Shown here: positions 1 through 64,000 of the stretch, piece after piece
Numbering within the stretch: position 1 is the stretch's first letter
How the letters are laid out: every line of letters begins with the position of its first letter
NCBI GenBank assembly: GCA_017499595.2
Contig: CM039000.1
Coordinates: 2,728,001-2,792,000, forward strand
DNA from: Psilocybe cubensis
Taxonomy: Eukaryota
DNA: 64,000 bases
Reading direction: 5' to 3'
Program-made: the position numbers and the translations under genes
Notes under the pieces: generated by a model
What the model was told of the DNA's origin: nothing
The model's input: the letters and a program-made list of their open reading frames with translations, nothing else
Database searches by the model: none

Positions 1-1783
1 ATCTCGACACTGTCCAGAATTGGGATTATATCAACAAACTGGATGGCCCACAAAAACACACAAAACACGGAAAGAGAAAGGAGATGGAGCGCTCACTAAT
101 TATTCATAGCAAGATCCGATATAGCGATGAGATCCTCGTGTCTAGTGTCTGTGTAACGTTGAAGGGCATTGGCTAAACGTCGATCTTGACCATTCTTGTC
201 ATCAGAGATCGAAGGTGTCGAAGAAACGCCTTCTTCATCTAGCAGCGTCGAAAGAATTCGCACATCCTCTAGGCCTGCATTTAGACCTTGGCCATAGAAT
301 GGCACCATGGAGTGGGCTGCATCTCCCAAGATAATGGCTCGATCTTTGTAATGGTATGGGTTTGCCTATAACAAAAAAAAAACCAAAAATAAACCCCTCA
401 CGGGGGTGGTAGGGTTGGTTACAATCACAAGTTTTCCCTTGACCGTCTTATTAAATTAAAATTACCTTTGTACAAATCAGTGGACTTCTGGGATTCCGCT
501 TGAAGTCTTCCACCAATGATTTTTCGCCAATAAGGTGGGTCGCGTCAGGGAAATAGGACTTGAACCAAGCCAGAATACTCTCGGGGGTACAGAGGCGATC
601 AAGCTCGGCGGTCGGTGCAAATAAAGTGCATGTAAATGTTTTATCCTAGTGATAAGAATATACATTAATGAAAGTGGAAATAAAAAAGCATAGATACCAC
701 ATGGGACTTTACTTTGTTTGGGAGGGCTATTAGCATGAAAGAGTGGCGGGGCCATATGTGAAGATGATTAGGATCAAGCAGAAATGTGGATTCGCCATTA
801 ACGTCCCGGCCTGCCGGCATTTTCAATTCAAGATATTCGTCCCTGATGTACTCTTGTTGATAATTCATTCTAGAGTAAACGGTCAGGGAGAGTTGATGGG
901 AAAAAAACAAGACAAGACATCAGCGACAAAAACAAGTGACAGACAGAACGGACAGGTAAAATTACCTAACCACTCGCATCATCTGTCGTCGAATTACAGA
1001 ATAGCTACCGTCCGATCCAATGCAAAAATCGAAAGAGACGGTGCGATCCTTGTTGGCTAAGGTATCGTGAACGGACATGGACCCATTATCAAAGTCGACC
1101 GCGGTGACTTTATGATTAAAAAAGGTACGAATAGTGGGAGTCTGAGAAACTTGATCAAGCAACCCTTCATTCAGGAGTGCCCTGTCGATGGAATTTATAC
1201 ACTGTCAAGGAGAACAACAAAAAAAGGGGGGTACATAAACCTGTGCGGCGAAATACAAGAGAAATTCCACGAACCTGTCCATCTCTGTCATAGAGCTGAC
1301 TGTCTAGTTCGCCAGATAATTTATGAATCATGCGACCGCGCATGGGGATGGCGGACTGTAGGAAGCGATGTGCGGCGGCGGGCTCGACAGCCTCTAATGC
1401 TGCGATGCCGCGATGGGAGATGGCTAGGTTGATGGACCGCTGACCGACCGCAGCCTTGGAGGAAGCGAGCCGCATATCTGCAAATGAAAGACAAGACGGG
1501 ATGCAATTTTAGCTCAAATGCTACTGCATGACGTTGTGCGAAAGGGAGAATTTCATTTTATCAAAAAAGCGAAGACAAAAACAGACAGAAGTAGGGTGGT
1601 GTCGGATTGGGTTGGATTGGGTTGCAAGCGCGGCGAATGGTGATGTAAGGTGTTCTCACCTGGACGGCCTTCATATAGTTCGACGGCCCACCCACGCTTG
1701 GCGAGCGCTAAAGCTGCGAGAGCGCCGACGGGGCCTGCGCCTACGACGACTGCCTTCTTTGCAGCTGGTGATTGAGAGTGCAT
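1..1783 (-). CDS. BNA4: Kynurenine 3-monooxygenase (FAD-dependent), multi-exon, 3' end beyond the left edge
   Basis: ATG at 1783; [12 protein letters not shown] motif, [58 protein letters not shown], spliced NN/YVEM at the edge. Confidence 0.95.
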
Positions 1784-2119
1784 TGGACTGGAGAGAAAAG
1801 CAGAGAGATAGAAATGTAATAAAGATAAGGCGGAAGATTGACGCAAGGCTGATTAATCGATAGAGGATTAGTTTAGCGGTAAGAGCACGGGCCAACAATG
1901 TATACAGTCAGCAGAGCCATATGAGCATCTCCAGCAAGGCCGACTGCAACCTCGGGACGGACGATTTTTTTGAAGACAAGATCTGGCCCTCTTGCTCATC
2001 CATCCGTCATTCCGATCACAAATCGGCTAGATAACATCAGCATCTAATCTAATCTCCCAACAACTATCTATCTTGCTCCATCTACGGATCTTGCTGTTCT
2101 GTTCTTGTCCACAACGACT

Positions 2120-4037
2120 ATGTCTGCAAACCAGGTTCTATATACGCCTCTCACAGATGCCTTTGATATACCCACCAACAAAGACGTAGACGCGTCAGCC
2201 ATACCCGACCCACGTATTCTTTTCTCTTTCCCCTTCCCCGTACACCCTGCTAACGGCTGCACAGAATCCAAATGCACATACTTGTGTGGGAACTCGCTGG
2301 GTCTCCTTCCCAAACCCGCGTCCGACCTTGTCCAACAGGAGCTGCGCGTATGGGCCACACGGTATGCATCCGCTCATCCAAATAGCCTCTTCTTCTTCAT
2401 CACCGATGTGAATTTCTTCATTTCATCTCCCATACAGTGCCGTCATTGGTCACTTCTCGCATCCATATGACCGTCCCTGGACCAAATGCACAGACGAGGT
2501 AAACATATTGCTCGCAGAACTCATAGGTACTCAATCATTTTGTTTCCCTTTACACTCACCCTCACCCTTTTCACTTTGTCTTTTTCATATTTGCAGGCGC
2601 AGATGAATCCGAAGTCGCCTGCATGGGCACCCTGACGAGTAATTTGCACCTAATGATGGACTCTTTCTACAAACCTACCTCCACTCGGTTCAAGATCCTC
2701 TGCGAAGCCCATGCTTTCCCCTCGGACCAGGTAAACACAACATCTCCCCTTCCCCGTTACCTTTTCGCCACCAAATAAATAATTCATTCCTTCCTTTTAA
2801 CATCGTCTATTAATTTATTTCCCTCCCATCCAGTATGCTTTCCAGTCCCAAGTCCTCGCACATGGTCTCGACCCGTCCACAGCTATAATCGAGCTGTCTC
2901 CTCGGCAGGGAGAATATACCCTTAGAGAAGAGGACATTCTCGAAACCATCGAAAAAGAAGGAGACTCTATTGCACTCGTTCTCTTCAGTGGCATTCAATA
3001 CTATACTGGCCAATGGTTCCCCATGCAGTCCATCACAAAGAAGGCTCAAGATAAGGTGATTTCTATCTCCTTCCACTTCCTTTCCCCTTCTCTGCCCTTT
3101 CTTCTCGTAAATAGCCAAATTAAAGCGGTGAAAGGGAAGAAAAACACCTGATGCTTGCTCCCCATACGGAATAAATTATTCTTTCCCTCTTCACGTCACT
3201 TCTTTTCCTTCGTGTTTTTTTTGCTAATCTTCTCGTTTTAGGGTTGTATCTGTGGCTGGGATCTAGCTCATGCCGTTGGGAATGTTCCTCTCGAATTACA
3301 CAACTGGAACGTCGATTTTGCCGCGTTCTGTACCTACAAATATGTCAATTCAGGTCCCGGAGGCATAGCCGGTTTGTTCATCCACAATAAATGGCATGAA
3401 ACTGAACGTCCCAAGTGCGTGTTTTCTTTATTTTATTTTTCTTCCAAATCTAGACCACAATTTATACCCTGTTGCTTACTGACTCTTGCTTTTTTCGTTC
3501 TTTTTTCCGTGAATTTATAGATTTGCAGGATGGTGGGGACACGAGCTGTCCACGCGCTTCGCCATGCCTCCTACGTTCTCACCGATCAAAGGTGCGCAAG
3601 GGTTCCAGCAATCGAACCCGTCCGCGCTTGCAGTCGCAGCGCTGCTCGGCTCCTTACGCGTCTTCAAGGCCGCAGGGATGATGCAGCCCATCCGAGCACG
3701 CTCCCTCGAGCTCACCGGCGCGCTCGAAGCCCTGCTCAAGCGCTCCAAATATTATATCGACGCGACGCAGGCGCAAGCGTACAGGGGCAAAGCGGGATTC
3801 ACGATCATCACGCCTGATGTGCCTTCGGCGCGTGGCGCGCAGCTGTCGCTGCTGTTCCTGCCAGTGGGATCGGGCACGATGCAAGCTGTGCACGGTTATC
3901 TATCGCAGAATGGGGTTATCGGAGACGAGAGGCAGCCTGACGTGATCCGTCTGGCGCCTGCGCCCCTGTATAATACACTGAAAGACTGCGAACACGCGGC
4001 GGAGGTTCTCGAGAATGCGCTCGCGGAGCTGCAATAA
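2120..4037 (+). CDS. BNA5: Kynureninase (PLP-dependent), multi-exon
   Basis: [42 protein letters not shown] (PLP Lys), [28 protein letters not shown]. Confidence 0.95.
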
Positions 4038-4144
4038 GCAGATCCATTTCCATTTCCACACATAGATATCTATACATATAGGCAGTAGCGCTTAGTAGTA
4101 TGTACGCGTTGAACGCGAATTATTACTATATATGGGAGGATATC

Positions 4145-5057
4145 CTACTCTGGGATAAGTCGAGACGTAAACTGCCTGACGAGCTGGAGATAGGCGTCTC
4201 CTTCAAAGATGGCATCATGCTCCTCTTTGAGGGCGTCCGTGTTGATGGATATCAGACTAGGAGTAGGTGCGATTTGCACGAGATGGTTGTACATGCTGCG
4301 CGTTTGGTCAAGATCGATGAGAGTATCGCCTGTTGAATGGAGCAAAAGCCACGCCAGCGCCGAAGAAGACGAAGGAGAAGACAGCCGGAGGGGATATTCC
4401 AGTGCCGAAAAGCGTCTATAAGGCGCGTCTCCGGAGCTTGGGGGGCCAAAGGTGGGTTCGATAAACCAGGCTTGGTAAGCGGGGAAACGGGCGACGAGTT
4501 TGTCTAGGTCGTAGATGCCTTCTGAGAGCACCACGCCCTTGACCGAGCTTAAAAGGTCTGGAGACGGGACCAAACTAGCTTGGTGGCTGTCGAGGAGAAT
4601 CGAGGCGAGCATGTGCGCGCTGCAGCTGTGCCCAAGCAAGACAAGCGAGTCTGGATCGAACGCATCGGAAAGCTGTCCTTGATAACGCCATGTCCTGACA
4701 AATTTGAGAAAGGTCAGAATATCCTGGGCATGGATTGGGTGACGAAATCGCGGATCGTGGTTATCGCTGGGAGTGAGGCGGTAGTTAGGCACAGCTACTG
4801 GGCAGGCTGTGGCTGCAGCGAGCCTGCGGGCGAGCTGGGCATGGTCTTGCTTGTCTTCACTAGCATAGGATAGATATGAATATTGCTGCGCAACTGGACA
4901 GAAAATACGAGAGTACTGACGATCTCCAGGCGCCACCGTGGATAAAGCAGAGGAGCGAGGGCGTATGGGGCAAAGAAAGGGCTAGCTCCGGCAAGTAAAA
5001 GTCGAACTGGCGGAGTGGATCGTCATTGGATGCGGAGTCGTACGGAATGCTGTTCAT
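4145..5057 (-). CDS. BNA7: Kynurenine formamidase-like alpha/beta hydrolase, 2 exons
   Basis: FIHGGAWRS oxyanion motif spliced to EDK, NYRLTP, HPIHAQD, GHS nucleophile elbow, SEGIYD, HSTGDTLI, EEHD; adjacent to KMO and kynureninase. Confidence 0.8.
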
Positions 5058-5120
5058 GTCCAAGCAGTAAGCGAATGACGCACCGCGGCCCGTCTATTTT
5101 CGGCAACCGTATGTTTTGCT

Positions 5121-5160
5121 TGTGACGTCACACCCCTGAGTCTCTGCTACCCATATAAAG
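5121..5160. promoter_or_regulatory. CRE/ATF palindrome, STRE-like CCCCT and TATA box in the divergent BNA7/PMP3 promoter
   Basis: TGTGACGTCACA 5121-5132, CCCCT 5133-5137, TATAAAG ending 5160. Confidence 0.55.
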
Positions 5161-5204
5161 TCCGCCGAGTACTCTGCTCTCTTCTCATTCAAATCTCTCC
5201 GACC

Positions 5205-5597
5205 ATGGCCTTCACCGCTTCAGATATCTGCAAAGTACGCCCTTTTCTTTTATTTCCTGCTATTTTTCTCATTTAAGCGCCTAGATCATCCTCGCCATCT
5301 TCCTCCCACCGCTTGGTGTCTTCTTGGAGCGTGGCTGCGGCGCCGATTTCGTGAGTGTCTCCTGTCCGGCACCCCCACTTGATTCCATTAACTGGACCGC
5401 CATCTAGTTCATTAACATTCTCCTGACAATCTTGGGTTACATGTAAGCTTTTCGCTCCCCGCCTATTTTCAACTCCTTCTTAACTCTATCCTTGTTTTCT
5501 AGTCCCGGAATCATCCATGGCATGTCTTCTTCTGCATTTCCTCATTTTGCCCAGCTGACCTTTTCCTCTAGCCTTATATATCATATTGAAATATTGA
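5205..5597 (+). CDS. PMP3: Plasma membrane proteolipid 3 (Pmp3/RCI2 family), 5 short exons; not captured by the ORF track
   Basis: Spliced: MAFTASDICK/IILAIFLPPLGVFLERGCGADF/FINILLTILGYI/PGIIHA/LYIILKY*. Confidence 0.92.
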
Positions 5598-5788
5598 TCC
5601 ACCGTCATGTCCCATTTATCCATATGATATATGCCCATTCACGACCTCGCCCACACAGACATTCTCTAGTGTACTTGTATTGCTGCATTGATACCATCTT
5701 CATGACATTTCTAATGCATTAATCTTTTGTGGATCCATTCCATTTCATTTTTTCCCTTTGTCTACTTTAAAACATGTCTCGCCCGCAT

Positions 5789-8700
5789 TCAATGTACGAG
5801 TACCACATCGTCTTCGCTCTCGCTTTCCGTTGTCTCGTCCTCGCTTGTAGTCGCACTGACCGGCCTACTTGAATTTTCGCTCGCACTCACATCCTCGCTC
5901 GCAGACTCGCTTTCTCCGCCGTCCACTCCTTCCGTACTCGTCGACTCATCTCCGCTCTCTGTGCTATCCTCTGATGCTGTCGCACCCCTCGCAGCAAGAG
6001 CAGCTGGGATCACAGATGAGGCCTTGGGAGTAGCTGGCGTCCTTCCATTGTCCGCATTGTCGTCTTCTGATTCTGTTTCATCTTCTGATTCGCTTTCCTG
6101 CGCGTCAAACTGTTGAATCATATGTGATCCAATCATCCAGCATTTTTGGAAATTTTCGCTTTCTGCTCCATCTTTGAGGTCGGTTCCCTTTGATGCTGCG
6201 AGACGATGCCATGCGCGAATGTGGTCTTCTTCCACAATGTCTTCCTGGTACAGCGCCGCGAGAATTTGTCCAAAGAGCGACATCCGTGTCGACGTCGCGC
6301 AATGAGCCTATCCAACGCGTATCATGAATCAAAATCAAGAAATTGTCAAAAAGCACTGATCAACAAATGTTCCTCACCTGAAGGATGCTAACAGTCTCAA
6401 CGGGATCAACACCTCCAATCCTGTTAATCAAGTCTCCCCATCGGCCAACAACACTCGCGATCTCCCTGCGCTGCGCGGCAGGATCTCCATCCACCACCGG
6501 AATCTTCTCCACGATCGCCGCGACGACGGCCTCTTTGACACGGCTCAGCGGCACATTGCTCGCCATGCGCAGCGTCTTGAGTTCGACCGCCGCGTTGTCG
6601 ACCGAGTGGCCCTCCGCGAACGCGCGCTCCAAGCTCTGGTTTACCTCCGTGCGGAACTCGGCGTCCGCCATCAGCCCAGCCGCGTCGCCCAGGCCCATGG
6701 CAGGCATCTCCACGCCCGACGCATCAGACATGCCCGACACGGACGAACGCTCATGGAAGTCCCCGTCGTCATCATCAGACGACGAACTTTCCTCGTCGTC
6801 CGACGACGAGCCATCATCAGAGACCTCTACCTCTACATCGGATGCTGTATCGCCTATTTTAAAGAGAGCACATTTAAGATTAGCATTTGGGAATAGACAA
6901 ACAGACATATGACATTGATCGAAAAAAAAAAAACGTAGCGTTGGAACGAGTGTGTTATGTGCGATGTGAATTGCAATTGAGTTTTCTTACTCCTCTTGGG
7001 AAAAATAGCGAGAAAATTAGGGTACGTACCGAGTCTCATGAACCGCTGGTTCTCATAGTTTTCTGGTCCTTCCACCTCATCCTCTTCATCAGGTGGTGCT
7101 CTAGGCCAGACAACGGCGTTCGAATCTTTTCCCAGTGCCGATTTGTCTATTGAATCTTGACCTGTAGTAAAAAAGAAGTTATTTTCAGGGTTCCAATACG
7201 ACGTGTGAACCACCAATTCGGCGAAATCGCGAAAAAGATGAAGAAAGAAAGAAGAACAGGCAATGAACCACTGGTCCGGATGAAATACACAATAAGATAG
7301 GAAAAAGAAAGAAATTATACACACTAGCTTCAACTTCTTCCACGTCAGAGTCGTCGCTGTCGTCGTCCGCATTGCTGTCATTCTCGTCTCTCTTTGTCGA
7401 CAGCCTTTCAAAGGGTTGCAGGGTTGCATTCGGGCCAACGATGACCCCATCGGCGATCAGACATCCCTTTGGGACGCGTGAGCCATCCTTGATCTGCACG
7501 CCAGCGCCTATAATACTCTGCTCGACATGGCAGTTCTCACCAATCACCGCGTTCTCAAAGATGTACGAGTTGCGTATCGTAGAACCGGCTCCAATGGAGC
7601 AGTTCTGCCCTATAACGGAGGCTATAACGGACGCGTTATCAGAAACAGTAGTTGACGAGCCGATAAGCGTGTTGGTGCCAATGTTGCATGTTCTATTGTA
7701 AAGGGGAAGGAGAAGAGGGCAGCGATGATGTGATGCCATATTTTTAGTGCTCTTGGGTAAAAAATCATGAGGGAGAAGTAATAGTCCACGCACCGTGCAA
7801 GGACTACGGTGTTATCCTTTGCGATGTAACGATTGCCACGCGTGTGTTCGTAGATATGTCCACCTGGATGGTTGTCATCTGGTACCAGTGGGAACGTCCA
7901 TCTTGACAAAATGTCTTTGCTGAAAGACACGGGTGAAAAAACACGAAAAAGTTTCGGGGTTTTGTTTGATGATCAGAACGAGTTGTAACATGGGATTGGA
8001 TTTGAAAGATTTACCTGATGGATGCATAGCTGCGTGTGTCCTGCACACGAGCCGCGTAGCCTTCCTCAGCAACGTAGCAGTATATATTTTTCATGAGGAT
8101 GTCAGACGTCAGGATGCCATGCACAAAGTCTCGACGGATATCCAGGTAATCAAAGTTGTCCTGGAATAGAGAGGGGACCTAGAATACCCATTCAAAGAAA
8201 CGTTACGATCAATCAATACCCATGAACAATCAGCATAACAGACCTCGACGGAACAGACATCGATAGAGCAGTCAATCAGATCGTTTCGGATGTCAAGTTC
8301 TGGATGTTCTGCAAAGATCTCGCGTGGAATACTGATGCCCTTCTTTGCAGGATACCCTTGCAGATGTTCATAGTGCAAGCACTCTGACGTATTAGGGTCC
8401 AGAACAAACACCGATGATTCTCCCTTTGCTCTGTAAAACAAAAAAAAAAACATAGCACTAAGAGTCCATTAACCAGAGACGAAAGCACATACACACCTCG
8501 TCCGATGATTCACGCCGCTCTCTTTCACGACCATCGTCATGATCGCGTCCTTGTTCGTCTTCCTGCGCTCCTTGTGCACGCGCACGACCTCGTCGATCCG
8601 GATATTGCTCACCAAGTCGCCCATGACGAGCACAAAATCCGACGTGACCAGCCCGCGCGTGTAAATGTCCCGCATCGCATCGCCCGGCGAGAACGTCTCC

Positions 8701-9162
8701 TTCGCAGTCATAATCGGGACGATCTTCATCCCTGAGCCCGGTTTAGACCATTTTGACTCCCTTTTTTTGTTCGTTTGTAGTGATTAGAAATACGAGTTGG
8801 ATCACAAGGATAAGCGAGACAGAGAAAAGCCTACTTGATCGCGTTTTTTACGAGCTCTGCATGAGATCGGCATATCACAAACACCTCCTGAACACCCGCA
8901 AGTGCTAGACTTTCAAACGTCCAATCGAGTAGAGGCGCGTTGCAGATCGGGAGCAAGCACTGTGATAACACAAGTCGATGGCCGCCACATAGATTAAACA
9001 CAAAAAAAGCAATCTGCACAGTAGAACTCTTACTCGAGGCTTCCGTGTCGTAAGAGGTCTGAATCGCTTGTTGAAACTGTCGGCTAGAATGACGGCCTGA
9101 AGAACTTCCTCGTCCTCGTCAATGAGCTTTTCTTTGCCTGAATTCGTAGATTTTGCGGCCAT
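5789..9162 (-). CDS. GCD6: Translation initiation factor eIF2B epsilon subunit
   Basis: LQAVILADSFNKRFRPLT..PR/CLLP NT-like domain, left-handed beta-helix repeats (IGQNCSIGAGSTIRNSYIF), ELKTLRMASN and LYQEDIVEED W2/HEAT domain. Confidence 0.93.
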
Positions 9163-9621
9163 GGAGGCTAATGATAAATGAATCCAATTAGATCAGGGAG
9201 TCTACCATTGTCCCAATGAGTCATATTGCTTAATTGGGAAATATAAAGAAATTCACGCCATTTTTTTTTCTGAAAAAATCAACCAATGTATTATGAGACC
9301 TAAACGATTGAGAGCACGATCCAATGAAGCACTATGGGTATTGGGGGGACAATGGGAATAATGGATCGAGTATTAGGTATAAAAGGCGGAATGTGGCTAG
9401 TCGTAAACATCATGAAATAAAAAAAAATGGAAGAAAGCAAAAAGAAAACCATCCGAGCGTATCATAGACGAAAAGACGCGAACATGTTAAACGGTATGAT
9501 CCACGATATATGGTTCTGTGTGGTATTTAAAAAATGGCCAAGATGGAACAGATGAGAAATGAAGGGGCTCGTCATGGTCGTCGAAAACAAAAAGAGTCGT
9601 GCCAATGAAAGAAGGAAGAGT

Positions 9622-10724
9622 TTAAGCTGTAGCAGCCACAACAGGGGTGGCAGCAGGGGCGGCCTCGACAGGCTTAGCAGCCTCTTCCGTCTTGGTTTCG
9701 GGCTCAGCGGCAGCAGCAGCAGGAGCCTCAGTGGTGGCAGGGTTCTCGAGAGGAGCCACGGGGGCGGGCTCATCGATCTTGGGGGGGTGCTCGTCAACTT
9801 TGGCGGGAGTGTTGACCTCAGCGGCCTTGGGCTTGGCCTTGAAGAAGTCGCCAACACGGGCGGAGAGACGGCGGCCGACTTTAGCAGCCTTGGCCTCCTT
9901 CTTCTCGTCCTTCTAAAATAGAAGGTCAGGGAAGGTTATTTTTAATAGATTGGAGGACAGGAACACACCTTCTCCTCCTTGACCTCCTCAGCAGCGGCAG
10001 CGGGGGCAGCCTCAGCGACAGGGGCGGTCTCGCTAACAAAAATGGAAATGGGAGAAAAATTTAAGTGCGATTGGTCGGAAAAAAGAATGTGAAATCAGAA
10101 AACTTACGTCTCCTTGACAGGCTCCGCGGCCTCCTCCTTGGGTGCCTCAGCAACAGGGGCCTCTGCAGCAGCAGGCTCCTCTTTGGCAGCGGGAGTCTCC
10201 TCAGCAGCGGCAGCGGGTGCAGCAGCCTCGGCCTCCTTATCCTTCTTCTCCTTCTTGGGGCTCTTAGGAGCCTTGGTCTTCTTGTCGTTCTTGAAGGGAG
10301 CGAGCAATTTAGAGAGCAAGCTAGGGCTCTTGGGCCTCTCCTCCTTCTTTGCCTCGGTTTCGGCCTGATTGGGGGGAAGAGATATGAGAACAAAGAAGAA
10401 TGATAATCGATTTGAACATACAGGCTTAGCCTCCTCCTTGGCCTCCTCAGCAACAGGGGCAGCAGCCTCAGCCTCGGTGGCAGCAGGGGCGACAGCGGGA
10501 GCCTCAGCCTCTGCGGGGGCAGCAGTCTCGGCCTTTGAAAGAAAGGCAGGTGAGCTGGTTGCTAGAGGGGGGGGGGGGGCAAAAATGGAAAAAAGACGCA
10601 CGGGGGCAGCAACAGCAGGCTCCTCAGCCTTGGGAGGCTCGACAGCGGGTGTAGCCTCTACAGGCTTGACTTCCTCAACGGGGGCAACGACGGGGGCAGC
10701 GGCAGCGGCTTCAGGGGCAGACAT
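9622..10724 (-). CDS. Ala/Glu/Pro/Lys-rich intrinsically disordered protein, 5 exons
   Basis: Strong GCT/GCC/GAG/AAG codon bias, clean phase-0 introns, stop TAA at 9622; motifs KSPSLLSKLLAPFK and KVGRRLSARVGDFFK. Confidence 0.8.
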
Positions 10725-11347
10725 TATTGCAGAACGCGACGTGAGCTGAAAGAGATAGCGCGTCTGGTGAGCGGTGGGAAGGAGAAGAAGAAAAGAGGAA
10801 GAAAAGAGACTAACTGTGAAGAAGAATTAGATAGAGAGAGAGAAAATTGCGTGCAACGCAGACCAAAACCCGATGGGGAGTTGAGAGAAATTAGGAAGGA
10901 AGGGATAGAGAGCGTTTCGAATTCGGTCTTTTTATTTGGTTCTATGTGTTGCTTCTTGTTTGGTTGTTAGCTCGTCAGGGTCGTCGCCATGTTCCATAAC
11001 TTTCCACATCGATTCTCCGCTGATGGCCCTCTCCCCTCTCCCCTGCCTCTTTCTCCTGCTGCTCTCTCTGTATCCAGATGCCCTGCGCCCTACGAGCGAG
11101 CGTCTTTTGGCTGCAGAAAGACAGACCCCTGAGCAGAGAGAGAGAAATGGAGTCATTTTCTTTTTTCTTCAGCAGCCGACATCAAAGCCTAAACGGAGAT
11201 CCCCGTTTGTCTAGACTAGCATGTCACGTGCCTCCTCTCTCACGCGCGGACTTGGAATGAGGGCAATACTTATTGTTAGCGCCCAGCAGCGGAGCAATGA
11301 CGCTAGTGCTTGTATAAATACAAGCAGAGATTGGACTGTACTGGACA

Positions 11348-12356
11348 ATGGCTCACCGACTGCTGGCTGTCCTGCCTTGTGTTCTCTTTTTTGTTGCGTT
11401 TCTGCTGCTCCTGCTCGTGTCCCTGTCTGCCCCCATCATCACCTCCATCATTCTCTTCCGTCTCTCTGCCAACCTCAATGTCGGGCCCTCTATATTCGCC
11501 ACCAATGCCACTGGTACAGTTGCCTTTGGTGTCTGGGGCTACTGTGTCTCCGCCCTAAAGGTCGCGTGCGTAGTATTTCTCGCTCTCCATATTCTACCCG
11601 TCCTCATTTCATAGTCCAGCATCGCGGGTGTAGATCGCTCGCGAGACGGTCAATGCTCAAAAGTCAGACTGGGATATACATTCGATAGCACCGTAGCAAG
11701 AGCGCTGTACGTTATTGCGCGTGATGCAATTCTTGTGTCTAATTCCTCCGTGTATAGCAATGCAGATGATCTCCAGAATATCCTCTCCCGCACCACAACG
11801 GCCGCCCTGGTGCTCCACCCTATTGGTATCTATACAACTTTCCATTCTCTCCTCCAGCCCTTGACCTTGTTTTTCCCAAGCTGCCGCTCTCGCCTTCCTC
11901 ACCCTATTCATTTCCCTCCTTGCCCTCCGACGCGGATCAAATTCCAACTCTAGACTCCCCTCCTTTCTCACCATGGGCATCGCCAGCCTTACTGCTTTCC
12001 TCACCACAGTCGTCTTCCTCATCGATGTCATCGTCGTGGCTGTCGTGCGCGCACGCGTCCGCAACGCCACCGATGACCACCTCGACCTCGTATGGGGCAA
12101 TGCCGTACGTCTATCATAAATAGCCCCACCATGTCCAAACTCAATTGCTTCCCTTTCCCTTCAGGTCTGGATGACGCTTGGCGCCGCGGTAGCATTGTGG
12201 CTCGCCCTAGCTGGTGCGTGCTACGGCATGGTCGCAGCCCGACGGACAAACAGGTGCCCATCCTTGTAACTCCTGAGCTCGAGCTTCTCCTGATATATAT
12301 CTCGATTTGTATATGTTGCATTGACCGCGCGCAGAAAATCCACGACCACCTATTGA
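11348..12356 (+). CDS. SUR7/PalI (Rim9-like) family membrane protein
   Basis: N-terminal TM, FGVWGYC...C..LGY claudin-like motif, LVLHPIAA, FLIDV, WGNAVWM; ends RKSTTTY*. Confidence 0.85.
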
Positions 12357-13025
12357 TCTTCTCCGACAAATACCATGCCTTCTACTGAACATCATGACAT
12401 CATCCCACTCATGGACCCTACGAAATCACACTCGCACGACCACATACGATACGAAGATAATCCACACGGAATGTAATAATTCAAATACTTTTTTCTCTCT
12501 GTTTCCATTTTACAATTACACCATACTGACACCTTACCGCATCTTCCTAATACCCATTGTATCTGCATACCGATTCTTCCTGTAGCAGTAGTCTACATAT
12601 ATATATAGCCCGCTGGACTAAGCATAATCTATATTAGTCGTCTTTTCCAACATTCATAAAGCACAGGAACCACCCCATTCTCAGGTTGTCCTGGTTCCTA
12701 TTCAAAGAAGATGCTCTAAGTGGGACTAAACGAGGGATCGGACGACAGGAGATCATTTCCCATCCCATTCTGACATGTCAATTAGCCCGGCCGATAAGAG
12801 TACAAGCTCCAAGGTCGCTCGAAATAACCTTGCACCAAGAAGACACTGAACTGACTAGTCTTTGCGCTCACGATAGCTAATTACATCTCACCGAATTACC
12901 GGTACAACACAAAAACAAATATTCCTTGTCAATAGAACGAAAAACAAGATAAAGAAAAAAACAAATAGAAAATATAGAAAATCCCACTAGATACGAACGA
13001 ACGAAGCGAAAAAAGAATAAAAAAA

Positions 13026-15024
13026 TCAACGGTCCCTCGACGGAGTGTTGCCTCTTCTCGGCGTGCCAGGCGTCTTGCGCGGCGTCGCAGGGACACTCGT
13101 CAGCCGTCTGTCCCCCACCGCCACCGCCCCGCTCTCTGCCGCCCGCTGCACCTCCTTCGCCGCCCGCCGTGCCGCATCCCCCACCATCGCCGCCGGCCTC
13201 TCCCGATCCACCCTCGACAGCGCACGGAGCAAGTCCAGCTGATCCGCCGGCCCCTTCATCGTCCCCGCCGGCGCAACATACGTCGCCAGCAGCCCCGCCG
13301 CCGTGCGCGGTGCAGCAGCCACCTCCCCGCCCTCCGTGTGCAGCACCGTCCGCGACGCCAGCTTCGCAGAAAGCAAGTCAAACCGCTCGTTCAGCGCCTT
13401 CTCCGCAATATTCGTCGTCATCCGCGCAGCTGACACGAATGCGAATATCTGGTCGACTTTGTACTCCAGCTCGGGCAGCCGCCGCTTCAGCTCCGCCTCT
13501 ATATCGCTCCTCGACATGTTCATCGACCCACGCCGCCCTGCTACCGCGCCGCCGCCGATCGGCCGCTCGTCGCCCACGGCGCGGTGCCCTAGCACAGATT
13601 TCGCGAGCGCGAGCGCGGGTCGGAATTCGGGTGAAATTTCGTGTTCTTGTGGGATGAAATAGCTTTCCATCTCGCTCAGGTCGCCCGTCGCCCGCCGTTT
13701 GCCCTTGGCTTTGGCGGAGAGTGCCCCAGGATCGAGTTGCACGGCCGCAGCGCGCTTCTCTAGGGAGCTTTGAAGTCCTTTAGTGTACGTATCATAACCA
13801 TATGATACCTTCTTCCAAGATTCCTCCTCCGCTTGAGCTCTAAAAACAGGATGATAAGCCATTAACCGCGATTTTTAACCGTGTAGAAAACTTACTGTTG
13901 GATATGCTGGGTATATCTGACCTCCCACTGTCGATTCCGCACGTTTTGTTCGTTTTCACGAAGATCTTCGGGCGGTCTCGTGCTACTGCTCGCAGCTTCT
14001 GGCTCGTATAAGCTGAGGTTTATTTCTTTCCCAGCCAACATACGAACCAGTCCTTCCTGAACACTTTTCAACACCTGCGCGCCTTGCGTGGATAACGGGG
14101 GCAGAGTCGGCGGAGGAGGTTTTGAGGAAGAAGATGAGGATGAGGATGTTGTAGATGACGGATTCGAGGCGGCTCTTAATGAACACCATATTAACAACTG
14201 TCGAAGACGTTCAGGTTCTGGTAGGTCACAATCAATATGTTTGTGAAAGCTACTCTCAGAGACAGAGTTGTGTGGTTGAGCTGCAAAAAATGAGATTTTA
14301 AAAGTTCCTACAAACACGAAAACACATGTTGAACATACTGATAATACCAGTGGCTTGGTACGAAGAACTAGTCCGTTTCCCTCTCCCATTGACAGAGCTC
14401 TTCCGCCGGTGCCCTGTCGGCCTCCCGTTAGCTTCGTACGCCTGCGACCGGTCGTTGTTGATCACAAGCAGCGACGAGTCAATGGTAGAGTGTACACGAG
14501 ACTGTCGTCGAAGCATGTCTGTCTCGTCCTCCATGGCTCTCACATCCATCTCCACCTCCGCATCCTCATTACGATCGTGGGTCGCTTTCGATGATTTAGA
14601 TTTGCTCGGAGGGCGTGTAATGGTCTCCGAGTCTGCTCGGAACTTCTTCGCTGGGTGTTTAGAAGGGCCAGCTTGCAGAGGCTGCGATGAATAACGGGTC
14701 GGTATTGATTCGGTGGTGTTTGAAGGAGCGGGCTGAGATAGTGTCGGCCCGATATCTCGGGGATGAACGATCAAGAGACCGCCATGACCATCGTCATTAT
14801 TCACTACACCCACTACAAAACAAACATCAGCATCTCTACGCGTTATTCGTTCGGGGCTGGCACACATACGCTTCCGCTTATTCGACGCGCTTTTGGCCTA
14901 AACATAAGCAGCAAATCTTATTAGCCAGTTGTTCTTTCGAAAAAAATGCGTATATCGTCAAAGAAATACGCGCCTCCTTCTTCGCTCTTTTTGCAGCGGC
15001 CGCATTTAACAGTGGATTCGACAT
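13026..15024 (-). CDS. Kinetochore MIND/Mis12 complex subunit Dsn1/Mis13-like
   Basis: RGKRTSS..GII/QPHNSVSESSFHKHIDCDLPEPERLRQLLIWC, NEQNVRN, EEESW resemble the fungal Mis13/Dsn1 core. Confidence 0.75.
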
Positions 15025-15349
15025 TTGAGGTGCGCTCGATGCGCGCGACAACGGCGGGAGAAGCTGAGCAGGGTTTGATGCATGGCTCCCACGGTCCGCA
15101 ATCAACAAGTCGCGTGACAGTAACGGTGACAACGCCTCAACACGGAAGTGCCACTGTCACGCACGCGTCTCGCTTGTTCCACCCACAACATCGTTTTGCT
15201 CACCCACAGTTGACATCTTTACATCGCTTATCAAATGTTCCGCCAAAAATTTCTGATTCATTCAGTGTATATAGGACCCAAAAGCTGGGTCCAGTTCAAC
15301 GTGGGCAGACTCAATAACCAAATATGAAAGGAATAAATGTATATTAAAT

Positions 15350-17780
15350 CTACGCTTTTTCTTCCGCTAATTTGGCTGCAGCCTTTGAGCGCGGAGGAGG
15401 GCGCAGACCCTTCGCTTTCATGCGCTTCCGTTTTGCCTCTACAAAATAATCAGATACAGCCATTCTAAAAGATTCACAAGTTGCATACCTTCAAGATAAG
15501 GAGCATCCTCAGATTCATCAAATCCTTGGAACTTGGGTGTTTCCTCAGGCACATCTGCCTTGAACGCATCGTCAACTATCACAGGCTCCGATTCCTCAGC
15601 ATCAGCCTTCGGTAGTGTCTTCGAGCGCTTCTCGACTTTGAACTTGGCAACATAGAAACCATCCATATTGTGCACGTGGGGGTAGAATCGTCTGGTGAGG
15701 TGTACACTGGGGTTGAACGTCTTTCCCCTATAAGAGGTGAAACCTTCGCGACCAAACTGCAGACCAGTATCGACGAGCTTCACATTAGGTCTTTTGCGCA
15801 GGGCATAGTCGACGACGGCCTCGTTCTCTTCCACAGTCACTGAGCAGGTCGAATAAACAAGGTATCCACCAGTTTTCGACTCTGGGCTAACACTATCGAT
15901 TGCACAAAGGATCAACTGCTTTTGAAGGTGGGACAGGAGGGTGAAGTCGCGTTCCGACTAGATATAAAGTCAACGAAGACATCGATAGAAAACATACGTC
16001 ACTGCGTACCTTGTTGATTTTTACGCTGGGGTCTTTGCTGATAACACCAGTTCCACTGCAGGGGGCATCCAACAACACTCGGTCAAATCCTCCCATAACC
16101 TTGGGGAATTCTCTTCCATCATATGAGCAAACGATCACATTCTTGCAACCTAGGCGGTGCACGTTGGCGGTCAAACTCTTCGTTCTGGCCTTGTTCGCGT
16201 CATTGGCAAAGACGACGCCAGTATTTTGCATCAGTGCAGCCATATGCGTTGTCTTTCCACCAGGAGCAGATGCCATATCAAGGACTCGTTCGTTGGGTTC
16301 AGGTGAGAGGGCAATGACGGGAAGGAAAGAAGAAGCGGCTTGCAGCATGTAATGTCCGGCGAGATATTCAGGCGTTGCACCGATTGGAACGTTACTCTCA
16401 AATACTTGGAGGCCCACATTCGTCCATTTCCCGATGGGCTCAAGATTCACACCACGGTTAACAAGACCTTGCGCCAAATCGCGCCGTCTTGTTTTGAGGG
16501 TATTTGTTCTGATTGTTACGGGGCGTGGTACTTCATTGGCCTCGAAAAACTCGATAGCCTGTTTAAATTTCAATAAACGCCAGAATCGGTGTTTAAACAC
16601 ATATAAAGCCTCACCTCATTGACAGGGAAAAGTAGGAAGAGCTTTTCAGCCAAGAATTCGTTATAACCGTAGTAGCTAGCGATGTCAGCGACGAGTTGAT
16701 CAATGTACTCAGAACGAGCTCTTCAAAAAAAGACTGTCAGTAAGTACAGTTACCAAATATCAAGGAAAACACGGATTTCTTACCGTCCTTTCTCGGCTCT
16801 TTTACTAAACTTTGCAAGCACACGCACGCACTCCCTCATGCGTCTTTGAACGAGATGCACATCAGGGCCTCCGCTAGCTTTCTCCTTCTCGCGTTCTTCT
16901 GCAGTTGGCAGGCGGAAGGGCTCAATATTCATATCACCATTAGCATCCTCCTCTGCATCCATATCCACATCGTCGTCGTCTTCCTCGGCAGCAGCTTGAG
17001 CTTCCGCTATGTCAAGTTCGGCTTCGGCAACAGCACGCGCCTCCAATTTCTGTGAACGCGCTGCCATATTCTTCATGGTTACACGCTCATATTCTTCCTC
17101 CTCGTCGGAATCTGAGCTAGATTGGTCTGACTGTGTTGGGATAATCTTTTTAGGACGTTCTGCCTGTTTCGATTTTTTGGATTTAGTAGGTGCAACTTGA
17201 ACTTCTTCCTCTTCATCATCGGACCCAAAGTCAAATTCTTGGGCTTCTCCCTCGAGATACTCATCGCTAAATAATTGTCAATAAAAAGTCAACCAGAAAA
17301 TGAGTGACGGAAGTGACAAACTTTTCTTCTCCCTCGTCAGATTCAAGATCATCGAGTCCACCAACAAATGCACCAGGTTCCTCTTCATCACTTTCGTTGA
17401 ACATGGGCCTATCAAAATGATTAATTTATTAAAGGATGGCTGCGTCAAAGTTTGGAGAAAACGCACCTCGAATGTGCCTGCAATTCCTCGTCGTCTTCCA
17501 CATCTTCCCATCCTTCAGAGCCATCTTCATCAGCATGTTCGGGAGCCTTTTTCTTTTTGCTAGTCTTCTGCGGCTTTTCCTTTGTTGAGGCCTTCTCTTT
17601 TCCTTTTCCTTTTCCATTCAGATCCTTGACCCTCTTCGTAGGCCGTGGACTCGGCTTTCCATCGTCTTGACCCTCATTGTCGGCATCAGCCTTGCGTTTT
17701 CCTAACTGTTTTTTGGAAGTCCATGTTTTGGAATCAAGTGATTCGGGCGGCGCCTGCTTGTTCTTTGCTCGGCGGCCCAT
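15350..17780 (-). CDS. NOP2: 25S rRNA m5C methyltransferase Nop2
   Basis: [58 protein letters not shown]. Confidence 0.96.
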
Positions 17781-18139
17781 AGTTTTGTATGAAGATTAAT
17801 GAAGGATCAACTGCTTCGAGCGAAACTCAGAACTTTGAAAAAAATAATTGAGTGACATATTGGCACGTGGGGGTGTTAGGAACTGACGAATTGATCAAAC
17901 AACAGCGGCAATACGGACCGCAAGACAGGGACCTACTTAGAGGGATCATTGCGGGGAAGGCATCAAGAGGGCATTCAACGCCAGACTCTGTCAAACTTCA
18001 ATGCACAGGCAACTTGATTTGCAAATGAAAGAGTTTATGTGGAAAGCAGATCTTTTAGTCATCATTCGTATGATTAACTCGATTTTCTATGCTGGTTTAC
18101 ATTAAATGCAATCTCAAATTGATTTCGTCCACTTGTCCT

Positions 18140-18949
18140 TTAGCCAATTCTCAGCCCCAGAACAAATCCAGCGACGAACGACGCCCTTGGCTGGAAATCG
18201 GCCGTCAAGAAGTCTATCATCCAATTCCAAAGCGAAAGAACATTGGGGGGTCTGGTTCCTCCCGCAGCATCTTTGGTGTAAAATAAATTCTCAAACTTGC
18301 TTGCGGCCTTGTTCCAATCGACGCGGACAAGCGATGCTGAGCCCATATACTATAGTCGACATGCGTCAGATATGATTGCGGATAACGATCTAAAAGAGTT
18401 CATATCACACACCTGGAGGAGGACGAAAACACCACCGAGGAACCACGCGACTGCTTTAGCACCTTTTTTGACAAACACTCCGGCGCATAACCCCACAACC
18501 GTGCCAAAGCTCAATTCATACAACGACACAGATGATACAGGAGGAGGGGGCCTATCGTCCGGGTAAATAGAGTCTGTTGCTTTCGGAGGTGGAGGTGCTG
18601 ACGAGATCCATTTACTGTAAGTCAAAGTCTACCTGCGCTGGGAAAAGTAATACTGACCATCACAGAAAACAGGTTCCTTCCGAAGAGTAGACAACCCAAT
18701 ACCAACTCCAGCAACAGCAATCCCTTTTGTTACGAAAGATAAGCTTGGACGATTCTGCCCAGCCTCGTGCAATGCCCTCCATATCGGAGAAGGGAAATTA
18801 CGGGAAGTAGTAGAGGCAAACCGGGAGCCAGAGGTTGAGAATGGCTTCAAGGTGGGGTGAGAGAACAATTGTCTAGCATTGGCACTTTTTCCGTTTGCTG
18901 CCGACGTCAGGCAGCGCCGTGATACGAGTGAAGGTAGGACGAATGCCAT
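18140..18949 (-). CDS. FUN14: FUN14/FUNDC-family mitochondrial outer membrane protein
   Basis: YELSFGTVVGLCAGVFVKKGAK..GGVFVLLQ/Y..VDW; C-terminal RASFVAGFVLGLRIG. Confidence 0.85.
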
Positions 18950-19212
18950 GGACGCAGCGTGTAAGTCAAGTTTTAAGTGTGTGTACCCGGGTTTTGAATT
19001 TGGGCAGCGAGCGCGACATCTTACGGGTGACGTCATCGACAACCTATGTCGTTCGCGGCCGTACGCATAGACGCTTTGATTTCGATTTTCTATTTACTAT
19101 CTTACATATTGGGATCCTTGATAAATTATTATTGAAGTTGACATCTCCAAAATGCTTTACTCTAAATTGCAAAGAAGAACTCGAATGGCAGTGTTAAATA
19201 TAACCAGCCATC

Positions 19213-21219
19213 TTACTCCCTTCCTTCAACACGGCGTCCTCCATTAACATGACGTGGTTCGGTTGCTTGTTGCCTCCAGTAGTTCACTGCATCCATCCGG
19301 TTACCGTTCGATGCTGCCCAATTATTCGGTGGTGGAGCGCTTCCAGTACGATACTCTCCATTCATTTGCGCACCCACCATCATTTGCCCGATCTGTTCGT
19401 GCAAGCTAGCAGTATCCAGAGAAGCCCCGTATCGCTGTACATTTCTCCCCTCAAACCTTGCTGGAGACGGTGGAAGCACAGGATGAGCCGGTAAAACCGC
19501 AGAGAGTGGTGTAACAGGCAGGTTACTGAATGATCCATGTTGGGGCGATGGTGATCGCGGAACCGAAGAGACGCTAGGGTTGCGACTGGGTTGAGGATGA
19601 GAGTGAGCATGCATGCTATCAGGGCTAGTCGGAGAGTCAAGAGAACGAGCCAGTGGAGATGGTGTGCGCATCATGAGGGCTTCACGCATTTGCATTGCCA
19701 TAGACTGTTGCTGATTTGACGCTATATTGTTGACAGGCGCAACGGGAGACGCTAACGGACTAGTAACACGAGGAGGGTAGTAGGCTGGACCTCTCCTCTG
19801 TGAATAACCAGGCTGGCTGGGCGGCTGAGGGAAATTCAGATTTAACCCATTACCAACATAACCAAGGCCAGGAGGAGGAGAAGAATAACCGGGTTGCATT
19901 TGATAGGGAGCATACTGTGATTGATTTGACATGACCGACATCGGAGTGCCTTGTCTTGACACTGGGTCGCTGAAGTACTGCTGAGTAGCTATCTGAGGTG
20001 CCTGTAACTGTTGCGCAGCTCGAGGTCGGGGAGCTGGAATCCTATTGCTGATATAATACCTTTGTCGAGTGGAGGCCCGGATATTCGACACAGTACTAGG
20101 GGCCATAGAACGAACAGATCCTGCAGGAGTTGCGGATCGGTAGTAGTTATTATAAGGACCTGGAGACATCTGTGTGCTGGCAATAGAAGGAATGGAGGGC
20201 GTCCGCACAGGACGAGCAGGCCTTTGAGGTGTCGCGGGGATATAGCTATAGGGTGTTATCCGCCCATTCTCAACGGGGTACGGGCGTGCGCTGCGAATAG
20301 AATTTTGCGTAGCTACTGCCTGCAAGGGTCCAACGTAGGATTTTTGGGAGTACGCTGAGCGATCTGACCCAAAAGAACTGGTGCTGAATCTTTTTTCGCG
20401 CTTTTCTGCCAGACTCAAAGCAAGCAGAGCTTCGGGATTTGGTCGCGGTTTCGGCTCTGGGATATAAGACATAGCAGCCAGATAGAATGCAAAAAGTAGG
20501 ACTAAAAAGTTCTTCAAATTTTCGGCAGATATGTTTAATAATTTGAAGGCTTACGAAGTCCTGAAAGTGACCAACTACCATAGATTGCTGCAGTTTGAAC
20601 TGTTTTGCAAGTTGATACTGGGCCTGAGTAATGGTTAGGTATGCTTATAGTAATGCCAGTTATTCTACTGACCAAGATTATTACATGGAATGTCCTGGTT
20701 AAAAAGAGCAAGGGCGACGGTCCCGCCTAGATAGAGAGTCAGAAGAAATACATTAAATTGTGATTATAGACTTGCCGACTTGGAAAAAAAGTAGAATTGC
20801 TATGCGGATGCCGTCCAGCCAAAGACGAAAGCGGAATATAAGCCTATACCATTTCATCGTTATACACAATTCACGTTTCCGATGAAATATGGTTACATTA
20901 GGTAGAACATGACGGAAGAGAGCGCATCGATCGTCACAAGGACGATAACGACAGTGCCTTGAACGCAAATGAAAGATGAGTCTGGGTGAAATTTCGAGGA
21001 GTCGATGTACTCACGTTGTTCGACATCGTACGACGCCCATCCTCGCACCAAAAGAACGGCATATACCGCCGTAAACCCAATACTAAGCATTGTGGACACG
21101 GCTTCAGGCTCTCATGTCAACGATGACTAGACAGTACCATTGAAAATATAAAGCATACATAGCACCAGGACGCGAACCATCTTAAAGATCGACCATGATC
21201 TAGCATTATTGACCGCCAT
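19213..21219 (-). CDS. Tetraspan (MARVEL-like) membrane protein A with long Pro/Ser/Gln-rich tail, 7 exons
   Basis: Spliced MAVNNARSWSIFKMVRVLVL/SVSTMLSIGF../RTVVIVLV../LIFRFRLWLDGIRIAILLFFQV/GGTVALALFNQDIPCNNL/GPVSTCKTVQTAAIYGSWSLSGL/LLLFAFY joined to the 434-aa ORF. Confidence 0.75.
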
Positions 21220-21922
21220 TGCTTATTCTGCTCCGATAGCAGGGTATCCCAACCAAAAAAGAAAAATAGAAAAGAACGTGCGGGTACCCAAGAAAAATAA
21301 ACGAATGAGAGAAAGAGAAGAAAAGAGCCACCAGGACGACGAAAAGGTCGAGAGCAGCCAAAGAACGACTCTGAACCGTTTCAAAGAAAAGAAAAGGCGA
21401 GAAAAAAGGGTGACACATATTCACCGCAGGCCATTCTTATGAGAGGCCATTCTCAGTGGGAAAGCTATGATTCATATGCACAGAAGATGATCCTGATTGA
21501 CGATTGACAAGACAGATCTGCCTACTGCTATTCTTGCTGCACAGCGGCAGTGTGAATGTGGCAGATGGATAGGTTTCGTGCATACACAGGACGGAATTAA
21601 TCAGGGCGCTGGCTGCCAGGTGGGTTTATCTGAGACTCGGCAGAGAATGTCCAAAGAAACGGTAGACTGGTAGTAACCATGAAAGCGCGAATGGTATTGA
21701 GAGGAGGACAAGGTCGCGAGCAGTTCCTAGATGACGATGATGAACGAAAGAGAAGGCCTAAAATTAGACAGGGGCTCAAAGAATTCTCACGGTCGCAACA
21801 CGCCCTTGGGACTTGGGCTAACCAACTTTAACTGTGCCATGATTGTCTATAAAGAACTCGTTCTGACAGCGCTCGTGCCCCCCTCCCTACCAAACTGGAG
21901 GCCAGCGCCCGCGTCTTGACAT

Positions 21923-22714
21923 ATGTCAGAACAACAACCTCTCCTCCCGGCCCATAATTCTCCATACGATGACCGCGGCGAGTCAGAGTCGCAAGGAGAC
22001 AAAGGCCGCTTGACTGAATTTCGCACCAAGACGGCCCATGTACTCGAGCACCCGACACTGCATAAAGTAGTAATCACCCTGGTACGTTATCTCCTAGTTT
22101 CATCGTCCAACTCCCAACCGACGTCCTTGTCCATCTCAAACAATCGTTCGGTAAAAATAGATCACCGTGGACGCCATCTGTGTGCTTGCAGATCTAGCGT
22201 ACAGTTTCCTATCGCCCACTTGTGCGCCTCCTGGCGAAGGCGATAACCCGGAATGGCTTGAGGTTCTCTCTCATATTTCGCTGGCCATCACCACTCTTTT
22301 CCTGATTGAAATTCCGCTCAATCTGTGGGCCTTTGGCCCGCAACACATAAATCCCTTTGGACCAGTCCCTCATGCAGGGTTACATGCGTTTGATTCCATC
22401 ATTATCTTGACAACATTTGTCCTGGAGGTCATACTCCGTGGAAAAGAAAGAGAGCTGGCCGGATTGCTTGTCATACTTCGTCTGTGGAGGCTTGTCAAGT
22501 TGGTCGGAGGTAGACATTTCTAATCAGTTACTCAATTTCAGTGTGCTAAAGAACTTTGCTAGGAGTGGCCGTGGGCGCGGGGGAACTCGAGGAAGAAACA
22601 GCTAAGGAACTGGAAGAAATGAAAGCCGAACTTGACAAAGTCAGAGCGGAGCTAAACGACACCTTGAAAGAAAACGCAATCCTCAAGGCAAGGCTTCAAC
22701 AAATACAAGAATAA
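21923..22714 (+). CDS. HVCN1: Voltage-gated proton channel Hv1
   Basis: S1 Asp (ITVDAICVLADL), S2 FLIE, S3 FDS, S4 LRLWRLVK, C-terminal coiled coil, no pore domain. Confidence 0.88.
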
Positions 22715-22887
22715 TGGACTTGGATTTCTATTTGCTGCAAGGATACTAAAGTTACATGGGATAATACAGTAATTAGGATGTGCCGATGATAGTAATATCG
22801 TTGAAAGCCTGGTCCATATGCCATTTGCTCTCGTGTCATAAGATGCTAAATGTCCCAAAAAAAATGTAGTCGTTAGCGTGCCCAGTC

Positions 22888-24200
22888 TCAGAGGCGTATG
22901 GGATCAGCTCTGATCCATTCGGATAGTCGGGGAAGAGGAATAGGCTTGTCATCGTCTGTAACAGACAGTGGGAAAGAGCTCTTGTGCGCATGGTAATGCG
23001 TTGTGTACTGGGCCGGGCTCTCCGACCTCGCCAAAACTCCAGACTCGCGGAATTTCTCAACGTATCGTGAGCCTGCGACACCAACGCCTGCAGTGCGGTC
23101 CGGGAACGATGGGAAGCTCAAGTCGAAGGACGTGTGCGCGATGGGGTTCAAAGTAGGAGAGGTACGAGTAGACGAGGCTGAGCCTTGCGGTCTGGCAAAC
23201 GGATGGTCAATGCCGCGGCGAATATTCGTCGGTGCCCATGGGGTCGATTCCTCAATCGAATCACGAATGGGATACGCTTTCTTTCTCCCAGAAGTAGACT
23301 CGATATCCTCGTAGAAGGCACTGTATGGATCTTCGTCGTCCGAATAGGGTTTGGTTTGGAAGAAGTCCCGAACAACTTTATCTTTGTTCGGAGATGCGCG
23401 ATTTTGTCCGAACCAATCTATCGTGTATACGGTTTGCCTCCAGATATGGGGATATGAGTCTTTGTGAACGAGGGTTGAAATAGCCAATGTCAAGAAATAT
23501 GCGAGAGCTATGAGGAACTAAATTAGATACAATGGCGAATATACCGTTAGCGACTTACAAAGAACGCTACTGAGCCATGACGATGGCACTAGGAGCAGAG
23601 AAGACGTGCATGCGCCCGAATTGGTTATAGAAATAGATTCAACACCATTGAACTCGTTGAGATTCGGGTGGCATGCATCAAGACCGTTGACGGTGGCACT
23701 GAGGGCTCCAGCTATACCAGTGTTAGACTAGGAAGGAAGCCTGAGGGACGAAATAGCATACCTAACTGGAAGAAACTCATTAACCCCACCCAACCACATT
23801 CTATGAAAGTGCGGGAAATCTGATGTCTAGGGCGAAAAAATTCCGCTAGGGCACTGTATAGACAATCAATAAGAATGTTGGTGGCGAAAACTAGGGTGAT
23901 CGCACTTACAATATGATACATAGAAGGAACAATGAGCTCTCGAACGCGATAAAGATCGAGGATGCAGGTGTTGACGGTGCCGTGTTGATGTTCCATGAAG
24001 CGAAAATGAGAGTAAGGAAAGCGAGGTTGCCTAAAAGAGCTAATGGGAGCGCGTTTTCAAGGTGAGCCATAACAATTTAGGGTTCGAAGAACACAACACG
24101 CACTGAGGAGAACCAAACGAAAGATTAGAAAGGGGTTTCGTAGCAGGTGGCTCGTGAGAGGGGTCTCGATAAGACCAGACTCTGCATGTTGGAAAGACAT
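22888..24200 (-). CDS. Tetraspan (MARVEL-like) membrane protein B, 5 exons
   Basis: MSFQHAESG..FLIFRLVLL/TLLGNLAFLTLIFASWN../ALAEFF..RTFIECGWVGLMSFFQL/AGALSATV..C..GACTSSLLLVPSSW../SLAYFLTLAI plus cytosolic tail. Confidence 0.75.
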
Positions 24201-24768
24201 CGTAAAGGGATAATACAAGCAGATAGAATTGGTTCGTTCTAGAGAGTTCTTAGCAAGCAAAGGATACTATCGACCAGCGGGCTGCGTGAATTGAGGCGAA
24301 AGGGAAGAGACAGAATACAAAATCAAGACGAAACGAGCCTGCAGATAAAGCAAACAGAAGAGCAGTGGCCCGAATCCTTTGTCCAGCCAGTGACGGGGGA
24401 AGAGATCAATGGTTCGGTTTGGCATCCCTTTATGAAGCATACCGGGTCGGCCCTTACTTGATGGGACACGGTGGCATTCTGCCGCTATGTGGGAGCCAAG
24501 AAGGCGCTGGCTGAGTGGAACAATGCCCAAAAAAATTTCTCATAGCGCTGCATCTCGAGTACAAGGCCATTGTGTGTCGAACAATAAGAGCTGCATTTAC
24601 CTAACAGACCGCGTGGTTACCCATCAACTCGCCAGTTCAAACTAGGCGCTCACGCTGGGGTTAGGGTTTCGGTGATCGCCGACGAGCGACTTGGGACACG
24701 CGTCTCGTGCTCGACGCGTAATGCAAGAAAGGACTTTGCTCTAGCTCTACTATCATACCACCACAACC

Positions 24769-25472
24769 ATGGAGACTTCCTTCGCAATCACCGGAAAGGG
24801 CTACCTCATTATGGCTGCAGACACAACAGCGGCCAGGTCCATCGTCAAAATGAAGGTCGACGAGGACAAAATCAAGACCCTCAGTCCCCATCTTCTCATG
24901 GCCTATTCAGGAGAGCCAGGCAAGCCCAGCAACCCTCTGCGCCCCGCAAGGCCACGCTAACAGATCGTACAGGAGACACCGTGCAATTCGCCGAATACGT
25001 CGAGCGCAACATCCGTTTATACCAGATCAGAAACCTATACGCCCTCCGTCCCTCGGCAGCTGCATCATGGATCCGCAGGGCTCTTGCAACCTCACTGAGA
25101 TCCCGAAAGCCATACTCCGTCAACCTTCTTCTCGGCGGCTATGACACTGCAACACACGACCCACATCTGTACTGGATTGATTATCTCGGCACCATGTCAG
25201 AGGTGCCGTTCGCCGCTCACGGTTACGGTGCCTATTTCGCACTGAGTTTGCTCGATCGGTGAGCTGTGCACTTTGTTTTGCTTCTTCTTTCACACGTGCT
25301 TATTTGTATTTCTTATCTACACAGGTATCACGACCCAGAGGCTACTCTCGAAGAGGGTCTTGCCACGCTAAGACGCTGCCTTGACGAGGTGGCGAAGCGT
25401 CTCGTGGTAAGCCCTGGAAAGTACAAAGTCAAGATTGTAGACAAGGATGGCATCCGCGAAGTTGATCTGTAA
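24769..25472 (+). CDS. PRE1: 20S proteasome beta-4 subunit
   Basis: [55 protein letters not shown]. Confidence 0.95.
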
Positions 25473-26009
25473 ATTCGTTGTGTATCATGTATTTTTTCTC
25501 TCTTTGCTACTACCCCTTCATTTCATTTCATTTCATTCCAGTACAGAATCACTGCCGTTGGCATTTGTCAAATTTGCCATGTGTGACTTCTTTGATTCCA
25601 GTGTAGATTTAATATCTCTTACATCCGCACCCTTGATCTAATCGCTGACTTCGGCATGTGGATCAATCGTCCTCGTTTAAAGTATCATCCATTCAGGAAT
25701 CATATCAAACCCTCGGGAAGCCAAATGACACTTTTACTGATACAGTTCATCCAAACTATGGTTATACAGATTATCCCATACACCCCAGAGTAAAAGATCG
25801 TTCAACAACATGGTACAAGAAAGTACAAATACTGATACATACACCGTAAGTAACGTTAGTGATAAAGACAAATGAAGGTCATCCAGTGAAAGAGTGAAAG
25901 TGGGCAAGATGCATGCATCTTGGTGCTAGCTAGCTAGTAATAGTAGACGTTCTATGTATGATAGCGAAGAGGAAATGTTCAACTGAACGCCCCCGTCGAG
26001 CGGAGCACG

Positions 26010-27864
26010 CTATTGGGGTGGCCGACCGTCATCTATTGAATCAGATTTCCTTCTGGGGCCTGAAGGTCTTGACGGTTTTGACCGCATGGATTGGGACACT
26101 TCCAGAGGTTTTAGGGCAGCTGTTAGCGCGCGTGCGTCAAGAGTATATGTCGTGGATGGTGTCCGTTTGGCGCGGGGTAGTGGCCGAGAGTGTGTAGGGA
26201 CTTGGGGTAGCGGTTGAGGTTGAGGTTGAGGATGGGGTTGAGGAGGATGGGGTAGAGGTTGGTGCCGTGTTCCCGGCTGAATGTGATGTTCTATTAGCGG
26301 CTGCTGTGGCGGAGGTTGTTGTACAGAGGATGTAACATTATCATGATGTTCAGTTGAATCAGGTTGCGGCAAAGGTTTCCGCTTCGCTCTCGGCCTGGAC
26401 GTGGCGTCTAGCCGCGGCCAGTCACCAAGTGGAGGAGGTGAGGGAGGCAGCCGACGTATCTGCTGCTCGACACGCGCAGGCGCAGGCGCCTGCGGCTCGG
26501 TCGTTTTGATGGCTGACTGCACAGAGCTGTGGTAGAAGGGCGAAGAGGAGGAGAGGTGCAGGTGCTGTGGAAGCAGGTGCTGCGGTGGCGGGGGTTTCTG
26601 TTGCGTCTGCTGTGAAATAGGAGGCGGGTTCCTCTGAATCTCTGGTTCGATGACACGAGTGTCACGAACAGCTACAGGCGCTGGGGCGGGTACTAAAGAG
26701 AGGGGAAGGGCGCTCTGGCGTGAAATACCACCTTCCTCTGATGTCGCTGCATGGAACACAGTTTCTGGTGACTGGTAATGCTCAATCTCATATTCCAGCC
26801 CTAGCCCCGAGCGATACGACAGACCAGAATTGTACGACAATATAGGCTCGCGATGGGTAGGGGGGAGGCGTGGGATGGGTGCAGCAATAATAGGTGCTGC
26901 GTTCCCTCCCACGAATCGCGGGTACTGGTACTCTGGTGATAAATTTCGCACACCATCATTGTCCTTGATGCTCTGGTTGGCCACGATTGGGAAGCGACTG
27001 ACGGCGCAGTGGAGTATCGTCGGGTCGTCTCTTTTCTTTACTATGGTCAGGATGGACAGAAAAATGAGATAGCCGAGTACTAGATGACGTATGGGTAATT
27101 AAGAGACAATTACGAGAAGATGAAATGTCAAGATACTCACAAAGGGTCGCGCATATCCAAGTGAATGCCTGCAGCACCTGAGCGGACGTACAGGCCGAAG
27201 AGCTAGTTGTGGCCACTAGTGGATTGAGCGGCAGTTGAGCGGTGGTAAGCCTGGGGCGACGACGACTCAAATGATGGTACATACATATCTGAGTGGAATC
27301 GCAAATCTGGCTGCTACTCTGGGCAGTGAGAGCAGCAGCGGCAGCTTCGGGGGATGATGTCAATCAGATGAACAAAAAAAATTGACAGAGGACGCGTACC
27401 AAGTTCGAATATGCAATAAACCCCAACCCATGCGAGTTCGAACCAAACTCTGACAATGAGGGCATGTTTTCTGTTCAGATCGAAAAAGAGTCTGCGACAA
27501 GAGAGATCAGGTCCGATGTCGCGGAGGGGACGGAGACAGAAATGTCTACATGGTCAAAATGAGCAAGAGCCCCGAGGTTCCCACAAAGATAAGCAGTCCA
27601 TCGGTCTGTTTGGCATTGCCTGGAGGAAACGGGTGAGTATATGGCTGTCAGGCAGAGAAAGAGTCATCGACTGACGAAGACCAGAGCTTGACTCGATTGT
27701 GCTAAGATTCCAGACAGCGACGCTCGTGATGACAGCATTGGCGACAAGGAAGACGGCTGGGAGAAATAGCGGAACGGAGACATTAATAAACGGAACTACA
27801 GCTGAAGCAGAGGCGAGAACTGACCAAAGACGCAGTAGCGGAGGATCTGGAGGAGATTGAGCAT
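26010..27864 (-). CDS. Tetraspan (MARVEL-like) membrane protein C with Pro/Gln-rich tail, 7 exons
   Basis: MLNLLQILRYCVF/AVFLVANAVITSVAVWN../..DGLLIFVG../..RVWFELAWVGVYCIFEL/AAAAALTA..C../SACTSAQVLQAFTWICATL/LLGYLIF joined to the 324-aa ORF. Confidence 0.78.
26211..26232. repeat. (GGTTGA)n hexamer encoding a PQ repeat in the tail of tetraspan C
   Basis: ggttgaggttgaggttgagg. Confidence 0.7.
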
Positions 27865-28088
27865 GGCAGACGCATAGGGGAGGAGGGGTGAAGAGAGCGT
27901 GGAGAGCCGGTCGACGGACTGATATGTTATGAGAGAGAAGCCAGCCAGCAAGATAACACTTTGCAAGAATAGCTCGTCTCTTCAATTCGCCGCCAGTTCA
28001 AACTCAGCTCGACAGCCCCATCATGCTTCCATCAAAATAGTTTCCGATTAGGGTAATAAGTAATCATAAACAGATATGTTTTCCTAGC

Positions 28089-31000
28089 TCATCCTGGCAC
28101 GCTCACCCGCTCACTTGCGTTCGAGCCGGCTGTCTGGAACAGTTCTGCTTGCAGCCCCGTATACACTCCAAGCAGCCCGTTCGACTTTCTTTCGTCCGCT
28201 TCCAGTTCATACCGCCCCCCGGATCGAGTCTCTCCCTCAGATCCCTCAGAGTTTACCCGCCGTGGCGGCCGTGAAAATGTAGCCAGCTGTGCCAGGCGTC
28301 CCCGTACACTTCTGCCGCGTGATGCTGTTGATCCAGAGTTGTGATGTTCTCTCCCAGGTGGTATTCCGGATGACAGCCCTGCGACATATGATCGCACTTC
28401 GTGGGAAGTGTCCTGCAATAGTACATCCACAAGTTGCTCCAGCATCCTCGGGATTGTATGTCCATGACGAAGCAGTGCAGCTGTTGTGTCACCAGCATCA
28501 GGTGAGCTCTTCTACCGTTGCAGATGAGGAGCGGAAACAGATTCACCGTGTGTCACAGCTGCAAAACGAGCTGCCCCGATGCGAACCCCTTCAATTTGGT
28601 CACGCGCTAGATTAGCAACAGAATCCAGGATTCCTGCATCACTCGAAACCAACAGTTCTCCCTTCTGGTTGGTCGTGAGCGCCAGTGTTTGTTGACAAGC
28701 GATAAATCTAGCGTTAAGTCATATCCATCAACAAATTCACGAAATAGAGTTGCACTACAAACTCACGTCATCCGCCTTCGATAATTTGATGATGCTGCCA
28801 ATTGTTGAAGCTGAGAACGAATGGTATCTAGGGCACCTTTCTGCGACGCGAAAGCATCCCAAATCTCCGAAAGCTAGATGAAAGATAATTGACGCGTCAA
28901 TATCACATCAACTTGCCTCATCTAAATTGAAACGTACAGCCAATGTCGCAGCCTCTCGTACTGAAGCGACACCGTCCTCCAGGCCCTTCTGGAGAAGATC
29001 TCGAGCGAGCGAAATGTTATCTAGACCTATCAAATTAACCCAACTGACCATATTTTTCTCTATCAGCTCTCGCTCTCGCCAACCGCGCAATCTACCCTCA
29101 TTCCATGCCGTCAGCAGTCCTTCTACGAGTGGTTTCCCTACCTCTTTCTGTAGCACCTCTAACAAATCGTGCAATGATTCGATGGCTTTCGTCCGGACTT
29201 CCTCCTCATCCGATTGAATACTACTCCACCAAACATCCACTAAATCCCTTTGCGCATTCTCTTTCCCGATTATCTTCGCAAGCTCGCCTAAACTAGCCGC
29301 GAAGGTTCTCCGAACTCCGCTTCCAGTATTAGCAGCAATGTCGAGATAGGCTTCCCGCAGTTCCCCCCATCGCCCTCCTCCGAGCGTCACTGCAACCGCA
29401 GGGAAATTAAATGCGCAAATTAACGGTCTTTTAGGGTCTTGGAAGAAAGATTCCAACGGCGTTTGTGCGCGAATACTCTCCTCAGACAATTCTTGCTGTC
29501 CATCGCGTACACGGCGGTCCTCTTTTCGGCCGAGAAAAAGGTATATCAGCTCCTGCGGCGGTCCATCTGGATCCTCATGAAAGGTATGGATGACTTCACC
29601 AAGCGCTTCTAGCACTCCGGAACGAACAGTGGGGTGATGATCGGCAGACAATGCGACAATGGTTTCGAGAGCCACCGTTCTCCTTTGAGCAGGAGATAAA
29701 CGCGTGAGGATGGCCGGAAGTGCAAAAAGTGCTGAATGCCGAACATGCCACACTCCATCCCATCGTAGGGCATCAAAAAGAGGTAGCTTAAAATACAGTT
29801 TAGATGTTTATGTGGATATTTTCTGAAAATATGAACATACCAAAGAATTAATCACTACTTCCTCTGGCACAACTTTTGCCAATGCCCCCAGGGCAAATGA
29901 TGCCTCTCGTCTAACCCAATAGACGTTGTCGCGACCCACCCGCCCAACCTCTTCAACAAACGCGAGTTGTGTTTCCTTGGACAGGACACCTTGCCACTAA
30001 ATTAGACCGAGATAATGATTTAAGATATAGCTTACTCACCGCTAGCTGTCACAGCTGCCATGAGAGACATGCAGGACAATCTGCCGACAGCAGCTTGCTC
30101 GTCTTCTCCATCATCTACGTCATCCCTTATGCACAATTATGAATATTATCTCCACAGGGCTTGTCATGCAGACTCACCAATTGTCGGAATCATTCGTGTC
30201 AACAGCCATTGGAGAGCCCGGATCAGAGTGTGAAGAAGAGGGTGCATGTAGGTTTGAAAATTGAGTCCCGGCAGAACTGGGACCAGCAGGTGATGATGTT
30301 TGTGCGTCTGTATGAAACTGTGCACCGGCAGAACTGGTTGTTTGATCGATGACAGAGCGCATGGATACATTTTCGTGTCGATCGGCATTAGAGCTCTGTG
30401 AAGATAATGAGGGGAAATAGGGATTCGATTCTGAGAATTGAGAAGAAGTGGCTGGGTGTTGCTGGCCTTGCGACACTGGTGGTTCCTGTTCAGGCTCATA
30501 ATCCACATCTAATTTCCCCATGCCGATAACGACTTGCTGGAGAATCTCCTGCGTAAACATGGCACGTTCCCGATGGCCAAAGAGACCAGTTGCTAATGGC
30601 GCCTCATCGTCATCGTCCTCGTCCTCGTCCTCTCTTCGCGTTCTTGTGATTTCCCACGGGTGAATAATGTCACTCGAAGGATGGTGATGACGCCTCTGGA
30701 AAGCTCCAAATTGGCGGTCATCAGCCTTTTTCATACGCGATAGAAGATCGACAACTGCAAAACGGGCAGCACCTCCGACCATCGGATTTGAACTCAGCAG
30801 CAATGTGCCGAGTATTGGAGTAAATGCCTGTACGGAAATAGTGACTGTCGTTGAGGACGACGCGTAGGCCTCCTCTGGCTTGGGGTCATCGGGGATAATT
30901 TGGCAGTCCTAGCAGATAGGGAGAGCAGCATGAACACCCAAGAGAGCACTCGAAACCAAGAAACACGCACGGTGAAGAACCACCAGATGATAGGGACTAG

Positions 31001-31546
31001 CTCTGCCGCAAGAGCTTCCTTGACATGTTCATCTGGAGACAAAGAATCAGAAGGAGGATGGGGTCATCGGGGGGCGACATGATGCTGACCGTCATCCATG
31101 GCAAGACCGCTTAGCAGCGGGAGGACGTACTCGACTGCCTCCTGCGGGGTGACGTGGAGAAGATACTCGGGGAGGGCATGGGCGATGAAGACGCGATGAA
31201 AGGCGGCCTTGCTGCGCGAATAGAGGTAGATCTTCTCGAGGGTGCTGAGGCCGTCGTCGTCGAGGGCGAGATCTAGGGCATGGTCGACCGGCTGTGGAAA
31301 GTGGTCGTCAGTAGGGAGACCTGGTGTTGGCGGAGCGGTGGGCTGCTGGGGCGGGGGCGGGGGCAGGGGGAGGTCGAGGTCGGGAGAGGAGGGCGGGGTG
31401 AAGTAGGCGGAGGGGGACGCCAGGGGACGAGCGGGAGAAGTCGGAGGGGTGAAGAAGGGAGTGTGGGGGTTGTCGGGGTCGATGCGGAAGTTGTCGGGCC
31501 AGGAGGGCGGGGGCGGGAGGGGGATGTGCGTCGGTGGCCCGGACAT
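28089..31546 (-). CDS. HEAT/ARM-repeat phosphatase regulatory subunit (PP4R1/PP2A-A-like)
   Basis: Pro-rich N-terminus, LSTLEKIYLY, repeated HEAT units (WVRREASFALG, WHVRHSALF, ICAFNFPAV, VRRTFAASLGELAKI, WRERE). Confidence 0.78.
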
Positions 31547-31652
31547 GGTTGCAGTCACAGAACGAGAACTTTGAAGAACATCACTCAGTTTTTCAAACAA
31601 CACAACACATGACGTCACGTTCCTCTAATTTACAGTCTGGGCTAATTTACGA

Positions 31653-33367
31653 TCATGACGACACCGTTCCCCGCACAACTGCATCCAACTCGCGTGCAAA
31701 GTACTCTATGTTGTGTGTGTTCAGTCCCGCCATCGAAATACGTCCATTCCCAGTCAGATAGATGTGCGACTTTTCTACAAGCGCCTTGCTCTGCGCCGGG
31801 CTGATTCCTGTGAAGCTGTGTGTCCCGTTTAGTCGATCTCGCTACCTGTTGCTCAAGCGCGCGCGTACCTGAACATCCCAATCTGGTTCACAATGTGGTC
31901 CCAGTTTCCCGGCGTCTGCAGCTTTTCCGTCAGCAGGCGGTGTAGCTCTCGTCGCATTTCAATGATGCGGCCTGCCATGGTCTGGATGTCGCGTTTCCAT
32001 TCTTCGAACAGGCCAGCGTCATTCAGGATCAGCGACACCTGTGAATTGCCTAATCAGTCATTCGGCCTTCATATCAGTGCCATATATTCCTCACAAGTCT
32101 CGCCCCGTGCGACGGCGGGTTGCTGATCTCGCTCCGCTGTAAGACCGACAGCTGCGACTTGACCCGGTTCGCAGTCTCTGTGTTCGGCGAAACGACGTGA
32201 AGTGCACCAACGCGCTCTCCGTACAGCCCGGCATTTTTTGCAAAGCTCTGTCATTCAGCGTTAGATTCTCGTGATCGCTCCATTCTACGGCGTCCGGCGC
32301 TTACCTGGCACACCAACAGCGGGAGCCCTAGCTCCACAAAGAGTCGTACTGCCCATGCATCCTTGTCCAGGTCGCCGCTGGCGAACCCTTGGTATGCACA
32401 ATCAAAGAAAGTATAGTGCTTTTTCGACGCGATCACCTCCGCGATTGCCTTCCACTGTTCAGGCGTAGGATCAACGCCAGTTGGGTTGTGAGCACATGCA
32501 TGCAGCAAGAAGACCGATCGTTCCGGGGCGCCCTTCAAGGCGTCTATGAATCCATTAAAGTCCAGGCCAATGGTCTTTGGATCATAATATGCATATTCAA
32601 CTGGCTCGATCCCAACGTTCCTAAAGATGGCGTGATGGTTTGCTGACCTCCCTTCAGTGCCCAAAATATTACTAGGAATGTAATTAAAAGGCTTACCCCA
32701 TGTAGGGTTGCTCAGATACACCCTCGCCGGTCCGTTCCATTTGTAAAATTTGGACAAAAATAGGGCTCCAAGGTGGTTAGCACCCGTTCCTGAGATGGTC
32801 TGCACGCTGACCACCCTACCCTCCTTAATAGCGGGCGAGTCTGCTCCGAGGATCAATTTGGCAGCAGCAGTGGTGAACTCTGCGAGACCAGTAATGGGGA
32901 GATATTCATGATCCAAACTTTCATCATTCAGAAGGATGGCTGTAGCCTGGAGATGACCCACATCCAAAATTAGCGCCCGTACAACGTAAGAACCCGGATA
33001 ACCGACACACACCTTTTTTACGACGGGGAGGACCCAAGGCTTGTTGTCGTTGTCTCGATAGGCGCCAACACCCAGGTTAACCTTGTCTTTGAAGGTGTCT
33101 GCCTTGTACGCCGCGGTCAATTGGAAGATACTGAGCCAACACGGTCAGGGTAACAATCCCAGCTACACCATGCACTTTAATCACCTATCGGGGGGCGCGA
33201 GGGGGACGTCTTGCCACAATTCTACGTGGTGGGTAATATCAGCAACCGGCTCGCCCCACGGGGGATAAGGTACCACCCCGCATAATGCGAAAAGACTTGA
33301 TACACGCACCTGCAGTCATGACTGTTCCACTAAGATGAGATACAAGTTGCTTGATTCTGTCAGCCAT
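31653..33367 (-). CDS. AAT2: Aspartate aminotransferase, cytosolic type; two in-frame ATGs (33367, 33319)
   Basis: PLAPPDSIF, KVNLGVGAYR, QTISGTGA, HACAHNPTG, FDCAYQGFASG, SFAKNAGLYGERVG, QIGMFS, GRISMAG. Confidence 0.95.
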
Positions 33368-34249
33368 AAGAAATTAGTCGGTCGTCGAGCAAGAAAAAAG
33401 AGAAAAATCTGCGGGTAGAGAAAGAGTATGAATAGTTGGTTTCAGAGAAGCTTGCGCTGTGCGCAACGCGACTGGTATAGAAATATATAGCATCCTGGTA
33501 CTAAGCACGCAGGTGCTCAAGTGTGCCGGCGTGCTCAGCAGTCGAAATCAAATGTCATTGATGATGGAATAGAGCCTCAGGCCGTCGAACTCCACGTGAT
33601 AGTGGTAGGCGCACAGAGCAACGCTTATCAGGAGAGCTGCAGTCTGTGCCCGAGTGACAACGAGGACGGCGTTGAGAGCGAAAGCAACGGCGCGACACTC
33701 ACCAAAGGTTTTGGTTGAAAGCAAGAATAAATCGCTCGCTATCGATCTTTAAGTTTTGGGGTGAACTTTTTGTGGAATTTATATAGTCCCGTTCGGGGAA
33801 GAACGTGATCCAATCGAGGCAAGGCGATTTTATCGAGTCAGACCGCTCTCGATTTCTCCGCAACACTCCGCTGCACCGTTGCTGCATACAAGGTCTTTAT
33901 AAAGCCTCTAAATCCGACCGCCCGACTAGCAACTGTCGCTTAGAGGACATTCTTGCCGCTCCGTGGACCGCAGCTTCTTATAAGAACACTGATGCACACA
34001 ATAGGGGAAAAGAACCGGTCGACCTCGACCTGAATTATAGTAAGACATCTACATACGGTAACACCTATATAAAATGGTAAAGAAACAGTCCATGCAAGAG
34101 AAATAGTCGTGAAATGGTGATGGAAGATAGACGTGTGTGCGTAAACGTGGAACATACAGACCACCCATGGGCAGCGAGAAAGCAAAAATGGAAGAGAGAG
34201 GAACTAAATACAGCAAGATGACGATGGAAATGGGACCGAGACACGACGA

Positions 34250-34547
34250 CTACGCAGTAGCCATCTTGGACGCTACAGTTCGCTCGCTCTCTAGCTTGTT
34301 CTTATTGCGTTCGAAGGCTTGCTGCCTGCAGTTCTCCAAATTGCTGCAGTTATGTTGCTCCGGTAGACGATGCTGAGACGAGGCAACGGCGTCAGCGACA
34401 TGTCTGACACTACACATACGCACAAGGACTCACCGTGCCGCAGAAATGAGAGCTGCACTGGGGACATTCGCCAACAATGCGAAGGGCTGCAGAACTGCAC
34501 CGAGAATCAGTGCCGACCCCGGCTTGACATCGCTTCTTAGCAGGCAT
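34250..34547 (-). CDS. Small AN1-type zinc finger protein, 2 coding exons; not captured by the ORF track
   Basis: MPAKKRCQ..RCSSAALRIVGECPQCSSHFCGT/HRLPEQHNC..FERNKNKLESERTVASKMATA*. Confidence 0.88.
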
Positions 34548-35099
34548 TATGCGAGAGGGTTAAGCGCAAGGAGATTGGTGAGGTGGGGTGCGGGGTAGGC
34601 TTGGAGGGCGGAAAAGGTAGGAAATGAGGGCGGAGACAGCGAAGAGGTGGACGCAACGTACCTGCAAGGTGGAGCAGTTCAAGATGGGAGGTGGTAAGGA
34701 TAAAGAGAGCACGGTTTATATAAGGCCAGGTTGCAACAAGGATACAGCGACGCGTAATCCCTCACATAAGCAGCGTGCAGTGCCACATTCCAATCTCATC
34801 CGTTCCGGCTCCGATCCGTCTCATACCATTGCCGAGACTCACTTTCTTCGTCTCACACACTTTGCGCAAGGGTATAAATTCATAACACTACATCCACTTA
34901 TTATACCAGGGAAAGATAACTAGAATAAAGAATAATGCACGCTCGTCTCATCGTAGAGGAAAGGAAGGAGTCCATGGCGTCCTTTATCGCCCGGAGGCTT
35001 AATGCATACTCCACGCAGGTCGCTAAATCAAATAGATACTAGTTGCGGGCGTTTGTGAGCTTTTGTAGACTCGTATATAATGGCAGGACACCGACATGC

Positions 35100-36541
35100 T
35101 TATTTGTTGCTATTGTTCTTGGCGACTTGAACTCCAACAACAATCCCAATGATGGCGAGGATAATGATGATGATGACGAAGCATATCCATCGCTTTTTGC
35201 GAGCAGCACGGGCAGACGATACAGCCTTGTCGGTATATTGCAGTCTATCCAGACCAAGTTACATTCGGGCTCCAAGATGAAATTCAAGACACATACCCAG
35301 CTTCTGTATCCTTTTCGACATTGGCAGCCTGGGCCTGAATGACGTTGATAGTCTCGTCCTGCTGTTCGACCAGGACGCTCATCTAAAGCCACAGTAAGAA
35401 TCACCGAGACAATAGTCGAGAAATTGACGGCTTACATCGTTGAATAGCTGAGCGAGCTCTGCAAGTGTTCTTTCAATGCGTTTGATGTCCTCGTGTCGCT
35501 CTTGCACTTCCCTGTAGGCCGCTCGGGATTCCGTGTAGCGAGAGTTCATCAACTGAAGGAAAAACTAAGATAAAGTTTCATTACACAACCCAAGGGACTT
35601 ACAGCCTGACTGAATATCTGTCCACCTTGTTCATCATTGACAACAGCTCGGATTTCCTCAGGAGTAGCATCCGGTTTAACTTGATGAAAATTATTGTCGG
35701 CTTGTGCACAGGGAAAGATGCTGCAAAAACATACCAATCTTGAACTGCCTTTCCATACGTTGCTTATACTTCGTACGGTACTGTGACTCCACTGATTGAT
35801 AGTTTTGAATCGCCTCAACGAACTTCGACTTGACAAAGGCCGCCTGATTTTTTGCGTCAACATTTTCCGGCGAACGAACTCAAGCAGTTGTGCGCACCTG
35901 TTGCTTCTTTATCTGTCCATCACGACCTGGTCCACCCTGAGCCTCCAATGCTTTGATGCGGCGCTTGAGTGTTGTGCTGAGTGCACTTGTATCTTGCACC
36001 AATTCGTCCAGCTGAGCTGCGTTTCGCTGGGCGGCAGCATCGTCCATGTTGTTGAGTGACCGAGAGTGGAGATCACCAATGCGTGCAATATTGTCATTGA
36101 ATGCTCGAAGCGACTCTTGGATGGAGGAAAGCTGGAGAAAGAGAATTCATCAGTGATTTTAATTCAGGTGTGATCCACCGAAACCAGTGGCATACCTCGC
36201 TGTAAAATGCTGTCATGTCTCCTCCTGCGCCGTTCGCTGGCGAAGATGGGGCAAGGTGGGTGTGGCTATCTCTAACATCTGCCATTTCGTAGGAACGGTC
36301 GTCTTGTTGTGCGTATGGGTTCGGCCTGCGAGACCCCCCGTTTCCTGACGCCTGCGTCGGATACGAGTTTCTGAGTCCATTACGTGGTGAACAGAAAGTC
36401 AATCAAACAATTTTTTCCGACGCACTGCGACACATTTCCTTGCTGTTGAGCCTATTCCACAGGTTGACTATCAGTCAAGGAAATGCACAAGTCGAAATGG
36501 TTCGAGTTTACCCTCATGGCTGCAAGTCTGTCTCTGGCCAT
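35100..36541 (-). CDS. SSO1: Plasma membrane syntaxin (t-SNARE)
   Basis: MARDRLAAMR, Habc helices, EVQERHEDIKRIERTLAELAQLF SNARE motif, ARKKRWIC plus C-terminal TM. Confidence 0.93.
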
Positions 36542-36833
36542 TGTTACGTTGGTATAGCTTATAGTCGTTAAGAAGGATGTCTAGTTAGAAATATGTCGGT
36601 AAAAGGGAGGATTGGAGTGGAGTGGGTGTGTAAAGGAGTGGAATGGCACTGGTTAGAGGTCACCACCGTGACAAGTCGTGCGGGCGGTGAGAAATGGCTG
36701 TACAAGACAAGTCAAATACTACCAAACACTTCTATTGATCAGAAGACTACGAGCTGCGCGTGCTTGCAATTGCAAATGTATCAAATTGCTTTTGAAGGCA
36801 TTCTTACACGTATATCAGATATCTATGATTATT

Positions 36834-38590
<1,757 letters not shown>

Positions 38591-38767
38591 ATCTTGCACT
38601 GCTAGTTTTTGTGGTTAGAAAAGATATAGTTTGAGATAGAAAAGCTATTCCAAGAATTTATTAGAGTGTCGAATCATATCACTAAAATAGGTTGCTTGCC
38701 ATTGATTGGCGAAGTCTTCCGACGTCACGACGTCGGACTTGCGGCTCAACTGTCCGAAAGGGTTACA

Positions 38768-40679
38768 ATGTGGGTACTGTAAACATCCCCACATAATTAC
38801 ACTGCTTGCTCAGATTTCACTTGTAGTTCTCTACTAGAAGCAATTCGACTACCAGGCTAGCTCTGAGCCTGCGGGCAAGTATCTTGGGTTCAAAATGTTG
38901 AACAATGTGCTGCTGTGCACTTCAATTGCTATCAATGCGTTAGTATCATTCACTTCATTGCTAAACGGTCACATCCAACGAAGAGGGCTTGCACAATACT
39001 AACTCTTCTGCAGATTTTGTGCCGGCGGGATGTTCACATTTCCTCTGATATCACCGGTCTTGGCGGAGCACATGCGTTTGTCCCAACCTCAATTAACGAC
39101 GATCATCTTAGCGTGAGGCATTTTCATCGAACTGTGTGGTCGTGCTCACGGGCGAACCAACAGCGGTATGATGAGCCAGTACCCGGTTGCGGTGCTGGTT
39201 GGATCAATCATCGACCTTTATGGTCCTTCGTCGTGCTCCCTCATCGGCGCAGTGTTATTCTCTTCAGGATTTGGCTCTTTGGCTCTGGAAGTGAAGAATG
39301 CTTCTGAAGATCTTTCTCTGCAATCTTCGACGGTAGCTTTCTATCGCTTGACTTTATCTTTTTTATTGATTGGTTTAGGGACTGTCTTTTCGTGGGTTTT
39401 CTCTACTTTTAAACTCCATGGAATTCTCAAGTTGAAATCTTTCTAGGTATTGCTCGTCCATCTTATCGGCGCCAAAGTTCTTCCCAGAACGTATTGGACT
39501 TGCTTCTGGGGCAATCATGGCACTTTTTGGGCTATCTCCGTTGTTCTTCTCTACCATTGCAACTACCTTCTTCATGGAGAAAAACACCGGGGTCTTGGAT
39601 GTCGCTTCCTTCACCTCGTTCGTGGCACTACTCACAACCGTAGTCTACGGTGCTGGTTACATCAACTTAAGACGATATCAATGGCCGCCAGAACTCACTG
39701 AAGAGATTGTAACCTTACCTGATGAAACGTCACCATTATTGGCTTCGGCGCGTGTGGTGGAAGACCTTGAACAGATTTGTCATGGGGATCCTAACCCACA
39801 CATTCCAAACTTGCCGCAATTATTCAAGAAAATAGATTTCTGGTTGCTTGTATTCTTCTGTGTTTTCGTGTTGGGAGTAGTAAGTGTCTTTAATTATTCT
39901 CCTACATCCATAACTCACTTGACGTCGCACATACTTAGTCAGAAATGATAATATCCAATATGGGCAGTATAGTCTCGTCACTACCAACGCAAGCAGCGTC
40001 TTTAATATCCATGGACTCGTGTGTGGCCTTGCAAGTGAAACTTATATCTGCTGCAAATACATTGGCCCGAATTGTTGTTGGTCCACTCGCCGATTACGTG
40101 TCACCCATTCATGTCCACCGCTCGGATGATGTTCCCGCGAGGCCTCAGAAATATATCATCAGCCGATTTTCATTTCTTGCTGCTTCGGCAATAACGTTAA
40201 TTCTAACATTTTTTTGGCTACAGTTTGGGATTAGGACCCAAAGTCAGCTCTGGGCGCTTAGGTGAAACTATTGCTTGCGACTCCGTATTCTGCATTTTAA
40301 ATTTCCTATATAACAGCATCGGAACGGGCTTTAGCTACAGTGCTGTATTTACTGTCTTGTAGGTGACGACGGTGACATCCGTTTGTTCAGCTTAACTTAT
40401 GACCTCTCGATTAACAGGCCCAGCTTGATCTCATCCCTTTGGGGTATGCAACATCTAGGAAGAAACTTTGGCGTCATGATGTATGCACCCTTCGTAGGCA
40501 CTCCTCTTTTCTCGTACATTTATGCCCTGGTATCTTCTACTATGAAGCATGAAGATGATTTGGGCGTATGCAAAGGTCGAGGATGCTGGCAACTGACATT
40601 TTCGGTCAGCATATGCACAACCGCAATTGCCTTGTGCTTCAGTTTGATTCTTTGGAGGCGGTGGAACGGTAGAATATAG
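38768..40679 (+). CDS. MFS transporter (Mch1/nodulin-like); start uncertain (38768 or 38895)
   Basis: AGGMFTFP, GSIIDLYGP, ALFGLSPLFFS, GPLADY, GRNFG..APFVGTPLF, C.GRGCW. Confidence 0.8.
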
Positions 40680-41129
40680 TATTTACCTATATGGCGTCTT
40701 GATGATATCAATGTAACTACAATTAACCTACTAATTTTACTCACATTTTGAACCTTTGGTCTTCTGGAAGATATCATTAACCGGCTTTCGGTATTTAATT
40801 GCCGGACTGTTCTTTTACTGGCGAAGGGTTGCTTGAGTAGAAGAGTATACAACGGCCGCCTAGTGATAATCACAATTACTCACCAGACTTACTTCAATGA
40901 ACTGCACCGTAAAATCTGAAACTGCGGTCGCCGGCGCTCGCTTCTTTTTGCAATCAGAGGGTTTGGCTGGGGTTCGCCCCTGAGAATATGTGGGAATTTC
41001 TAATTCCGAGTGAGTCTCCATTTGTGTTGCTATTCAATTGTTTTAGCTACTAAACAGGTTCATGTTCAGCTAGAGGCTAACTGTACTGCGCGTCTCTCGG
41101 TATCCTTTCTTTCTGTTCGTGCTTCCATT

Positions 41130-43155
41130 ATGCCACACACGACGCTAACTATCCAAAACACTCCTATCATTCGCACCACTCTTTCATTTAATAACACACA
41201 TTTATCTCTGCAATCATCTAATAGTGAGCACATATTGCCCTCAGTCGCGTCAAGAGTCGAGTTAACCTTGATTTTTATGCTGATTCATGGACTTTCTCCT
41301 TTAGAGGCTAAACAAGCATCACACCACCGACATGATATACCCCACCGGAGCGTTCTAAAAGCGAGCTTTGATAGCAGTTCTAAGACAGTATGCGTTGCAT
41401 ACGTTGACAAAAAGAAGAAGCGCCATAAATTGGTTATTCTTGAAGGAGCAGTTAGAGAAGAAGAGGCATCCTTTGCTGGAGAGTGGACGGAATCAGTTAT
41501 GAAGCTAGCATATGAAGGTGCGAGACATTGCATTCAATCTTGGACAGAAGCATGATGTTATTGTAGATTTCGGCGTCAAGCGCTCACGCAAACTTATGAT
41601 CTTCGTCAATCCATTTGGAGGGACAGTGCGTCATTTCTTCCTTGAACCTTTCCCATTTTCAAACATTTGATGCCCACAGGGGAAAGGAGCGACCATTTTC
41701 GCAACAAAGATCGAGCCACTGCTCAAAACAGCAGGCTGCGTGCTTGAAGTATTATGTAGGCTTCCAACAACCATTTGACTTAATACAATCTGACATTCTA
41801 TGGTCCCAGATACTACACATCGAGGACAAGCCCGTGATGTTTCGAGCAAGCTGTCGCTGGATTTCGACGCTGTGCTCACTGTTTCCGGAGATGGGTTGAT
41901 TCATGAGGTGTTGAATGGCTTCAGCGAACATAGCAACCCTCGAGGTGCATTTGCAATTCCAATTTGCCCAATACCGACAGGGTCAGGAAATGGCTTGTCT
42001 CTCAATTTGTTAGGATATGAGGTAAAGTTGACGATGTCACCTTAAGGAACGTGTGTACTGAACTAATTTAGGACGGTTTCGACGTAGTTGCTGCGGCATT
42101 AAATGCTGTTAAGGGTACGCTATATATTTTTTTATCGGTCTTCTTCTGTGTTATACAACACTTTTCATCAGGGAAGCCAATGAATGTCGATTTGTTTTCT
42201 TTCACGCAAGGTGAAAGGAGAAGCATCTCATTCATGTCCCAGGCTATGGGCCTGATGGCCGACCTGGACATCGGTACGGAGCATCTCCGTTGGATGGGTG
42301 ATTCAAGATTTCTTTACGGATTTCTACGAGGGAGTGAGTGGTCAAACCGTCTTCTTAGTACAAGCTCTAACAACCACGCAACCTAATAGTTATCGCCTTC
42401 AAACCCTGTCCAGTACAGCTCTCGTATAGGTTGGTAGAGAGTGATAAAAACAAGATGGCTGAATTTGCGCACTCCAAGAGAGCAGAAACCACAACCATTT
42501 CATCTTCGGAGTCCCAGGTTTCCGAACTAGAAAGTAAAGTAGAAGGTGCTATGCCTACGTTGAAGTATCTTCCTGACGACGAGGATGGCTGGACTACATT
42601 TGATAAACCCGTACTCTATGTGTACGCTGGTAAAGGACCGTATGTTGGACGGTAAGTGGAAAAACTGGAGCCTCATCCAAGTATTAAATGTGCTTCTTAG
42701 TGATTTCATGGCATTCCCCGTATCTCTTCCCAACGACGGCCTGATTGATGTGGCCGCAATGATCAAGGTAAACGTTTGGCTATTACTATTCCAATGCACA
42801 GTAAAATTTCTGACAACGTCCATGTACAGAGCACCAGAGGTGATATGATCGCGTCCATGGATGGAGCACCCGAAGGCGTGGGTTACTGGCTCCCAAATGT
42901 ACGCGTTACTTCACATCTACCGACGGCGTGATCTCACTTTTCTGAAAGATACACTACGCAAAAGTTCATGCGTATCGCATAAAACCACTTCACCCAAAGG
43001 GATGCTTGGCCGTAGACGGTGAAGCATTTCCCTTTGAACCATTCCAGGTTGAAGTTCACCAAGGTTTGGGCACATTTTTAAGTCCCTACGGACATTATGC
43101 TGCCAAATTTGAGCCGAAGGCACCTAAAAACTTGAACAAGACTTCTTTGCACTGA
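41130..43155 (+). CDS. Sphingoid long-chain base kinase (LCB4/LCB5-like)
   Basis: VNPFGG, SGDGLIHEVLNG, PTGSGNG, DIGTEHLRWMGDSRF, VDGE. Confidence 0.9.
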
Positions 43156-43451
43156 CGGAATCTTCTCGCAAAAAATTTATACAACATCTTTTTTGACTTT
43201 GGGTACTTAACTTATTTAAAGGGATACCGTAGAGGAACACCCATACTTATATCTGATCGACTTGCATATTTAATTATATCCCCCCTGTTTTTGTTCCATC
43301 AAAACGGAAATAGAACCCACATGCCATTCATATTTAGCTCTGACAAAACTCCCACCATGGATATCTTACCATTCCCATCGTCTCTTATTACACCCACTGG
43401 CTCACTAAGGCATACAAACCTGGCAACTATCTATCAAACCCATTCGTTCTA

Positions 43452-44576
43452 ATGCAATATTTAAGTCAAACGATTCGTACCTGTGCTGGCAGAAACCTTG
43501 GGAGTTCACTCGCTCTGGCCAGCATTCCATGTATCTTTCGGCGAACCTTTTCTGAAGCGGTCAAATTGGACGCTGTGGAAAGGCAAGGGCTAGATGATTG
43601 GAAAGCTTCCCCCCCAAGACAGACTTTTGTGGATGGGCTGAACGTCGAGCATCTTTCTGATCTTTACATCACACTACCAACTCGCGATGGCAGCAAAAGG
43701 CCGTATGAAGCCCCAGAACTGGGCGATCCGCTGCCATATGGGCACCACCTCGCGTTCTTTCACGCGCGCAGGTCTGAAGAACAGCTACGCAAGGATGGAA
43801 CAGATGAAGACATCTCCCCTCCAGCGCCATTCACCAAAAGGATGTGGGCTGGTGGGAAGATATTGTGGAAAAACGACAATCCTTTACTGGTGGGGAAGAG
43901 AACTATGGGAGTCTCAACTGTTGCTGGTGCGGAGGAGAAAGGGTTTGATAAAGGAAAACCCATGGTATTCATCACTCAGAAGATAGAATTTACTCAGGAA
44001 GGCCAGCGAGTACCTTCTGTTGTCGAAGAAAGAGCACATGTATACTTCCACGCAGAAATATTTTCCAACAGAAAGAAAGTCTTTGATCGCGCAGGTAATT
44101 CTCTCCAACCAGCCAATAGGTGAAAGAATCACGCTCATAACTGACGTTCTCCAGTAAACGATATCCCAACTACTGTTGACTTCTCATTTGAATATACGCC
44201 AACGCCGATTACATTATTTCGATACTCCGCATTGATGTTTAATGCACACCATATTCATCTTGACAAGGAGTATTGCGAAAAAGAGGAAGGCTATCCTGGT
44301 ATGTGAAGCCTATCCACCAGACTTTGACAAACACTGATTGGCTTTTAAGAACGCGTGGTACATGGACCACTCACAGCTCAAATGCTGTTAGAGACCGTCA
44401 ACATTCATTTCCCTGATCTCAAGTTCCAAAAGTTCGAATACCGTGCCACAAACCCCTTATTCGTCAATCGTAAATTGACCATAAATGGAAAATGGGTCGA
44501 CAAGTCCAACATCTTGGTATGGTGCAGCGATATGAACGGAATAGTCGGGATGACCGGAAAGGTCTTGACACAGTAA
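43452..44576 (+). CDS. HTD2: Mitochondrial hydroxyacyl-thioester dehydratase type 2 (hot-dog fold)
   Basis: Presequence-like N-terminus, LPYGHHL, RMWAGG, LFRYSALMFNAHHIHLD, VHGPLT, YRATNPL. Confidence 0.85.
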
Positions 44577-44584
44577 CTGTGTAG

Positions 44585-45879
44585 TTAGAAACCTTAATAT
44601 ACGGGAGCAAATATCAATGACAATGAACGGTTTAACGTTTGAGATACTTACCGTATTTGTTGCCAGCCTCTTTTCGGTTTCGTTTTCCTTGAGCTATTCT
44701 CTCCTCGAGGGCTTCTCTGTTTTCGTACGCTTCTTTCAAGAGCGTTGAAAGTTGATGACGCGACCTTGCTATTCCACTGGTCTTGCTTGCCTAAGATCCA
44801 GAAATAAACCTAGGACGAGACTTGGACTTGTAAAAAAACACATACATTGATGTTCATCTTTGGGGCAACAGGGACTCCTCCAGCTCCTTGTGTAATTGCC
44901 TTTTTCTCTTCTCTTTCTTGGATCTCCTTCTTTGCCTTTTCCATCTCTTTTAAAGCATCAACCTCTTCTACAGCAGCATCTTGGAGTCCTTCGAAACCTT
45001 TGATTGTGCCTTTCTCTAACGCACGAACATAGTCATTGTATTCCTTCTGCCACTTTTTCACGAATTTGTCGTAGTACTCAGGATCATGTGCAGCCCATTG
45101 ACCAGAAGGCAGCTGGTAGTACCCAGGATATTGATCAGTCGGTGTTGGCTCAGGTATCTCGAATGTGGGTAATGCAGGCGCAGATGATATCGTGGTCTGG
45201 ACGGACGATGACGATGCCACCTGGGGCGCAGAGTTGACGGATTTTGACGACCCTAAACAGATAAAAATAAAAATCTTGTTGACCACGATTCAAGACACGA
45301 CATACCCAAAGAGAAAAAGTCAACAGCAGGAGCCGATGTAGCTGGTTTGAATTTAATTTGGGCGAGGCTCGTTTCTTCCACTGAGATATTTTTTCTCCCT
45401 TTTGCTACTGAAGTCGGTCTGAAGAGGACAGAAGCAGATGAGGTGTCCTCTTCGGGTTGCTCTACCCTACTAGATGTATAGGCCTCTTGTTCAAGATTAG
45501 CATCGGTAGATTCGGCGTCGGAAGTGCGGGCAGTAGCGTTGAAATTCAAAGCTTTACCTGAACCTCCACCAAGCACGCGAGGTTGCGCTTGAGGTACGGG
45601 ATTGCTCTGTTTCGGAGTAGGAAGCATTGATAGTAGAGATGAACTCCCAGCGCCAGTCTTTCGCTTCTTTACTGGTCTGTCATTATCCTCGGACTCTTTG
45701 GCGTCATCGTCCTTGGAAGCTGACATAGTTGGAAGCGCAATTGTGATCTTTTTGGGAGGCCGCTGGGGTTTGACCGTTGGTTTGGGGGCTGTTTTGGGAG
45801 CAGAGGCGCTGGTAGAGGGTGCATTTGTGGTATCCGGGGCAGTATCACTATCGCTGCCATAGTCTTCGATGCCGAGCAT
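44585..45879 (-). CDS. PRCC/MAD2B-interacting (Cwf20-like) protein
   Basis: MLGIEDYGSDSD, LLSMLPTPK, DFFSL, C-terminal RHQLSTLLKEAYENREALEE..KYG/F*. Confidence 0.8.
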
Positions 45880-46298
45880 GGTGGTTGCAATTAGAGCCGC
45901 CGCTGAGCGTTAATTAGACAATTACATCAGCCGCCAGATAGTTCCCACAGCTGAACAGGCAGTATGAAGGAACATATAAACAGATAATGGAGGTCTTGAA
46001 AAAGAAAACAGAGAACAAGTTGTTATGGTGTATATAGCAGACTGCATTGTTTACGCAGATGGGCGCTTTACCCCCCTGTCTTGGACTAATTGACACAGTA
46101 AGACTCCTCCATCGTCACCTCCGCACGTGCCATCAAGAATCTGGCAGATTTTAGAGTGGCTCGCTGTGAATGTCGAATTGCTCGTTGCCGTTCGCAGCCC
46201 TCGGCCCTCAGTACCCGTCAAGCATCATTTCCGTACGCTGGTGCCACATAGTCTCTAAATCGGTCTACTGCGAACCATTCACTTTCTGAACTCAAACC

Positions 46299-49200
46299 AT
46301 GCAGTCGGATTCGGTCGCCGTCAAAGTTGTTTGCTTCCATATGTCATCCTAGAAAATACTCAACTAACTCTGTCACCAGTCCCAGCTTCGCTTGACCAGT
46401 CAAAGGTTAGGTCAGGTCCAGGCTAAAAATGACTCCCAGGCCAACATCACACGTACCGACATCGCTACCCTATTACAGCGAGATAATGTTCCCCTGGCTC
46501 GCGAGAAGGCCGAGAAGTTGATTATGGACGAGGCGTACGGAGACCTTTTGGAGGAAATAGAAATGCAAATAGGGGTGTTACTCGAAAAATATAATGAATT
46601 GGAGCGTCAGTACGTCAACTACTCTCCATAGTTGTTTCGCGTCCAGAACCCTTATTATGGCTGACCCCTAGGACGCCTCCAAGCCCTGTCATGATAGAAG
46701 CTATATCGACGATAATTTACGCTACCCCTTATGTTCACTCTAAAGGTTTGTAATTAGCAATCTGTCTTCGTAACAAGATTCTGACTTAGGATAGACCTTG
46801 ACGCTATAAGAAAATATCTAATTGACCTCGTCGGGCCCGATTTTGCGCGTTCTGCAGCTGGAAATCGTGATCATCACGTATCGAAGCGCGTTTTGAAAGC
46901 TATTTCAGCGCCAATTCCATCTGCATTTCAGTTGGACGGTTATCTGGAAGAAATTGCAATGGCATACGGTGTTTCGTGGAACCCAGAACCTGCTCCCCAG
47001 AATATGTGTGTGGTGTTTTAAACTTTTTTTAGTTTCAAACTCATGAATTATATAGTATAAACTCTCTCTCTGAAGCTCTGGATGTTGAGGCAAGTCCAGA
47101 GGTTGATTTAAGAGAACTCCGACGCCTGTGCTCACAAGGTTAGTACAAATCCAGCATATTCTACTTAAGGTCACTCACAATTTTACTGTAGGTATTCCTG
47201 ACGAACCTGCGTGGCTACGTCCTAGAATATGGAAGTGAGCATGATTTCGGAGTTGCAGGTCTTTTTATGAGCTAATTGGCACGCAAGACTTTTCTTCGGT
47301 GTTATTTCTATCAAGAAAGCGAGTTGGAAGACGGAATCACTAAAGCACAGAGAGGCATACTATGTTTGTTCAATTTATCATTTTTGTTACTATTCTACTA
47401 ACAGTCATCCAGGACCTTGTTCGCAGATTGTTGGAACCGTTTTCTCGTGCCCAGACAAGCCACACTCCCCATGATGACACACTTCTTTCTGTGTATAAAC
47501 AGCTGTCTGGATTGCCAAGGAACATATTTGCACTCCTTGAAGACGAACCCGATTCATCTCTGCAATGTCCCCTGCACGAAAATGCTCCAGAATCGATACG
47601 AATAATTTACGCCAACGACCTTGAATCTCGCGTAAAGACTCTCCTACATCAAGCCAACGACGCTTCCGACATCACACCTACTCCTGAAATCCGGCTAGAA
47701 TCTGATGCTGACACTACTCCTGGTATATCGCTAACACCTGCTGGTGAGGAAACCGCGGAAGACAGCACGTCGACAACTCTTCTACCATCGCGCAAATGCC
47801 TTTTCGGAAACGCACATCCAAAACACTGCTCCTCTCTACTCCGTCTTCTTTATCTTCATAGTACAATAAATCCTGGTGGTTTATCCTATCATACAGCTTC
47901 AATTTTGGTCCCTCTTCTTTCGGCTTTGACACAAGAAGTAGAGCTGGATGACATTGGCCATGTCGAAGCTGATACATTCTGGCTGCTTGAAGCAGTTCTA
48001 GCAGAGTTCTCTGGCTTGGAAGACGATGATGGACGCGTTTGGATGAAAAACTTTAGTGAACGTCTTGCTTGGGCAGACTTTGAGTTCTCTTCCGACTTGG
48101 TCAGCCTTTCTTTATATGAAGATGAATTTCAACTCATTGTATCTATAGGAAAGTCGAAGTTTGGATCCGGCGTTGCCTCACTATTCATAGTAAGCTGAAT
48201 ATATGCGCTTTGACGATATGGTCTCTAACATTATTCGCAGCCGATGGTTGATGCCATTACTTACTCATACCCTACCCCTGCCTTCACTCTTTCTGACTTG
48301 GGATGCTATCTTCTCTCGACCTCCTAGAGAAAGAGGCTCCTATCCCAAGCTCGATTACCTTGTGGATGTCTGTACGAGTATGCTCCTCAGGTCAAAGAAT
48401 CACCTATTTAGGTACGTTTCCGTAATTATATCATGTCCTCTATTGGTTTGACGTGTGTATTAGACTATGGAATACTGGACGAACAACGCGCAGCCTATGG
48501 AGCACCGAAACTTCAGTCCAGTCTCCCGCTAACGGCCAAGACTCGTTCATGGAAGTACTTTCTTTTCTCCAAAATTACGACCTGAGATATGTGGGTGGCG
48601 TTGAGAGAATTATTCAGACAGCATCTGAGCTTTATCATCGTCGCCAACAACAAACTGTCACCTCTCAACAGCCATCACTTAGTCTGGGTGCGCGTCTGAA
48701 GGTGAATATGTGGAAAGGCTTTGGCTCGGCTCCGAATCCCACATATGATGCTTCCAGCATTGACAAGAAGCGTGACAGCAGTGATTATGCAGATGGTGAC
48801 GAAACTGAGACATCGGAAACAATTCGCAAGACGACTTTGGCCTCTCGCGTTTCTGATACTGTTTGGAGAGGTATAACCAATAGATCTGCCATGGACGACG
48901 AAAACCCTTCAGCCCCGCCTTCGCCAGTCCCGCCTACCTCCCCAAACACGCATGCTGAGAAAGCCCTGAATGTATCATCTTCCCCGCCCGCACAATCTTC
49001 CAGCCTTTGGAACTACGCCGAAAAGTTGAAGGACTCTGATGCTGTTGCGACGATCTCCAAGGTTAGCACAAACTGGCGCGTCAAAGGCATCTTAGGCGGG
49101 TGGGGCATGAGCAAGCCTAATTCTCCGACGACATCTTCTGGAAACGAGAAAGAACCAATACCTCACGTAGAACAGAATATGCAAGGAAGACGCGGCTCTC

Positions 49201-50462
49201 TCCCATTTCTACATTCGCCAACAATGATACCGCCTCCCTCGGCCTTGTCATCTCCTGATGTGGGATTCCGGAGCCCTGAGCTATCTCCCCCACTGCCCAA
49301 TAGTGGGTTAATTGGAAAGACCAAGTCGCTCATCTCTCGTGCCTCTCAACCCGCCACGCCTAAGTCAGCACCTAGGCCATTACTCCTCGGTACATCGACA
49401 TTTGTTACCCCCAGCCCAAGGGACTCAGTATCCAGCAAGCACCCTCGATCTGCGAGTACTGGTACAAGAACGCCCGATACGGATGAATGGGCCGAAGTGA
49501 TGAAAGCAAAGCGACAGCATTTCAACAGGGATTCTCAATCCTCTGTATCATCTTTGTCTCCTTCTGATGCGTTTGGGCGGACGCCAAAGTCGACTCGGTC
49601 AGACAGGGAATCTGACAGTTCAAGTCGTATTGTATCCATCAATCGACGCTCTGTTTCCCCAATGGCACCCTCTTTCAGAATCGGTCAAGCCCGCTCGTCT
49701 TCGCGAGCATCATCGGTTTCTTCTTCTGGGTTCAGTAGTCCACCGTTGCTGGCAAAATCACCATTGCAGGAGAGCAGCTTGATTGAGGATGAATCTCTTG
49801 CCCAGCAAGCCAGAACTCGGCATGTTTTGCAATCATTCAGCACGCTGGACACTTCACTCCAAAGCCGTTCATATAGCGAGAAGGAATCTGACTCTGATGT
49901 CACTTCCAGTGAACTACCTGTCCCTACCAGGAAGCCATCATGGAAGAAGAATATTGAAAATAACGGCGAGTCTGAAGACACCGCGAATTCCACCTCAGCC
50001 GGTGTCCCCGTTCGTGCTCCTAGGGTACGGTCAAAACGATATCCTCGTCCAGCCAACCTTCAGATCCAAGACGATAAATCACCCCGGTATGCTGCTGAGC
50101 AGAAAACCCCAAGCCCTTCTACTTTGAAAGTAGAATGGCCCGGTGAATATGAGAACGTTGCGACTCCCAGGGCAACTAGTTTTGATTCGGACGATGCTCC
50201 AGGTATACCCAAGTCTCCACGCCGGTCGAGAAAAATATCCACTGGTGACGGTGAACGCCCCCGAAAACTATCGACAGACACATATAGAGAAGAGAGGCCA
50301 CGCAAGCTTTCGTCAGGCAGAACCCGAAAAGTGTCAACGGAAAGTAGAGAGGTACCTCGAGCTCGAAGAGAAAGCGCAGCCGAGGAGGGTGACGACGAAG
50401 GGTATGACGAATTATTGAGTGCATACGAGAGCGAGGATGCGCCCAACGTGTCGACGCGTTGA
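46299..50462 (+). CDS. Ist1 (Vps4 regulator) domain + TBC/RabGAP-like domain + long Ser/Pro-rich tail
   Basis: SQLRLTSQRL..DIATLL..AREKAEKLI, EAISTIIYA (Ist1); LRRLCSQGIPDEPAWLRPRIWK, EADTFW, RWLMPLLT..WDAIFS (TBC); exons join in frame. Confidence 0.8.
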
Positions 50463-50546
50463 AGTGATTAGATTGTACACACTATTTCATTGTTTCATTG
50501 ATGGAAGGCCACTGTAGTTTTGTTTACCTTGTCTTTTTGCACATTA

Positions 50547-51284
50547 TCAACCCATCATATTGGTTTTCATCTTGCTTTCTGTCATTTGCAGTGATCTGGA
50601 CAGTACGAACTGATGTATTCCTTCAAATGTTTCCAGAAGGATGGGATGAGGGGGAAGCAGATTCTAAGCTAGTGTTAACAATGTCAAGGGTACAGAGGGA
50701 AGTACTCGCACCTGGAAAGCAACGTCCATCCCTGACCCTGAAGACATGGTCTTCTTCACCATGGCTAGATAGTAAAGCACATTCCATCCACTGAGACCTT
50801 CGTTGATAATAATATCTTCAAGCGTGGTTGAAGAAATAAAGTGTTTGCTCGAAAAGAGCGACCCCAATCCCGGAAACCCTCGATGTGTCTCAAGTTGGAT
50901 TCCGTGTGGGGGCAACAAAATAACAGATTCTACAGGTACATTAAGTATAGTATAAGGAGTAAGAGATTATCACAAACCATAAAGAATTGTCAGGAAGGTT
51001 TGTTTGGCTAAGAAAAGGAGGATGATGACGATGAGAGGGTAAGAGTAGACATGTGGAAGCTATGCTGAATCAGACAAGATATATCATGTATAGTTGTAGC
51101 GCACCAGTTGAGCCAAAGTTGCTATGCACAAAGGTAGTAGCAATGGCGCGAAAGATAGAGACAATATGCCATGATAATCACCGAGGACGCGTCGGTTCCG
51201 TACTCGGTACTCCCGACAACCTGCATATTTGATTACAGAAAACTCGGGATGGTCAGGTAAAGGATGAGATATTGAGGGTGCCAT
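50547..51284 (-). CDS. PIGH: GPI-GlcNAc transferase subunit PIG-H (Gpi15)
   Basis: ESVILLPPHGIQLETHRG, FI..LEDIIINEG, YYLA, VAFQ/NLLP. Confidence 0.82.
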
Positions 51285-51649
51285 AGTGAATGTGGAGTAG
51301 TGATTGGTAGGCATTATAAAGGCACAGACCCCATGTGTAGACAGAGAATGTGGTCAGAAAGAAACCAGTGGCCGAGCAGGTTGGTGCTAATTGCGCGCGG
51401 TCTCGTGACTTCCCTAACCCAGTAACCCCCGCCACCTCCTGTCTCAAGTCAAGAATCAATGTAGACAATTAGGCCCGGTCACAACATAGAGTTATTGACC
51501 CTGGATTACAAGCCATATATGCGTGCGAGTGGGCGCCAATCTAACTTGGATGGCTCGACGTTTGCTCTATTTATAGATCACGCAGTTGTACATGTACATA
51601 TACAATCCTAGTGAAACACAATGCAATATATCTACATGGCGCGGAGCAC

Positions 51650-52554
51650 TCAAGAGTGCAGGTGGTTTATGAGTTTCAAGGATAATATCGCAATGAGCGT
51701 GGCTCCGATGTATATGCCAATTCGAACTTTCAAGGTATTCTCGGTCAAGAATGGATAGGGAACTGGACATCGAAAGGGTACATGAGCAACAATTTGATTG
51801 GGAAAAAGTTAGGACCGGCTTACAGATACCATTGTTCATGCGAGCACAGTGTTCTACCCACAGAGTATACCACAAAGAAAAGCCAATTGCAGCAATGGGA
51901 GCGCCGACCTTGACTTCTTGTTTGTTATACTTCTTCTCGAAAATAAAGAAATCGATCAGGAGAGAGATACAAGGAACTGCGTGTAAAGCTAGATCAATGG
52001 AGAGGGGTATGTGAAAGAGCTCTGGTGTTATGGGGGAGGAGCTGGGTGTGCTCGATTCGGAAGGAGAACTGGCCTGGAGAATAAGATGAGGAAATACGGT
52101 GACCAGTGACCAGTATATAGTTGAGATGACAACGGAAAGCTTTCCACACATAACCTCAGTACTTGCAACTAGACGTTGGATTTAGAGCGCACCGGCATAG
52201 CCATGACCATTAGATATCGTTTGGTGGTCCTCAAAACTAAGTAATATCCGTGAGTATGGCTCAAGGGTTTTCGGAGGATCAATCAAATTTACTCGAAAGT
52301 GGAAATGCTTCATAAAGTAAACTTGTCGTCATCGTTAGACACGCTAACGCAAGACTATAACACGACAAGGTTGTGAATTTTAAGGCAATCAAATTTCTTT
52401 CCAAACGCTGCACGCACCCTTGAATTGTGAGGAACTGTAGATGGCCACCATATTGCTGGCTCATGATCTCGTCGATTGCTAAACCTCCTAGCGAATTGTA
52501 TCCGCGGACCATCATGGTCAAGGATAGTCCCCTCACAAGAATTCGAAGTGCCAT
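51650..52554 (-). CDS. FAR-17a/AIG1/ADTRP-family membrane hydrolase
   Basis: YGGHLQFLTIQG (catalytic Thr), IDLALHAVP (catalytic His), FPYPFL. Confidence 0.85.
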
Positions 52555-53152
52555 CCGCAGAATGATAATCTAGGTATCGAGAGAGGTAGTCTGTCTTCCC
52601 CAGACCCCGACTACAGGTGGCCAAAGGTAAGGATGAAAAAGGTCAACGTTTGAAAATGTTACCTGACAGACTGTCTAGATTTTCAAATCAACCCACGTAC
52701 AACAAAAATCACTGTTCAAATATTGATCAAGTCAGAGCATCATGCACATGTTATTTGAACTACCCGTTTGCATTTTCTTCTCACGAACCAGTCCCATGAG
52801 CGCGGTGATCAGACATCCGGGAAACCACTAGCATTTCCATGGGGCTTCGAAGCTGTATTTTAGCACAAAAAACGCGTCAAATCAGTCACACAAAATGCGT
52901 CATATCAGTTGGTGGAGACAGAACTACCAGTGCCTGCTCTTTTTTGGATCAGCCAAATATCAACTCACGGCCTGGCTTCCGAGCCAACCGGCACCTTCCC
53001 CTCGGCCTCCATTGGAATCGTCATCCGCGATTCAGCTTGCGAATACTATAGGACCACCACAAAACGAGTCACGCTAACATTCCCACAACTATCTTGCAGT
53101 GGATTCAACGACTATAAATCTCCAGCCATAGCCACGAACTATATCTCCAATC

Positions 53153-54208
53153 ATGTCTACTCCTAAAGTTCATAAGATAGCACAAGAGGGTTTTGGTGCT
53201 GGAACTAACGAGTTGTACGATCGGTGAGTCCACAGTGGATGTCAACTCGGCGGGCTATCCGTGTTTATCTATGTATGAATGATACACAGAATTCGTCCAT
53301 CTTATCAACCCCCTGCTCTAGACTTTATTCGCGAATCTCTAAAGGGGGTAGGCCCATTCAATATTCTCGAGTAGCTAACTCCTTTGCCTTTGTCATTTGA
53401 ATATAACTGATGCTGAAAGCACGGTAGAATCGGTTCTGGAACTGGTATTTTCACTAGGGCAATTCTCGCCGATCCCAAGTGGAATCCCTTGATCAAGGAA
53501 TTGAAAGCGAAGGAGCCAAGTGCAGGGATGCGAGAAGTGTTTTCCAGGACAGTGAAGGACGAACGCGTCTCTACTTCAGAGGGCTTTTTCCATGATACAG
53601 GAATTGAAGATGAATGGGCTGACCTCATCGTCATTGCGCAGGTAAAATATTTGCCCATAGACATATTCTGTTAAACAGGCCTTTCAGGCTTTTCATTGGT
53701 GCCCAGATTACGATGCAGCATCAGCTGAGTTTGATCGAGTCCTTAAACCCACTGGAACTCTTGCTTTCATATGGAATCTAGAAGACAGGTAATCCACCCT
53801 AAGATTGAGTGTCTCGACTATTGATGTTAACATTACCGCAGAGATGGCGCACCTTGGGTTGCCAAAGTTAGGGACCTTTACGAGTTGTATGAACAGGGAA
53901 CACCACAGTTTCGGCATGAGAAATGGCGAGCAACATTCGACACCCCGTCTTACCAGAAAGCTTTCGAGCCGCCAAGAGAAAAGCAATGGACCTACATTTT
54001 GCAAGGAACAAAAGAGGGCGTTGTGGATAGGGCATCAAGCAAGAGTTACATTGCCGTATTACCCGACACCAAAAAGAAGGAGGTCCAAGAAGAAATTAGA
54101 AAGATAGTCGATGCTGACTCCGAAAAAAGATGGATCGACGAGCCGAAGGGTATTTTTGAATACCCTTACAAGTGTTGGGTAGTCCTTGCACACAAGAAGC
54201 AGGTCTAA
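53153..54208 (+). CDS. SAM-dependent methyltransferase (type 11-like)
   Basis: YDR/IRPSY, LE/IGSGTGIFT motif I, AQ/AFHW, RVLKPTG..IWN. Confidence 0.88.
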
Positions 54209-54582
54209 CCATAGTGGTTTCTGAACCGACAACCTTGATTGAATGTGGTAGATAGCTCCTTGACACATATATAGACAATACCCTTTGGGTCGGGTAGAAG
54301 TCGAGTTCCTTGAAAATTGTAATGGGACTTGGCTGACCCAACAGAAGAGAGCCGCCGCAAGTTGCAACGGCGAGTGCTGGGCGAGTGCATCACTGCCTTT
54401 GTCGGATTTAGATGCCTGAAATCAATAACTACAAACAGAGGTCATCAAACCTCACTCGAAAAGGAAAGTCAAGTCAGGCATCGACCATGCTCTCCACAAC
54501 AATTATTACTGCTTGCAAAACCCTGGCTCACTGATTCTCGAGACTCACATTCTTATTATCTCTTATACGCTGCGAATAAGAC

Positions 54583-55638
54583 ATGGCACAACTTGGATTT
54601 GATAGAAGAAGAACCAATGGACCGGAAGAGAGCCTTCCTTATCTTTACGATGAAGACTTGCCAGATAAATGGTCTTCTGGCAAGCCCAGGAAGAGCAGAG
54701 GACCCTCAGATATCCGACCCATTTGTCAGTGGCGCAGTTAGGCTAATATGCTACCCAACGTAATCAATGTTCCAAAGTCCTCCAGCCGGGCTTAATCAGC
54801 CAGGCCACTGGTTCTGCATACATCGAAACCGAACGAACAAAAATCGCCTGTGCCGTGTATGTACAATTCTGCACGCGATTAATCCCTTCATTTACTGACG
54901 TCTTGCTTCTAATGTAGCTATGGGCCCCGTCAATCGAAGAATGTCGCGTTTCATGAAAAGGGCCGTCTCAACGTCGAAGTTAAGTTCGCACCATATTCGT
55001 GCTCAGTGCGCAGAGCGCCTATGCGGGTAACTTTAGCAGTTTATCGCATTTGATCTACTCTCACTTTTACCGAAGGATGCAGAAGATAGATCTGTTGCAA
55101 TGGCAATTCATCAAGCACTGCTATCATCCGTCCGCTTGGAGACTTTCCCCAAAGCTACGATTGATATCTTCATCACAATCATCGAGGAAGATGGGATAGA
55201 GGGTTGCGTAGCCGCTGGATCAATAGCTGCAAGTACCGCACTGGCGCACGCTGGCATTGAAGTGTTTGGTTTAGTTGTATCATGCTCAGCGGTGTGTTGA
55301 ATAACTCCAATATTTTACCATCTTAAACTCACTTGACATCTCCAGGCCGTGATAGGTAGTGAAATCTGGCTAGATCCCACTGCGGAGGAATCAAAACTTT
55401 CTACCGGGGCCCTGGTTCTCTCGTGCATGCCTGCTCTTACGAATATCACGAGTGTTTGGCAAACCGGTGGAATGACTCCCAGTCAAGTACTTTCGGTGCG
55501 CAAACGACAATCACTTGAAGCTCATCCAGAAGAATCTACTGACGATTTGTCTAGTGCATTGAAGCGTGTCAAACACGATGTAATGATATACATGCTGTCG
55601 TGGCGCAGGCACTTCTCGAAGCAGCGAGCAAAACTTGA
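54583..55638 (+). CDS. MTR3: Exosome RNase PH-ring subunit, Mtr3/EXOSC6-like
   Basis: DRRRTNGPEES, GLISQATGSAYIE, YGPR, VKFAPYS, FPKATIDIF, ASTALAHAGI, LDPT. Confidence 0.78.
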
Positions 55639-55804
55639 AGCTTGATTAGTTGCAATAAATTTGTCCTATCCGAGTCTATATTTAGCATAATGTTTGTCTA
55701 GAACGTGTGTTAATAATATAATAATAGTTATTGCTTGGTGGGCGTCGGACGTGATTTCATTCAGGGTGCCAAGTGCGGTTGTTCGAATCTTGCTCCGTTC
55801 TCTC

Positions 55805-58412
55805 ATGTCTAATAGTGCAAGGGACGATTATGTGGTCCTCAAAAACTCCATGACATTTCCACCATCTCCTCCCCTATCACGACATTCAAACGACTCTGAC
55901 GATTCTTTACGCGCTTTGGAAGTTTCTCATGGCCCAGCCTCAACTTCGCATAGAGCTGGCCGGTGCGGAGTTTACTGCGATGTTTCGCCGTTCACCACCA
56001 ACTAACTTTCATGTTTTTATAGTGGAAGGTCGTATTCAATAACTGGATTCGATTTCCAGCATGATCTAGTTCGTCTCATCAATGTAGCCCGTACCATCTT
56101 AATTCATAGAATTCAAATCTAGCTGCCGCTGAGCGCCAGTGTAACTGACCCTGGAAATTTGCACGCTGAGAGCACGGAGAAAAATATCAGTCTGATTAAT
56201 GGTGCGTGTCTGTTCAACCATTAATTACGAGCATTAACCGTGTCCTTGAAAACTTAGGCATTGCTTTGGTGGTGGGCTTGCAGGTGTGTGCGTGCACGAT
56301 ATGTCCGACAAGCAGCATCCTTGACTTTGCTTCCTTTAGATTGGTTCTGGAATATTGTGAGACTTGGTTGTTGTTTCATTCAACTCCCCCCTTAACCACA
56401 TCGTCGCTTTAGCTCATCTCCGGGAGTAGTGGTTGCTAATACCCACAGCGTGGGCGCGAGTTTGATAGTGTGGTTTGCCTCTGGTCTACTGGCTTGGACA
56501 GGGGCAAGCAGTTTCGCTGAACTTGGATCTGCCATTCCTCAAAATGGAGGTGCCCAGGCTTACCTCTCTTACGCTTATGGTCCCCTGGTTTCCTATCTTT
56601 TTGCCTGGACAGCAATCATCGCTCTAAAACCAGGTGGGTGTATCCTTCGGTGGCTTCTATTTTTCAAGTAACGCGTAATTGATGGTAACCTTTAGGCGGC
56701 AATGCTGTTATCAGCCTCATTTTTGCTGAATATCTGAATCGAATGTTTTGGCACAGTACACAAGCCGATGTATCACCGGATGAAATCCCACAATGGGCAA
56801 TCAAACTTACTGCAATTGGGGCAATCGTTGTAGTCACGATTCTCTGCGTCGCTGCTAAGAAGCTGGGAACGCGTGTTGCAGTGGTTTTCACAACTGTTAA
56901 AGTAAGTACCACAGACAACATTGCCTCAGATATGTCGAAATATAATTGATTTCGATTTCCATCCCAGGTTACTTCTCTTGTATGTTCTGGGACAACACTG
57001 AATTTAACTCCCCCACTTATATTTAATTCAAGATTCTTGTGACGGTCTTGGGGATTGTACAACTCGCCCGCGGAAAAGCTTCCAGCTCTCTTCGAGAGCC
57101 CCTTTTTGCTGGGTCGAGTACAAGTCCATCGTCGTATTCTCTTGCCTTCTACTCTGGATTATGGGCCTTTGACGGCTGGGATCAAGCTAATTTTGTGGGC
57201 GGGGAAATTAGCCACCCGGAAAAAAATATACCGCGTGCTATTCACTCTAGCATGATACTTGTAACCGTACGTCACAAGTATCGATTTTCTAATGTTCAAG
57301 GCTTCAAGTATAGTCTAGCTCTTATTCTTGTTAGCTAATATCTCTTATTTTGTTGTTCTGGATAAAGTGCGTACATATTTTTCTCCAAAAATTCCGTTTG
57401 AAACTCAACGGCCTACTTTAGACTACTGTTGGGCTGAGCAATACTGTGGCGATGGATTTTGGGAGAGCTTTGTTTGGACCCATTGGTGGTACACTGTTTG
57501 CATTCATGGTCGCATTTTCTTGTTTTGGAGCCTTGAATGGTTTGTTTGCACCGTTTTATAACACGCGTCACTTAACATTTCGGTTTAGGTTCTTTTTTCA
57601 CTTCGTCAAGATTGGTGTATGCAGCGAGCCGGGAACGCTATCTGCCGGCGGTGTTCGGTAAACTGCATTCGACTCGCCGGACTCCATTGAATGCTGCGCT
57701 TTTACAATCTGGGATCACCATCGCATTCATTTTAATTGGAAGTGGCTTTCGGTCTCTGATCAATTTCTCAGTTGTTGCTTCTTGGGCGTTCTATTTCCTG
57801 ACGGTCAGCTAATAATTATTGTCATTTCCACCTTGATAAATTGTTGAAGTTTTTTTAGGTTTTGGGTCTAGTGATACTGAGAATCAAAGAACCTATGTTA
57901 GAAAGGTATGTGCGAACTAACAGAGAGATTATTATTGTTTCGTCTAATACTTCCATTTAGACCATATAAAACATGGATTATAACTCCCCTCACATTCTGC
58001 GGTGTAAGCTTGTCCTTCAAGTCCTTACGATACATTCACCCAAATCTCTTTCAGGTTGCTCTATTCCTTCTTTGCATGCCCATCATAGCTGCTCCTGCAG
58101 AGGCTATTGCTGTGTTGGGTATGTCAGATTTCCAATTACTTTATCTGGCTCTTAATGAACTCGCACTTTGTAGCCTTTGTGCTTGCAGGTATTCCTGTAT
58201 ACTATATGACACAATCACCGGAAGACGAAGGGCAATCGCGCATAGCTCGTGAGTTCAAGAAGATTTATATTATCTTCTTTATCTGAATTGTTCCATTAGT
58301 ATGGTTTGGAAGTCTTATGGATAGACTTCGCGGTCGTTCAAGAGCAGCGGATGGATGGCAAGCAGTCGCTACAGATAATGAAGAGACAATGGAGCTTCGC
58401 CCTGCTCGGTAG
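55805..58412 (+). CDS. APC/LAT-family amino acid permease (Mup1-like), many small exons
   Basis: GLQ/IGSGIF/SSPG, FAELGSAIPQNGG, YSGLWAFDGW, PEKNIPRAI, SCFGALNG; 12-nt micro-exon 56968-56979. Confidence 0.9.
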
Positions 58413-59008
58413 TGGGAAATACTTCAACACAATACTCACTCACTCCAAATCCAGACGATCCTTACCATACTCGATATAGCGGCGTTAATATCACACATAA
58501 TCCAGTTTCGCCTACTTAATTAGTTACAAATATATCACCAACAAAACCGTTAAGAGCACCGAGGAAGTGTCGCAGTCAAATCAATCAGTGTGCACTATAA
58601 GTTTTACATGAATTTCGGATGACATACGGACCATGTGTTGACCATGTGGGTATTTATTCTCGTCGAAAGCCTAAGGTAGCCTAAGGTCCCCTGGGCCCTT
58701 TTCCTTCCGAGATGTTGCGCCGAGATAACTAGACAAGTTTATCCTGCTGACTAGATCCTTGTTACAGACACAGCTTGTATCTATCATACAACTGTCTGTC
58801 ATAGCAGCCTTTCGAGATCACGTCAACTGCCGATTTCGGACTGGTCACCACGGCCAACCGCGTTATAAAGCAACCTTTCCTTGTTTACTAACCCATATCA
58901 TCTCTCTACACCTACTACGCAGAGACCGCTTCTTTGTGAGCCCTTACGTCCCATCGAGTTTACAATACTGGCTAACGATTTTGATGTCTTTCCTTATCAG
59001 AGATTATA

Positions 59009-59475
59009 ATGGTGTGGCCCCTATTCAGGTTCTAAGTATTAGTAACTATACTAACTATTCAACGATTACGCGCAGAGTGAGCATACCTACAAATTCGATG
59101 TCAAGGTATGCATAGGGGATTTATCTTCCTTCCTAACTGTCTACCGGGCAAAATTAACGAGTGTTACTAGATGACTTGCTCTGGCTGCTCCGGCGCCGTC
59201 ACTCGCGTTCTCGAGAAGGCCAAAGCCGACGGTACGCCCTCGAGTCTGTTTTGACACATGATTTATTCACATCGCATGTGCAAAGGTGTTTCCTCGTTCA
59301 CGGTGAACCTTGAGACCCAGGAGGTTCTTGTCAATGGTACTCTTCCCTACGACGACGTTCTTGCCAGGATTAAGAAGACGGGAAAAGAGGTCTGTCTTTC
59401 GGTAGTTCTGATGGCCACGATCTTAACATAACCTACGTTGCTTGACAGGTTCGTTCTGGAACAGTAGTAGCTTGA
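59009..59475 (+). CDS. ATX1: Copper chaperone Atx1; not captured by the ORF track
   Basis: M/SEHTYKFDVK/MTCSGCSGAVTRVLEKAKAD/GVSSF..IKKTGKE/VRSGTVVA*; MxCxxC and KTGK motifs. Confidence 0.93.
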
Positions 59476-59870
59476 CAAAGCTGTTATATAAATTTGTATT
59501 ATATCGCGCGATGAATGTTACACTGTGTTCAATATTTACCTCGTTGGACGCATGTATAAAATCTGAGGCATAGATTAGATTCGTTTTCATTATTCCGTTC
59601 TTCACAAGGGACTATAAACATGGTCGTTCATAGGCTTACTGGTCCTTTTTGGCTTTCACTCCTCGGTCAACACATCGGAATTTGCGACTTGGAACTACCA
59701 GTTGGTTGCCAGTGTGGACAAGGTCAACAGATTCTTCCGTTGAAATGGCGGATCGCGTCACTCGGTTAAAAAGTTTTGATGGCTAGCGGGCCGTCCGCAA
59801 TCAATTGCTCTCTGTCTGCAGTTGGTGCACGGTTGTCCTGCTGTCCACGGGTTAACTTCACCCTCCTTCA

Positions 59871-60498
59871 ATGCCAATGCTCCCCGGTCCTTCCTCATGT
59901 CTTAACCGAGCGAAGAAATTCTATACAGCTCAACTGAGCGGTTTGAATGCGTTGAAAAGAACAAGGGTTTTTCATGCTTCGAGTGTCCACCACGACCTTG
60001 TCGCACCGCCAGATCCAGTTTCTCATATGCGCCCTATCATATACGATGACCCTCCTTTACCGCAGTCTGGATACATACGACATCCGTACTCTCTTGCAGA
60101 ATTTAGAACTGCTGGGACAGGTCAAGGAGATAACGAATTACAGTTTCGTTTATTGCGACAGCAGCTTGACGCACTGCATCAAAATTTCTGGTTGGATGTG
60201 AGTGGACTAAAATAACCTTTGTCGCAACTTCAATAACGGTTCCAACAAGAGCAACACGCGATTCTATGCAGCCAGAGACGCTGTGGTTAGCAGCTTACCT
60301 GCGACAGCAACACCTCGGGATAAAGAGGAGGCACTCTCTGCATTCTTCAGACAATGGGTTATGCAAGAGAAAGACTGGACGGATAGTTACACAGCCGAGT
60401 GGAGGGCAAGAAACTTTCAGTTGATCGCTCTTTCAGCGCGTGTGGAATATCAAAAAATGAAGAATCGACTATCTAGCTTGTTCAAAACCAGCCAATAG
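59871..60498 (+). CDS. COA8: COA8/APOPT1-family mitochondrial protein
   Basis: DLVAPPDPVSHMRPI, QNFWLD/SNTRF, FFRQW..Y..EW..RNF. Confidence 0.75.
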
Positions 60499-60512
60499 AA
60501 TCAAATACGTGT

Positions 60513-63500
60513 CTAATCCCCGTTCAACCTTCTGTCAGCTTCTTCTTCCGCTAGCTGTTTGATGCGATCGTAGATTTCGCTCAAGTCCCAGCTTTCTACC
60601 CGGTCTTTCTCCCATGTGTAATCTTGGATGAGCGCATTGATGTGGTCAGAAGACATTCCTGGCCACCGAGAGCTGATTTCTTGTGTTGAAGGGATCGATA
60701 AAGATGACTCAGGATCGACGATAAGTTCTTCTTTGCTTTTCATCAACATCGAAAATATCGTCTGGAACATCGCTGTTTCCTGATACCGCCTCATCAACTC
60801 ATCATCGGATACGTCAGCAGTTTGCTTCAGGGCATCCCAACTTGTCAAAAGGTTAACACTACTAGATCGTGTGAGTAGGGCACGGACACTTACTCGTCTT
60901 GTAAATATATTCGTCGCCAGATAGTGTGCAATGCAGACTCTTTACGTCGAGCTGGTATTTCCACAGGTATTTTTCCTCTAATGCCTGAAACATCAGACCC
61001 AGAACCTTCCGGGGCCAAGCTAAGGACATGAAGGCTCGTTGCGAAATCCTCAACGGTCTCCGTATTGTCCTTAAGGGTCAGAATGTCAACAGTATCTTCA
61101 ACTGATAATGCGTCGCCTTTCAGGATGGTTCTTAGGAGATCTTTGAAAATCTGTGGCGATGGCGCGTCAACAGGCAGTTATTTATGGACGACCTCTGGGG
61201 CTCACATAAACAAATCCAACTCTAGAATCCAGTTGCCTTCCTTTCTCTTTGATGATAGTATTTATCTGGCTTTCAATTGACTGACGTGCGCGGGCAGCTA
61301 CCAAAACAGAGCGGAAGTCTTGTACCAGCTTCTCTAAAACACTGACAAAGTCAAGTGCGTCATGGAAATCTAGAGAAAACATATCAATTGTCAAAATTTC
61401 GAATAGGGATAATATTATTACCATCAAGACTTGGCCCTTTGGATGAAGTGGTGGAAGCTTCTTGGAAATTTGTTTCTTGCATGTGGGCCAGATATGACAA
61501 TTTACCAATACTTAGCATAAGCTTTGACGAGTCAGTTTATGGCATGACCAACGAAAAATAGGCGACAATACTTACATGCCTCCCCTCCAGGTTAGGAGCG
61601 CCTTGAGCATCCTGGAAAAGGTCAGAAGCAGCAAGAGCGAAAGCTTTGTTCTCCAGATCATTTATCCAAGTTATGGCAATATTTCGATTTGATTGATTCT
61701 CGAAATACTTGTTCAGAAGATCACGTCCTGCTGGAGCTTCTTGATCAAACATTGTTCGAACTTCGCCTACGAGAATATTTAGATATTTATATTTTCTTTA
61801 ACAGGAAAGTGGTCAGTCATACCATTTTGAATATACCATCGGAAAAGTTCTGAAGTAAAATCTTCCCCGTACTTCTGAATGTAGAGCTTTATGCGGTCGG
61901 TGTGGGGATTTTGATGAGGAGGATAGACAATCTCTTGATGTGATAGTAAAACTAAGCTGGTATAGTCATTATATCGCTCGGCCAACTTAAAGGCTGCTTC
62001 TTGATGTCCAAATTGCCCTAAATGTAATATAAGTAAAATGGTATTGAACATAAGTAGTCATTACATACGCAAGGTTTCAAAGATTTTCGGACGCAGTTCA
62101 GAAAACTCTCGATAAAGAACCTGAGTAGCTGCCGGGGGCTCTGTACTTCTCGCAGAAGAGGTCATTGGTTGATAGATTGTTTGTATAGAAGGAATAGCAC
62201 ACAGAAACAAAACTTACAGTGCAAGCCACTCTATCCTTTCCTTTACGCATTCCAGTAAAACCTTTGCAAGCCCAGGGAATTGAGAGCTTGGTTCTTTTAC
62301 GGTTGTTATTGGTCCACGATCGGATTTTAAAGCTTCTGTGGTCAGGTCAAAGAGTGAACGAGCCGAGTCGATAACACCTGATCTGCTTGTCCATGCTCCA
62401 ATCATCGGAGATTCCAATCCATATACTTCCCAATTGAAATCTCGATATTTGGAGGCTTCGTGGAGAACTGACTGCAGAAACATATCAGTATGCATGTGAT
62501 AAGGTGATATTTCTTACTCACTATGACAATCCGGTTTGCTTCAGGGAGTATCTGAAGCAACGTGTTGCTTGAACGCTTAGCGGCCTCTTTTGCGATACTG
62601 CTGACTTTCTGCAACACATTGCCTATGTCTGATACTCGTGTCCTGAAGAATGCTCTGACGAGATCTTCATGAGAATCATCACCGATTTCTTGCATATATG
62701 CAACCACAGCATCCTTCAAGACGCTCGAGTGTGATATAGACTGATTATAGGCTATCCATAACTTATGGCATGCAAAGAGTTTCTCGGAATCTGTGGCTAT
62801 CCGTTGTCGACTTGCCTGGGTCATCTAGCAACCGGGTGTCAGCCCAAGAATTGATATAAATAAAAAAAGATGGGTCACTAACCTTGTCCAGTACTGTGTT
62901 TTCGTTGATAAAGGAAATAAGCCAGCTGAGCCTGTCCTTACGGCCCTGCATTTGGATTGTCATATCAGGACTTTGCCTAACAATTTCAGAGTCTGGGCGG
63001 CCTTAGCATCTTTGAGACAGATATAAAGGAGTACTGACCAGATTTCATAACAGCATCGCTTAGCTGTTGGGCTGCGTTCATCAATGCATCCCCGCTAAGC
63101 TCTGGTGGAAAACTGAATCGTAGAGGATTCTGGTATAGGATTAGTCGGGCAGACTAAAATATTTGAAATTTTAATCACCAACGGAGAAGGGCCGTAAATA
63201 ATGGCCTGCATCATGATTGATTTAACCAGAGCGGTGTGACCAGTCCTGACATTGTTTCCAGACTGTTAATGGTAATCCCAATGACGCTCGTGTAACTTGC
63301 TCACTCTGGTCTAAAAGACTGAATTTTATCTAAATCCAGAGATACTTTCATCATTGTATTGGCGGTCAAAATGAGAAGTAAGTTGGTTGTTAGGCTGACA
63401 CCAACTCCTAGTGTTCTATCATTGATGCCTTTTAATTCCAGTCGATCACGGTATTCTGATCCTATACATAAAAATAAACAGTGAAACAAAAAAGGATGAA

Positions 63501-64000
63501 AAACAGTGCTAACCTCTGGCACAAAGTGCAACAGCGTCACCAAATTGAACACTGATGATTGATCCAGAATAGATTAGCTGTATTCGTGGATGTACTGGAG
63601 GACCAGGCTTGCTTGTCTATGCATCAAGAAATATTATAAAATAGTATTTCGACACAAAAATGGTCCTACCGTTTGGTAAGGAACGCTGTAGAGATGCTTG
63701 ACCGAAAAATCATTTCCAACAGATTTCAATTCGGCAAGAGCATAAAGACGTTGGAAATCATCGGCAGACACGTCCTTTCCAGAGTATGATATTAGAAGGG
63801 CAATGTTTTGGTCCCTTTTACACATATTACATGTATTAGCAACCATCCCAGGAAAGCATGTGTTCAACTCACTCAAAAATGGCGATGTCAGAGATTTCGA
63901 CATCTTCACTATTGGCGCTAAGCTTTTCTTGAACCTTATTTAGAAGTAACTGGGTGAGGTCGAGATCAAGCACAAGCTCCTCCCAGCCTTCCACCCTCAT
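60513..64000 (-). CDS. NUP133: Nucleoporin Nup133, 5' part beyond the right edge
   Basis: Beta-rich N-terminal part then helical stack; AFKLAERYNDYTSLVLL, YGEDF, WINDL, LSIGKL, WRRIY. Confidence 0.8.

What the first reader, a model, noticed from the sequence alone, without database searches (positions are those of the whole stretch)
1..5057. Compact kynurenine-pathway gene cluster (KMO, kynureninase, formamidase)
Seen: three genes for consecutive steps (N-formylkynurenine to kynurenine to 3-hydroxykynurenine to 3-hydroxyanthranilate) sit back to back with nothing between them. KMO and kynureninase are divergent across 336 bp, and the formamidase converges on kynureninase 107 bp away. Known: S. 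cerevisiae BNA4, BNA5 and BNA7 are not clustered. 3-HAA is the precursor of NAD (via Bna1/Bna6) and of phenoxazinone pigments such as cinnabarinic acid, and it acts as a laccase mediator. Inference: this is a co-regulated tryptophan-catabolism cluster of three non-homologous folds. It may extend left (IDO/BNA2, BNA1, BNA6) or feed a 3-HAA-derived secondary metabolite.
Basis: partly seen in the sequence, partly recalled or inferred. Interest (0 to 1): 0.75.

Follow-up and report, generated by a model that had tools for sequence, protein, structure and literature searches.

The report
Conserved mushroom kynurenine-pathway gene trio
Three ordinary enzymes that carry tryptophan towards the coenzyme NAD sit side by side in this mushroom and in many other mushroom-forming fungi, an old and apparently undescribed gene cluster whose shared control is still unproven.

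Summary
The window is Psilocybe cubensis DNA. KMO (minus, ATG 1783, runs off the left edge), kynureninase (2120-4037) and a formamidase-type hydrolase (minus, 5057-4145) are intact and spliced, with gaps of 336 and 107 bp. The linkage is old: 57 of 61 named assemblies hold the genes on one contig. In metagenome DNA, KMO and kynureninase are neighbours in 19 of 19 groups showing both, and kynureninase adjoins the hydrolase in 24 of 26 testable groups. The KMO tree looks vertical, the kynureninase is of the 3-hydroxykynurenine type, and the flanks are housekeeping genes. That points to de novo NAD synthesis, not a specialised metabolite. No leftward extension to IDO, BNA1 or BNA6 was seen in 18 relatives' loci. 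Co-regulation is unshown: flanking junctions are as conserved as the trio's, and the hydrolase shares its promoter gap with PMP3. Formamidase activity is likely but unassayed. Ten literature searches found no description of this cluster. Verdict: a new variant of a fungal primary-metabolic cluster; interest 0.45.

The parts
1..1783 (-). Kynurenine 3-monooxygenase (BNA4-type), first 392 codons; exons 1783-1660, 1477-1275, 1201-966, 869-713, 645-466, 365-97, 9-<1; continues beyond the left edge
   Evidence: Model; joints and loose end; FAD_binding_3; nearest named hits labelled KMO; Galerina orthologue P0247 matches solved KMOs at 2e-94
1784..2119 (.). 336-bp divergent gap, the likely shared promoter of KMO and kynureninase
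   Evidence: No contig depth in 1843-2149 in runs X10 and X11 while DNA run X9 covers it; divergent layout in 17 of 19 groups of related loci
2042..2054 (.). Two overlapping copies of GATTAGAT (on the minus strand), a candidate regulator site
   Evidence: Present in 7 of 17 homologous gaps against a shuffle mean of 0.34, max 3; the six related loci fall in Agaricales in the tree; picked by eye before counting
2120..4037 (+). Kynureninase (BNA5-type, 3-hydroxykynurenine type), 441 aa; exons 2120-2213, 2265-2361, 2438-2526, 2597-2730, 2834-3055, 3242-3414, 3521-4037
   Evidence: Model; joints; last exon 100% to P0121; 2e-113 to human-type kynureninase structures, 8e-38 to 1QZ9; H69, D219, K245, S301, N302
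4038..4144 (.). 107-bp gap between the convergent stop codons, covered by spliced contigs (3' ends probably overlap)
   Evidence: One contig runs 3521-4859 in X10 and 3521-4854 in X11
4145..5057 (-). Alpha/beta hydrolase, probable kynurenine formamidase (BNA7-type), 283 aa; exons 5057-4921 and 4859-4145
   Evidence: Model equals P0001; HGGAW 40-44, S124, D224, H260; family profile ranks 1VKH (YDR428C) 5.7e-15 and 4E11 (kynurenine formamidase) 3.3e-11 first of 44
5058..5204 (.). 147-bp divergent gap shared by the hydrolase and PMP3; TGACGTCA core at 5123-5130 inside a 12-bp palindrome (5121-5132)
   Evidence: TGACGTCA in 17 of 20 homologous gaps, shuffle mean 0.12; absent in 4 tandem-type loci and L002, where PMP3 is gone
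5205..5597 (+). PMP3-family small membrane protein, 57 aa; flanking gene, not a pathway member
   Evidence: Model; joints; Pfam Pmp3 on the homologous part of P0115

Best explanation
This is the middle of the ordinary de novo NAD (kynurenine) pathway, gathered into a three-gene cluster early in mushroom-forming fungi and inherited vertically. An IDO encoded elsewhere makes N-formylkynurenine. The Ser124-Asp224-His260 hydrolase removes the formyl group, the FAD enzyme KMO hydroxylates kynurenine, and the PLP enzyme kynureninase cleaves 3-hydroxykynurenine to 3-hydroxyanthranilate, which unlinked BNA1- and BNA6-type enzymes take on to NAD. The core is the head-to-head KMO/kynureninase pair, whose shared promoter would match the making and removal of reactive 3-hydroxykynurenine. 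The formamidase is a looser third member with its own promoter. Shown here: gene structures, splicing, family membership of KMO and kynureninase, conserved linkage. Inferred: formamidase activity, flux to NAD, co-regulation of the pair, and the reason for the linkage.
For: Enzyme identities. Kynureninase keeps the His and Ser-Asn seen in wild-type human enzyme at the positions where 7S3V differs (their role in 3-hydroxykynurenine preference is recalled); an SNP motif is in 116 of 120 hits by a strict pattern. Same contig for KFA-KYNU in 30 of 31, KYNU-KMO 34 of 35, KFA-KMO 27 of 29 named assemblies; locus tags within 4 of each other in 14 of 17. DNA-level adjacency in Agaricales, Russulales and an unplaced clade. 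In that clade the trio stays together although kynureninase is inverted and PMP3/eIF2B-epsilon are replaced by other genes. KMO tree recovers Agaricales, Boletales, Russulales, Polyporales and Hymenochaetales as clades with SH-aLRT 97-100 (quick tree). Precedent: idoB-kynU2 share a tryptophan-responsive bidirectional promoter in Aspergillus (PMC11530996, passages).
Against: Flanking housekeeping junctions are as well kept: PMP3-hydrolase in 20 groups against 3 with enough DNA and no PMP3, PMP3-eIF2B-epsilon in 16 against 1, KMO-AT-hook gene in 18 of 18 loci. Conservation therefore shows no excess over the block. The hydrolase is detached in Agrocybe pediades (both assemblies), in L002 (beside a nucleobase permease) and in L053, and lies about 6 kb away in L049; in L049 and L053 it stays with PMP3. 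The tandem-type clade has lost the head-to-head layout, so a shared promoter is not essential. The GATTAGAT motif is missing from 10 of 17 gaps. Fold searches do not separate the hydrolase from esterases. Copy number in the genome and expression across conditions were not testable.
Confidence: 0.62

Rival explanations
1. The three genes are the NAD-pathway enzymes and were brought together once, but today they stay together passively inside a slowly rearranging block of housekeeping genes, without shared regulation.
For: Window 8.9-18.5 kb matches the same side of eight related loci from Agaricales and Russulales; flank junctions are kept as often as the trio's; no motif is shared between the two promoter gaps; four or more independent detachments of the hydrolase.
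Against: It does not explain the origin (3.6e-8 by chance). No separation of KMO from kynureninase was seen in DNA (19 of 19 groups); the one named exception is a partial gene model in a fragmented assembly. The trio survived an inversion and a flank change in one clade.
Confidence: 0.22
2. The hydrolase is a carboxylesterase or amidase with another substrate, so the cluster is really a two-gene KMO/kynureninase pair with a chance neighbour.
For: About 21% identity to 1VKH; by structure 1VKH (Z 24.6, rmsd 2.7, 237 aligned) ties with lipases and plant carboxylesterases (Z 24-25), and 4E15 ranks 47th in Foldseek. The nucleophile motif reads G-H-S-C-S, not G-x-S-x-G. Database names are automatic.
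Against: By sequence profile the two solved eukaryotic formamidases rank first and second of 44, and only 1VKH aligns over nearly the whole length (30-266 of 281), including the C-terminal Asp and His motifs. Atlas neighbours are Basidiomycota and Ascomycota clusters, one named kynurenine formamidase. Adjacency to two enzymes of the same pathway is itself support.
Confidence: 0.1
3. The trio is a specialised cluster that feeds 3-hydroxyanthranilate into a pigment (cinnabarinic acid type), laccase mediator or other secondary metabolite.
For: 3-HAA is a known phenoxazinone precursor (recalled; review PMC10930587 seen as a search listing only). P. cubensis has four IDO genes, one strongly up in fruiting bodies (PMC11046786, passages). 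Extra copies occur in some species: two hydrolases in Hypholoma, three KMO rows in Mycena floridula.
Against: Spread across at least seven orders with a vertical KMO tree. Flanks are PMP3, eIF2B-epsilon, an RNA methyltransferase, an AT-hook gene and an OS-9-like gene; no laccase, synthetase or tailoring enzyme was seen next to the trio in the ORFs scanned.
Confidence: 0.06

Closest known systems
Yeast BNA7 (YDR428C), BNA4, BNA5: de novo NAD pathway
   Same: Same three enzyme types and consecutive steps (PMC11530996 passages; structure matches).
   Different: Unlinked in S. cerevisiae (chromosomes IV, II and XII; recalled, YDR428C = BNA7 also recalled). In A. fumigatus the listed genes are Afu1g09960, Afu6g07340 and Afu4g09840, on three chromosomes by their tags (PMC5786828 table).
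idoB-kynU2 two-gene cluster of filamentous Ascomycota
   Same: Head-to-head kynurenine-pathway genes with a kynureninase, widely conserved (PMC11530996 passages).
   Different: There the partner is an IDO and joint induction by tryptophan is measured. Here the partner is KMO, a formamidase-type gene is added, no IDO is adjacent and induction is untested.
3-hydroxyanthranilate catabolic cluster of Aspergillus terreus
   Same: A fungal cluster holding three consecutive enzymes of tryptophan catabolism (PMC7842363 passages).
   Different: It is named for breaking down 3-HAA and is induced by salicylate in Ascomycota; this trio makes 3-HAA in Agaricomycetes.
Bacterial actinomycin-type clusters with kynureninase and formamidase genes
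   Same: Kynurenine enzymes clustered to supply a 3-HAA-type precursor (PMC5391158, search listing only; detail recalled).
   Different: Those sit beside peptide synthetases and tailoring genes. Here the genes have introns, a vertical fungal tree and housekeeping flanks.

Membership tests
Kynurenine 3-monooxygenase (BNA4) | FAD-binding class A monooxygenase, far closer to solved KMOs than to other flavin monooxygenases | tested here: met
   Pfam FAD_binding_3 on window exons; orthologue P0247 (89% over the query exon) gives 2e-94 to KMO structures against 8e-11 for the next family
Kynurenine 3-monooxygenase (BNA4) | Complete reading frame with C-terminal membrane anchor | tested here: inconclusive
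   The 3' part lies outside the window; the loose end continues in frame; relative P0241 ends in a hydrophobic stretch
Kynureninase (BNA5) | PLP fold with KYNU C-terminal domain, PLP lysine and aspartate | tested here: met
   KYNU_C 5.8e-20; K245 and D219 align with the human enzyme
Kynureninase, 3-hydroxykynurenine-preferring type | His and Ser-Asn at human positions 102, 332, 333 (feature recalled) | tested here: met
   H69, S301, N302 align with 3E9K/2HZP; 7S3V has W and T there. The paper search for this feature found nothing
Eukaryotic kynurenine formamidase (BNA7/AFMID) | HGGXW oxyanion motif and Ser-Asp-His triad (PMC5848607 passages) | tested here: met
   HGGAW 40-44; S124, D224, H260 invariant in 43 of 43 aligned sequences. 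These features are shared with many esterases
Eukaryotic kynurenine formamidase (BNA7/AFMID) | Closer to known formamidases than to esterases | tested here: inconclusive
   Met by sequence profile; tied with esterases by structure; no tree with yeast Bna7 was built
Eukaryotic kynurenine formamidase (BNA7/AFMID) | Hydrolyses N-formylkynurenine | not testable with these tools
   Needs an assay
Fungal metabolic gene cluster | Adjacent non-homologous genes of one pathway | tested here: met
Fungal metabolic gene cluster | Linkage conserved across lineages | tested here: met
   57 of 61 named assemblies; 19 of 19 and 24 of 26 groups of metagenome loci
Fungal metabolic gene cluster | Linkage kept more than the surrounding synteny | tested here: inconclusive
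   Flank junctions are kept about as often; one clade keeps the trio after a flank change
Fungal metabolic gene cluster | Co-regulation of members | not testable with these tools
   Only contig depths from two runs of one study, which cannot rank genes
Secondary-metabolite cluster | Backbone or tailoring enzymes beside the genes and patchy or duplicated distribution | tested here: not met
   Housekeeping flanks in window and related loci; wide vertical distribution. Genome-wide copy number was not testable

The most novel reading that the evidence does not exclude
The trio is an ancestral, selectively kept NAD-precursor cluster of the whole class Agaricomycetes, and in Agaricales the repeated GATTAGAT site between KMO and kynureninase is the binding site of an unknown regulator that sets how much tryptophan goes to NAD. 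In Psilocybe this would be one side of the switch that divides tryptophan between NAD and psilocybin during fruiting.
Probability: 0.22. Interest if true: 0.7.

Novelty: new variant of a known kind. Interest (0 to 1): 0.45.

Why it matters
Metabolic clusters are reported to be scarce in Agaricomycetes (1.6% of enzyme genes against 3.6-3.7% in two Ascomycota lineages; PMC4256263 passages). A primary-metabolism cluster kept across many orders gives a natural test of why such genes cluster: there are intact, inverted and broken versions to compare. The context also supports a formamidase assignment for a hydrolase family mostly labelled 'alpha/beta-hydrolase' in databases. It marks a 336-bp region and a candidate motif for studying NAD and tryptophan control in mushrooms, where such regulation is little known. 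The enzymes themselves are textbook.

Tried and rejected
No whole genome is held, so this species' left flank and paralogue count stay open. Protein accession numbers could not be obtained, so adjacency in Boletales, Amylocorticiales, Jaapiales and Gloeophyllales rests on shared contig length only; no Polyporales pair could be compared. Leftward extension: 19 ORFs from beyond KMO gave no Pfam family (many were antisense frames); 8 better-chosen ones gave AT_hook (weak, 6e-4), a kinase and a carbonic anhydrase. 56 window ORFs of 104 aa or more gave no IDO, HAAO or QPRT family; genes with only short exons could be missed. Fusions: long hits of the hydrolase profile carry NRDE-2 or GNAT domains, and none of the new representatives matched KMO or kynureninase; P0115 is a PMP3-hydrolase joined model, read as an annotation artefact. 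The TGACGTCA site was considered as a cluster-wide element and rejected: 0 of 17 KMO/kynureninase gaps hold it and it disappears with PMP3. Contig depths were not used to claim co-expression. No run is on record as RNA; X10 and X11 were treated as RNA-derived because they skip GT..AG introns. The 26 bacterial-like loci L055-L080 had no KMO or kynureninase hit and were dropped. Odd tag orders in Panaeolus cyanescens, Psilocybe cyanescens and Volvariella were not counted as rearrangements, since tags may run strand by strand (inference). Literature: ten searches listed no paper on this cluster. The 2013 PNAS paper on linked fungal metabolic gene pairs is not held. Supplements of PMC11381361 and PMC11046786 were unreadable, and 11 of 14 files of PMC4256263 were searched without a hit for the three EC numbers. 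Any of these may already list the cluster. Three look-ups in earlier scan findings returned nothing.
Full report
Observation. Models built from the window have canonical introns and no internal stops: KMO on the minus strand from 1783, open at the left edge after 392 codons; kynureninase 2120-4037 (441 aa); the hydrolase on the minus strand 5057-4145 (283 aa). The gaps are 336 and 107 bp. The hydrolase model equals a protein named from Psilocybe cubensis, and the last kynureninase exon is 100% identical to another on a contig of the same length, so the window is from that species. Contigs of runs X10 and X11 (one study) skip all six kynureninase introns, five KMO introns (four in X11) and, in X10, the hydrolase intron; a loose end at 97 fits the sixth KMO intron. 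All three genes are therefore transcribed and spliced. Depth figures from contigs say nothing about co-regulation.

Enzyme identities. The Galerina KMO orthologue matches solved KMOs at 2e-94 and the next monooxygenase family at 8e-11. The kynureninase matches human-type structures at 2e-113 and 1QZ9 at 8e-38; it keeps H69, S301 and N302 where wild-type human enzyme has His, Ser and Asn. From recall, these residues mark preference for 3-hydroxykynurenine, which fits a partner of KMO. The hydrolase has HGGAW and an S124-D224-H260 triad, the triad invariant in 43 of 43 aligned relatives; these are the features given for human AFMID (PMC5848607, passages). A profile of the family ranks 1VKH (yeast YDR428C) and 4E11 (kynurenine formamidase) first and second of 44 solved sequences. 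A confident model (pLDDT 93.5) does not discriminate: 1VKH ties with esterases at Z 24-25 and 4E15 ranks 47th in Foldseek. Formamidase is the likely, unassayed function.

Linkage in named genomes. I compared the top 120 rows of three searches (of 219, 2336 and 450 hits), typing NCBI rows by hand and using the listed contig length as a contig label. Rows without a species, and species found in one list only, could not be compared. Of 61 assemblies with at least two of the genes, 57 have them on one contig; pairs score 30 of 31, 34 of 35 and 27 of 29, and all three 16 of 17. Where locus tags are visible, 14 of 17 lie within four numbers, for example E1B28_008703/04/05, DXG03_002665/66/67, D9756_001650/51/52, EW146_g5276/g5278 and M0805_006051/52. 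Exceptions are Agrocybe pediades (hydrolase elsewhere in both assemblies), Psilocybe cyanescens (a partial KMO on another contig, probably an assembly break), Hypholoma (a second hydrolase copy) and Volvariella (ten tags apart, same contig). By recalled taxonomy the set covers Agaricales, Boletales, Amylocorticiales, Jaapiales, Gloeophyllales, Russulales and Hymenochaetales. Sharing a megabase contig is weak evidence alone. One species label was my guess, because the name was cut in the listing.

Linkage in DNA. A metagenome scan kept 80 of 103 relatives; 54 are fungal-type and fall into 31 groups at 90% identity. KMO and kynureninase are within 2.5 kb in 19 of 19 groups that show both (one member, L040, has a 3-kb insert). 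Kynureninase is within 2.5 kb of the hydrolase in 24 groups, apart in L049, absent from 1.7 kb in L053, and five groups have under 400 bp downstream. Most show the window's order: eIF2B-epsilon, PMP3, hydrolase, kynureninase, KMO. Two groups (12 loci, one long-branched clade outside the named orders) carry all three genes in tandem, with kynureninase inverted and a DDX23-type helicase and Gtr1 in place of PMP3 and eIF2B-epsilon. The KMO tree is a quick one without bootstrap; it recovers five orders as clades, which fits vertical descent. The scan selects on hydrolase motifs, so lineages that diverged further are missed.

What counts against a co-regulated unit. The trio lies in a long conserved block. 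Window 8.9-18.5 kb matches the same side of related loci, and beyond KMO the same small AT-hook-type gene follows in 18 of 18 loci and an OS-9/Yos9-like gene (family recalled from its features, no Pfam hit) in 17 of 18, tandem clade included. PMP3 stays beside the hydrolase in 20 groups and is missing in 3 with enough DNA; PMP3 stays beside eIF2B-epsilon in 16 and not in L049. So the trio's junctions are not better kept than their neighbours'. The hydrolase shares a 147-bp gap with PMP3, where TGACGTCA occurs in 17 of 20 gaps (shuffle mean 0.12), often 11-29 bp from a TATA-like box on the PMP3 side, and vanishes where PMP3 is lost. It is probably PMP3's stress element (CRE-type; recalled). The KMO/kynureninase gap has a different motif, GATTAGAT, in 7 of 17 gaps, all Agaricales; I picked it by eye, and related species are not independent.

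Mechanism. The best reading is the middle of de novo NAD synthesis: formyl removal, hydroxylation, then cleavage to 3-hydroxyanthranilate, with IDO, BNA1 and BNA6 elsewhere. The origin of the trio is not chance (3.6e-8). The KMO/kynureninase pair is the core, plausibly sharing a promoter to limit reactive 3-hydroxykynurenine (the toxic-intermediate idea is recalled; its source paper was not held). The formamidase is a looser member. Confidence 0.62. Rivals: passive synteny today (0.22), a hydrolase of other function (0.10), a specialised 3-HAA cluster (0.06).

Comparison and novelty. It works like yeast BNA7-BNA4-BNA5, which are unlinked in yeast (recalled) and in A. fumigatus by locus tags (PMC5786828, table passage). 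The nearest cluster is idoB-kynU2 of filamentous Ascomycota (PMC11530996, passages), with another partner. The passages seen of the Psilocybe tryptophan study cover IDOs, and the word 'cluster' does not occur in its main text (PMC11046786). Ten searches listed no description of this trio; PMC8865532, PMC10218983, PMC4217691 and PMC4243253 were seen as passages or term searches only and did not show it. Genome-wide cluster surveys may hold it in supplements that I could not read.

Verdict. A real, old, three-gene primary-metabolic cluster of mushroom-forming fungi, made of known enzymes, apparently undescribed, with co-regulation and selective maintenance still to be shown. New variant of a known kind; interest 0.45.

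Noticed in passing
window 5121-5132: Perfect 12-bp palindrome around TGACGTCA in the hydrolase/PMP3 gap; the core is kept in 17 of 20 homologous gaps across orders and tracks PMP3, not the hydrolase.
   Followed up: yes
window 4921-5234: One spliced contig of run X10 crosses the whole divergent gap between the hydrolase and PMP3, so their 5' ends may overlap; run X11 does not show this.
   Followed up: no
window 5789-8970: eIF2B-epsilon gene (W2 and LbH_EIF2B domains); a conserved right-hand neighbour.
   Followed up: partly
window 32254-33144: Class I/II aminotransferase exon, about 28 kb from the trio; substrate unknown, a kynurenine aminotransferase was not excluded.
   Followed up: no
window 8900-18550: Long block syntenic with Agaricales and Russulales loci: SUR7/PalI-type, RsmB/F methyltransferase and FUN14 genes among others.
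   Followed up: partly
L029, L036, L040, L045 and relatives: Tandem-type clade on a very long KMO branch (0.87), about 53% GC, outside all named orders in the tree; its order was not identified.
   Followed up: partly
L002:1558-3095 and 4411-5267: Agrocybe-like hydrolase moved next to a nucleobase/allantoin-type permease gene, without PMP3.
   Followed up: partly
L049:3500-9450: KMO/kynureninase pair inverted relative to PMP3/hydrolase, with a DUF6535 gene between them.
   Followed up: partly
L008:950-3100, L009:10850-12100, L040:13625-15082: Inserts of 1.3-3 kb inside the trio; L040 has a 486-codon open frame with no Pfam family.
   Followed up: no
P0115, P0471, P0475: Database models joining the hydrolase to Pmp3, NRDE-2 or GNAT domains; probably merged neighbouring genes.
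   Followed up: partly
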